From NCBI GenBank assembly GCA_010015585.1, contig ML975186.1: 64,000 nucleotides of DNA. One strand, 5' to 3'. The stretch's first letter is position 1, and the number at the start of each line of letters is the position of its first letter. A program made the translations under genes and the position numbers. Below, one piece after another: positions 1 to 64,000 of this stretch. Source of the stretch: Eremomyces bilateralis CBS 781.70 (taxonomy: Eukaryota). The notes under the pieces are model-generated. The model made no database searches. It had not been told where the DNA came from and saw only the letters and a list, made by a program, of their open reading frames with translations.

Positions 1-284
1 CTGGTTCTTCTATTTCTAGGTTCTAGCTTGTTTCGGCCGATTTCCGAAGTTGGCAGCATGAGCGAGCGTCTTTCAGAAAAGGAATGAGCAATTCAAATTG
101 TCAAGGGCCCAAACCACGAAGGATTTGGTAAGCTGGTAACGCTGTTGAATTGCTAAAGAGAGAAGGAGAAGATCTCTCTCACTGCGATCTGCTATTTACA
201 TCTGTGGGCAAACGGTCTACCCATCCCTTCTGCCTTAGGCCGCAAGGCCACAACACACAGACTGGGCAAAGCCCAAGACTGTCA

Positions 285-458
285 CAACAACTTGTAATTG
301 TATGACCACGTGTATGACGACTTGTACACTGGCATCGACAATGACCCATATGACGACTTGTATGATCGCCCGTACATCGACTTGCACGACGACTTGTATT
401 TCAACTGTATGACAACTTGTACCACACACTTGGAGGACGACTTGTAGGACGACTTGCA
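285..458. repeat. Degenerate ~12-bp minisatellite, core GACGACTTGTA
   Basis: Core or 1-mismatch variants start at 316, 352, 388, 411, 436 and 448, with degenerate copies between. Explains the VVxQ/KSSY periodic ORFs 235..477 and 282..584. Confidence 0.8.
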
Positions 459-2701
459 AAACTTTCTTATGTTGCAATATCTAGTAAAGATACGACAACT
501 CCCTTCTTTTGCTCGTCGATGCAAGCTCAAGATTTTTAAGATTTGATATTGGCACCATCGAATCAAGAGTAAATTATTCCTCAAACTTCAAGATGAGCAA
601 GGGCATCAACTGAGACTAACGCAGACCTTCCACCATCCAGTGGACCCGGCCACCTCCCTCATCCATAGCTTCCAAGAAGCTTGTTGCATTGATCAAGAGT
701 CTTCAAACCGCACTTCAAATCATCGCTCAGAATTTGAGCCTTGGCAATGGGCTGGCCAGAGCATGGGCTAGCGGGATGCAATCAAAAAATCCACCAATTC
801 CCCCGGCCCAAGGCTTGAACACAGCCGGCGTGGCTTCACTTGGATCACCTTTCTCCGCCCTCCAATGCACTTCCCGCCCTTATCCTATTCCCTTCGCATG
901 GCCACCTCCCCATCTATTCACTTGATCGACTATGACGAGGGGAAAGAATATAAGCCGCCATAGGTCGACTGCGAGCTCGGGTACCGACATCTAGCGCTCT
1001 ACAGATACCGTCAAACGCTCTTCGCTGGCGAGAAGCGTGATCGAGCTATGCCTATAAAGGTCGCTACGGATGAAGTGCGTACTATCTCTCATTTATATGT
1101 TAATATATTCCGGGAGACGAGTGCACCGATGCAACCGATCCGCTAGTTGCTTCATTGTCACTTGTCCTGGTATTGTTATCATCGCCTGGTAGATATGCAG
1201 CAGAATAACATTTCTTAGTCCCCCACTGCTTATTCAGTTCTTGCTTCACAATCAGATTCGAAATGTAATAAACATCCATCATGGAGTAGTCTCATGTGGG
1301 ACGATTGCATAGATTCGAAGCGCAACCAGCATCCATAACTGTGGGGTTCACTCATGTGAGGCGATAGGATAGTTTTCGTTAAGGCAGGCGCTGGATTCCC
1401 ATTGCATGTTTGTTTGCATGCATGGATAGGTGTCGGTCATATTCCGAATATCATTGGAACTTTCTGCAAACTGCACCAAGAGGCAAGAGCCATCCTGCAC
1501 ATCCAAAATCATCAAGGCTCTAGAAAACTTGCAGGCAGGAAATGCTTTGTGATCAGGCTTTCGGTTGGACACAACGAATCAACGATATATTCATTTCTAG
1601 GCGCGAGCTCCACACCGTACTATTGAGGGAAGATGGACTAAATGGCAGGTTGATGCAGCTGTACTGTTCAGTGAGCTGATCGTCAATGCCACATCATTGC
1701 AACTCAATGGATCAATCTTAGAGCCGGGGAGGGAGAACATATAGGAGGTGGAAAGGAGTCAATCATTCCCGAATGACGACAACATATATGGGAAATACTG
1801 ATGTTGAGTATGTTTTATATTGGTGGAAGTATATCTCTCTCATATAACTATAAGTACCTCACAATATTCAAGGGATGAAAATACTGAACGCTCGACTGGA
1901 GCAAAGTCAGGAAAGTGGGCGAAATGCCATACGAAGCTGACCTGATGTACGAAGAAGTGCTAACAACCGATACAGACACAGCTGCCAGAGAACAGGGGGG
2001 ACTCTCGTGTCTTCCGCGCACAACTCACCGAATAGGGTGCCGTTGAATTTGAGTACCACGAACAGCATGGTTGGTCCCTTTGGCTCATATTGCCCAGAAT
2101 AGGTATCCCTGTGAACAATAATAACGAGTTGTGAATATGGCATCTATTGGTTCTTCACTCTCATAAACGGAAGGTCATCCACACACAAAGTTCGTATAAC
2201 GCCGAGTATATCAAGCTCGGTGGTATTAGTTGTATTTGACAAACCGGAATCCACTCGTGGTGCTCCGAATTATATTAGGGTGTGCCAAGTCCTCTTATTT
2301 CCAGTCTCTAAGTCGAAGAACATGTGACTCATGCTCAGAGTACTCTTCGCAACACTCTTCGCAAAATTCTTCCATTGGAATGCCTCGACTTTGAGGAGGC
2401 ACTAAACCGCCTGCCCGCGGCGAATAACAAACACCAGGGACATGTATAGGTGTCATATAAACAAATCTGCAACAGCTGCATGTACGCGATGGATATCAGG
2501 ACACCATAGTTTCATCTGACTTCAAACAGGTCGCTTGAAATCAAACATGTAGGATTGGCTTAGCTAGTTTATGTACAAACTAGGCAGCAAGCCAGTGCAG
2601 CGGCAGCACATCCTTTGCAACTGAACTTGAACGGCAGCTGAGACATGCTATGGATCGTTTTGTATTTCAACTATGGATAGGATAGTCTGGCGCCAATTCA
2701 G

Positions 2702-4903
2702 TCACTCCAGTACATATAGAATCGCAAGAACAAATGTCAAAATGGTTCCAATCGACGGCATTCCAGGCTTTGAAGCAGCACTCGCCGGCTTCTTCGTCTT
2801 GATTGGTGCTCTCCACTTCCGGTCCCTACAACTCCTGGGCTACTGCTCAAGCGACCGCCAATGCCACTCAGAACATAATCTCCAACCCCGGTCGTTTGGG
2901 TCGCTCCGGATGTTGTTCCCAGCACTGACGTCCTCCCTGCGACGATAATAGTGCCGCTTGTTCCAATTGATATGACAGTGCCATCGATGGCAATGACCGC
3001 ACCAGGCTTCAACGTGCTTGATCCGATCACAATATCACCATTGGATAGAGATAGCACAGTAGAAGGGCCGATGGTGATCGAACCCGGCATTGGGTTCGAA
3101 AGGACAGTGGTATTCCCGCCGATGATGATAGTTCCGCTCGTGCCGATTGATAATGTAGTTCCCGCGATCGTAGTGACTGCCCCGGGGGGGAAGAGTTTTG
3201 GTTCCAAGGAATATTCTACCATTGGATCTGGACAGGGTCGAGGATAGGATCGAAGGCCCAACGGTAATTGCGGGACCTTGATGGGTCACTGGGCCAGGAG
3301 GAGTGAGTGTGGTGGAGGAACCACCGATGACTAGCACCTGCGGGTGACCATCTTCAGGATTTCCTCCCGGTGAGTTTGAACCGGAACCAGATTGTCCATT
3401 GCCTGCCTGTCCTAGAGATGGGTCTATTGTGGGGAGACTAATAGCAACATCATTAAAAGTCACAGTTTGCCCCAGCGAAACCGTTTGGCCGCCAACGATA
3501 GCACCGCCTGGGATAGGGATGTATCCCACTGGCTGACCGTTAATGGTGATAATGTCATGCTCACCAATGGAATCCACCCCAGAGCTTACTCCTGTATTGG
3601 AGCCAGCCCCACCAGGCATTCCCCCTAGTAATCCACCAATGCCGTCGCCGACAGATTTGCCTGAATCAACCTGGCCGCTGGGAGAGGTGTTCGAGGCGCC
3701 ACCGCTATTGCCTCCGCCAGAGCTAGAATCCCCGCCCAAGATGCGACCGATTTCCCCACCGACGTTTTTTCCATTTTGGACCGCGTTTACGTTACCGTTG
3801 TTGGATCCAGAGCCAGATCCACCATTTCCTCCCTGAGAAACTCCCCCATTTGTATTGTACCCCTGCTGCTGCGGTCCTTGGTTCCATTTCCTCCTCCAAT
3901 TCCTCCCTCCCAGTTGTTTCCGTTCCAACAATCGTTACCATCTCCACTGCCTCCAGCAAATGGCACACCCGAACCAGTGCCCCCTTTCGAATGCTCGCGG
4001 ATCACATCTGGTTCAGCCATGTTGGTCTGAACACTGACGCTGGTATGGTAAATCACATTCGTGGGCTGATGGACGAAAAATTCCTCGGGGGATTTAAGTG
4101 AGCAATTGGCGATATCGACACCTGGCGCAAGCGTTATTTGAGCTGAGGCGGGATAGTATCGAGCTCGCTGCGATATTGCTGACCGACTCGCCTGGCTGTA
4201 GAACTCCGATTGAGCCGTTGCGTTCTCTGTGGGACTTCCAGGAGGAATGGGGATGACGAAAGAAGGAAGACCAGTGGACAAAATCGTGATATCGGCATTT
4301 TTGCTGAAAGCGCATGTGCTTGGGTTTGGAGTGACACTTGACACGGTCCTGCCAGTCGTCGCCAAGAACTGTGTAAAGGCAATGTATTTCGTCGGCCAAG
4401 TAAAGATATTCTCCAATGTCACCCAAGTAAGAGGGTCGGTTGGAGGAATCGTTGCGTCCACCGGAAGAGTCTGGTTTAGGCCCTTAAGGGCGGTCAGTAT
4501 TCTCAGAAACCATGTAGGTAAGGATTCCTACCAGATATGTCACCGTGTGATAGGATATTTCGTTGCTTCCATCATCATATATCGTCACGTGAGGAAAAAT
4601 AGACTCAGTCACGCTGTATTTGTATTCAATCACCTCCACAGTTCCAGGGTATTGCAGTAGCCAAATCAGAGGCTTAACAATGCACTTCTGGCATAAATTG
4701 CCTTTTGTCGGCGTTGGCGGAGCAGTTGGAGCAGGAATGTACCATTAGGCCATGATATCGTCTCTGGAGAATGTTAGATGTGTAGTATTCAATGGAAAAT
4801 AGAATTCATACTCGACGGAATAGCAGTCGTCAGATTGATAGCGTTGGTGAAGGGAACAGTTAGGAGAGCGATAATGCATGAGAATATTAGTTATACGCTC
4901 CAT
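2702..4903 (-). pseudogene. Disrupted secreted Gly/Ser/Thr-rich, probably GPI-anchored cell-wall protein
   Basis: Signal-like LIFSCIIALLTVPFTNA (~4890-4840). Introns 4811-4764 (GTATGA..CTAAC..CAG) and 4531-4483 (GTAGGA..CTGAC..AAG). Body is split across ORFs 3787..4461, 3035..3931 and 2737..3261. A shifted frame gives a hydrophobic tail SAASKPGMPSIGTILTFVLAILYVLE* ending at 2702. About 5 frame disruptions. Confidence 0.7.
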
Positions 4904-4907
4904 CGCT

Positions 4908-4933
4908 AAGTTAGTTAACTAGTTAACTAACTT
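4908..4933. repeat. Perfect 26-bp palindrome AAGTTAGTTAACT-AGTTAACTAACTT
   Basis: Read directly; the right half is the exact reverse complement of the left half. Confidence 0.95.
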
Positions 4934-6271
4934 GACGCTTATTCGAACTAACAGGTGAAGTCAGGACTCGCTGCACCAAGGCCTTGTAATATTATATCAC
5001 ACACCATGGCAAATGGAACTGAAAACGATGGAAGAGAACTTCGGTATATCGGAGAAACGAAAGGCCCAACTAAACTGGTCAACTCTGCTGTCACAGTCCA
5101 AAGACAGAAGAAAACTGCTAGAAAACTGCCAGAAGTCTAGACCAAATGATCGACATGATATAAGGCTGGACATGGGGTCAGATAACTACCCTGAATCGAT
5201 TTGTTTACGAACCAACCGTAGAACCTGCGATTGTCCTGTTCAAATCGCATCCCTCCGCTGTGAAAGGCATGGCAAAAGAAACACCATGAGACAAATCCAG
5301 TGGCGATCGTGGCTGGCTGCTATGCACCCAATGCCCAATGATGTTGATATGCCTATTTTATTTACGTAGTAATACTCACCAATAGGATTCCAATGCATAC
5401 ATTCATGCAGGTTACCCATGATTTTTGCCCTAGCAGACAATTCATAGAAAATGGATATCGGAGACTTCTAGTAGGTGAGGCTTCTACAAACATCAACAGA
5501 TAACTTCACCGCGTCTGGCAGTGATCAATCTAGCTGTTCCACATGATATACTCACCCAATGATGAAATTATACTAGCTTATGAGTAGTCTCCACGATAGC
5601 ACCTCCTGAGACACGATGCAAAGATTTGGTTGCGTTTGACGAAGGAAAAAAGAGAACGGCTCACAGCTCCAAGTTGTTTTTCCCATATGATGGTCCGGCA
5701 TAGGATGGACTGAGTTTATCCGTGTTCCTTCATGCGACATGATTGACGGTTTAGAAGGTCAGGTAGTCCAATCGCTTTCTGCGAACTCGGCGAGCTGAAC
5801 GGACGCGAAACTTTCCACTCAGCTCGTATTTGGTTTGGCCAATCAAAATCGTTGTTGCACAGCATCAGGGGAATGTTGAGTGCACTCGGCTGGCTGCGAA
5901 GTATTAATAACTAGGAAATGAAATGACAGACCACCCTTATCAACGGAAGCAAGGGTAACGGGCAGACGGATGTAATATTGTGATGGCGAAGTACTCCGTA
6001 GATGAGCAATATTCCAATCGAGACGATGATGAGCACGACGGTCTGGTTTGTAGGTAGAGCAGTTTAGTGCCTTAGGCTCTAAGGCATCAAATGTGCTCAA
6101 GATTTGTTCACTGTTTAAGTTCAGTTTGAATAGAATGAAGTCTGCTTGACATACCTTCAGGTACGTACCGGTAGGAAAGCCATCAGTTTTCTTTTACACC
6201 TTTTTCTCCTCTTAAGGATATTCTATAGTCCATTGCTACATGGCATAGTTTTGACCGCATCAACAATAGTC

Positions 6272-7572
6272 ATGGGCTCCAAAGCCGAGTAGGTCAACAT
6301 TCAAACCACCGAAAGTGCCGAGCTAAAAGACCATAGACGGGTCCAAGAAGCTGTCAGAGAGGCGATCGTCGAATACCAAGAATTGAATGATTCAAATGTA
6401 CAGGTTGTTGGCGAGGAGCCCAGCCCGCTGGAGTTCATGCGACTCGTTGCCCTGAATCGTCCATGTCTCATCAAGAAAGGGGCAAGAAATTGGACTGCAG
6501 TGCGGAAATGGAACAGCAAATACCTTTCCAATGTAATGAGAGATGAGGAAGTCGAGGTTGCGGTCTCTCCATTAGGGTAAACTGGCAACGATTACGATTA
6601 ATATCATCTTCCTTGAAGTCTCACTGAAACAATCTGCTTCAGGAACGCAGATGCGCCTGTCAAGACCGAGAATGGTGACTATTGGTTCGTTAAACCATTG
6701 GACAAAACCATCAATTTTGTCGCAGCTGTAGAACATATAAAGATGGAGGAGGCATCGGCAGAGCAAGGTATGCTTATTTGGAAGCACCATATCCCAACAC
6801 TGACAACGGCGCAGGTCCACATGTTCAGTATTGCCAATCTCGTAGGTTCGAAAGAGTGCCCATCATTATCCTTTTATCCAGCTAACCAAAAGAAAGAAAA
6901 TGATAACATGAGGAACGAATACTCGCCTCTCCTCGATGACATCCCCCGGGACATACCGTGGGCGAGAATCGCCCTTGAAAAAACCCCTGACGCCATAAAT
7001 TTTTGGCTGGGTCACTCGAAGAGCACCACGTCGCTCCATAAGGACAATTACGAGAATGTATATGTTCAGGTTGTCGGATCCAAAACATTTACTATCTTAC
7101 CTCCCGTGGAGACAGCCTGCGTCAATGAACAGATGCTACCGACGGCAACCTATGTGGAGGACAGTGAAGGAAGACTCGTTCCAACCTTGGATGATGACCC
7201 CAGCCCACGACCGTTTCCGCTCTGGGATCCCGACCAGCCTGAGGAGAATGCGTCGCCTCTGTCAAAATATGCCAGACCGATAGTGGTGACGCTAGAGCCG
7301 GGGGACATGTTCTATCTACCCTCAATGTGGTGGCATAAAGTCGCCCAGAAGTGCGGAGAAGAAGGCATATGTGTTGCGGTGAACTACTGGTAAGCTCAAA
7401 TTAAATTCAGCTGCTTCTGGCCGTATATAAAGCTAACACTCGCTGCAGGTATGACATGAACTTCAATGGTTCGTTGTACAGCCTTGAGAAGATGGCGCAG
7501 GGTGTTTCCTGGGCATTGTTCCAGGAAGAGGGAGACCAACGGAGGGAACATGGGGAGAAACAAGAATTGTGA
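6272..7572 (+). CDS. JmjC (cupin-like) Fe/2-oxoglutarate oxygenase, JMJD7-like
   Basis: ATG 6272; five short GT-AG introns join ORFs 6383..6580 and 6698..7393 with terminal exons. Motifs AINFWLG, TSLHKDNYENVY (HxD), LEPGDMFYLPSMWWHKV (distal His), AVNYW-YDM. TGA at 7570-7572. Confidence 0.88.
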
Positions 7573-7726
7573 TAGATCGGGTAAGGTAATGGAAACATAT
7601 TTCGCACAAGTCACAATCTTCTTCAACTCTCCCAAACAACAAAGCGGGGGGTATCGTATCCTAGCCCAGTATCCTAGCCTAGACTCTTCGACCATTTGCG
7701 ACCAGACTCCAGCGCAAGCAACGAGC

Positions 7727-9691
7727 TCAATGTTTCCGTTTTACATTGTGCACCTTTACACCCCATCCCCTCACACTACTCCACACGCTGTCGCTTACGC
7801 TGGGAGGCAGCTTCCTACCTTTCAACCGCTGATCCACGAGCCACATGCCGACAACGAACTCCTCTCTTGTCAGGCACCCAATTTGCCTGCTATCCACAAG
7901 CTCCCAAACTTCTGCCAGCACATCGGCAGGAAGCCGACTCCGACCCCAGATCTCTCTCACCGCCACATTTAGCACCTCGTTCTCCGGCCCATTGATTCCG
8001 GTGATATTCTTCTGCACTCCGCCGCCCGAACCATGGGAGTTCAGCACCTGACTTCCTTTATTTGCGGCCCAGACGCCCTCGTACCGCTTCCTCTCGCGTT
8101 CCATGACCTGGTCTCGCCACCGCTTTCGGCTTCCCTCGTGGTGTTTATTCGGATGCTTCCGCACAAAATGTCTCCGTCCACGACCATGCTTGCCCCGCCC
8201 TTCCTCGTCAGAATCGGAGCTTCCTGCGGACGAAGGGCCGCGGCGCATAGTACTACGCAGCTTTGTCTGCGTAGGACGCTCAGGTGAGGGATTGCGAGAT
8301 TTATGGCGAGGGAAGGGGAAATGATGATTGTGGTTGTTGTGCCGCCGAGGAAGCGGAGGTGGGGGGGACGAAGATGGTGTGGGGTTGCGCGATGCAGCAA
8401 CAGCAGCGCCGACCATTGCGTTTGCTAGCGATGAAACATTGGGTTTTTGATTCGGTGGCCTTTGGCTATGAATAGAACGAGGTGATGGTGAGATTGGACC
8501 AGCTCGTTTCGTGGGTTCTACCATTGGTGTTCGTGGTCCGGTCTGTAAACCAATTGCTCCAGGCGACAGGTTTGTAGATGGGTCATCTTTTACAATGTTC
8601 CGAACGACCTCATTAGGTGGCGAGACCTTTTTGGCGGTGCGTCGGGGTGGTGGCAGATCAGGTTTCGCTTGGGACTCGATATGTAGTGATTGTCTTGGTT
8701 GTTTTGGCGTAATTGGCCTCTCTACAGGCGGTTTCGTTATTGTGGGAGGTTTCTGGCCGACCTCTGGTTTAGGCGAACTCGTCTCATTGCCACTCACTTT
8801 CGATGTTGTTGCCAGCTCTTGAGAAACGTGTGTCGAGGGCTTCCGTGGCGGTTTCGGCACCTCTTTCAGGATAGCGGTCCCTGCATCTATTTCTGAATGG
8901 ATATCATCCATAGCACGTACTCCAGTCTGATCTTCGATAAGAGCTATCTTCCTTTGCGGCTTCGGTGATCGGAGCGGAGGACGGGCGCCGTGCGACTCAA
9001 GCGGCGGAACAGACCTCGTGCCATCATTGTTCCGCCCTATCATCGTCGCGCGCGGCCGTTCGCGAGAGCTAGGCGAGGAAATACCCCCCGTGTTATCTTT
9101 CCTCCTGTCCTGGGCGATTGCCCGGCTCGACCCAGCCACGTCCGATCCATCGTCGAACTGTGATCTAATGTTTCTCACGGTCCCCGGCTTAGCCATACGA
9201 TCTTGCGCAGGCCCTTGGGAGGCGGAACTTCGCGTCGATGCATCTCCCGAGGGCTTGGGAGTATGTCTCGCTGCCGCGAGGACGGCTGCGATATTCGAGG
9301 GAGATGTTGACCTCGATGTAGCCATGTGGGGAACTTCTAGCACCGGTCGATTACTCATTACACTCCATGATGGCGAGGATGGCCCAGATCGGTCGCTTAG
9401 GCTGCTTTGATGCTCTAGGTGATCCATATCGTCGTCGGTCATGGAGGGCGTCGAGATCCGACGAAGATGGCCATTGCTGGCTCTGTCACGCCCAGCCTTT
9501 GTTGCCCCAGCCAGAGCACGGCTATCTCCAGTATTATTATTGACAAGAGGATTCGTCCGGCCGGGGGACCTTGAGAACGCAGAGGCGGCTCCGATCAAAG
9601 CAGCGTCTCGGACATTATAGAGGGGGGGATGATCCGTTGTAGCACGGCGGCTGGAGACCGAGCTGGATCGCGTGCGTGCTTCGTTGTTCAT
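7727..9691 (-). CDS. IRS4: Irs4/Tax4-like protein with C-terminal EH domain
   Basis: Long Ser/Pro/Arg-rich N-terminus, then KHHEGSRKRWRD..ERKRYEGVWAANKG and EH-like IWGRSRLPADVLAEVWELVD..EEFVVGMWLVDQRLKGRKLP. First ATG at 9691. Confidence 0.82.
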   Translation of the reverse strand: MNNEARTRSSSVSSRRATTDHPPLYNVRDAALIGAASAFSRSPGRTNPLVNNNTGDSRALAGATKAGRDRASNGHLRRISTPSMTDDDMDHLEHQSSLSDRSGPSSPSWSVMSNRPVLEVPHMATSRSTSPSNIAAVLAAARHTPKPSGDASTRSSASQGPAQDRMAKPGTVRNIRSQFDDGSDVAGSSRAIAQDRRKDNTGGISSPSSRERPRATMIGRNNDGTRSVPPLESHGARPPLRSPKPQRKIALIEDQTGVRAMDDIHSEIDAGTAILKEVPKPPRKPSTHVSQELATTSKVSGNETSSPKPEVGQKPPTITKPPVERPITPKQPRQSLHIESQAKPDLPPPRRTAKKVSPPNEVVRNIVKDDPSTNLSPGAIGLQTGPRTPMVEPTKRAGPISPSPRSIHSQRPPNQKPNVSSLANAMVGAAVAASRNPTPSSSPPPPLPRRHNNHNHHFPFPRHKSRNPSPERPTQTKLRSTMRRGPSSAGSSDSDEEGRGKHGRGRRHFVRKHPNKHHEGSRKRWRDQVMERERKRYEGVWAANKGSQVLNSHGSGGGVQKNITGINGPENEVLNVAVREIWGRSRLPADVLAEVWELVDSRQIGCLTREEFVVGMWLVDQRLKGRKLPPSVSDSVWSSVRGWGVKVHNVKRKH

Positions 9692-10451
9692 AGAGCCATG
9701 AGGTGTGGAACCAGTCACAAGGCAAGGGACGGGTTGGTAATACTGACATTAAGGATGTGGCCGTCAAGCTGATGTCAACTCAGGATGTCGGTTGCCTCGT
9801 CCCGTCGTCCGGTTCGACCCTCGAGCTCCTGAACTGCGTCACAGGCGCAGGTGGTTGGGCGAGGGTGGCGGTGCAAGTGGCGGTGCAAGAGCGTATCCAA
9901 GGCGTGCCAAGGCTCCCAGCCTCGCCCCCAGTCACCTGACTCTACGGAAGACACTGGATGGAGTGCAGCGATTTGGGTTCTATAGCAATTTGTTCTGTTC
10001 AAGTCCTGTTCCGCTGAAGATTTGCTCCATCTGATCACTTTGTGCCTAGTGCCGTGGCATTCAAATTTTCTGTTACATGTTACTGTGCTCAGCTTGAGTG
10101 TTACAAGCAAGCCCCTCAAGCCTTCCTCAGCCCCCCTCCTACCTGTCCGGGAACCATGCCCGGCTGGATGCTGAGTGTATCCCTCCCTGTTTCTCCTGGT
10201 CACATGTTCACCGTTGGTCCAACCCAATGTCGGACGAGATGGAAAGTTGAATCGGAAATATCAACAATATGGCTCTGAATTTTCACTGTTTGCGTTCCTC
10301 CAATACATAGGTAGTGCCCGAATACATATACATTGATGTCAGTGCTCTCATCGGCGTTATACAAATGCCCTTCAGTGGACTGCATACAGGCATGTGTTCG
10401 AACCCCTGCTGTCCTTGCTGCTCTCTGGAGATAGAGCATGGGGAGGATGAC

Positions 10452-13400
10452 CTATGCTGTAGCGGCTCCTTGGTCCCAGCCCGACTTCAAGACTTCTGCT
10501 GGCGGTCCGCTTGCTGCAACTTTACCTTTGTCCAGCACGATACAGAAATCGGCGTCTTTGACTGCCTCCACACGGTGGGCGATCGTCACTACCGTACTCT
10601 GCTTTAGCTCGTCCCTCAAAATCTGTTGGATGTCCATTGCGGTCTTCTTGTCGATCGATGCTGTAGCCTGCTTTAAGGTTAGAACATATTTTTTCCTAAC
10701 ACGATATGCGAATATACTTGCCTCGTCGAGAATCACTATAGGACTTCGCCTTAATGCTGCTCGCCCAAGTCCCACTAGTTGTCTTTGTCCTTGACTCAGA
10801 TTCTTTCCGCCCCCATCAATGTGAGAGCCCAGAGTGAACTCATTCCCCAGCACTTTTTGGAGCACCTCGGAGCACTCATCATCCGTATGATCCCCGAGCG
10901 GATCCAGATTCTGCCGCAGAGTTCCAGGGAACAGAACCGGATCCTGTGCCACGAAGCTGATACGCTGGCGTAGCGCATGGACGTCGACTTTGGAAACATC
11001 CATCGAGCCGATGCAGATACTACCGCCCGGTTCTGGCCGGACCGTGGCCAGAAGACTCAAAGCCAAAGTGCTCTTTCCAGAACCGGTCCGACCGACTACC
11101 GCAACCGTCGAGCCACCTGGTATGCGAAGTGAAATGTCTTCCAAGGAGGGCTCCAAGTTAGCCGCATACCTGACAGACACATTCTTGAAGATGATATCGT
11201 CAGCGTAGCTCGGCCAGGATGCGGGCGGTTTAATATCTCCTTCAGGCTCCTGTTCAATGCTCAGAAGCTCGATAACCCTCTCTACAGATACGAAATCCAT
11301 CTGCAGCTGGCCATAGCATTTACACAGTCCATGAGTGGACAGGACAAAGTTCGAGGCTGCAGTTAGAACGAAAGCAGTAAGGCCCGGAGACAATCTCTGA
11401 TATAGTGCGAGCAGCGTGAGCAAGAATGTGGCCAGCGCAGAGAGAGCATCAAAACGATACATCAACCAAGTTTGAAGGCTCCAGTAGAAGTGATCCATCT
11501 TCTGAAACTCATCAACAGTGGCTATGTTGCGTTGCTGGAAATGACTCTGCGCTCTGAAGGCACGGACGGTGGAAAGGCCCTCAAGCAACGTCCCGAAGTT
11601 GGACATCAATGGACTGAGGGACACCATCTCAAGCCGGCGGAGACTTTGCGACGTCGGGAGGAAGCGTAAAAAGACGTAGATGAAGGCGCCGGTCAGTACC
11701 AGGGCGAATGCAAGAAATACCGGGGTTGACGCCGCAATGACAGCAATAGCCGTCAGCCAGGCAAACATGTACCACACGAAGAGTTGCAGTTGATTGATAA
11801 CAGCTCCATCCAGAGTACCCATATCGGACGTCAATCGGTTCATTAGACGACCCACGGGAGTAACGTCGTAGAATCGAAACGTTGCGTTGCTGACACGGTG
11901 CATGATCCGATGGAAAAGAGTCTTCCCGGACACGTACATGGGAACAATCATGAGGGCCCCAGATATTCCGTATGCAATGACTTGAATGAGTGACAGGACC
12001 AAGAAACCAACGAGCCAGGGCATTATATTGTCGTCCGGAGAAGGAAATCGATCGAAGAATCGGTTTAGGCCATTGGATGTCGGACTAGCATCAGGATTTG
12101 AGACCGGACCTTCTTGAGCACTCTTCATTCCCGTAAGTTGAATCATTAGTGAAGGGGCGCCACGCTCGTAGGCTTCACCCCAAACCTTGAGATACCAGAA
12201 GCCGCCCAGTCGCATGATGCGGTAAAATGCGAAGGCAATAAAAATAACTGCCCACCATCGAAGCTTTCCAGCTTTAACATAGTCCCAGTAGACCGAGGCC
12301 ATCACTCCACCCGTTGCTCGGTGTTCATCTTCCATAAACTTATCCGGAACTGCGGCATCTTCTTGATCTTTCGAGTCGGAGTCCAACTCCACGGGTTCAT
12401 CAGTGGACGTAATCCGCTTTAACAACACCTCATTGCCTGCAAGCTCCTCGAGATCGAGGATAGTTGCATGGCCATCGGATATCTCCACAACTTGGGACGC
12501 GAAAGGATTGACCAGATCGACGCGATGTGTCACAAAGACGATAAGTCGGCCATTAGATAAAGGTCCTCGCAACAGTTTCTGGACAATCGTCTCGGCAGTA
12601 TTGTGGTCCAGTGCAGCAATGGGATCGTCCAGCAGCAGTATTCGTGCTTGGCTGTAGACTGCTCGAGCTAATGCGACTCGAGCCTTTTGTCCCCCAGATA
12701 GACCGACGCCATTCTCCCCAATGTTGGAAAGATCCCCAGACTTGAAACTTGCGAGGTCGGGAAGTAGGCAGCACGCTTCGAGAACTTGCTTATATCGACG
12801 CTCATCATATTCAGACGAGAAGAGAATATTTTCTCGGATGCTCATGCTCTGTAGCCAGGGTGTCTGGGCACAATATCCGACATCTTCTTCAGGGACCCAG
12901 GATTCTCCACTCCGATGGTCCAACTCGCCTAGAATGGCTTGAAGTAAAGCAGTCTTTCCTTGGCCAACCTTCCCGCACACGACCGTAACACCGACGGGAA
13001 ATGTAAGATTGATATGCTCTAGCACAGTTTTGTCGCGACCAGGCCATGAATACGAGGCATCATGGATCTCCAATGACAGGTCTTGAGGTCCAATCGCAGG
13101 CCCATGAGATTCTTTGTCGGGTTCGCTCATGAACTCTTCTATTCGACCAACTGCGATGTGCGCATTCAAAAGGACCGTCACCAGATCTGGAAGTTCCGCG
13201 AGACTGGTGCTCAACATATCGAAGAGGGCAAGGGCCGGAAAGGCGATCTCAATTCGCAGGGGACGGCCTTCAATCGCAGTATACGCGTAGAAAGCTGCCA
13301 CCGGGAAGAGATAGGTAGCCCCTAGGTTGATGGTTCGTATTGCCGAGGTGATCATGTAGGTCAACACACGCAAGTTGAGCTCTCGATGCCTGGCCTGTAG

Positions 13401-15244
13401 GATTTGTTGAAGCCATTTGCTTTGCCAGTCGTACCAACGAAGATGCCGGATGGCCTCGACGTACTGAGATACCACTTGTAGCTTCGTATCCGTCACGGAA
13501 CGACGTACTCGTTCCCAACGCAAGTTGAGTTTCACGAAGCCCCAGTTGACTAACTGGCTTAGAATGACGAACAATAGCCCCAATAAGCAAGCGGGGCCAA
13601 GGATCCGCCAAACGAGAACAACTGATAAGACCACATTCAATGGTTTTGTCAAGATTGAGGGGAACTCCCAGAATCGTTGGGCCACCTCATACACATCATT
13701 CCTCATGAGGTTCAGAATCTTGCCTGCTGAAGCTGGCAGATTGGACATATGTGTGTTCGGAAGCGCAGATATTCCTCCGACTGTCTCGCGTTGGCCTTTG
13801 CTCTTGTTATTCCCAAACGGCAAGAACTGCTTCACTTTCGACCAATATGATCTGGAGGGTTTACTCTCCAGGCCATTCTGCGGTCCATGTCCGTTCGCTC
13901 CATTCGCCTCGTTTTCAGTGTTTCTAGTTTCTTGCTCGTCTTTGTGTTCGCTAGGGAACGTGAAGGCCTTTCTTGTTAATGTCTTCTCATAAATCATTGT
14001 GATCATCTCCCCCCGGGAGCGTTCATAGCATCTACGACAAAACCAGAGAGAAAAGACACCCGATTGAGTCTTGACTAGACGCAATATGGCAACCATGATT
14101 GTATATACCATAGCTGCTCTACGAGAGGGGTTCTCGCGCGAAATAGATGCCAAAAATTGCTTGAATAAAACGATGGTCGAGAGTTCTTCAACTCGTCAGC
14201 AGCATATTCACAATGGCACTATCTGGACTTACCAATGACGGTTTCGAGTGTTCCGAGCACAGTGATTATGAACAAATCAGGAGCATTGGCCTGCAACAGC
14301 CTTCCAACAACTGTTCCTTTTAGCTCTCGGAAAAGTGAGTGTAGTCTCTCGTGCTGGAAGTCGAACGGCAAAGCCCAAACATCTTTTTCTTCCAACTGAC
14401 GCGTCGAGCCTCTCGCCATTAGAGGTCCCATCCACGATACCGACATCCATTGCCACACATTAATCCTCTCCTCTGGGCTCCGAAGACTTGATGATGGTGG
14501 TTGATGAGGAGAGCTTATGCTACTATAATCAAAGAACTTGCTTTTGGTAGGCATGCAAAGGACTGTCGCCAGGAGAACCAGGGACATGCTGGTCTGGAAC
14601 ACGAAAGCAGTTGTGTATGTAGCGCTTGCATTAGGAAAGGCCGTAGCAATCAACATTTCAGAGATGAGCAACAAGCAGTGCAATACGACCTGCGTTCCCG
14701 GAGCTGTCACCGGGCGGTCCACGGCGGATAGTAGTAAGGAGATGAGCTTGCCAGTTGTCAGCTATTTTCGGGTGTTCTGAATTCAAAGAAGGTGCTCATG
14801 ATCATACCCATGGTAGAGTCAACGCAACTTGGAGTGGAGATCGCAGGAATATAGCGAGAGTGGCAGCGGAAGATGCTCCTACGCTCGTTACAATAAGTAC
14901 GGCAACAGTCCAAATCGACCATCTCTTCTTTTCGGGGAACTCATTCTCAGGTGTGATAAAGTCCTCGCTCGCAAAATTGCGCAGCCATTGGGCTCTCCGT
15001 CTCCAGAGAGGCAGAGCGAGATATTTAAGTAGTAATAAGACAGCAATTAGGGTCGGAAGCCATGCAACGACAGCTACGCAGCCTTGAGAGACTCTCGCAT
15101 CCTCCGCGTCCTAAGGCTTGTCAGTACGATTCAAGCTCAAGCATTCCGGATGAGAGGGAACAGCTCCGTACTCACCCAAAGGCATTGGCAAGCCTTAAAG
15201 TCCACGAAGTCTTGCCATTTGGATCCATCAGTCCAATTGCCCAT
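10452..15244 (-). CDS. ABCC (MRP-type) full-length ABC transporter
   Basis: ATG 15244; three 5' GT-AG introns link to ORFs 14219..14722 and 10452..14153. NBD1: GKVGQGKT, LSGGQKARVALARA, LLLDD. NBD2: GRTGSGKS, LSQGQRQL, ILDE-ATASID (after removing a 54-nt GC-AG intron, 10721-10668), TIAHR. Confidence 0.95.
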
Positions 15245-15697
15245 CGCCAAATACAGCTACATATGCCCCGTTTATAGAACGTCTCGATTCTTCAGCGAGG
15301 ATGAAGCTTATGGATTTGCTCGATGGCTGCTCTGAAGTTTCACAATGTAATATCTCGTCGTGATTGGATACTAATACTATACACCGATAGTCCCCTCGAG
15401 GTCCCAGATATTCCTGTGGCGTTGTGGTGGGGGGAGTGGATGAGTGAGCAAGGGATTGCCCATTTGGGCCTTGTTGCCTCAGGCAGATACACTGGATTTC
15501 GTTTGTTCATTCGGTTTGTTCTGTTTAGGTTCTTGACAAGCCGGATTCTGGACTGCCGATTCCAAGGGGGCGAAGCTTCTGTCCGTTCGTATTGGCGTCC
15601 GGATTCGTGGCAAGTTCATCCCTATGTCGTCACGGACGTAGCGAGATCCTCTCAACTATCCAGAGTACCAAACCAGAATGCAGGACCACAGTTCAGG

Positions 15698-17100
15698 ATG
15701 CAGAAAACGTTGTTGCTGTGTTTTATCCATGGCTTCAAGGTATGATATTTGCCGGCTGTTGCTGAATGACGCTGAACGTGGAATAACAGGGCGACGACGA
15801 TACCTTTGCTGGCTTCCCAGCACACCTACGAGCCATCTTGAGCCATGCTCTCCCTCGTTTGAATATCCTCACCATCGTGTACCCCCGCTTCGAGACGCGA
15901 GGCGACCTGCGCGAGACCGTCGCTCGTTTCAAAGAATGGCTGCAGAATAAGGTCATCGACCTTGAGGTCGCAAATGGAACCCCCAGTCCGACCGTGGATC
16001 CCTCCGTCCATGTTCTCTTGGTTGGCCACAGCATGGGTGGAATAATCGGCGCCGAGACACTGCTCTCCATTTCGCGCGATCAACCCGTCTCGTCCCCTAC
16101 AAACCTCTCCTCCTCAAAATCATTCTCCTCTGATCCGTCCTCGTTCATGTTCCCGTATATCTCGGGTCTACTGGCGTTCGACACCCCTTATCTAGGCATC
16201 TCTCCCGGGGTGGTTGCGCACGGCGCCGAAAAGCACTGGACCGCCAGTCAGACTGCATACAACGCATATAACAGCTTCTCCTCCGCGTTCCGGGGCTCGA
16301 ATGCTTCCGCAGGCGGTGGCACAGCCGAACAGATATCGGCAGGAGCTTCAACCCAGAAAGCTGCAGAAGGTGCCAAACTGGTCCAGGCAGCCAGCGATGC
16401 CAATGCAGATGCGGCGCGCACCCCTGCATGGGCGCGATGGGGCAAGGTCGCGATGTTCGCAGGCGCAGCCGGAGCCGTTGCAGCCACGGGAGCGGCCGCG
16501 TATATGAATCGCGGTGCCTTGACGTCCGCGTACAGCGAGAGCTGGAGCTGGGTTAGCGGCCATCTCATCTTCGTGGGCTGCCTAACGAGAGGCGAAGAGC
16601 TGCGGCAGAGGATGGCGGCTGTGGAGCAGGAGGTGCAGACGCGAGGCGTAGGGTTCTCGAATTGCTATACGGTGCTGGGCCGTGGAGCGAAGAACGCAGA
16701 CGGTTGGTTTGCGGCTGGAGGAGGCGAGAGTGGAGATATGGCCAAGCTGGAAGATGGGACTGAACGAACATTCGTGGTGGTCCCGAAGGAAAATGGGAAG
16801 AGTGGCTGGCGGAAATTTTTCATCCCTTGTGTGAATGACGCCGCGTCCGCGGAGGTAGGGGCACATATGGCGATGTTCACACCCCTCACGAATCCGGGAT
16901 ACTACGAGATGACACAGAAGGCCAGGGAGCTGATCGTCGCGTGGACACTGAGCGAAAGGGGGAAGGAATGGTACGATGAGGCCGACATGCCTAACAACGG
17001 ACCGGAAAAGCTTGAAGAGGGCGAGATTATTTCTCCCGACGATACCGCGGTGGACGGTGACTATGAAATGGAGTTTGAAGACGTGAAGCGGACGGCATGA
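15698..17100 (+). CDS. Alpha/beta-hydrolase fold protein (DUF676/PGAP1-like putative serine hydrolase)
   Basis: Exon 1 MQKTLLLCFIHGFK, intron 15740-15789, exon 2 in frame with ORF 15838..17100. Nucleophile elbow LVGHSMGG and AFDTPYLG. Confidence 0.85.
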
Positions 17101-17320
17101 ATAACGGTCGCTGAAATAGCTATCAATTAGGTATAGGTGGTTTGTGCTCAATCGGTTCACGCTTTAACATAACTTTATGGGAAACAATCGGTTACTCGAG
17201 TCCATTCAATTATGATAATGTACACTACTATAAGATTCCGGTTGTAGGAAACCGTATTCGTCAACGTCATTATTGTCCTCCCGCGACTGCGTCCCGAAAA
17301 TTCCTTCGTCGATAAATCAT

Positions 17321-17593
17321 TTATCGCGTCTTCCATTGTCCAGCATCCTTTGTACCCTTTGCGATGTTCGCGCTTCCGTCTTGTACCCCATCGCCGACAT
17401 CCTTCAAGGCATCACCGACCGGCTTTCCAGCACTGCCAGTGGCGCCAGTGACCGTCTCGCCCAGTCCGCGCCCGACGGCGCCGACGACTCCACCGACGGT
17501 ATTGGTGAGGCCGCCCACCGTATTTCCTAGAGTCGAGGTGACGGCTTTGGCGCCTTGGGTAACGCCCGAGTCTTTGTTGTTGGAGACCGTCAT
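17321..17593 (-). CDS. Small 90-aa Gly/Thr/Val-rich protein with GNTVGG/NTVGG repeats, function unknown
   Basis: ATG-initiated ORF with repetitive small-residue pattern (TLGNTVGGLTNTVGGVVGAVGRGLGETV); TATATAAAAAG about 115 bp upstream on the same strand. Confidence 0.75.
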   Translation of the reverse strand: MTVSNNKDSGVTQGAKAVTSTLGNTVGGLTNTVGGVVGAVGRGLGETVTGATGSAGKPVGDALKDVGDGVQDGSANIAKGTKDAGQWKTR

Positions 17594-17703
17594 AGTGGTT
17601 GTGGAGGTTGAGTAATGGGGCTTTGGTTGATTTGGATGGAAAAGCAGCTGATTGGATAAATGGGGATTCGATGCTAGCAGTGAACCGTGATGCGAAAACC
17701 ACT

Positions 17704-17917
17704 CCCCTTTTATATACCGAGGCCGTATATCAGACCGGGTTAAACTCGACCTCGATGTGTGACGTCATTTCGCGACGTCAGTGAAGATTGGACCAGTAGG
17801 GAACTAGGGATGCTGCCCCTTGGCTTTCTCTTGTCTGACCACCACCGTGGCCCGAGATTAAAAGCAAATGATAGGTAACTGGGATATAGCTGGTACCGAT
17901 AAAGTCGGGGCAAGGGG
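17704..17917 (-). promoter_or_regulatory. Putative promoter: TATA box, CRE and STRE-like sites
   Basis: TATATAAAAAGGGG (minus, ~17704-17716); TGACGTCA 17760-17767; CGACGTCA 17773-17780; CCCCT/AGGGG at 17704, 17816 and 17913. Confidence 0.5.
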
Positions 17918-18245
17918 CTTGCGTAAACAACCATCGACAGGTTAGATGTGGATTGGAATGTGGAGGGTGCCATCATGGTCAGGGAAAACGCTAATAGAAA
18001 AATCGCCCTATCCCTTCAAACGACTGATATCCGATTCACTAAGATATGCTACGAGCGAACGTAGTATCATGTGGAAAAGTGGATATCATCAACCTTTACT
18101 CAAATGAGAAAAACAAGAATAAACTTTAGGAGACCCTTAAAATGCTAATGCTATCAGGTGTATTCAAACCCATGGGTCTAGGATATCCATACCCCCCCAA
18201 ACAATGCGATAGGTATCAAAGAGCCTGCCCAAACACGGGTGACGA

Positions 18246-20246
18246 TTAGACTGCACCGTATCCTGATCTTCTCTCGTCCCCTTCATCTGTCTGCCGTCCC
18301 TCATCCCTTTCTAATAGCCTCCTCCGCTCCTCTCCTTCCTGCTCCGCCATCATGCGCTGCTCCGCTTCCCACTCCGCGACCCGTACGCCAATTCCCTGCG
18401 AGGCCGGCGCAATTTCATCAGGATCGTCGACGCGAACAGAAACGCCGGATGTGCCGTATGGGCTGGATGATAATGGCGAGCCGTATCGGGGAGATGCAGT
18501 TACACTTCCCGGCAGAGATACACTAGGTATCCAGCCGCGCATCCATCCGCTGACTCGTCGCCAGTGCTTCGGTCCTGAGACACTGGGATCCAGCGCGGGA
18601 CTCAGAGATGGACCCAGCATTCCCTCGGTGCCCTCCGGACCTTTTAGTTTGCCGGACGGCACGGGGAGCGGTTTAGTGGCTGCACCGTCGAGTCCAGCAG
18701 CACGTTCTTGGGGTTTCTTCCTGACCAACCCACTTCGCTCGGCCCGAGCTTTGCCTTTCTTCATCACACTATCGGCATCAGAATCGAGGCTAACCCGATC
18801 GCTTTCACATTCCTCTTCTTCATTCTCGGCGATGATGACTACAGGGACGGGAATTTCCCCTTTGTGTCGGCCGCTTCGTGCAGTTTGGCGATGGGTTGAA
18901 TACCACCAAAATTGCAAACCCACAGCGCCGTCCATGACCAAGACGCCCGCGGCGCCGAGGAAGAAAGGAAGAGCGCGGGTGACCCAGTCGATTCGATTGG
19001 ATCCATCCTTTCCGACCCAACCAGGTGCGCTTGGGGCATCTTGGAACAAACCAAAGCCGGGGACAAACCGGTCCGATGATCCTGATGCTGGAGATGTTTG
19101 GGCGCTTTCGCCCCAGGGACCGAAGTCGTTCCAGGCGCAAGGGTTTGCCAGCATGGAGAGTGAGTAGAATAGGTTACCGCAAAATGCGGCGGCGAACAAG
19201 GAAAGAGAGAGTCCGGCAGTCGACCGTCGCCGGAAATTGTGTAGGAGTTGCGGGAGACGTGAGCCAAGGTAGAGGAATGTACTCATCCAAGAAACAACAG
19301 TTCCGATGATTTGAGTCGGAGATGACTGATCCCCGGTGGTAGATGGTCGAACAATATCGCCGGAGTCCCGTGTGGCGAGTGCGCGAATCGCATGATATGG
19401 GTATGGGGTAGCCGAACCATGCGTTACAAGTGACAGAATAAGGGCCGTATATAATACAGTACGAGGAGATAGCATGGGTGATGTGCCTGTGCCGTACCGT
19501 GCTATTTTGCGAGCGTTCGATTCAGGGGATGTGGAATCCTCGTCTGACGCAGATCTGAGAGGCGAAGTAGTATATTTCGGGGACCGGAAAATTCCGCCAG
19601 ATGTTGTACCATAATGATATTTCTGTCCATTCTGCGGTGGTGAGGTGTCTTTGGTACCGATACGCGATGTGCTTCCGGGTATCCTATCCTTTGAAAGAAG
19701 GCTAGATGTGACAGACTTCGGATCCTTGTTCCAATGGCGTCGATCAGTGGCAGATCCTGCTTCAACACCTAGATGTGAATTGGTAGGTGGATTCGTCCTA
19801 TTGCCTTTCCACCAGCCGCGCTTGACTCTCCGGCCTTTACCTAGGCCGGTGTACCAAACCCATTGCAGACATAGACAAACATCTACAAAGACATAGTAGG
19901 TGGCCAAAACAACCTGCCATGTCGCCTGTCCAGTAAATAGGCCCCCGATCAAGTTACTCAGGTCTCCAAGTAGCCACTCCGTTAAGAAGAAGAAAGATAA
20001 CCCAGCAGTACTTCGCAATTTCCAGTTCTTGTATATTTGTGGAAGTTGAGCGAACAGCCAGGAGCATATCGAAAGGATACCGAAGAGGGATGATAGGAAG
20101 GCAAGAGGCGTCGGCGTGCAAACGTGAAAGCTAGCGGAGAACCATTGTAAAAACGGTGTTGTGGGGTCGCAGTGTGAGGGAAGGGCGATGTGATGCTCGA
20201 GAACATGGAAGGATGGAGGACTGCTCCAGGCGATCGAACCCGTCAT
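18246..20246 (-). CDS. PQ-loop vacuolar/lysosomal amino-acid transporter (Ypq/PQLC2-like)
   Basis: Two PQ loops (WLFAQLPQIYKNWKLRSTAGLS and YLGSRLPQLLHNFRRRSTAGLS) with flanking hydrophobic segments; 666-aa single ORF. Confidence 0.9.
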   Translation of the reverse strand: MTGSIAWSSPPSFHVLEHHIALPSHCDPTTPFLQWFSASFHVCTPTPLAFLSSLFGILSICSWLFAQLPQIYKNWKLRSTAGLSFFFLTEWLLGDLSNLIGGLFTGQATWQVVLATYYVFVDVCLCLQWVWYTGLGKGRRVKRGWWKGNRTNPPTNSHLGVEAGSATDRRHWNKDPKSVTSSLLSKDRIPGSTSRIGTKDTSPPQNGQKYHYGTTSGGIFRSPKYTTSPLRSASDEDSTSPESNARKIARYGTGTSPMLSPRTVLYTALILSLVTHGSATPYPYHAIRALATRDSGDIVRPSTTGDQSSPTQIIGTVVSWMSTFLYLGSRLPQLLHNFRRRSTAGLSLSLFAAAFCGNLFYSLSMLANPCAWNDFGPWGESAQTSPASGSSDRFVPGFGLFQDAPSAPGWVGKDGSNRIDWVTRALPFFLGAAGVLVMDGAVGLQFWWYSTHRQTARSGRHKGEIPVPVVIIAENEEEECESDRVSLDSDADSVMKKGKARAERSGLVRKKPQERAAGLDGAATKPLPVPSGKLKGPEGTEGMLGPSLSPALDPSVSGPKHWRRVSGWMRGWIPSVSLPGSVTASPRYGSPLSSSPYGTSGVSVRVDDPDEIAPASQGIGVRVAEWEAEQRMMAEQEGEERRRLLERDEGRQTDEGDERRSGYGAV

Positions 20247-21338
20247 CGCCGAACGGAAGTGACCGCGAATCTAGGCGCGGGCGAATAAGGAATCTCGATA
20301 TATGCAATCGATCATCCTTCAAGGTATATGTGTGCAATTGTGCCAGCGCTCGCGTCGCCGAAGGTTTGCGTCGTGTCGAGAAGAGGGTCGGAGGGGTACG
20401 CGACGGGTAAGGTGGGTCGCTTCGAAGTGCAGCAAACCGAACTGCTGTGCAGATAGTCGAGATTAAAAGTATATCTGGAATAAGCCTTGAATTCGATTTC
20501 TAAGCTGTTAATCGTATATGAGGGGGAGGTTGTTCAGGGGCCTCTTTGAAAGGACGACGGAGGCGAGAGATAAGATGTACTAGAACGACCAAATGCAAGG
20601 ACAAAGTGCACAGGCGCTAAAAACAGGTCATGAAAGCTGCAAAAGCTTGACAGACGGATCGTGATAATGAAGTCCAGGAGAAACAGAGGAAATGTTGTCT
20701 ACTTGAAAGGTTAAGAGGGGTGATAACAGCCTCTCTCAATTCTAATAATGTAGGGAGTCGATGCTGCGGCTTGTTGCACAGATGCCGGACCACCTGACAG
20801 AGCCCATATGATACTCCGATATGAGTCCCGCACCTCCGCAGTGGCTTATCAGCACCCCGCCCTTAGTTCAAGTTCGAGATAGGCTGCCACAGTGGCACAG
20901 ACTCATCGTATCGCTATCGCTCTTCCGGGCGATGCAGGATCATCTTGAAGATGGCTTTGGAGGGCATTAATATTGAAAAGGACAGGAATCCGACCACATA
21001 CATAGTATGGTGATAAATAAGACAGAGTGATCCAGCTTGAAGAGTGATAAGGCAGGATGAGAGCGGCACGTGACAATGCGTGGACATGTCGCCATTGCAG
21101 CCTTAGGCACCAAGGCAGTTAATCACGAGCGTAGCGAGTTACTTAAGTGGTCGTGGTAGAATCAATCTCATCCAATCATTCTCGATATTCGCCTTCTGAT
21201 TGGCTGGACAGGGATTAGATTTGCTAAGCGAACTTAAATCACGTGAATGTAAATCACGTGATTGAATTCCTCCAATTGATCACTCTATTGTTGATGTGTG
21301 TGTGAATGAATCAATCACTCTATTATTACACCTCCGGC

Positions 21339-24254
21339 ATGTCATCTTCTGGAGACCCTGGTGGTAGCGTATGCGCGAACTGCCGGTCCTGGAGGGTTGA
21401 TAAGGAGTTTACTTCAAAATGTCGCCGACTACTAGTCAAGACTTGCTGGTGATGTCGTTATGGTCACGATCATGGTGACGCTGTAGGTAGAGTGAATGAT
21501 TCCAATACGTTGAAGCTGACATCATTAGTCCCCCCATCTTCAACCCGCCATTATGTCTACACGAGATGCCTCATCCTCGCAACAAACCGACATTGAGGAC
21601 GATAGGTCTTGGAGGCGGGAGACTTCCCTATTCCACCGTGCCGGGATACATAGCCAGGACGATGAGGATAGAGCCGCTGCTCGCAGAGAGTATAACGCTA
21701 TGTCACGGGCTCATCGTGCTGCTACTCGTGTACACCGTCATGTCCAGCCGCTACCAATATTCGAAGATTATCTCCGGGGACAGAGGCTACCACTTTTACA
21801 TCAACCGCAATCTAGTCAAGGTGCTCATGATGATGGCGACAACAGGTTTAGGCATATAAGTCCGATCTCCTTGGCCGGGTTATCCCAAATTCATGGCGAT
21901 GAGCAACCACGTACACGACAACGGATAGAGGAGCAACGCGATCGTACACGTCAACGGAGAGATGAGCAACGCGATCATACACGTCAACAGCAAGATGATG
22001 ATCGAACAGAAGCACTTCAGCGCGGAGATGTTCGCCTCGATCCCCAGTCCCGCGACTTCAACATCCAGGACGCCAATCTTTCCGAGCAGGATTGGACCTA
22101 CGTCAAGGACTTCCACAAGGAGATGGCCAAACTATGCCTTGAACACTGCACTCGGTGTGACGAAAAATGGTTTGATATGCGTCTCATGGGTGGTAGTATA
22201 TGTCATCGATGCAGGATCGACGATCGGAAACGTGGCGATTTACCACCGCTGTATTCCGCAGAGAATCATTTAAATCCTGGTCTAGGCCCGTCGCATTACG
22301 GTCTTCCTGAGTTATCTCAAGTAGAGGGGCTCCTCATCGCCCGTGTCCATTGTGCTGTGGAGGTTCGAAAGGTTAACGGTCTTCAGTACCGTTATACAGG
22401 GCATATCATCAACTTCATGCGAGACGTGGGGCGCGTATACAATCGACTACCTCTCCTTCCGAAAGACCTTGAGATCGTTGTCCTTCGCCCTGCGAATTGG
22501 GATCAGGATCCCCGTATGCAGCGCCAGTTNNNNNNNNNNNNNNNNNNNNNNNNNNNNNNNNNNNNNNNNNNNNNNNNNNNNNNNNNNNNNNNNNNNNNNN
22601 NNNNNNNNNNNNNNNNNNNNNNNNNNNNNNNNNNNNNNNNNNNNNNNNNNNNNNNNNNNNNNNNNNNNNNNNNNNNNNNNNNNNNNNNNNNNNNNNNNNN
22701 NNNNNNNNNNNNNNNNNNNNNNNNNNNNNNNNNNNNNNNNNNNNNNNNNNNNNNNNNNNNNNNNNNNNNNNNNNNNNNNNNNNNNNNNNNNNNNNNNNNN
22801 NNNNTGACGATGCCTGAGTTTAGATTGACTCCTCTATCTGAGTTTAACCACTCTCAGGCTCTTCTAAGCCTGGCGTTCCCAAGCTGCTTCCCCTGCGGTG
22901 TTGGGGACTTTGTTCATCCCCGTCTCCGGAAGGTAGAGTATCGTGAATATATCAAGCATCTGATGAGGTTCCACGATGGTCGTTTTGCAAAGCATCCGCG
23001 CCTACGGTATGTCCCTTTCAACACTCTTTTCCGGAAGCAGGTCAATACCCGTGCATCTTACTTCGTTCATCAACGTCCTGAGCAACGTAATCTATCTCTT
23101 GAGGAGCTCTGTGCTGCTTTTGCGGATGACTCTCCTGAAGCCCAGGCCTTGCTGAACTCTATTATCCGTTTTTCGGGGAGTCTACGCGGCACGCGGCACG
23201 CGGCCCTATTGGATTGGGCGTGGCAAGCAACTTGAAGCTACCGTGCAATGGATCAGGTCTCCCGACATCTTTTTAACGCTGTCGGCCGCCGATTACCACT
23301 GGGATGATCTGCAGCGTCATTTACCTCAATATGAGGAGTGGCGTAATGGATCTCCAGCGGAGTGGATCTCAATCTCACGCCGCAACCTCCGAGACTATCC
23401 CCACATCGCCGCATATCTCTTTCATTGGCGCCGCGAGGCTCTATACAAGACTTTGGTAATTCCTAAGTTCAACATCCGCGATCAATGGGGCCGATATGAG
23501 TGGCAGGGTCGCGGCTCGTCGCACTCACATTTCCTCCTCTGGCTAGACCGTGCCTGCCCTAACAATGAGCTTGATCGTATCCCTACGGAGGATCTCCCTG
23601 CCGCCCTTGAGAAATTTGCGCGGTTCTGGGGCGGTCACATCATGGCGTTGAACCCCGAACCTTCTCGTCGGGCGCGACCTGAGGATGAGCGGAGTGCCAT
23701 CGCGCTAAGTCCTGACACCCAGGAGAATACGCTGGCCCATTACTCCGCCATCATTAACCGTGTGCAGAAGCACCATTGCACTGATGCGTACTGCCTCCGC
23801 ACGAATAAACGTACTGACCAGAAGGAGTGTCGTTTCTACGCCCCGTGGCGGATCCGGGGTGCGGCTGTGGTTACGAAGGACGAAGGCAACCCTAGGTTCT
23901 TCAACTTCCGCGGTATCCGGAACGATGATCGGTTAAATCATAGCATCTGCTTCCTTCACAGGCGGCACGGTAGGGACGGAGTTCATATCTGGGTGGCGTG
24001 GATGCGGAGGGTTTCCGGAAGGCGGGGAGTGAGTGCTGTAAGCAAGGTGGTTATGTGGCGCGAGATCAGGATCAAAATATCACTGTACGATTAGACGATC
24101 AGATGAGAAAAGGGTATCGTTTGATTTCCTAATTAGGAAGTTTGCACTGATCGCGAAGGTGCTGGTTTTGAGCAATTCAGCCATTTCCCTGTTTCCTCCC
24201 CATGATTAAGAGTACTTTATTAATAATCCTACGGGGTTGAGATACTCTAACTAG
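21339..24254 (+). mobile_element. Defective Helitron: Rep N-terminal part, no helicase, putative 3' end retained
   Basis: ORFs 21553..23235 and 23243..24094 carry LAFPSCFPCG, YIKHLMRFHDGRFAKHPRLRY, FLTLSAAD and HUH motif RYEWQGRGSSHSHFLLW. An upstream CxxC..CxxC exon from 21339 has an in-frame TGA. Homology appears to end ~23940. Hairpin 24224-24239, 11 nt, then CTAG|T. 5' boundary not defined. Confidence 0.85.
22530..22804. other. Assembly gap (275 N)
   Basis: Run of n characters inside the Helitron ORF. Confidence 1.
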
Positions 24255-24557
24255 TTATGCCTCTACATGTAGCAAGGCAGAGATCACGTGCTAGCTATGC
24301 TCGTGATTATTTGGGGCAGAAAGGTTGCCTTTATGCACCACAGGGCTATTTTATATTAAACCCACATGCAAGAGGAGCAGACTGCAGATTGAGCAATGCT
24401 AGGCTCAAATGGAGTAGGAAATTCTTCACTCGATTATGATAACCGTATTTGTTCTTCTGACATTCAAGGAAAATATTTAAGAGCCTATTGCTGCTCTGAC
24501 CTTGGACTTTTGTGCAAGGCGACAACGGTCGAGAACGGAAACTGCAGAGGCTTTCCA

Positions 24558-24995
24558 ATGGCAGATACAGGAGACAACGTCCACCTCACAGTGGAGTTTA
24601 GGTATACAGCAAGCACTATCTGAGTGATTGGGGCCATGCTAAATCAATTCACAGCGGTGGTCTTGAAATGCTCTTCTCGAATCGACGAAAGCATAGTGTT
24701 TCCTTGCCAAAGATTTCCCCTAAGGGTACTCCGGTGACGATAGACTTCCTAGTGAAATATCTTTGTGACCATCTCATGAAGGACTCCCGGAAAGATCTAT
24801 TTATAATGGAGGACAATGTGTTAGTTTTACTTCTCTCGCTTTATGGTTTTCTATCCTTCATACTAACAGTGTGAAAGACGGCCAGGCATTCTGGTCCTGA
24901 TCAACGATTCTGATTGGGAGCTGGAAGGCGAAGCGGATTATGAGATTCAGCCCAATGACAATATCATGTTTGTCTCGACTTTACATGGAGGATGA
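24558..24995 (+). CDS. URM1: Ubiquitin-related modifier 1
   Basis: Three exons give [59 protein letters not shown], the Urm1 signature with C-terminal GG. The ORF track shows only the middle exon. Confidence 0.95.
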
Positions 24996-25265
24996 GGTCA
25001 ATTCTCGGAAAGCTCCTAAACTAGTGAACAAAGATATTGGATTTTCAGGCCGACAGAAACTCCAAGATTAATCCAGATCGCGGATACCGGTATGGACCAC
25101 GACGCTATACACAATAATGCCAACTCCAAGCCTTTGAGAAGCAATTCCCCCTGCGCCAAAAACAACCGGACGCCACCGGTCCCAGGTCGAAGAAAAAATC
25201 AGTGCAAAAGTAAGACAGGGCGAATATAAACCAGGGGAAATAGCTCTTATATACCCACGAAAATC

Positions 25266-27654
25266 TCATTTATTCGCACCCATCCAACGTCCTCCTACTT
25301 CCAGTGAATCCATAGCAAATATTCGGACATGCTTCACCCGCTCCGGACTCGCAGGCCAAACCTCCCTCCGTAACCGCTCAATCAGCGGATCATCGTCCAT
25401 GGTGCTGTGGCTTCCATTGGAGCCTGACATGCGTTCGCTCCTCGACCGGCCGTTCGGGGGATCTTCCGTATCTCGATTCAATGCCGATCCGTTCGTCGAT
25501 TGACTCTGTGGCCTCGGCGTCAGAAGGCCGTCTTCCTCCATGTTGCGCACTGGCGAGCCCGATGCCCCGTCCATATCGGTGTCGCCATCCACATCGATAT
25601 CCATGGTGCTAGGTTCGGAAAACCGCTTCGCCTTCGCTTTCAATGCATCGATCATGGTCTGATGATCTAACTCTGTCGACGGGACGATGGTTTCCCGCTC
25701 GGGTGTCGCCCCGTTCGGGTCCATATTCGGCGACCCCTCCGCAGCCCTCTCGACGGCTTCCAATTCTCGTTCCGTGACCCCATTCGCCCATATGAGCCGC
25801 TGTTTGATCTCTTCCATTAGGCCTTCCCATTGACTCTTTCTTAATGTCACCTTTTCGACCTTGCCCAGCTCAAACGCGTGGTTCCCCAGCCCCACCCATT
25901 GCAATCCTTCGTAGTACGGTTTGGCAAACTCGATCGTTAATGGCATGACGTGCGCTTCTGCGGGGATTCGGCTGACCGTGCTCAGCAACGGATCGTTCGG
26001 CGGCAAAAGCATTCGAACCGCCGTCAGTCCCTTTTTACTGGTCCGCGCGCCTCCCTGCCTCGCACGCGCAACATACGCACCGCAGAGCGGCCGGAGCAGG
26101 CGGATGTCGTCATTCTCCAACGCGAGAGAGAGTTCCTCGAGGTTTGGGCACGCATCTACAAGCCCTTTGATCACGGGCGGCGAGAAGGCCCATTGGCTAT
26201 ATAGATTGAGACGGCGGAGGGTCGTGCCATGCTTCAGTGTGATGGCCGCGAAATAATCGCCCGCAAGCGCGAGGTCAACTGCGGGGTTGTGGTATGGGTT
26301 GTCTGGGGTCCGAGACTTCTCACTTCCACTCGAAGAGGGCGAATTAGAAAGGTGCTGTCCGTTCCGGTATGAATTTCCAGTCCCGTTCGCAACCGGGGTC
26401 TCGCCGCTTGCCGCGCTCGACGCTCGCGACTTGGGAGGGGAGACGTTCACGTAATAGATTTCCTCCAGGCCGGCAAATGTAGATAGCATTTGGGCATATG
26501 CGCGATCACGGCCGTTGCCTCGAAGGAAGCGGAGATTGATCGGTTTCTTTAATGGCATGTGGTTCCACGAATTGTCGACAAAGACCGTGACAGGATCCGC
26601 GGGGTTGACGGAGTTGATGGTTGTGAAAGACTGAAGCGCCTCCATGTTGAATACTTCGTTGAACTCGTTATTATTACGCGCATACAGGTTGTGTAGCGCA
26701 AGGTGCTTGACGTTAAGTTTCTGGTTGGATGCGATGAGCTTGCCAAAATACGTAATTAGTTGCACGGAAATCTCTCCTTCTTCGCGCATTCTGGGATTCC
26801 AATGCATGGTGAGAGATGAAAGGCTCTTCGTGCTGGCAAACAATACGGAGAAGTCGTCCGGATAGCAGAGTGGATCCAAATCTAGGAGTGAAAGGGTCTT
26901 TAAGGTAGGTAGGGGTGGAACTTGCACCGAAGGTCTGGGGATTCGAGTAATCGGGAATCGAATTGTCAAAGAGGTCAGGCGTGGGCTCACAGCGAGACCT
27001 GAGTATATAGTTTGAAGGGGTTTGGTAGACATCTCCCAGCTTTTGCTCCCGTCAGTATTGTCCATCGCGTATACAGCCGTATATCCCAACCAACCGCCAA
27101 TTTCGACCAGGTAGACTTACGTGAAAGATTGAAGATTGTCCATCCGTTCGATCGCGGCTCGTACTGCAATACTCATCATCATCTCGTCGTCCGGGATCCT
27201 CCCTGCTCGAACTTCATCGATATCCCGCTCTTTTGAATCGCCTAGCAAAGAAAAGTGCTTCACGTATGTACCATAATTCCTTGTAGCAAGGCCATTAAGG
27301 CCCATGGAAAATGGGCTGCCGGCCCCATATCCTTCGGGCCGGCGGTTCTTGAACCGCATTTGCGCGTATGATCGGAGAGTGGCATGTTCATAGAGGCGAG
27401 GGAGGGTCATGTAATAAAGCAGTCTCGATGTTCGTGTAACGAGGGCAATATCAGCGGGTTCATCAAGCTGGAATTTCTTGAGTCAGCACATTGCATCGTG
27501 CCCCTATAATAAAAGAGTCAATGCCACTCACAAAGGAGAGAATGTGCAAAAGAATGTTCAACGGAAGTTCTTTGCGCTGCCTCCCGTCACTCTGAACGGT
27601 ATGCTGGGGGGCCGGTGACGGAGCATAAACACGATACACATCTCGCGGGTCCAT
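25266..27654 (-). CDS. F-box domain protein
   Basis: Exon 1 ends LPLNILLHILSF, intron 27531-27468, then LDEPADIALVTRTSRLLYYMTLPRLY (F-box pattern). A second intron from 27120 joins ORF 25266..27089, which has LRR-like segments (LKTLSL, LRRLNL, ACPNLEELSL). Confidence 0.8.
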
Positions 27655-29293
27655 CGTGCTCTATGGCCCGGAAACACGTGGACGAAACAGTCAAGTTTGG
27701 AAACTCGAAAGAAAGTATCTGGGTGACGTTGGCGATGGTGGATTTCGAGAGGACGGAGTCCAATTCGGCTCTCGAGCTTGAAGACAAAGACTTGGCAGGC
27801 TACTTCTTCTCCGCATCTGCTTGTGTAGGGAGTCGAATTCGGCCAGTGGGGAATCGGTCGGTCCTGGCTACATGCGCATTTGACGCTCAGATCAAGGGGG
27901 CTAGTAAGCACTTATGGGTACTTGCGTACATAGTAGGAATCGGTCCATGCCAGTGAAAAGGCGAGAACTTAGAACGGAGAACGACTGTTATGCTTCATCA
28001 TTCTGGGCCCTGGAGAAGCACGAGGCCGGCAGAGAAGCTCCGGCTTTAAGCGTCAGCTTCAGCCTGCAAGAAAACGCAAGTTTAGCCGACAGTCTGCCCC
28101 CATCGGCCCATAGTCTTGGAGCATTAGCATGGATGGTGTGCAATAGTCCGATTGGGATGGTGGGGATATTGTCATGGGTGATGCAATAATAATTATGCTG
28201 CCCAATGTTCGGAACTCTAACGACGGGATCGGGGGCCACAGGCAGATAGTCTGAATTAGTGAATGAGAGGCGGAGAAATCCCCGGGTTTAAGCCGGCGTG
28301 GAGAAAATACCCTAGGCATAACCACGAGAGCAGACCGATCCCGCGATTAATGCAGACATTATGACATGTGATGTTTGATAGACAAGGGGGAAATGACGAG
28401 CAGAATAACCGAGCTCCGCATTGGCGTAGAAGCGCGGACAATTTCTCGTTCATCCATGCGATGGAGGGGTTCAAAGTTGAAACTCCTACAGGCTGCAGAT
28501 AATAGGAGAGGAGAATCGATTCTTGTTGGACAGGAACAAGAAGAGATCGCGCAGGACGGCAAGGCAGAGGAGAACTTGGGGATGACCAACGCGGAGGACG
28601 GTACGCCATGTCCTAATTACCGCCTATGGAGTTACTCCTCAACAGTCAGCGCGTCATAAATAAGGTACTTAGGATACCACGGATTTCCAAGTTAGGTATG
28701 AATTTAACCCTCTAACTGACCACCGAACCGAAGGTTGACCTTGGTAACAGGAAGTATCAAGATTCAAGTACAGCTACTAAGGCAATAATACCATCTTACA
28801 TAGTAGGCAACGCAATGGATGAATTTGGCTACCATGAGTACGGAATACTCCGTACAGAATGGCGCTATCCAGCTTATTGCATCTTCATCCTTGTCCCATG
28901 TCGATGGGCGGGCACAATGGGTGGGCATTGCCAAATTTGCATAACAAATGCTTAACTTACGCGACGATGAATCCGGGTTTGTGCAATCTGGACCGGCCCG
29001 CTGGGATGTGTTGTGAGTGAGTTGCGCAACTTCCCTCGGCCGCATCTGATATACCACTAGGTACACCCTACACATCTACACTCTCAAGAGCACCACCATG
29101 GTGGATAGTAGTATTCGATCTTGGAATCATCAATCGCGCTGCGGATCTTAGTTCTATCACTAGGTATCAAGAATGGCAGATCTGCTGGCTTTGGAACACA
29201 CCATGGATCGCCCCATTTGGAACAGATTTCGAGTGCGCCGCGCACAGTACTCGTCTCGAGGTACAAGTGTTGTTTCTCCCAGCAATTCATGAA

Positions 29294-30787
29294 TTACCCC
29301 GTGTACACAAACTCCAGGATTCCAAAAGGTGTCCCGGGGAGTAAATGAACTTTATCCAGGTGGATCTTCGCGTCAACGCTCTGGAACAGCTCCTTCCATT
29401 CCTCGACCGTCCTCTCCTTCGCATTCAAAACCACCATCATTTGAAGATCTAGGGCGCTGAGGAACCGTTCAGCAGGCAAGGGCAACAACTTGTTGCCTTT
29501 CTCATCCGCCATTGGTGGCATCACGCCATCGAAAATCAGGAACCGCGAGCCGGGCTTCATCTGCGGCGTGATCTGGCCGATGATCTTCCTCGCATAACTA
29601 TCCGCCCAGTCGTGGAGGATGTGTTTGAGGAAGTATATCTCGGCTTGGACGGGTTGGGGCGTGAAGAAATCGTGCGCCCGGAAGGAAATCCGAGACGAAA
29701 CCGACGAATCCACGTTGGTGAGGCTGGCATCGAACTTCGCTTCTAGTCCAGGGAGGTCCTCAACGACGCAAGTCACGTTCGGTGCGATATTAGCGATGGC
29801 CTGCGAGATGTGTCCTGTGGATCCCCCAACCTTTCGCGCGATTCAATTAGCTGTCAATTTCTCACAATTCGAACTGGATCTGCGCAACTGAAGGGCGGGA
29901 TGGGTGAGCTTACATCCACGAGGGTTGCATTCCCGAAAGATGCCCAATCGACTAACTTCAGGAGACCCGGGGGATCAATGGCAGTGTTCACGGCTGCGGA
30001 TTGCATCGCCTGTCCGAATCGCTCTTCTCGCCAACCTTTCCTCTCGCCTTCACCGTCTTCGGCCACGAATTGAAAGAACGATTTTTCCGCCAGTTCCGGC
30101 TTGGAGTCTGGATTATACAATGCCAATGACGACGCTGCTTGACCCGGCTTGTCCGTCATCTGGTCCTTGCCCGCAGTGTACCGTCTGAGGGCCTCCGGAA
30201 GTTGGACGCACCCTGCTCCGACCTCCTCTGTATTATGGATAATCCAGGATGCGAGTTCTGGTGTCTTCACGACCACAGCCGATGAAGCGGTGTGGATAAT
30301 ATCGTCTGAGCCAGGGGATGACTCGGCAAACAGACGCATAGTAAAAGCATGACGAAGAATGCGGCGCACAACATCGGTGGGAAGTCCAGTGGCTTCGGAG
30401 ATTTGCACATACGTTGCGCTGCCGTCAACTGGCACAGCGGAATAAAAGTCGAACTCGGAAAGCACTCCTATAACCATCATGTCGTGCTTGAGCTGTTTGT
30501 GGGGAGTAAGTTAAGTACCCTATCCGTCCAATAGGATCTGAAATTACCGTGAGTGAATGCCAGAACTGGAACTCCACGGGCCCGATGGCTACATGAAGCA
30601 TGTCCATCAGAGATTCGATCAGCATCATACGAGGACCTTGGACTTCTGGTGATGGAGGATACGGATGAAGTCCGTCCTTGTCCAACGATGGCAATGGAGC
30701 GTTCACAGAGTTCATGTGGGATGTAACTGCCGTGGCCATCTCCGTGACCTTGCTGGCCAGCTCGACTAGCGAATGATTTCCAGCCAT
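29294..30787 (-). CDS. SAM-dependent O-methyltransferase (Methyltransf_2 / OmtA-like)
   Basis: Three exons (introns 30547-30493 and 29913-29831). Spliced LVD-VGGSTGH SAM motif, HDFFTPQP, ILHDWAD, AKERTVEEWKELF; N-terminal dimerisation/wHTH-like region. Confidence 0.9.
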
Positions 30788-32979
30788 CGTAGGTAAAGCT
30801 TGTGTAACGTGTAGGTTAGCAATAAGATCTGGGGATAAGCATAGGGCTGGGAATCGTAGCGTCTTTATATCTCCTGCCCTCGCCTAGATATGGAGTAGCG
30901 GTATGCCTCCACGCCCCACTGCCCAAATATAGTTAGCTCATGGCTCGAGCGGATGGTATACGGAGTTAACCAGGTTCGGTTTTGCACCAATGCACACGAT
31001 CAAGGCGATGATGTGCAGTTGGGGTATGGAGGGGTGCTACGCATGGATTCTCAGCAAATAGCAATGGTTACACTCCTCTTGGGATAGCAGACTTTGGGCC
31101 AAACCAGCAAGCGAGCTTCATCAGTCATCAGTCATCGGTCATTTCGCTCTCCTTCTGACTTCTCCATAAGGATATGCAGCTTTCGGAACGGCATCTCCCC
31201 CCTATGATCATTTGCTGAACGGGCATTAGCGTGGTGGTGGTCCACTTGGGGGCCAAGATCCAACATCGTTAATTTGGTCTTACATCGTCGGATGGCTCAG
31301 ATTGAACAGACTCAAACGGTTTAGCGCTTAGCTGCTAAGCATCGGTACCTCTATACTTCGTAATTGAATTCCTGGCTGGGCGTCATTAATGGCAAAGCCT
31401 GCAGGTGTTGTTTATGGGGCGGTTTTCAGTGAACCGACATGGTGCAACGAACTGTCTGAATGGCGGATGGGTCAAGGGTCCGCTTTTAAACCACCCGGTT
31501 ACGTATTAGATATTATCCTTTCCCCCAAACATCGTTGTCGAGATCATGGTATCTAGAATTTCGTTCTGTGCCGATTAACGATGGGGATCTGGATGTCATC
31601 CCCGACCTTGCATCATGAGAGCCTGGTTCAGGAACCAATCAGCGAATACAGCTGTCACCATAGCGACCAGGGGATGAACGTCCATCGTCCTAGACTTCTC
31701 CGCGGTGGCATCAGATAAGGTCTCCTTGTTCTCCATGATTTTCTCCATCGTGCCAGTACAGGTCGTCCTTCGTGTTAGAAATCACCATCGATGCTCCAAA
31801 ACCTCGGACGCGTCTCGAAGCTCAGTTGCCAACGTCCTAGGAGCCGACTCGGGCATTGAAGCGTTCCCTTGGCCGCATTGTCGCGGGGGAATCTCAAGTC
31901 ATTCGGCGAATCGTGCGGAGAACCGATATCTTGATCTTGATGCTGTAAGAGTCTGCCATGTCGGATTATACTCGCGGCTTGCTACTGTAGCACCCTGAAT
32001 ACAGGAAATGGAGTCTTCGAAGGGGTTCAGTACTTACGTCTTGCGGGAATTCCCCAAAGTAGGAAAACGTACTTGGTCATTGGCACAGCATCGTCGCAGT
32101 TGAAATCCTGTGCCGTCTTCAAGAGCAGGGCCTTTCCGGTATGGGCCTGTAGCAGATCCTGATGACGCTCTCCTTCGTTGATACTTGTTTAATTGTGAAG
32201 GTCTCAAGTTAACTGAGTGCTCCAGTGATTACCATATGTCGCTGTAAGCCGCTCGATCGAGGCCAGCGTTGTACGATATCCCATCGTCGATCTCCCATAG
32301 ATGCCCATTAGAGCTATGAGCACATGTTCGGCTTCAGTGGAGGGGGTATCTGGCGAAATACTGGGCATGAATAGCAGGGACCGCGACTCCGAAATGGCGT
32401 AGTATGGAGAGGTGCACAACATCAACTTTGCTGTTGGCAAATAAATTGATGGCTGCTGTGTCGTTCACAACATTCACACCCGCAGTTCCTCGAGCTTGAG
32501 GAAAGCCATTAACCACTGCTGGCCCATGCCTTATCCCTTCACTCCAATATTCCAGCCCCATTCAATCGATGGAAGCTCTCCCTTACTCATCACCAATTAC
32601 TTGGTTAGATAAACCTAAGTCTCTTGTTACTGCAGCCCAGGAACTTCCCAATTGAGTACTATGTACTAGCATCAGGCAGAACAAGTAACGCCCTCATCGG
32701 TTATTGATGGATGCTTGTTGAACTCAACCACTGCCAACGGCTACACTACACCCTCTCTGTCGGTGTTTCTATGTTATTCCCCATCATCAGGCCTTCTAAT
32801 TCATCGCTCTTTTGTCAGACTTCGTTTTCCTCTGGAGAGGAACAATTTGAGGGCTTGCTGGTGGTTATCACTCACCATCTCCTTCACTGCCACCAACCTC
32901 CACCTCTTTCACCCTGGGATGAGAAACATCCTATAACGCTTTCGTTTTACTGCCTATTTCCTTTCGTTGTTTCAACACT

Positions 32980-34887
32980 ATGGCGAGTATTTGGCATCCA
33001 GCCTCTGCAATGGTCCTACTAGCGTTGTACTGCTTGATGTTCGTGGCTCATGCTGATATCCTCCATGAGCGCATCACGCAGGTACCACGTGGATGGGCAC
33101 GAAGCTCCCTCCCTCAGGATGGCGAGACCATTACCCTCCAAATTGGGTTAGCCTTGAACAACCTTGACCAGATGCGAGCTAACCTTATGGCCGTTTCGTC
33201 TCCTTCCGACCGATGCTACGGCCATCACATGGATCGTGAAGCGGTGGACGCCATGGTTAATCCAAAGCCTGAGGCAGGAGAGAAGGTTATGGGATGGCTC
33301 AAGTCCAACGGGATTAAAGACATGTTCAACGACGGGCGGACAGTGCACTTTTCCACCTCCGTTAGAGCAGCCGATCGTTTGCTGAGCACCCGATTCCGGT
33401 ACTTCAAGAGCGATGGGGCTGTTAAGCTTCGCACCATGGACTATTCAGTTCCTGAGGACTTGGAGGAGCATATTGACATTATCCACCCCACCACGTACTT
33501 TGGTCCGATACATCCCGTTCCAATCACGCGGCTCTTGGAATCCGAGCTTGCAGAGGCCAGCAACACACTCAGGTCGTCAATCACCAAGCGTCAAACCACT
33601 GCCCCTTCATGCGGAACGTTTATCACGCCATCCTGCTTGAATGAGTTATACAACGTTCGGAATTACACTGCCCACTCCAATTCTGGATCTCATCTTGGCT
33701 TTGGGTCATTCTTAAATCAAAGCGCTCGTTACGAGGACTTGGTTCGCTATCAAAACCATTTTGGCCTGCCGCACCAGAACTTCACGAAGGTTTTCATCAA
33801 CGACGCGGCAAATAACCAGAGTGCATCCTCGAGAGATCAAACCGAGGCAAATCTTGATGTGCAACAGCTAGTCGGCGTTGGAGGCCCGCTTCCCATTACC
33901 GAGTTTTTGACAGGAGGTGCACCCCCTTTTATTCCGTCATTAGACCTCCCAACCCCAGAGGAAAACACCAATGAGCCTTACGTCCCATACTACGAGTTCC
34001 TCCTCCGCCAACCGAACTCGGCATTGCCACAAGTTATTACCAATTCCTATGGGGAGGCGGAGCAAACCGTCCCTCTTCGATACGCCCACCGGACATGCAA
34101 CCTCATCGGCCTACTCGGTCTTCGTGGTATTACGGTACTTCAGTCGTCAGGCGACACGGGGGTCGGTGCTGCCTGCCAATCCAATGATGGGAAGAAAACA
34201 CCTGAGTTCGTCGGCCAATTCCCCTCGACCTGCCCATGGATTACCGGCGTCGGAGGTACCGAGGGGCTTAATCCTGAGATCGCATGGCGAGATAGCTCAG
34301 GCGGCTTTAGCGACGTGTGGAGTCGTTGGGACGCCCCATATGCCATCAAAGCCGTTTCGAATTACCTGGAGAACGAGGCTAACCAAACAGCTCTCGAGCA
34401 GCAGAGACCGTACTTTAACTATCACGGTCGTGGATTCCCAGATGTATCTGCACATTCCGGGCGGCCATGGTATCTCGTCTTTAGTGGCAACCGCATGTCT
34501 CGAACTGGCGGCGCTAGCGCTGCGTCTCCAGTATTTGCTGCCATCGTTGGGCTTCTCAACGACGCGAGGTTTCGGGCCGATCCTCCCCTTCCAGCGTTGG
34601 GCTTCCTGAACCCGTGGCTGTACTCCGACGGGTACAAGTCCCTCCTCGATGTCACCGAAGGCGGATCGGTTGGATGCACCGGAATCAATCCGCAGTTGGG
34701 AATCTTCTACAACGGGAGTAGCATTATCCCATCCGCTAGTTGGAATGCCACGAAGGGATGGGATCCCGTGACAGGACTCGGTGTGCCGGACTTTCAGAAG
34801 ATGTTGGCAGCAGCGTTGAAATTGAAGAAAGGGAGGGGATGTGGGATAGCGAAGGTCCTGCACGAGGGATCTGCGGAGCGTACGTGA
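32980..34887 (+). CDS. Secreted sedolisin (S53, tripeptidyl-peptidase-like)
   Basis: Signal peptide; pro-domain ending HIDIIHPTTYF; KR site; EANLD, NEPY, SSGD, FPSTCPWITGVGGT, GRGFPDVSA, GGASAASP, LGFLNPWLY, GWDPVTGLGVPDF. Confidence 0.95.
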   Translation: MASIWHPASAMVLLALYCLMFVAHADILHERITQVPRGWARSSLPQDGETITLQIGLALNNLDQMRANLMAVSSPSDRCYGHHMDREAVDAMVNPKPEAGEKVMGWLKSNGIKDMFNDGRTVHFSTSVRAADRLLSTRFRYFKSDGAVKLRTMDYSVPEDLEEHIDIIHPTTYFGPIHPVPITRLLESELAEASNTLRSSITKRQTTAPSCGTFITPSCLNELYNVRNYTAHSNSGSHLGFGSFLNQSARYEDLVRYQNHFGLPHQNFTKVFINDAANNQSASSRDQTEANLDVQQLVGVGGPLPITEFLTGGAPPFIPSLDLPTPEENTNEPYVPYYEFLLRQPNSALPQVITNSYGEAEQTVPLRYAHRTCNLIGLLGLRGITVLQSSGDTGVGAACQSNDGKKTPEFVGQFPSTCPWITGVGGTEGLNPEIAWRDSSGGFSDVWSRWDAPYAIKAVSNYLENEANQTALEQQRPYFNYHGRGFPDVSAHSGRPWYLVFSGNRMSRTGGASAASPVFAAIVGLLNDARFRADPPLPALGFLNPWLYSDGYKSLLDVTEGGSVGCTGINPQLGIFYNGSSIIPSASWNATKGWDPVTGLGVPDFQKMLAAALKLKKGRGCGIAKVLHEGSAERT

Positions 34888-36090
34888 AAGCACAATCGGA
34901 GGTGTCCACAGGGAGGACTTTCGGGAGGAACACTGTGTAGACCAACATCGCAAGATAAATAGGGTCAAACGGTCGCAAGCGACAGCCATTTGAACGCTGC
35001 GAAGCCATACTAGTCGGGCATGCTGTGCTCTGGTGTGCCCAACTGATAACTGTACATTCGTAAATCGCGGAGAAATCTTTCGGGAAGAGGTCAAAAAGAT
35101 TCCAGTTGCCCCTAAACTTTCCTTTAAATACCGCTATCGCGTAGAGTACCGTACAATTGGGTCTTGGGGACCCCAAGCTAAAGACCGCCAAATTCCCCTG
35201 TTTGCTCAAGTGCAGTGAGGTCACTGAAGTCGGCCCATTTATCCTAAGGTCGATCGAACACTAGAGGGAACGATCTGCAAATATGTCATCGGGGACCACC
35301 GAAGCCGGTCGGTATGGTACAACAGAACTCGGAAGATTGGGATTCTGTTGGGTCCTCGACCTTTCTGCCTGAATCGGGATTCCGGGATGATCCATACCTT
35401 ACCTCCTGGTACCATCAAGCACGGCTGATGACATGCATGCATGAGGTACCCTGCCCTTTCAATTTGACCCATGTGGTGTGCTTACGCCTTACACCCACGT
35501 GGGCCGGAGTGAACAGGTACATCCACCACTATTTCTACAGTCCCGGTCCTACTACGGAAGGTACCTTACAGCCTGCTATTAAGTGTGCATTTCTGAGTCC
35601 GCCCTGGTAGACTACAACGACAGACAGGCTGGAGTTATATCTTAAATCGCTCTGGCGCTGGACTCCGCAGGTGGAGTGCCGTGGTTGCGCTCCACAAATA
35701 TCCGCCCCTCAAATGTCAAACTCGTAACTCAGGTTAAGTTGAAAACCACACACCACGAGAGAAAGAGTTTTAGGTCGCGCAATTCCTGATGCTCTCGCCA
35801 TTCGGTTGACGCAACGCGTGAGGTTTATGGAGGACATCCCGAATCGCGGTTTGCCCGACCTGTCAAAAACGTGGACATCCTGGCCAATGCAACGTATTAC
35901 ACAGAAGCCTCGGTCAAGCCCTCCATCTAGAAATACCTCCGATGCGTGAATGGTTGAGTCCTTGAAAGATCTCTGCTTTGCGGATCTAGACTGTGGAGAC
36001 GTGGGTCGAGATGTCAACTTCGACAACCCATTCGTTGCGCTGACATCCGCGTATGATGGGAGCCTTGTGGAATAGGTTCCATGTTCTGCT

Positions 36091-36126
36091 TGACCCTGAC
36101 GACCCTGACGACCCTGACGACCCTGA
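36091..36126. repeat. 9-bp tandem repeat (GACCCTGAC) x4
   Basis: tgaccctgacgaccctgacgaccctgacgaccctga read directly. Confidence 0.9.
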
Positions 36127-36413
36127 TGGCTGGACCTCCTTCTCCGTTCCCACTGGAAGATCGACTTTTTTGGGTAAATCGCCAATGGCTGTCTGCTGTC
36201 AACGTCGCGCCGTTCCGGCTCCAGGCATCGGATGAGGAGGAACGGCAAAAGGCAGGTTGTCGCCATGTTCCTGAGCTGACTCTCTTTTCCTCCATTTCCA
36301 CTGTCCTCGTACTACTGTTTGTGTTTCTGCATTACACTTTCACCATTTACTTTTCGGTACTGTCATTTTCCCTTTACGTCCATTTTCAACCGTACTCGAT
36401 ACAGCTGGAGATC

Positions 36414-37806
36414 ATGAGGTTTCCCCCGCCGGAAGTCCAGGCTTCATGGCCCGAACCGAACTTCGAGAATCCCAAAACTCGAGGGCTGGCTCTGATTGTT
36501 GTCGAACTTACGATCCTACCAGTCGCCTTGATAGTGCTTTCACTGCGGTTCTTCGTGAGGGGCTTCATGCTCCGTCGTCAGATTTCATGGGATGACTGGA
36601 CCATGTTGGCGGCAGCGGTCAGTTTCCACACCTCTTACTGATTTCCAGAGCATAAAAGATCTAATACCTCCATTATTTAGATCTGCGCGATCGGAGTCAC
36701 TATATGCGTTGTTCTAGGTACGAACTATAGAGACATGGAAATAGTGCCGGATGATACTGACTTTGAGACTCAAGCGTCGCAAGCGTATGGATGGGACATC
36801 CATGTATGGGATCTGACCGCGAGTCAAGCAGTCAAAGGCCGACAGGTGAGTGTGGCCGTCATCACTTTAGGGGTCATGACTGCTGACGATCTAGTGAAGG
36901 CGTCCATCGCTGCTCAAACGCTTTTCATACTTGCATCCGGCCTCACGAAAGTCTCTATCCTGTTAAGTTACCTACGGATTGCCCCGAAGGGCTCGCTTTT
37001 TCGGCGCATCACTTACTGCGCCCTCACCGTATGTGCACTCGCAATAGTGATCTTCTTCGTCGTCCTATGGACGCAGTGTTTGTAAGTCGCCTCACTTGAA
37101 TCATCCCCCCTCTTGTCCCCTATACCGGTTGTTCTTGTCTGACCGTCTCGTTAGGCCCATGTCCAGTTACTGGGAACTTCTCGCGCCGCACCGTGACTGC
37201 AAGCCGGAAGGTCCACCCTTGATGATCCAGGCGACGATCACTGTTGTCCTGGACTGCATTATTTACACCATCCCGATGCCGACATTCTACCAACTCAAGC
37301 TTCCTTTGGTGCAAAGGATCGGCCTTATCGTCATCTTCGGCTTCGGAAGCGTTGTCGTCGTGGCCGGAATCATGCGCGAATACTACATCTATTATACCGT
37401 CTACGAAACGTACGATATAACGTGGGAAGGCTTCTCCATGTGGATTTGGACCGCCGTCGAAGTCAATCTTGGGGTTATCTGCGGCAGTGTGCCATCACTG
37501 AAGCCTCTCTTCTTCCGTGATCGATCTAGGAACGCTTCCTCATACGGCCACTCCCACGGAGCATCCGCTAACGTCACGGCGGACCGCCGTCGGACGATGC
37601 GTAAGCCCCACGCTGATGAAGAGATGGATACCCTCACGGGAGGTATCACGGTCAAGCGAGATGTGAGGGTTGACTCTACACGGAAAGTACCGTCTTGGGC
37701 AGAGTCCGCTTTCGAACGGGCGGGCGGGGCATCCTCGATTGCCAGCAGCATCGAGAATAACCAGACACCATGGGATAACCGAATACCCGCCCAAGGACCT
37801 CCTTGA
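36414..37806 (+). CDS. PTH11-like integral membrane protein (fungal rhodopsin-domain GPCR-like, no CFEM)
   Basis: MRFPPPEVQASWPEPNFENP.., SWDDWTMLAA, YGWDIHVWD, TKVSILLSYLRI, IYTIPMP, WIWTAVEVNLGVICGSVPSLKPL across several exons with GT-AG introns. Confidence 0.88.
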
Positions 37807-38658
37807 GGGTCATAAATGGCAAATTCGGTTTTGATTCCCTCCCCTAACTATATCCGATTCGACTTGAATATGGAAACGGATACGACTAGACACGGCGGGT
37901 CCGTTGCCGATACCCCGGATAACCTGGCTCGATTGTTGGAGCTCTCGGTTCCTCCTTGTCATTCGTAGCCTTCCCATTAATCTCCACGGGTACCAGCCGG
38001 TCCACACGACGGCGCGAGATTTTAAAGACTGGGCTTGAACGAGAATCTGGTGTTTGTTCCTCACAGGGGTGTCGAACGAAAGTCCTAGCGACATGACAGA
38101 CCAATCACATCGAAGAAAGGGCCGGCTCGATAACTGCGGCCCCTGTACAGGGTTCTTCCAGCGTCTAAGATGAGTCTCGGCTTGAAGTGTTAATTATTGG
38201 TACGCTGTACATTCACAATATGACCACTGCTGCTGAGTTAGACCGGGCTACCTGATGCCCGGTCCAACAACACCTCCGGTTTTGACCAAGATGTTGGATC
38301 CGGGGCGATTGATTGAAATGGTCAAGACCACTGTACCATTAACTGTATGGTACACCGGGTACCATGGTCAAATCCAGCTCCCACAGTGACTTTGGCACAC
38401 CGTCATCGAAATTGCCCTAAGGAACAGCATCGTATTACCCGCAGCAGGCGACCTCGAACTGGGATCGCTTCAAATTATCCTCTTGAACTCCCAAAAACGT
38501 ATGCAGCTCAGGGTGCTTTGGTTCTATTATCTCAATATCAAGGCCCGCGGCGAATGTTTCCAAGGGAGAGACATCATATCTCAAGATAATATGGAACAGT
38601 CAGACAATGACAGACATAATCAACGTTAGTCTTAGTGCTATCCTCTGCTCAAACATAA

Positions 38659-40285
38659 TAATAAGAATCAATTTAACGTACTATCTGGATCCCTTTCGGG
38701 TCTATGAGCACAGCATTCGATCTGGTCTGTCGTGGGCAAAAGTTTCCCCGTGGCCCAGAGGCTGCGGGCACATAAAATCCCGCCTCCTCCCCTTAGTAGA
38801 GTATTCCAATCATTTTTTATCTTTCCGCATGAGTCGGTCTTTCCGCCTACGCGGAGAGCTTATTCTGGGACGTCGTGGAGGAGCTGGAACGGTTTCCAGT
38901 CCTCTATTACCTCGTTCTCAACTTCCTTGGTCACCCGGTATTGCTCGAGGCCTCCCGCATCGATCAGCCATCTTGCTGCGTAGCGCACCTTGTCCCTGTC
39001 ATGCAATACCCTCTTAAAGTCCGTTGTTCCAGCTCGTTGGAGGAGCGCGATCCTCTGGTCGGTCCGCTGCGGGCAAAACGCAAGGAGATGGTAGAGAGAC
39101 TGTCGGGGGCCACCGCATTCACACGCTGGGTGGATTCCAGGGACACCAATTTTCGCGAGCCATCCTTCAACTCCGACTACCTCAGTCCGTAGTGCCATAA
39201 GCGCCGAGGCCTCGTGTTTCTGGAGGCCATCGAACCGGATGAGGCATTGGGTTTCCCACGGGTCCTTCTATGTCCTTGCCCTCCTTCCTGGTTTGGCCGC
39301 TTCGGCCTGCCATCTCTCCCTCCATTTCGCCCGATACTCATCCTGGATCATCCGGTACGGGCCTTTTCGCTGTTGTGTCTGATATCCCCTAGCTGGTTCG
39401 GGCCGGGGGAACAGAAGTTTTCATACTGGGTCCGGAGAGTACACATTGCGGGTTCAGGTATAGACCGTATACGTCGGGGTCGGCCTCGCGTTCGTCTCGG
39501 GGAGCGGAGGCAGTATCCCAGACTTGCGTTAGGGCTCCCTCAATCTGGGTAGTGACCTTGTGGGAGTTCATCGATGCTGCTCTTTGAGCGGCCCGTTCTT
39601 GGACATAGAGTTCGATTGGGGGAACGTCCGCCTCTCTCTCAAGCGCGGCGATTGGTGTCCGTTTGTAAGCCCCTAGGATCTTTCGAAGGCACTTATTCTG
39701 AACCTTGGCTAGGTCCTTCATTTTGCCCTCAGAGATTGGCTCACCCTGCTGACGGACTCCCCAGATTGGGGCACCGTATGTCATAATGGGCCGTGCAACC
39801 GCTGTATAGAGCAGCCTCGATTTCCGGACGGATGGTCCCCATACCGATGATGTTACCCTCGCCAGGGAGTCGAAGGCCTTAAGTCCCCTCTGTGTTGCCC
39901 AAGGATGTGGTCCTTCCATGAGAGAGAGGGTTCGAGCCAGACTCCCAATACCCGGAGGGACGTAACTAATTCAGCGTGGTGTCCTTGTATCTGGATCGTA
40001 GAACGGAGATTAGCGGAAAGATTGCGTTTCTTGGTAAAGTGGATAATCTGGTACTTATCCGGGGCAAATTTAGCCCCGAACCGTGACGCCCATTCCAGGC
40101 AAGCATCGTGGGCCGCAGTTAGTCGTTGGCAGTTAGCTACTGCCGTGTCTCCCCAGGTGACAAGTGTAGTATCATCAACGAACCCGAACCCGAGCAAGTT
40201 ACCCTGAACATCTTTGAACTGTTGTAGCAGGTCAGATATGAATAGGGTAATCAGCGCGGGTGATAGGATAGAGCCTTGCGGGATC
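38659..40285 (-). mobile_element. 5'-truncated Tad-like non-LTR retrotransposon (LINE)
   Basis: RT motifs GIPQGSILSP, FVDD, LGVWLEPSLSW, RLLYTAVARPIMTYG; C-terminal CECG..HLLAFC zinc knuckle; short (TTA)n tail; 17-bp TSD CCTCTGCTCAAACATAA at 38642-38658 and 40286-40302. Two frameshifts (~39900, ~39490) and a TAG at ~39269. Confidence 0.95.
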
Positions 40286-41068
40286 CCTCTGCTCAAACAT
40301 AAGTGTCAGAAGGAAAGAATGGGCGGTATCAGTTTATAACCCCCGCTATAGTACTATGTAATAACTACCACAAAACGCTCCCATTTGAAAGAAGTCGACT
40401 GTGACTAACGTGTAGTGAATTCTCGGGTGTCCTTCAGCACTATTTGAAATAGACGCTTGAATAGATGAAGGAATAGTTAGTTGTTTCCAGTTAACTGAGG
40501 CCAACCAAGAGCTAGTAGAATACCTTTTGCTAGGCAGTGACTCATCTTCAGATTGACATTCGAGATCCAAGGTGTCGCGTGGCGCGTATCATTACGTATA
40601 CCAGCAAGGTATCGGACTCGGCCGCGGACTTCCTTAATAATGATGAGTTGCAGTCTTCCAAGGGGTTCAGTTTGGCCCCTCAACCCGCCATGTCTATAAC
40701 TATGTTCACCGTCGATGATCGGGTAACGTGCACTCTCAATCAAACATTGGACGACTCACCACAGCTTCTCCTGTAAAGCATATCACTTGATGAGATACTT
40801 GCGCCAAATAGTAGATCTACAGGTTGGGATTTAGAACCGGACATTGAAGTGAATGGTTCGACCAGTTGATTCCCTGGTTAGAGACGTGTGGAAGTGAATT
40901 CACAGCGAGATGTGAATGCTTTGTCCGAGTCAAAGAACAAATGCCATGTGAATTGTCTTCTCTCTATTAAATCAAAGTGTGATCTATGTTGTGCTGCCTG
41001 CAAGGTTGACAAGACACTCATCACTTCATTCAGACGCGACACTCATACCAGCCTGAACACAACGAGGC

Positions 41069-41433
41069 ATGAAAGCCAGAGTGATGTGTTGGTCTCAGGT
41101 CAAGGGCTTCCTTCGACGCCTCCTATCCGGCCATAGCGTCGAAGAGCCGGATTTCATCATGGTCACCCCTCCTACACCTCCGGAGAGCGACGAGCTCGAA
41201 TCAACAGACTCCTATGAGACCGCCCCGGAGTACCATATTCCTGTCAACAGCGCCGCCGGACGACAAGACGGTATGGCTGCACCAATGATCAAGACATTAA
41301 AGTGCTAATCAATCCGCTAGCTCCACCGAGGGTCCCGTCAGGCATCCTAAAAATTCGACATCAGCCAATTCAAGCATACATGATCGAGGACGACGTTTTC
41401 TCACCCACCTATCTCCGCCTGCCTCCTTCCTAA
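41069..41433 (+). CDS. Possible small two-exon orphan gene (~104 aa)
   Basis: ATG 41069; intron 41271-41320 (GTATGG..GCTAAT..TAG) keeps frame to TAA 41431-41433. No recognisable domain. Confidence 0.4.
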
Positions 41434-41662
41434 TCTCCGCCTGCACTTCTACAAGAAATGGATTTGAGGGGCGGGTACGCAAGGGCTGGCGTATTAAAGG
41501 TGCCTGTCTGGATAGGCAATGAGGGGGCGGAACATTCGGTCGATGGTTCTCGTTGTGACTGGGATCCAGACGACGGCAGTAACTCGCGCAACAATTTGGC
41601 TGGATCTTGGCACCATTGGGCGTTCTGGTGTCCTCTTCTGCTGTCTATAATCCTTGTCACGT

Positions 41663-42553
41663 TCAAATGAATTTTAGAATTCTAAGCAGCAGAAATACTA
41701 GCGCTACGGCGACAAATCCGATTGCGCGGTCTATCCAAGCAGACAATACGTCCCGGTCCGGTGTTCGAGGGGTGTGATTCGGTGTTAACGCAGCGGGTGC
41801 GGTCGAATCGATCGATCTTGTTGGACGTGGCGGGGAGTTTGAACTTGACGAAGCCACTGTTGCCACCGGGTCACTCTCCTTCCGCTTCGCCATTCCATCT
41901 TTGTATGCCAGTGCCAGCCCCGGCGGAATGACAGTGTCCGACGTCTCAAGTTTTTCACCTCGCTTCTCCATCGCGCTCACCTCCTCTGCCCACTCCCCCA
42001 TGATTTCCCTATTACATTTCCCGCATGTATCGCATTTCCAGCCCCAACTTTCTTTCGCGAACGTCTCCCGGACCTCGCTGCTGGTCTCAAGCCCGCCAAT
42101 CTGCCCGCGGCTGTCGTCGGCCATGATTGACCGTAGGGCGACTAGCGCCGTCCGCACCCCCCAAGCAGGTAGCCACGTTTCTTCATGATGCCCGGAGATA
42201 CTGAGGCAAATCTCGCGGTTGACCTCGAATCGCCCTGATGGGGTCAGGAAGCGGAAATTGGGGGGTTTGAGCGGATATTGCGGAGGGAGGGAGATGCGGC
42301 CATGGTAGATGCCGGACTCATATGGAGATGATGCCGGGCCTCGTATGGTGAAGTGCCATTCAAAAAGGTTCGAGTCGATGGGATGGGCGGTTAAGGAGGG
42401 ATCCGGCAAGGACGCGAGCTCGGATGCTTCTTTTACTGCTTGGCATGTTAGCGGATTGGTATTCTGGTGGAACATATTTCGGCAAGTCACGGAGAACCTA
42501 CGTAAGCGCCGGATGGTTGGAGTTTTTGAGTTATATGAAGACGTGTTTGCCAT
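41663..42553 (-). CDS. Tail-anchored ubiquitin-conjugating enzyme E2 (Ubc6/UBE2J family)
   Basis: NLFEWHFTIRGP, YESGIYHGRI, YPLKPP, TPSGRFEVNREICLSISGHHEETWLPAW (catalytic Cys), C-terminal TM helix; in-frame 66-nt intron 42501-42436. Confidence 0.92.
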   Translation of the reverse strand: MANTSSYNSKTPTIRRLRRFSVTCRNMFHQNTNPLTCQAVKEASELASLPDPSLTAHPIDSNLFEWHFTIRGPASSPYESGIYHGRISLPPQYPLKPPNFRFLTPSGRFEVNREICLSISGHHEETWLPAWGVRTALVALRSIMADDSRGQIGGLETSSEVRETFAKESWGWKCDTCGKCNREIMGEWAEEVSAMEKRGEKLETSDTVIPPGLALAYKDGMAKRKESDPVATVASSSSNSPPRPTRSIDSTAPAALTPNHTPRTPDRDVLSAWIDRAIGFVAVALVFLLLRILKFI

Positions 42554-42952
42554 TAAAAGTCCGCGACTTGGTGATACGGTAGAAGGGCGAGGCTTGTGGA
42601 ATGGACGTGACGAGTTAGATAAAATTCCAAACCGAGCAACGCTCCAGCGCTAGAAGGTTAAAACGTAATTGGTATAAAAGAGCACCGGTATAGTAGTGTA
42701 TGTATCTAGCATTTGTATCGTGGTATTATCCTGTGGTGATCTGCGCGGGACCGTTGAGCTTGAAGTACTGTACATACTAATTACAACTGATGCGACGTGG
42801 AGCGCGGGGGGTTGGGAGGTTGGGCCGGGAAGGGCAGAGTACATTGTCGATACCGTATTATTTTTAGATCCTGCTGACACTGTTATAGTGGTGCCTTATC
42901 AGGATTATATTACCGTATTAATATCATCTTTTGTCAGCCTATCATATCTATT

Positions 42953-43178
42953 TGTCGCAGGCCAAGGCATGAGCTCTAGGAGTCCAAGGCTACAAACTGC
43001 ATTAATAATCTTGCCGTGACTCTCGTATATCTGTAGGGCCGGGGGACCAGGCATTCAGCTAGAACACACAACTTATAGAACTTACACACAACTTACACAC
43101 AACTTACACAATACAACAACTTCGCTGCTGGAACAACAGCACCTCACTCCCAACCATTTTAGCACATCACGTGCGACA
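42953..43178 (+). mobile_element. Solo LTR (copy A), 226 bp
   Basis: Starts TGTCGCA and ends TGCGACA (7-bp inverted termini, TG..CA); 5-bp TSD CTATT at 42948-42952 and 43179-43183; second copy at ~57409-58005. Confidence 0.88.
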
Positions 43179-43345
43179 CTATTCTATTAGCTGAGGAGTG
43201 GAAGGTTTCCAGTCCAGTGCTACGAAAAGCCACAGGTGCCATTGATGTCATTTTCATCACTATTTCCAGAGTCTTCACGGTATTTTTCTGGTCCTGTGGA
43301 CAAATCTAGATCTAACAGACACTTCATAAGACCGCATTCCATAGT

Positions 43346-46029
43346 ATGGTTACATTCGAAAAGAGTTTCATCGGTGCTGGCGGCAATCGACACCCAGCAG
43401 CATCAGACTGGCACCAAGATTCGGGCTTACTTGCCTTTGGCTCAGGGAGAAATGTCGCCCTATGGTATCCAAAGGTACGACTGGAGGAGTGAACGCTCGA
43501 TTGCCGTAAACAGACCTTTCAACAAGATTGGGTTTTCGATGTTGAATCGATTTGCTAAGCTTAAGACATGCATTCCTCGGTGACGCTGGGACGAAGGGCG
43601 GTCTCATTACTTCCGACCTAGTAGCATGGACAGCTTGGTTTTGTTTGGAATGGATCATGCAGATATATTATTCCCCCGTCGAACTAGAGCTAACAGTTGA
43701 TCCATAGGATGAGAAGGCCCACGGCATCACGCAACTCTTGGTTGGCCATCAAGACGATGTGAATGTCGTTAAATTTTTCCCCGGAAGTTTTGGCAGGCGA
43801 CCAGTCATTATAAGCGGCTCCGTGGATAAGACCATACGGATATGGTGTCCGGAGTCTAAAGAATTTCATGAAAGCCCACATTTCGTGCAAGTGGACAAGA
43901 TCGAGAGCCACAGTGCTTCTGTCAATGCCATATGCTGTCTAAATGGCACCAATCTCGTTGTTTCTGGGTCCTCAGATGGCGAACTCAAAATCTGGAGCCT
44001 GGATATTTCCGAAAAGAATGTGGCTAGCCATAAGTGGAAGGAAAATATCTCACTTTGCAGGCCCAAGTTCATTCCTCTCGCTATTGCCGCAATACGCCTT
44101 AGCCCTAGCATCGACCTTATTGCGGTGGCAGGAACATTCAACAAGGTGTTGATATTCACTAGGCCCAAGGGTCTGGATGGATCGATGGGCATGTTCCGCC
44201 AGGTTGCTTCATTACCAGGTCACGAAGGGTGGATCAGATCACTGGACATTACCCAGGAAACACCGGAAGATGGCTCAGACTTCCTGCTTGCCTCAGCATC
44301 TCAGGATAAATATATCAGGCTTTGGAGGATACATCGAGGCGCAGACCTCCCCGCAGCGGCTGCGACGGACCCATCGTTGGGATCTTTCGGGCTCGCGCTT
44401 TCAAACAAAGCATATCGATTCAATAGCGGTGAAGAGACGCACTCCATCACTTTTGAAGCCCTTCTCGTCGGACACGAAGATTGGATCTACACTGCCCGAT
44501 GGATGAGGTTGAACGCCCACGGATATCGATTGCAGTTGCTCTCCGCCTCGGCAGACAATTCCCTTGCAGTATGGGAAAAGGACGATGTCTCGTTGATCTG
44601 GGTAGTCACATCACGACTGGGCGAAATCAGCGCTCAGAAGGGCTCGACGACTGCCACAGGTAGTACCGGAGGGTTCTGGTCCGGTCTCTGGTTCTATTCC
44701 GGAATCTTGGCGAGTGTCAGCGCGGCGGGGAGCTGGAGAGTGTGGGAATGGGACCCGTCCGTGGGAGATTATCTGCAGCAGATTGGTGTCGGGGGTCACA
44801 CGAAAGAAGTTCGAGGGATATCATGGTCGAAGGACGGCTCCTACCTTCTCTCGACGTCCGCCGATCAAACGACACGACTGTACGCAGAGTGGAAGCGAGA
44901 TGGTAGACGCTCGTGGCACGAGTTTGCGCGCCCTCAAATCCACGGATACGATCTCAATTGCATCGCCTCACTCAACCCTTCTCGGTTCATCTCCGGTGCG
45001 GATGAGAAACTGATGCGAGTTTTCGATGAACCAGCGTCGATTGCAACGCTACTCTCCGGATTATGCGAAATCGCGACGCCTGGTGCCGCTTCTCTGCCGG
45101 AGACGGCCACCATGCCAGTGCTTGGTCTGTCAAACAAGGCGGTGGATGCTGCTGATCCCGACTCCGAGGGAAATACTCAAACTTACAAAAGTGCATTGGA
45201 GGCCCTCACTCACCCGCCACTAGAGGACCAGCTTTCACGGCTAACACTGTTCCCTGAGATCGAGAAGCTCTACGGTCACGGCGCGGAAATCTCCGCGCTC
45301 GCGGCGTCTCAGTCTGGCAATCTGATTGCGTCCGCCTGCCGCGCTTCATCTGAGGAGCACGCGGTGATCCGAATGTATCGAAGCAGTGACTGGAGAGAAG
45401 TGAAGCCGCCGCTGCAGGGTCATAGTCACACTGTCCTTGGCCTCTCGTTTTCCGCTGACGATGAGTTCTTGCTCAGCGTCGGGCGCGACAGGACGTGGAT
45501 TCTGTGGCGGAAAGAGGAAGGGGATGATTACGTGCTATGGGCGAAGAACCCGTCGGCTCACACGAGAATGATCCTGTCATGCGCGTGGGTTCCGCCACGG
45601 TCGACTACAGACTCACGGCGGATTTTCGTGACTGCTGGAAGAGATAAAAAGATCAGAGCATGGGCGATTGAAACGGACGTGAACAAACCCAGTGATGACA
45701 AGACAAATGCGCGCGAGAGGGTGACGCTCTTCGCGACAGTAGATGCCGATGGGCCCATCACAGCCGTATCAGTTGCACCGAGCCCTGTTGATGGATCGTG
45801 GCTCGTCGTGTATGGCAACGAGAATGGGAGACTCAGTGGAGCTCTAATTTCAGTGGACGGATCAGTGTCGCCATGGGATGAGGGACATTCTCCAATTGTC
45901 TCAAGCGGTGAGATTCACGGTTTGGAATGGCGGGTGCCCCTTCAACAGTCGGATGAGAAATTAGGGAACGGAAGGACGTTGGCAGTGGCAGCGGATGACG
46001 GAGTGTTGGTTTATGATATGTGGTTATAA
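43346..46029 (+). CDS. ELP2: Elongator complex subunit 2 (WD40)
   Basis: Exon 1 MVTFEKSFIGAGGNRHPAASDW..; intron 43475-43707; WD40 repeats with LASASQDKYIRLW, FEALLVGHEDWI, WHEFARPQIHGYD, FISGADEKLMRVF, PVLGLSNKAV, LFPEIEKLYGHG. Confidence 0.95.
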
Positions 46030-46546
46030 CGGAGTGCTATCGGTCAGAGAAGGGTTCTGATACGACCTTGGTTAACAAAGGATCTGAAGGAATTCAATGG
46101 CCCCCTTTCGTACCTCCGGGTTCTGGTTTAATTTATGGTACTATACTCCCTTGCTTAGTAGCCGACTTACCTTCGGAAACCATCCATCATGACTCAGTTA
46201 AGTGTGGTTTGGGAATCCAGGAAGCAAGCGGTGACGTTCACAAACTCCATCAAACCAGATTTTCAGAGGGTCCCAACGTGCTTTGTTGATTCTATCTGTG
46301 ATCGCCCTGGTGCGTTAAATTCATCAATCCTGTTTTCATAGCCAAAATCCAAGGTGCCTTTCATATCCCGAATCACGGTGTTCCTTTGATTCCACTGGAA
46401 AAGGGAGTTATATCGCTGACTGATCGAACATACCTGACGCCGACCACCCTTGAACAGCAGGGAGAATGTGGGACCTACCATTACGCCATCGGTCTCCAGA
46501 GTTACTAAAGTGAACCACGTTAACTTCCATAATGACTGGCGTTCTC

Positions 46547-49024
46547 TTATCCCGCTTCGTCGACTAAGCATCCATCCGTCTCGATCAAAAGGTTGCACAA
46601 CGTGTCCTTAGCAATCCGCAACAAATGATATTTATCCATCACAGATGGCATATCCGCCTCTTCCTTGGCCAGGCTACCTGCAACGATAGACTGTGCGGCT
46701 TCTTGATTGGCTGGAATCCAGGCCCATGGAGCAGTCTTACTCGCCGCGCTCACTTCTTCGAATAACGGCCGAACCGTGTTGAGGTACCTCGCTGTAAACC
46801 ATACGTTGGGCGTACATTGGGATAGGAAGTCCACACATGCTTGCGCACTCGACATGTCCGCGTGAAAGCCTTCGGCAGAGCGATGTAGCAGTCGTAGGGT
46901 TGCACAGTGGACGAGAACGGCGCAAGCAACGAATGTTTGATAGCTGTGAGAGATGTTACTGAGGTCACATCGGTTTCCATGGCGTCGAGAGCGCGGTGAT
47001 CAGGCCGGCACTTACACGATGATCCAAAATTGACTTCCCCCAGCAGTACGAGCTTGTTGGAGCAGGACGACCCGCGTCATTTGCTGAGCCGCAGACTCAC
47101 ACTCATCTCGTCCCAGGTATGCCTCGTCGAGGGTGCAGCCTGAGCAGGACCAGTCGCCAGAGCTCTCATATTCGGCAAGAGTATAGAGCAACTGATGATT
47201 GATGCCAATGAGCGTACTGAAATAGAACATGTGCATATTCAAGATCGACCTCCTCTGGATGAGAGAGTACAGTGCTTCGTTTCTATGGTCGAGGGATGCG
47301 AGGTGCACCGAACAAGGCAACTCATTATGCCAGGCAGCCAATCGTTGTTTTCGTGCCCTGAGGGTTGTGCCATAAACATCCGACGAAGAACCAGTAGGTC
47401 CTAGTCCCTCCATTTTCTCCGCGAGAATCAGCCCAATCTTACTAACTTCCTCCTGTAGGATTTGTTCAATGAAACAACTTGACGATGTCCAGTGGCAAGC
47501 GAAGTGTAGATCCGACTCGAGGACATTCGACTTCCGCCCGAGAGCCAGGCCCTGCCAAGTCTCAATGAAGACTGCTGTACGGAAGACGGATCGCCAGTAG
47601 TGTGCTTCGTTGTTCGGGATACTGTTTGGGGTGTTGTGATTGAAGTCTGCTCGGGGGGAAATCTGAAGTCGGCCGATTTGTAAGGCAGTATTTGAGAACT
47701 GTGTGGCGGTGAGGGGGGATTCCATAGTACAGTACAATGAAAGACAGAGGAAGAGCCGCATATGATGCAAATCCGACATGCCCTCACTCTGAGTCAACTG
47801 TTTGAGGCATGAATAGAAAGCCGATTGTCGAAAATGAGCGTCCGTTAGGGAGTAGTCAAAGCAGCTGCCGACAGCAATGATCACAAGCATGTTTATCAGC
47901 AGGAACTTATCCATTGCAGGATTCTTGTAGTCCTGTGCCCAGCTAAGCATGGCGGCAATCTCCTCACGAGCGTATATTGGAAACATGGCTCCAGTGCCAC
48001 CCATGAAAGCTGTAATGACTTGCGATGTCAGGGGTTTCTGGGGAAGATTGACACTATCCAAGTACTCAATACCTTCCGGGGCCATTTCGAGCAATCCCCT
48101 GGCCGCGTCCATTGCGGGAGCAATCGTGAACCTGTAATTCGGATCGAACATATATAACGTCGGTGAAGTCGGTGCGGATATCAAGAACAAGTCGGATCGA
48201 CGTGAAGACTCGTCTCCGGAGCCACTCAGGGGCGACTCTAAGGTGGTATCCAAGATGCCAGGGCCTATTGATTCGGATTCTCCACCACCATCCATGGACG
48301 TATCAAGAGGTTGACGCCCGCCCTTTCTTTGCTCTGTGCTACAGCGCTTTTCCGAGCTTCCTGTCAGGGAGGATTGCTCACTGCAAAAGGCTTTCAGGTA
48401 CTCATGATATCGAGCATATCCCTTCGTTTTCTTGTACTCACCGAGTCGGGCTCGGTATAGAATCATCGCGGCAGCGGCTTTGTCTTCTCGCTCCCCCCTT
48501 CCTTCGCGCCCGAGATCTCGCCACAAGTTTCCAACATACTTTGCCACTTCTACGAATGACAACCCACTGATGTCGTGGGTTGAGCGAATGTGGTCCGAGA
48601 ACTCGACGTAACCAGTTTTCGGCCTGACTGGGGCATTCGGATCTGGTTTAGGGTGGCGACGATATCTCCTTTTGATCGATTTCTGATGGTTAGGACGATC
48701 GGGGTCCACCAGGGGTTTACCCCGCGATTCTAACGATACTCTTCTCTTCGACGAGTCTAGAAGGGCATCGGGCGACGCTGGCTGTGTCTCCGGCACATCT
48801 GGTGGATTGCTGGTGAACTCTCGCTGCAGCTTCCTTCGACGGCTCAACTCCGATTGAAGCCGTTCGAGATCGGTTTCGCCGATTTGAAGTACGGAAGACC
48901 AAGTGTCGAAACCACACTTAGCCAGCACTCCTTCGTATTGAGCAAGATTAGACGAGGCAAGCTTCGCACTCAACTCCGCACACGGTTGGTCCTCCAGGGA
49001 TGGCTCTATGGCAGCTGTGGACAT
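46547..49024 (-). CDS. Putative transcription factor: SAM-like domain + HMG box + fungal TF middle-homology region
   Basis: LAQYEGVLAKCGFDTWSSVLQIGETDLERL..RRKLQ (SAM-like); KRRYRRHPKPDPNAPVRPKTGYVEF..VAKYVGNLWRDL (HMG box); MFPIY..HYWRSVFRTAVFIETWQGLALGRKS (MHR-like). Intron 47015-46944 joins ORF 46547..46855 in frame. Confidence 0.8.
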
Positions 49025-49703
49025 GGTCAGAAAACGGGTAACAGAAGTCGAGGAGGCGAAGGAGGGAAAGGCGAATTATCCAGACGAATTACGTATTAAT
49101 ACTCGGACTGATCTCCTTTTCTCGATTTGGCCAATCAGACCGAAGGGGAGTCCGGAACCAATTCCTGGCCAGTGAGCTTGGGGAACCATCCGGAGATGAT
49201 TCCCCAATTATAGATAGCTGTCCAGGTACAAAATTTGCAAAATAATGCTGCGATGCTGGACAGATAGGGATACAGTTGTCCTACCGTGTGGAAATCCTGG
49301 CACGGTGTGTGCTTGCCCACCTGGTGACGTCACGATGATCCATGGCGGTCTGCATAAAGAACCGAGACGTTACGAATTGCTTAGGCAAGCCAGGTCCAGT
49401 CAGATACGGCTATCGGGACCCTAATGGATGTAATTACGGAAAGCCTGCCGAGGTGGGCACAACCACAGTGCAGACAGTGCGCAGCACCTCCAGACTGGCA
49501 TGCAGTGCTAGGCACGGGGAGGCAGCCACTTGTACGGAGTGTCAGCCAAAATATGACATGGGTATTGATTTTTGAGCAAAAGTCCTGCATCACCCACCCA
49601 CAGTCCACACCCAACTTAACTAGTAAAATACGGTGATTTCACGACGTGAAGCTCTAATTACGTGTATATAGCGATTTCATGATGTTTTACGTGATCTATC
49701 TAC

Positions 49704-50942
49704 CTAATACTTCGTATGCCCACCTTCCACGTCGATCACCGCCTGGATCCTGTGTGGCATAGACTCCACCAGCTTGGTCAAAAGCTCTGGATTCGCGATC
49801 TGATCATACCGTTCGTGCGCCCATTCGACGACCTCCCGTCTCTGGACTCGTGAAGGGCCCGTACGGAGACAGAATTGGCGTGTGAAATCCGCCTTGGCGG
49901 GACTCCAGATATTCTCAGAGTAATTCAGATCCGGCGAAGCAGGCGAATGAGCCACCGTATTGATGCCGTTACGGATCCTCCATTTAGTAGCGAACTTCAT
50001 ATGCCCAGAAGCGTTATCCTCAAGCAAAGCGACCTCCCCATATCGCTCCATCATCTCCACGTAAAAGGGCCAAAGGTGAGGCTCTAGGATCTCCGTAACG
50101 TAGCTCGCGGAGTCCATTTTCACGCCTGGGGGGATCTCAATCAACGGTGTATGGTGCTCGCCGCAGAAGGCGCCCGAAAAGGAGACGCCCTCACGACCAC
50201 TAAAGTGCTCGTCGTGCACGCAATCAGGGTGATACTCCTCTCCAGGGCGACGGAGCACCCGTTCATTTATGACCGCTGGATTAGTATCGATATGGAACTC
50301 GTCGCACGCGATGACACGCTCCCACTCGTTGAATCCCCAATGCCGTTTACCTTGCGCCATCGCGTGCCTGACCTCCTTCGCTCGTGGCGTTAACGCGGGC
50401 TTTTTCTGGGGTCGACAAGATTTGAATCCAAGCTCTTTCGACGCCTGCGCGAACCGCCATTCGGTCCAGCGCCCTGGCGTATCATTTTCCTGGTTCAAAA
50501 GGTCCGCGAGCTGTTCGTAATTCATTCGCTTTGTGTCCCGATTCCTCATAATCAGGGACTCAGCGGAATTGCGCTCCGTTTCGGTGAAATCTGTGGTGGA
50601 GGGCCGCCCAGATCGTTTTCGCTTACACCCTGCGTCTGCTCCGCCGTACTCATAATTAGCACGGATACGGGAGATTGTAGACTGATTGATGCCCAGGGCC
50701 CGTGCAAGATCCCTCTGCGAAATATTGGTTATTTCGGATAAGGTAAGAACCACAGTACGCTGGTAATGCGTAAGATCTCCAGATTGTTCTCCCACTATAT
50801 CCGGAAATTCAGCCCATTTGATAAAGGGGCTGTTCGGGTTGACGTGGAGATGACCAATTGGTTCTTGCGGCATACGCGCAGCCATATTATTCGAGACAAG
50901 CGCTGAGGCGAGTAATTCAATTCGAAAGACTTTTAAATTCAT
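49704..50942 (-). mobile_element. Intact Tc1/IS630-superfamily transposase ORF (DD33E)
   Basis: HTH SQRDLARALGINQSTISRI, RSGRP linker, IACDE (D1), LLEDNASGH (D2), SPDLNYSENIW (E), LVESMPHRIQAVIDVEGGHTKY C-terminus; no stops in 412 codons. Confidence 0.92.
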
Positions 50943-51050
50943 AGAAAACAGTAACTAACTAACTAGTTATCAAGGGTCAGCGCCACGGGTTGTGGCGTGC
51001 CAAGGCGCATGATAACCCAGCCTTTGCGCAACCAACCGCCGAGCCAACCC

Positions 51051-51235
51051 CCACCACCCATTTTAGGCACCACGTACCACCCGTTTTAGGCACTCTTTGC
51101 CGCCTATACGGCCCCCGACCGCTTCTGCCCCGCCACGACGGGCGGCTAACCCAAAATCGGGGATAGGCGGTAACCAAAACGGGTAGTACGGGGTGCCCAA
51201 GGCGGGTGGTTCTGGGTGCCCAAAATGGGTGGTAG
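51051..51235. repeat. GC-rich imperfect inverted repeat (foldback), ~43-bp arms
   Basis: Left arm CCACCACCCATTTTAGGCACCACGTACCACCCGTTTTAGGCAC versus reverse complement of right arm CTACCACCCATTTTGGGCACCCAGAACCACCCGCCTTGGGCAC. Confidence 0.85.
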
Positions 51236-51664
51236 AGTGCCCGCGCCATAGGGAGTCAATCAAAATAAGTCACGTGCTACATGATCATTTCGCAATGGAC
51301 CAATCAGAGTGCAGGATTCGTGACGGGGGGGGCGCTTTGAGCACATCTGGGGGTGGCTTCTTCCAGCATTTCCCTAATTATAAATATAGATTCCAAACCC
51401 TCATATCATACGCTTTTCGTCACACCGTTACATTCATGCATCCAGTCATCCCATTCCATACTCTCCTATGGCAGCTTTTTGAGCCTACCCTTCGTTGGAT
51501 TCGTTACTTCTTCAAATATTCTCTGCTCCCTAACTGCTCCGAACCGCCTCTATAATTCCGCGTAGTGTATAATATACGTCAACTGGGTGTCCTGTTTTGT
51601 CCATCGGACCTTTGATTACAATGGCCTGGTACCTTATCCGTGCGACAAGTATAAGGAAGTGGTT

Positions 51665-53826
51665 TCAAAGAATCGTTAATGCGTTCCATCTCGAGATGAG
51701 ATTCCCTAGCTGACCAGACAACTCATTGTTATTATTCGGACCGCCGGCCAAGCGCCCCCGTACCTCCTGGAACTGCGGCAAGAACAAGCTGAGTGGCACA
51801 TCTTTTACTGTTTCGCCTGGTGCATCAAGATTCTGGAAATATGGTCTTGAAGAGTCCGGGACGTTCTGCTTTAGCGTCCATACCAACGCGTAGATGCCTC
51901 GGAGCATGGTCCCGATGACAGGGAAGGTCGGCAGATTGACAGACAGCATATTACATGCCTGAGTGAATGGCCCGTGGGTTCTTTCGTCATTGAGCCAAGG
52001 TGTGAGATGGAGAGCGGCGTTGTACGGGGCAGAGAAGAAAGCGCAAGCATAGTGCTCCGGCGACCAGATTTTGATACATTTTTCGGCGCCTTCAATGCTA
52101 GAGATGGCATGTATGATGCACAGGTCTTTAATGGTCGAGCCTCCATCAAGGTCTTCGAACCAGGTATTGGAGGGCAATGGTCGTAATATGGACACTGCAA
52201 CTTCGTTGATTTGGGAGCTAATTGGTGTCAGTCTGAAATCCTCGAAACCTCGTCGACTCATGAAACTTACTGCAAGGCCACAGTGTGTGGCGTAACATGC
52301 TCTGTGATTTTGTACATTTTTGGGATGGTGCCCTTCCATTCCATCAGCTTCCTGTACAATTCATTCCGTTTGGAAATATCCTCGTCACTCCCCGAGTCGT
52401 AGTCCCTTGTTTCGTTAAATTTCATGATCTTGAACTGAGATGCGCAGAGATCGTAGGCGGAATCGGCGATTCCTGGTGTTTGTGGAGGCTGTGGCGACTC
52501 TTTTCCGAACTTGTGCCCGAATAGGTCAATGTGGTCTCCAGCTTCGAGACTGCTAGTCTCGAATTTGGATAGTGGTGGTCGTGGAATACCGGGGGGTGGA
52601 AGAATTGGGGGTTGTAAGAATCCATATGAGATCATACTGCCAAAGCATTAATAGTGCACTTCCGGAAGAGAGTTGAGGTAGATACGTACGTGTCAAGAAG
52701 ATGAAGTCCCCACAAGGCTTTTGAGATGATTCTCCGTCCAACCATCTCGGCCTCGGTGTCACCGAGTGATCGGAACCGCTCTTCAAGCTTGAGCCGTTTG
52801 AGCATGTCGAATGCCATGTACCTGTATACTGACCCGAGTCGATCTCTCCCCGTGTACATTGCATACACCAAAAGGACAGCGAGCCCCAGGACGGTAGATA
52901 GACACTCACTTCCATCTTCCATGTCTAGCAGCTTCTTTGCCTCGTCAAAGAATGCCTCTCGGGTATCTTTTCCGGTGATACATTCCGCGAGTTTCGAATG
53001 TGGAGAGGAGAACTGTGAAGGCGAGTGAGTAAAGCAGTTCAAAGCATATGCCAGGAGACATACACTTCTCTCTGCGCATATGGCATTGACTAGCAATGGT
53101 GAGCAGACAATTGCGTTCTGGGGATCGCCTTCTCGCATCTCCTTCAAAAAGGTTTCCTTATCGACGAAAGAGTAAAGCAAGTTGTGATCCCAGCAGAAAA
53201 AGTCGGATATCAAACTGGATACGAGACCATCCTCGGTCACCATCGTCCAAGGGTGAGCCGGCACTTTCAGGTGGCTACTTCGCAACGCGTCGCGCTCCAC
53301 AGTCTCCAACCGCTGCGTTTGTTCATTCGTTTCTGCGCCAACAGAATTTGGCAGCAGGTAATTCGCCTGCTTCACCATATGGAGGACCTTGATCGCATCC
53401 GGGGTGGTCCTGATGCGTTTGAGGATGTCGGATGCATCTCGTTCCGTCTGTTCGCGGAGAGTACGGTAGAGCTCTTGGAACTGTTCCACTTCCAGTTCCA
53501 GCTTGCCATACTTCCGCTTCAGCGAGGAGTAACGACTTGACTCGCCTACTTCAACATCGTAGTGGCATGATATACCGGTCTCAACGCAGCTAGTGCAAGA
53601 TGGCCGATCTCCACTACACTGCGCCTGTTAGCACACTTGCATCGACTCCGAACCAGAGCCAGTCATGGATACTTGCCTTTGCCTTTTTCTGCTGGCAAGT
53701 GCGGCAGGCAACTTTCACAATGCTCCGCCGACGGTTCGATTGTCGGCTCGAATTGGCGGGAGAGGTAGATGTCGCTGTCGGAGTTGCTCCCGTAGCGGGA
53801 GCCAGAGGCCTGAATTGCCGGTCCAT
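51665..53826 (-). CDS. Zn(II)2Cys6 transcription factor with fungal MHR domain
   Basis: MDRQFRPLAP..ACRTCQQKKAK|CSGDRPSCTSCVETGISC after removing a GC-AG intron (53676-53619); then VPAHPWT, CSPLLVNAICA, SKALWG in ORFs 52632..53489, 52267..52635 and 51665..52339, joined by further introns. Confidence 0.9.
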
Positions 53827-55659
53827 GTTCAGTCCAAACCCCCTGTCAACAAGATTCCGGGACACTGCACATGGGCCTGAATTCGGTTTGGTGCCGGTTG
53901 TCGCGATAGGGAGTCCGGGATGAAACGGGAACCGAAATAGGAAGCTGTTAGATGTAGGATATGATAGATCCGTAGAGGCTGATCGTCGACAAATCAGATT
54001 GGATGAGTCGATGGATCAGGAAACAGAAGGTGAACGGAATACGATGCCTCGTCTGGGGAGGAGTATTCATATTATGGTGATCTCGGTAACGTCATGTTGA
54101 TGGAAAACGCGGACCTATGTCCGGGTCTCTCGTCTTCTGTAGTACTGGCCGGTAGGTGTCGGTCATAGGAGGATGGGACGACTGGATGAGTCGACCAGTG
54201 TCCCTCAACAGTCGATCCTGATGGCAAGCTTCAGTCTATCCACTGACGCCTCAGCCGGACTTTTCTCCGACATGGCTCCTGGGTTCTCGATAGCGTCAAC
54301 TTGACGCACGGCTAATGTATGTATCATCGCTGTGGCGTCCGACCGGGTCTGGCTCCGTCACCAGTCATTTTTTGTATATATTTCATCAAGGATGTTCGCC
54401 TCCCTGGCTCTTCTAAGTTCTAAGTAACCCTTATGTCCACGTTCACGTCTTTGTTCAAATTCGATTATCAATCACCGCTGTTTCGTGCCAATGACTTTGC
54501 CGAAAGTCCATCAGAAGTCCAGAACATCCATATATTGGTCCCATGACGACACGACTTCGGCACTTCAGTGTCATGGCGGATTTGTTGATAAGTTCGATTT
54601 TGTTGAGAGAGAGATGAAGTCGCCACCTGGTAGGTATCAGGTTGCGGTAAATCATTCGAAATAGATATGCCAATTGCCAATTTGTGTGTAATCTGATAGC
54701 ACTAAATGCATTCCAACTCCGCTGTCGATTCCCAGCACCAATCAAACCATTGGTCCATTGCAATATTGTCGCAATACTGTAGAGCACGGAGTATGGTACG
54801 CGATTGCTTAACATCCAAAACACTTCATCTACCGTGATCTGGCACACACTGCAAGATCAGATGATGTATGCAAAAAGGTGGGTCACCAATCAGACATTGC
54901 GCTGCTCACAATTGCGGCTAGTATGGTATGCACTAATTAGACCAAAGTTAATGCAGTAACACAGCCTGTGGCTCTATCTATTGGCCACAGATATACCACG
55001 CTTAACCAATATCGGTATAACCTATTTCATCTTCCATACCTTTTCCCTCAAGCTCGGATCTCGCGGTAGCTTATTTAAACTCCATCAGCCACTGCCATAA
55101 CAATTTCAGTGACTCTTTCGTACTCCCTGCTGGGAGCTCAAGAGCCTTAACTCGCTTCAAAATATCGTCTTTGTCTTCGTTCACTATGAGCAGCTACTTC
55201 TCAAGCGCAGTCATGTCTTCACATTATCGCGGTATCCAGCTCCCAAAGGTCCTGTTCGTACCTCCCAAACCTTCTTCGCGAGGGTTGCAGGAATATTATG
55301 CCCAACATTGGTATCCGTAACCTGGATCTATCTCATGGGATCATACGCGCTGGCAACAGCAGTTTCTCGAATAGTTGGGCAAGTTTCCAGCGCCTGTTGT
55401 CTAGCCTAGGACTCGCATACATCCATAGAAGAATTGAGAATGAATAGGTAGCTAAGTCGATAACACCATAATTTGGATGCTACTGATTCGGAGGGGAGCT
55501 ATTGGTTTCTCCCATATATCATACGTTGAATATGGTACTGCATGTCCATCCCGCAGTCACTAGACAGGGATACATCATATTATTCCCACTTTGACGATAG
55601 AGCCATCTGACTGCCAGTCTTTATAAGTGCGTAGCGACTACTCGATGTGGTACCCCTGC

Positions 55660-56598
55660 TCACTCGCCCGCCAACATTGCTTTGTACTCATTCCGGTAGT
55701 AGTGGGCACATGATTGAGCAGTGTCGGGCTTCTCGGGAGGGCCCTCCTTCGGTAACGTATCTTTCAGCTCCTTGCCACAGAGCTGCTTGTGCCAATGCCA
55801 GTGCTTCTTCTGGCTGAACACAAATTAGCAACCTAAGTGGTGTCTTCGGGTAGGGTACACGTGGTTGCCAGTCACTCACCATTCAACTCCGCAGTATTTG
55901 CGCTTCTTGCAAGCCCCGCATTTCATCAATGGACCACCACGAGGCATGGTTTGTGCTCCACAACCACCACACGCATCATCACCGTGATAGCCATCTTTGA
56001 CGATGAGCGAAAGGGAACGGAACAGCACCTTGTGTCCTTGACCCCATTCAGGTGAGGTTGTGTTCATGAGGGTTCCAGGCAGAACAAGATCACTTTCATC
56101 GGTCTTGCCCGCTGCAATGGTGTCACGTAGTCCAAGGCTGCCGCAGTCCCATTGCTTTCCAGGCTCATATTCCTTGAGAGCGTTGTCGACTTGGGGGATG
56201 CCATCTCGTTGCAATCCAACCTTCTCGTATGCCTTGGACGTGAAATCAAGGAGCTTCTGAGGCACGGTGCAGCCTTGCTCGATGCAGACAACAGTGAAGA
56301 TAACGACGGCATATGCAGCTGGGTGCCAGTCTGGCTCCTTGGGAGGGTTGACGATCTTGCCCAAGTACTTGTTCATCACCATCTGAATGCCGGTGTCGTT
56401 CAACTTCTTGCGAAGCGCTGCGACATCCTTGGGGATGCGGAGAGAACCATCCTTATCAGGGTCAAGGTGAAGAAGATCTTCAATCTCCTTGAGGATATCG
56501 TAGTCGAAGTCACTCTGAAAGAGCCCTAGTAAAAGTGTTGGTTGTCATTTACGAGCAGCGTGGATAGTGGGCGTAATACCGAGTCCCCATGCACCCAT
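55660..56598 (-). CDS. MYND-type zinc-finger protein
   Basis: MGAWGL|GLFQSDFDYD (intron 56579-56526) joins ORF 55876..56403; CGGC..LMKCGACKKRKYCGVEC|QKKHWHWHKQLC across a second intron; TGA at 55662-55660. Confidence 0.85.
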
Positions 56599-57408
56599 AC
56601 TATCGGTCGAATTGAGATTCTTACGCTTCGGGAGTGGTTGCTATGCTTTCTGAGCTGGCGAACGCCAATTGGATCTTCTTGAGGAAGGCAAAGATCTGAG
56701 ACCGTCAAAGTGAACTGAGTTGAATGAAGACTAAGATCAAAACTGACAATGAAAGGAATCGACGAAAGCGATGAGTTCGACAACCATAGTCGAGGTTCAA
56801 CGAATGTTCATGAAGTGTGATATATCATACAATCGAATAGCCGCTAATTCATGTGGTTGCTGCCTGTTGCAACTGAACGTGACTTGCGGCGCGTTCAGTC
56901 GCGGTCAGTCGCGTTAAGTGACGCGGGATCCCGTGACCTTGTGGCTTCGTGGGAATGCACAACAAGCACAAGGAGAGGCCTTCAGAGGCAGCGACTATGT
57001 TAAGTTCGGCAAAGGTTAAGGCAAGATATCCAAGGAAAGAGTAATGGTTGTCCTGGATTGCATGACACTGTGCCATCCGACTGATTACAACTCACCTTGC
57101 CAAGGCTTTCTCGTTTGTCAATGGCTATTAGATTTATTTGTAGGACTACAAATCAAAGAGATCTGACAAAATAACAAGAAGATACAAGATCCGTCACCCA
57201 TTACATGCTATCCAGATCAAAGAACTCGATTCTGTGGATTTTAGAAAGGGAAAGCATTGTGACATAGTGCTTTATTGATCGCGGCCTGCTCGTTTAATCT
57301 ACCAAGGTACTTCCATCCTCTAGTTCCATCACACAGGTACCTACACCAATGTAATTTTGAATTAACATGGAAGTTCAAGAAAATTGGCGACAAGTGACAC
57401 GGTCTGGA

Positions 57409-58005
57409 TGCTAAAATGGTTGGGAGTGAGGTGTTGTTGTTACAGCAGCGAAGTTGTTTTTATTGTGTGTTGTGTATAAGTTGTGTGTTCTAGCTGAATG
57501 CCTGGTCCCCCGGCCCTACAGATATACGTAGGGCAGTCCAAATGAGCTCATCTGGATTAAATGATGAATTACGGAGGAATCTCATAAAAGGTGGCAGTAA
57601 TGGGCTCGTGCATTGCTGATTCATCATGATGAGTCATGTAACCTGCCTTCTTTATGAAGAATTGAGGATTGAAGCTATGTATATACACGTCCATTCCTGC
57701 TATGGTTTGGTTATTTAAGCGATGAAAATGTTGATTACAAGACTATATACAGTTGGAGAGAGCTTTACGAATGGGTAGAATCCACAAATACCGATGTGAG
57801 TGCCTAAGGCACCCACATTTGGGTAATGCTATACCTAATTGGGCTAGTATTTATGAGAGCATTTATGAGCGCTAGAGATAAATCGGGTTAGATTTCATGA
57901 AGACTTTATGAGGACGGCGTGCCCTAGATATACGAGAGTCACGGCAAGATTAATAATGCAGTTTGTAGCCTTGGACTCCTAGAGCTCATGCCTTGGCCTG
58001 CGACA
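57409..58005 (-). mobile_element. Second LTR copy (B), inverted relative to copy A and interrupted by a MITE
   Basis: Reverse complement of 57927-58005 matches 42953-43031; reverse complement of 57409-57528 matches ~43024-43164. 3' terminus diverges and no TSD found. Confidence 0.88.
57529..57926. mobile_element. 398-bp non-autonomous hAT-like element (MITE)
   Basis: TAGGGCA...TGCCCTA termini; 8-bp TSD GATATACG (57521-57528, 57927-57934); LTR copy A shows the empty site; repeated internal TTATGA/TCATAA words. Confidence 0.88.
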
Positions 58006-58267
58006 ATTCTTTATAGTTAACTAGTAGTAATCAACTAGTTACTAGTTAGTTCAATTTACGGTACGTTACATATCTGATTGGGTACACTATTACCAAGTGA
58101 TTTTGATTCTGTCATTGGATCTTGCGGTGGTCACGTGGTCAATCGGAACGATCAACTGTGGCTGGTAATGACGATCGGTTCTGAAGCTCAACGATTTGAC
58201 TATTATCTGCAGTCAGTGACTGGAGATAAATCACCGACTTGAGAACTGGCGATCAAGTCTACTCAAA

Positions 58268-60045
58268 ATGGCCGAAGGGACATCTCTATCTCGAAGTCAT
58301 ACCCCAAGTGCGATTCCTCCGCAGCGCCGACCAGAGGATGACCACACTCCTGCGGTCTCATCGCCGCTAAACCCGGATGGAAGCTCGCGACAACGCGCGA
58401 CGCGTCCTTCCCAACGAGAGCAACGCGAGAAAAAAGAGTCGTTAAAGAAGAGGGAATCAGCTACTGCCACGCGAGGGAATACGCCGGACCTAAAATCAAA
58501 ATCTCCACAAGAGTCGGTGCCGATCAGATACAACTACCTCAACCCCAAGCCGAGTGATTTCGAGCCTCCAAGGGAGACATGGTTTGCGTCAGTCGAGCCA
58601 ACGCCGGTTTTCACGCCAGATGGCCGCGTGGAACTTTTGAGACCTATGGACCAGTAAGTTGGCGGCCTTACGGAATGCTTCTCAGACGACTAACCGCCAG
58701 CAGTGCCCAAAATGTCCGAGGCTTTAGATATCAACACTGTATTGCCGACCCTCTTTTCCATCACAAGCACTTCTTTCGAACTACCGACACAGTGCCTTAC
58801 GGTCCGCGAATAAATTTCGAGGACAGTGATAAATGGCTACGGTTCGACCGATCCGGCACATACATCACCAACGACAAAGGTTGGAGGTCATGTCGGGCGA
58901 ATGTCTGCGCAAGAGAAGGAAGGTACTATTATGAAGTCAAGATCATCAAAGGCATCCCCGCAGAAGATGCGGCGTTGCCAAAAGGTACCACAGGCCCACA
59001 GCCGCATATTCGCGTAGGGTTTTCAAGAAGAGAAGCATCATTGGATTGCCCCGTTGGGTTTGATGGTTATAGCTATGGGATCCGCGACGTCGGTATGGAC
59101 ACCATGCATCGGTCGAGAGCGGGAAGAATCTCGAATTTAGACCCGAAATCGAAGGCCAAATCGAAGACCGCAAAGCAAACCCAAACATCTGCAACGCCCC
59201 TGGAATCATCGGACCTTTCGGGAGGAGATGTTTTAGGCGTGGAGATCTCCCTTCCCTCTCTTCGTTTGCACCGCGCTGTTGTTAGCAATGAATACAATCC
59301 GGCCGTTGACGTTGATGATGGCTTCGGTGACTCCGGATCAAACCCGCACGATACCCCATCCTTCCCGCTTGAACACAACATCTTACGAGACCGCATCCCC
59401 ATATCTTTCCGAGGAACCACGTATTTCGAAACCCATGACTATCAACCTACCAAACCAATGGAGGCGTACGCATCACGATCTCCGTCTGATACACTGTCGC
59501 AACTTCCGAACCCCGCACACGACGAACCCTCTCTTCGCACGCTTCCTAGCAGCTATATCCGCATCTTTAAAAATGGACAACTGATGGGGACGGGATGGGA
59601 AAATCTGATGGCTTTCCTCCCCCCAGCAAGCGCTCCCGCAGACCGCGCGCTTGGGATGCAGCTACGAGCGGTGGACGACGGCGCCGCAGGCTACTATCCA
59701 TCAATCTCGGTCTTTTCAGGAGGCATTGCTCAGGTTAACTTTGGACCAGACTTCTGGTATCCGCCTCCAGAATTGGTTCCGGATAATGACGACGCGGACA
59801 GGATGGAGGTCGACGAGGCCCCACAGAGCGCCGGCGGTGTATCCGGGTCATCTCCATCGACGACCAATCCTACGACCTTGAAGGGGTTCAATGTGAGGTA
59901 TAAAGAACAGATTGCGGAGGACTTGATGTGGGATTTGATTGACGAGGCGACTTTCTTCGTCATGGATGGCGGATTCGACTACGAACAGAACGGTCTATCT
60001 CGGGGCTCGGGTCCTGCTGTCGGAATGCGGATGCTAGATGATTAG
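58268..60045 (+). CDS. BRE2: COMPASS subunit Bre2/Ash2 (SPRY domain)
   Basis: Exon 1 58268-58653, intron from 58654 (GTAAGT..CTAAC..CAG); KGWRSCRANVCAREGRYYYEVKI, HIRVGFSRREASLDCPVGFDGYSYGIRD, GYYPSISVFSGG..NFGPDF, RYKEQIAEDLMWDLIDE. Confidence 0.92.
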
Positions 60046-61049
60046 TCCTCGACAGTGTCGGCACCAATTATTAACTGATCAAGAAGGGGATTGTTGAGCA
60101 TCCAGAACAGAAAATAATTAACGTCACCTGTGACACCCCGCTGCCAGCCCAGGCCCTGACCAATCCAACCGGGCACGACTTGTGTTCTCCATTTCCAGGT
60201 ATCGAGCGCCTTTGCCTTGGCTTTGTTGTCCACCCTAATCCTTTTCATGGCGTTTTCTTGTGTAGCCTCGACACACGGCGGATTTGATGAAGCCAATTTT
60301 TACGGAATGCGTCCTAGAAAGAATGCCGACGAGAGAAAAACCTGGGGAACTTACCGCCTCGATTTCGACCTACCTATGGGGTCTGAAAACTGGACGTGCA
60401 ATGATAGGCTGACTGGCAGCTGCACTCCCCCTTGGTCCTTTGGCCCTCGTCATCACCTGGCTTGTAAACTACCGTAAGTATCCATTAATAGAAAAAGAGA
60501 GATTTTCACAACCCATTTGCCTCAAAGTCGCTTTTATAATACCACTCTTGGTTGTGGCTCTGATGCTATCGTTGTCACGACAATCTGATACCGCTGTTTT
60601 ACCCCCTCTTGGTGATTTTTCGCTCCTGTTCTTTCTCTCCGAGTCCCATGTCCACTGATTTGGTTCTGCTTAGTTGCTCTATTGCAAATCCCCGGACAGT
60701 CTTCATGCGCTTTCATTGGTGGTTCTTGTTCAGGGCTGACATTCTTTGCATGCAAGCGTGCTGGATTCTTTTGGAGATTCAATGAGCATTAAGCAGTGCT
60801 TAACTTTGGAAGTTTGGGCTAAGAAACGCCCAGTACCATATCTAGCTATTCCGGAAAACTGGCCTCTAAAAACGGCTGACAGGAACAATCTGGCGTCCTT
60901 CATTTCTGCAGCCCCTAACACTTCCATCCCCGCGCTTACACTCGGCACACTTCTTGTGCCTAGCTCCCGCCTGTGAATAAACCTGGTATCTCTCGCCATT
61001 TTTCAGGCAACGGCGTCAATGCTAGGTAGAGGGCGTCGGAACCAAATAC

Positions 61050-61830
61050 TCCAACATAGGAGTTGTGGAACGCGCGAAAGCAGACTACAGACTACCAGTT
61101 TTAAAGTCTCTTTCTGGTCGCTAATAAACACACGTGGTTGTAGTTTTTCTATCTTAAGGAGGAAGTTTGAGATTGCCTAATGGTTGTCTGCCTGCGTCTC
61201 GTTGCTAAGGAAGCAGAAACCTGCAGAGAAGAAGGTCTATAGATTGGTACAGCCGAGTATATGCAACAGTGGAAGTTTATATTTATTGGCTCTATACCTA
61301 CAGTCCATCAATAGGACATCGGGATTCGCAAGCAGCAGCTCCATCTGCTTCTAGTAGACAAAGAAGAGACTTTATACACGATTGTCCGCATCTTTCTTGA
61401 TAGCGAAAGCCCCTCCTAGCGAGGAAAGTTCATCTAGCAATGTCTCGGCCGAATTTCTCCCATTTAAATGCTTCTCTCTAATTGCCTTTCTCTCGCCACG
61501 AATATCATTGATGTAATTACATCTTTCTAAGCTGGTGTACGTCTACAATAAACATTATGTGCACTCGGGTCGAGTGATCGAGAGTGGTTATAATGCTTAT
61601 GTTGAACCTCTAGCTTCCACTGGTCGTTATCCTCTTATTGCTTTGTCTTGAAGATAGCAAGCTTAAAAGGTCATTCTATTGCACTCGTTCTCGTGCTCAA
61701 ATTCCTTGCTCTTGACCGATACTTTCTGAGTCGATCACACTGGTAGTAATATCGTGTCTTGACATCAGAATTGTGAGGTTTGCTCTGCTTGAGTACGAAG
61801 CCGTAGCCATGCTACATACCATGGATCCTA
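61050..61830 (-). mobile_element. Decayed Mutator (MULE) transposase, not visible in the ORF track
   Basis: Manual translation gives HGYGFVLKQS..YYYQCDR..PFKL..QWKLEVQHKHYNH (FAR1/WRKY-like DNA-binding region), then NPDVLLMDCRYRANKYKLPLLHILGCTNL*TFFSAGFCFLSNETQ..PRVFISDQ..VPQLLC (MULE catalytic region), with several stops and a frame change. Confidence 0.85.
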
Positions 61831-62299
61831 AGAGCATTATAGGCTTGATGAAACCATTAGTTTCCACCATTAATAGCGCGGGGGACGAATCCCAAAAATC
61901 GGGGGACAATTCTCAGCAAGTACCATCCGGGATAAGCCGCTGGCGAAAGAATTAGGAAGATACATTAGGTTTGCATAGCTAGTAACTTATAGAAGGCTAG
62001 AACATAGCCAAAATCAAGATCGGACGGTAGAAGCTTTAGATTCCTTCTTCAATTTTCCAATGCACCCTTGGTAGTAAAGCTGAATTGCGGTACTATAACT
62101 GTGTATAGATTTGCAGCTAGTTCCTTGTGACTGGATGAGCAGGGCCATTTGTGCCTAAAGCAAGCGGAGCTGCGGAGGTAACATCCTCGCGGGCGACAGC
62201 TGGTGTCACAGGAAAATTACCTTAGCTATATCTGCCCTTCTACTAGCCTCCTAGTAGGGGCGTCCCTTTTTGGGGATTTAGCTTAGTTGGTTACATTTG

Positions 62300-63384
62300 A
62301 CAGCTGGCGGTTCCAAAATCTGGCGGTTGCAAAATGTGAGAGAACGCTTGGCGTAGAAGACACGAAACGCGCTCAATGCATGATACTTCCTCCTAGGTTG
62401 GTCACCACAAGCTATTGCAGCGGAAATCGGCCTAGGGGTTTCTATTATCTACCGCTATCGTGCACATCTTATTAGATATAGCCCTCTTCGTGCTTAATAC
62501 CGCCGGAAACGGGGCCATCCTTGTTCATTATCGCAAGCAGACGAAGACGCGCTCTTCGAGAAGCTACTCTAGGAAGGGTAGCTATATCTTAATAAACTTA
62601 TATTCTGGTTAGATATGGAAAGGGGCGTACACATTAGTGAGTCTACGGTATGTCGCGTGATTAATCGGAGACACTGGTCACAAAAAATTACGAAGTAGAT
62701 CTCGCGGAACCAGTCCTAAGAGATGCGGGAAGCGTATTAGGCAGAACTTCGTCAGTTTAACACCGATGATACGGTCTTTCTTGACGAGTCGATATTAAAT
62801 GAGAAGACAGGCTGGAGATACCGTTATTATTCGCCCATTGGGTCTGAATCCCGCGGTTTCAGGCGCATAGATCGGGCAAGACTTGGGCTGCTATCGAGGT
62901 ATATACGATCAGAGGCTTAATTGCCTATGGTGTACGCCAAGGCTACTACAGTCGAGAGCATTTGATTGAGTGGCTACAGGACGCCCTGCTTCCGTCTTTG
63001 GCTAGAGACTCTCCTCGTCCACGTGTTATCATACTTAATAACTGTTCGACGCATGTTTCAGAGGATGTTATAAGGCTTCTCGAGGAAGCAGGATGTCTTG
63101 TACGTTTTACGCCGCCCTACTCTCTAGACTACAACCCCATCGAGATGGTCGGGTCAGTCCTTAAAGCTTGGATCAGACGTAATCACGTCTATACGCGCCA
63201 TCTATGTGGCAACTTTGGCGAGTTCCTCAACTTTGCTATTACGCGCAGTCAATGTGATCCTTTTGAGCTTAAGCATTTTGAAAACGTAGACCATGGGATC
63301 TATATCTCTGACCAGCGATATAATGAGCTTCGTGTACAACTCCGTGGGTTTGAAAATGGGAGGATAGGTCATCCGGCTAGTTAG
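62300..63384 (+). mobile_element. RIP-like decayed IS630/Tc1 (DDE_3) transposase
   Basis: GWSPQAIAAEIGLGVSIIYR (HTH), VHISESTVCRVI, TVFLDES (D1), IILNNCSTH (D2 position reads N), PPYSLDYNPIE; at least six TAA/TAG stops in 62490-62740; tandem CTGGCGGTTSCAAAAT at ~62303-62334. Confidence 0.88.
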
Positions 63385-63666
63385 TACGCGAACAGTAACA
63401 ACAATCTTCTCGTATCTCCAGTTTTCGTCCTTTAGAGGGCTACCTAGGTTCACTGGTACCTCGTCCTCTACGACTGTGATCTCAAAATTGTTACGCCTCA
63501 TTGTATCCAGGGTGGCATCGTAGTGGCGCCTGCCGTTAACATGGACTCGAAGCTGGATACGAATCTTGTAATCGGGAATCCTTTCGGCGTGAAACGTGTC
63601 TATGGCGGTATAAAGCTGTTGCCGTGCAGTTGGCTGCGTAGGAGAGTTCCTGGTCCCAGGATATGG

Positions 63667-63938
63667 CTCATCGTGAAGGAATGGAAGGCTCAAAACGGTC
63701 TGAAACACTACTTCAATTGCGCCTCATCTCCTGATCTCGCGATCATCGAGAACTGTTTCCAAGCGATGAAGCAACACGTACGTAAATATACCCATTGGGA
63801 CCCCGACGAGACGCAATAGCTTCTAAAAGAGGGATGGGACGGTATTAAGCAGGAATGTATCAATTCCCGCGTTGATTCTATGCCTGAAAGGCTTCAGGCC
63901 GTTATAGACGTAGAGGGACAGCTGATTGGAGATTTTAA
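63667..63938 (+). mobile_element. C-terminal fragment of a third Tc1-like transposase
   Basis: VKEWKAQNGLKHYFNCASSPDLAIIENCFQ..*LLKEGWDGIKQECINSRVDSMPERLQAVIDVEGQLIGDF*; one internal TAG. Confidence 0.82.
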
Positions 63939-64000
63939 GGCGAAAACTTAGAATCTATTAGATATAGAATTTTTAAGCGTTCCAAATAGCATCATTTATA

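Follow-up and report, generated by a model that had tools for sequence, protein, structure and literature searches.

A conserved, apparently undescribed family of SAM-HMG proteins with a middle homology domain and no zinc cluster, seen from a gene of Eremomyces bilateralis

Does a gene of Eremomyces bilateralis encode a genuine middle homology domain (MHD, or MHR) protein in which a SAM domain and an HMG box stand in place of a zinc cluster, and if so, where did its parts come from and how might they work together? According to the passages of PMC10141177 (Mayer et al. 2023) on which we draw throughout, the MHD comes with a zinc finger and exceptions are annotation errors: it pairs with Zn2C6 (~90%) or C2H2 (~6%) domains, and MHD-only entries are mostly errors. 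The original prediction, made within the 64,000-nt stretch of Eremomyces DNA analysed here (the window), was of a domain-shuffled regulator with a SAM-like segment, an HMG box and an MHR in one uninterrupted exon.

The gene lies on the minus strand, with its ATG at 49024 and its stop ending at 46547. Read unspliced, 49024-46547 runs into stops at codons 671 and 675 (the open frame runs to 47012), and removal of a 72-nt phase-2 GT..AG intron (47015-46944) yields 801 aa, identical to database protein P0003, which is listed under Eremomyces bilateralis CBS 781.70.

45974..49245, minus strand: spliced 3200-nt contig of run X1, covering the whole gene
47016..49024, minus strand: exon 1, encoding aa 1-669 and the first two bases of codon 670; it holds the SAM domain, the basic tail, the HMG box and linker, and the greater part of the MHD
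46944..47015, minus strand: intron, 72 nt, phase 2, GT..AG, skipped in the X1 contig
46547..46943, minus strand: exon 2, aa 670-801 plus stop (end of the MHD, last helix aa 771-797)

The claim of a single uninterrupted exon holds for the SAM domain, the HMG box and the PF04082-equivalent part, all of which lie in the open exon 1 (aa 1-669, 49024-47016), but the range 46547..49024 given for it is broken by the intron, and exon 2 completes the MHD fold (aa 670-740). Exon 1 matches the X1 contig without differences, as does the whole of the contig's cover (45974-46943 and 47016-49245), which skips exactly the 72-nt intron; the joint shows one spliced molecule carrying all three domains. X1, the sole public run found, comes from one study, was taken as RNA by guess and is kept as contigs that give neither strand, level nor true transcript ends. 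Its contig has its 5' end at 49245 without a further splice joint, and at its 3' end overlaps the end of a convergent WD40 gene (window 43708-46029, plus strand), which we take to resemble Elp2. No Zn2Cys6 pattern, whether six-cysteine or half, and no C2H2 pattern occurs in the three minus-strand frames of 46500-51600, which span the gene and 2.5 kb upstream; with no extra exon in the X1 contig, the predicted absence of both motifs stands.

The protein is laid out as a SAM domain (aa 16-72), a basic tail with an HMGB-type HMG box (114-225) and a Gal4/Cep3-type MHD (298-740).

48809..48979, minus strand: SAM domain, aa 16-72, five helices, divergent
48632..48685, minus strand: basic tail before the HMG box, aa 114-131 (nine K/R against one D/E in aa 114-136)
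48350..48631, minus strand: HMG box (HMGB/UBF type) in aa 132-198, followed by one more helix that reaches aa 225
46733..48133, minus strand: MHD/MHR, Cep3-like and all-helical, aa 298-740, spanning the intron

Pfam finds the HMG box below threshold only (E 0.03-0.04; 15 bits against a cut-off of 25.4) and returns neither SAM nor PF04082 on this protein. Profiles built from 75 relatives with the query excluded score 52 bits for SAM, 112 for HMG and 311 for MHD (best of 200 shuffles below 4 bits), and profiles from 73 unfused SAM-HMG proteins score 48.5 bits for SAM (shuffles at most 3) and 99 bits for HMG. The AlphaFold model (mean pLDDT 75.6), made with a family alignment of 23 sequences, an input that can pull a decayed domain toward the family fold, has ordered blocks at ~16-72, 121-225 and 298-797 joined by loose linkers. 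Foldseek ranks Cep3/CBF3 chains first at modest E values (4e-3 to 0.1), with SAM and HMG chains matching the front. By VIA, Cep3 takes ranks 1-10 (Z 15.6-17.8 over ~400 residues; best 2veq, Z 17.8, rmsd 5.3, 400 aligned, 11% identity), ahead of unrelated helical repeats at Z 13.8; SAM domains reach Z 9.1-9.8 over aa 11-87 (EphA4 SAM, Z 9.8, rmsd 3.5, 67 aligned; BICC1 SAM, Z 9.3, rmsd 2.0, 61 aligned) and TFAM Z 8.9 over aa 126-227. In the Atlas, aa 300-750 match PF04082 clusters (features 0.97, TM 0.74-0.79), and a 74-member Ascomycota cluster of ~770 aa carries SAM and HMG. The SAM-like segment and HMG box of the original prediction are thus borne out by query-free profiles, unfused-protein profiles and fold alike, though Pfam misses the SAM domain, and its C-terminal MHR proves a true MHD, given the ten top Cep3 ranks and a profile match at probability 99.9 to a Zn2Cys6 protein of the same genome (L003).

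The architecture extends far beyond this genome. Word-index searches for homologues were insensitive (4 matches with the query, 5 with alignment A2), and the family was assembled from a full HMMER scan (1065 matches, of which 150 listed) together with a search using the MHD of P0010. SAM, HMG and MHD all score in 100 of 223 fetched proteins, a count that includes cluster mates and was made with profiles built from 23 of these proteins, and the full Zn2Cys6 pattern occurs in none of the 100 fused proteins. The P0010 search returned 64 proteins; besides the query, 58 align over 88-100% of the domain with 52-69% identity, and those with names belong to Pleosporales. Twenty more distant proteins were looked up; 16 could be named directly and one via a cluster mate, giving Aulographum, Pseudovirgaria, Saccharata, Aplosporella, Phyllosticta, Diplodia, Tothia, Lineolata, Trichodelitschia, Patellaria, Coniosporium, Microthyrium and Delitschia, which we assign to about ten Dothideomycete orders in all. 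Rather than a rarity of the Eremomyces genome, the protein is a member of a family spread across Dothideomycetes.

Members go by the name 'HMG box domain-containing protein' because Pfam misses their MHD (PF04082 is listed in 0 of the 64 rows of the P0010 set), and the current labels of Pleosporales members are 'HMG box protein' or 'NHP6B' only. The nearest relative of the Eremomyces protein, P0004 (40% identity over 92%), is alone among the proteins scanned in having SAM_1, HMG_box and Fungal_trans all above cut-off. Within the subsets scanned, which cover only part of the 76-row family alignment, PF04082 is above cut-off in P0004 (28 bits) and P0014 (29.2) and below it in P0009, P0010, P0013, P0028, P0106 and P0204. 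An aromatic C-terminal tail closes 58 of the 76 aligned rows.

A widespread family might already have been described, and the literature, surveyed at the level of titles and abstracts and leaving subscription journals and the InterPro architecture list outside its scope, yielded no description of a SAM-HMG-MHD layout and no mention of six locus tags of Pleosporales members; the original remark that no characterised example is known agrees with this. The term 'HMG' is absent from the main text of two surveys of fungal transcription factors (term search; PMC5415576, PMC3998117). The consulted text of PMC10141177 names only Zn2C6, C2H2 and MHD-only layouts and cites 1905 InterPro architectures, which it leaves unlisted; at least one row of its supplementary spreadsheet carries the term 'HMG', for a Chaetomium entry to which a corrected zinc cluster is assigned. 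From the profiles, trees and folds we conclude that the SAM-HMG-MHD family is a real, conserved and apparently undescribed variant of MHD regulators with a different DNA-binding end, all of whose parts are known.

Two parents can be traced. The front resembles Pezizomycotina SAM-HMG proteins of the type of PaHMG2 (Pa_1_7390) and NCU02819, which, in the portion of PMC3730723 used here, have the same order of SAM domain, basic tail and HMGB-UBF box; PaHMG2 is placed there in the HMGB-UBF class, with a SAM domain, and its deletion from Podospora does no more than slow growth to 90% and cause pigmentation of the mycelium. These unfused proteins end in a low-complexity tail (median 19% hydrophobic residues), whereas the Eremomyces family ends in an MHD. 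The Eremomyces genome also carries an ordinary unfused SAM-HMG gene, L002. In a FastTree of 149 SAM-HMG rows, from which most Pleosporales rows and cluster mates had been dropped beforehand, a branch with 98% support splits 42 of 44 fused from 73 of 74 unfused proteins, and in an unrooted IQ-TREE of 50 chosen rows, 21 Dothideomycete fused and 21 unfused proteins separate at 100/100 with L002 on the unfused side. The Eremomyces protein thus has the N-terminal SAM domain and HMGB-UBF box of PaHMG2-type proteins but falls on the other side of this split. On the evidence of these trees, the fused front is a paralogue of the PaHMG2/NCU02819-type gene, whose orthologue in this genome is L002; the unfused set is equated with PaHMG2 via the domain table in that portion of PMC3730723, not by sequence.

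L002 has four introns in its SAM-HMG region, and none of these is present in any of eight fused genes; a single frame runs from SAM domain to basic tail at 26 of 28 loci, of which two are probably cDNA. An intron in the HMG box of Pleosporales genes was considered as a remnant of an L002 intron and ruled out, the positions lying six codons apart. Judged by these intron positions, the chances that the front was retroposed, and so intron-less, appear about evenly balanced, because a single unfused gene was mapped and the family loses introns easily.

The other parent is a Zn2Cys6 gene. Two such genes in the Eremomyces genome, L003 and L008, carry a related MHD; L003 matches P0010 at E 2e-26 and the family by hhalign at 99.9 over 451 columns. 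Spliced alignment of 7 of the 28 metagenome loci plus the window places four of the family's intron positions in the MHD and a fifth in the HMG box. L008 shares two of the MHD positions, at the same codon and phase (residues 439 and 656 of P0204, present in 4/7 and 5/7 loci), and has an additional intron absent from the family; the residue-656 intron is the sole one kept in the Eremomyces gene (47015-46944). The introns common to L008 and the family indicate that the MHD half came at the DNA level from a Zn2Cys6 gene, and, together with the paralogous front, that a SAM-HMG module took the zinc cluster's place. The "domain-shuffled" character proposed at the outset is thereby given its sources, an L002-type front and a Zn2Cys6-type MHD. 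Compared with CeGAL or Gal4-like Zn2Cys6-MHD factors (PF00172 + PF04082) as treated in the consulted passages of PMC10141177, the Eremomyces protein has the same all-helical, Cep3-like fold and descent in its MHD and shares the last helix; it differs in lacking an upstream Zn2Cys6 domain and a PF04082 match above cut-off, and its family has a SAM domain and an HMGB-type box, with neither Zn2Cys6 nor C2H2, where those factors have a Zn2Cys6 DNA-binding end.

Related fronts also occur with other partners. P0042, P0074 and P0144 (and likely P0119) have SAM, HMG and Zn2Cys6 in one frame, with Pfam Zn_clus above cut-off in P0042 and P0074 and a Zn2Cys6 pattern in P0144, and form their own branch (100/99). 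These fragments were considered as the direct ancestor and are not supported as such, since the branch lies outside the Dothideomycete fused group and the frames end before any MHD. Outside Dothideomycetes, P0106 (Pycnora), P0145/P0274 (Umbilicaria) and P0138 (Xylogone) join SAM-HMG to a distant MHD lineage (branch 2.35, 100/100), which represents either an independent fusion or an older shared origin. P0134 and P0276 carry a family-type front and an unrelated, ordered C-terminal domain without a Pfam match; the P0134 tail presumably resembles DUF3425, an identity that we set aside for want of a Pfam match or a relative in the Eremomyces genome. P0077 has SAM and MHD, its HMG box being gone.

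No conserved neighbourhood emerged: none of the window's neighbour genes was matched at any of the 28 relative loci, many of which are on short contigs. The upstream palindrome singled out in the original prediction is present but is no feature of the family.

49325..49332, no strand: TGACGTCA palindrome resembling a CRE; the 5' end of the RNA cover lies 80 nt away

It occurs twice in the window against 0.94 expected and was rejected as a conserved site, being found at 0 of 22 related loci (those of the 28 for which 406-1000 nt of upstream DNA could be used; most are subfamily A, and some are near-duplicates). A Tc1/mariner-type transposon (window 49535-50954) ends ~510 nt upstream of the ATG; its minus-strand ORF (49704-50954) is an open 416-aa HTH + DDE frame, a 94% identical copy lies on contig C32, X1 gives it no RNA cover, and a search for terminal inverted repeats found none. 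Short imperfect inverted and direct repeats at 51040-51300, with 68-81% identical copies on several other contigs, are probably MITE-like. Just past the transposon lies an ordinary multi-exon Zn2Cys6 + PF04082 gene (51665-54015, minus strand), which is not among the relatives recovered for the MHD of the SAM-HMG-MHD protein. On the minus strand on the other side lie a reverse-transcriptase fragment (RVT_1, 39853-40305) and a gene for a ubiquitin-conjugating enzyme with a C-terminal hydrophobic anchor (41663-42649).

How might such a protein work? With a little better than even confidence, we lean toward a chimaeric nuclear regulator, a SAM-HMG front on the MHD of a Zn2Cys6 gene, that acts as a co-regulator tethered to chromatin and active only under certain conditions, not as a classical site-specific factor. 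The domains, the family, the two parents and the shared introns show that it was made once, when a duplicate of a PaHMG2/NCU02819-type front joined the MHD-coding part of a Zn2Cys6 gene and the zinc cluster was lost. The basic tail and box would bind and bend DNA as HMGB-type boxes do, with little regard for sequence, the tail (aa 114-131) being, from its composition, a likely DNA contact and nuclear signal. Contacts between SAM domains, either of two copies of the protein or of one copy and the unfused SAM-HMG paralogue, would add avidity or guide it to its targets. Its MHD would behave like that of a Gal4-family protein and control a short, aromatic activation tail at the C terminus, perhaps in response to a metabolite or partner. 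That last step, like the possible ligand response of the original prediction, is drawn from analogy, the MHD being postulated as inhibitory and effector-sensing in the consulted text of PMC10141177, where ligand sensing is a postulate even for Gal4-type proteins. A prediction of an MHD homodimer (two copies of aa 298-797, alignment not used) scored 0.01, which speaks neither for nor against a dimer. SAM contact and activation are the weakest steps of this mechanism in the Eremomyces copy itself.

In an MHD tree of 31 rows, 26 Dothideomycete-type rows fall on one side (90/93) and contain a ten-row group, subfamily B (100/99), with the Eremomyces copy, P0004 and second copies from Aulographum, Pseudovirgaria and Delitschia; the first copies of these three group with Pleosporales (subfamily A). 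Subfamily B, the faster-evolving of the two, forms a single branch in the MHD tree, but the short SAM-HMG tree does not bring its members together. The Eremomyces copy lacks the aromatic C-terminal tail, as do all eight B rows checked, three of them fragments. Conserved columns have decayed in the HMG box of P0008 (22/35 kept), P0024 (14/37) and P0077 (6/23) and in the SAM domain of P0009 (9/23), a pattern suggesting that the front may be dispensable in subfamily B. The Eremomyces copy keeps 17 of 25 such columns in SAM, 28 of 32 in tail and HMG and 33 of 41 in the MHD. Its SAM domain carries F58S, K59E, G61S and H62R at the start of helix 5 (48839-48853), and in its HMG box, which keeps T137, Y139, V140, F142, F157 and W168, the core aromatic of helix 3, which corresponds to a Tyr in HMGB1 box B, is replaced (W179R; 48488-48490). 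The residues replaced at these five sites are kept by 67-71 of 75 relatives (G61, H62 and W179 by 70-71), and the X1 contig confirms the letters at the changed residues. In polymerising SAM domains, the surface at the start of helix 5 takes part in head-to-tail self-association, and SAM oligomerisation by the Eremomyces copy is doubtful because four residues there, kept by 67-71 of the 75 relatives, have been replaced.

These observations bear on a further reading, which we hold to be rather unlikely: that the Eremomyces copy is largely without DNA binding and SAM polymerisation and serves as an MHD-centred partner of Zn2Cys6 factors, either as their co-factor or as a decoy, or else that relaxed selection is letting it drift. 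The substitutions at near-invariant columns (G61S, H62R, W179R) and the loss or decay of HMG in three relatives speak for it, as do long end branches (0.56-0.61 in SAM-HMG against 0.13-0.16 for the sister P0004; 1.26 in MHD against 0.2) and a relative-rate excess that appears with all four outgroups in the MHD (chi-square 7.6-18.3) and with two of the four in SAM. The intact 801-aa frame and its spliced RNA contig argue the other way, as do the well-kept tail and HMG columns, which show no significant rate excess (chi-square 0.2-3.3), and the standing of this copy as the sole family member found in the Eremomyces genome. On the co-regulator reading that we prefer, these substitutions and the missing tail probably leave the Eremomyces copy weaker than subfamily A in both oligomerisation and activation, with the MHD as its main means of action.

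It is improbable, in our estimate, that the protein is a true sequence-specific factor whose HMG box, helped by the tail or the MHD, reads a defined motif in the zinc cluster's stead. Such a factor would fit the near-invariance of the basic tail and the first helix of the HMG box in 16 Pleosporales proteins, and in the consulted passages of PMC10141177 the MHD is proposed to aid target discrimination. The class of the box points elsewhere: all 29 solved-structure matches of aa 127-198 (HMGB1, E 6e-7) are of HMGB, SSRP1, TOX, Nhp6A, HMG-D or BAF57/HMG20 type, and no SOX, TCF or MATA box is among them. HMGB1 box B, Nhp6A and HMG20/BAF57-type boxes are the best solved matches by sequence, and Nhp6A and TOX match by fold as well; those HMGB1, Nhp6A and HMG20/BAF57 proteins have no SAM domain or MHD, and the Eremomyces box differs from theirs in the Arg at the helix-3 core aromatic position. 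In the HMGB1 box B alignment, T137 takes the Ser position and V140 and F157 those of the two hydrophobic wedge residues, and the three are kept in 67, 69 and 72 of 75 relatives, respectively. Ser with a hydrophobic second wedge residue marks non-specific boxes, and sequence-specific boxes have Asn at position 10 of helix 1 and a polar residue at the start of helix 2; Thr137 and Phe157 at the two diagnostic positions depart from the latter.

That the protein is a Cep3-like structural component of chromosomes, with the MHD as scaffold and HMG and SAM bending and bridging DNA, and no regulator of transcription, seems very improbable. Cep3 of the yeast CBF3 complex is its best structural match, with the MHD fold in common, and HMGB boxes are architectural; but Cep3 was the sole solved MHD as of PMC10141177, in the part consulted, so that any MHD would match it, the identity is 11%, and the sequence relatives of this MHD are ordinary Zn2Cys6 proteins. 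Cep3 itself has a Zn2Cys6 domain and a centromeric role (PMC10141177, same part), whereas the Eremomyces protein has no zinc motif. We give virtually no credence to a gene-model artefact, despite the more than 90% of apparently zinc-free MHD entries that are annotation errors by the consulted text of PMC10141177, as a merger of two genes or a missed upstream zinc-cluster exon is ruled out by the placing of SAM, HMG and MHD in one exon, by the same domain layout in 100 of 223 proteins, by the zinc-free sequence up to 51600 and by an RNA contig that starts at 49245 without a further joint.

More tentatively, and as a proposal that we consider possible but more likely wrong than right, the family may be a third, zinc-free class of MHD regulators overlooked in Dothideomycetes: a signal-switched architectural factor in which a Gal4-type sensor and activation module sits on a non-specific bender targeted by SAM-SAM contacts with the unfused paralogue. 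The SAM-HMG front may then be mobile, possibly a retroposed cassette that captured several effector ends; those considered were the family MHD, the Pycnora/Umbilicaria/Xylogone MHD, Zn2Cys6 (P0042, P0074, P0144) and another domain (P0134).

Against the view that an MHD comes with a zinc finger, the SAM-HMG-MHD family stands as a conserved exception, with RNA support and a DNA-binding domain of a different class. As a domain swap made by nature, it lets one ask how the MHD functions once the zinc cluster is gone, a question left open in the consulted text of PMC10141177, and it adds an apparently unrecognised regulator family to Pleosporales and related orders.
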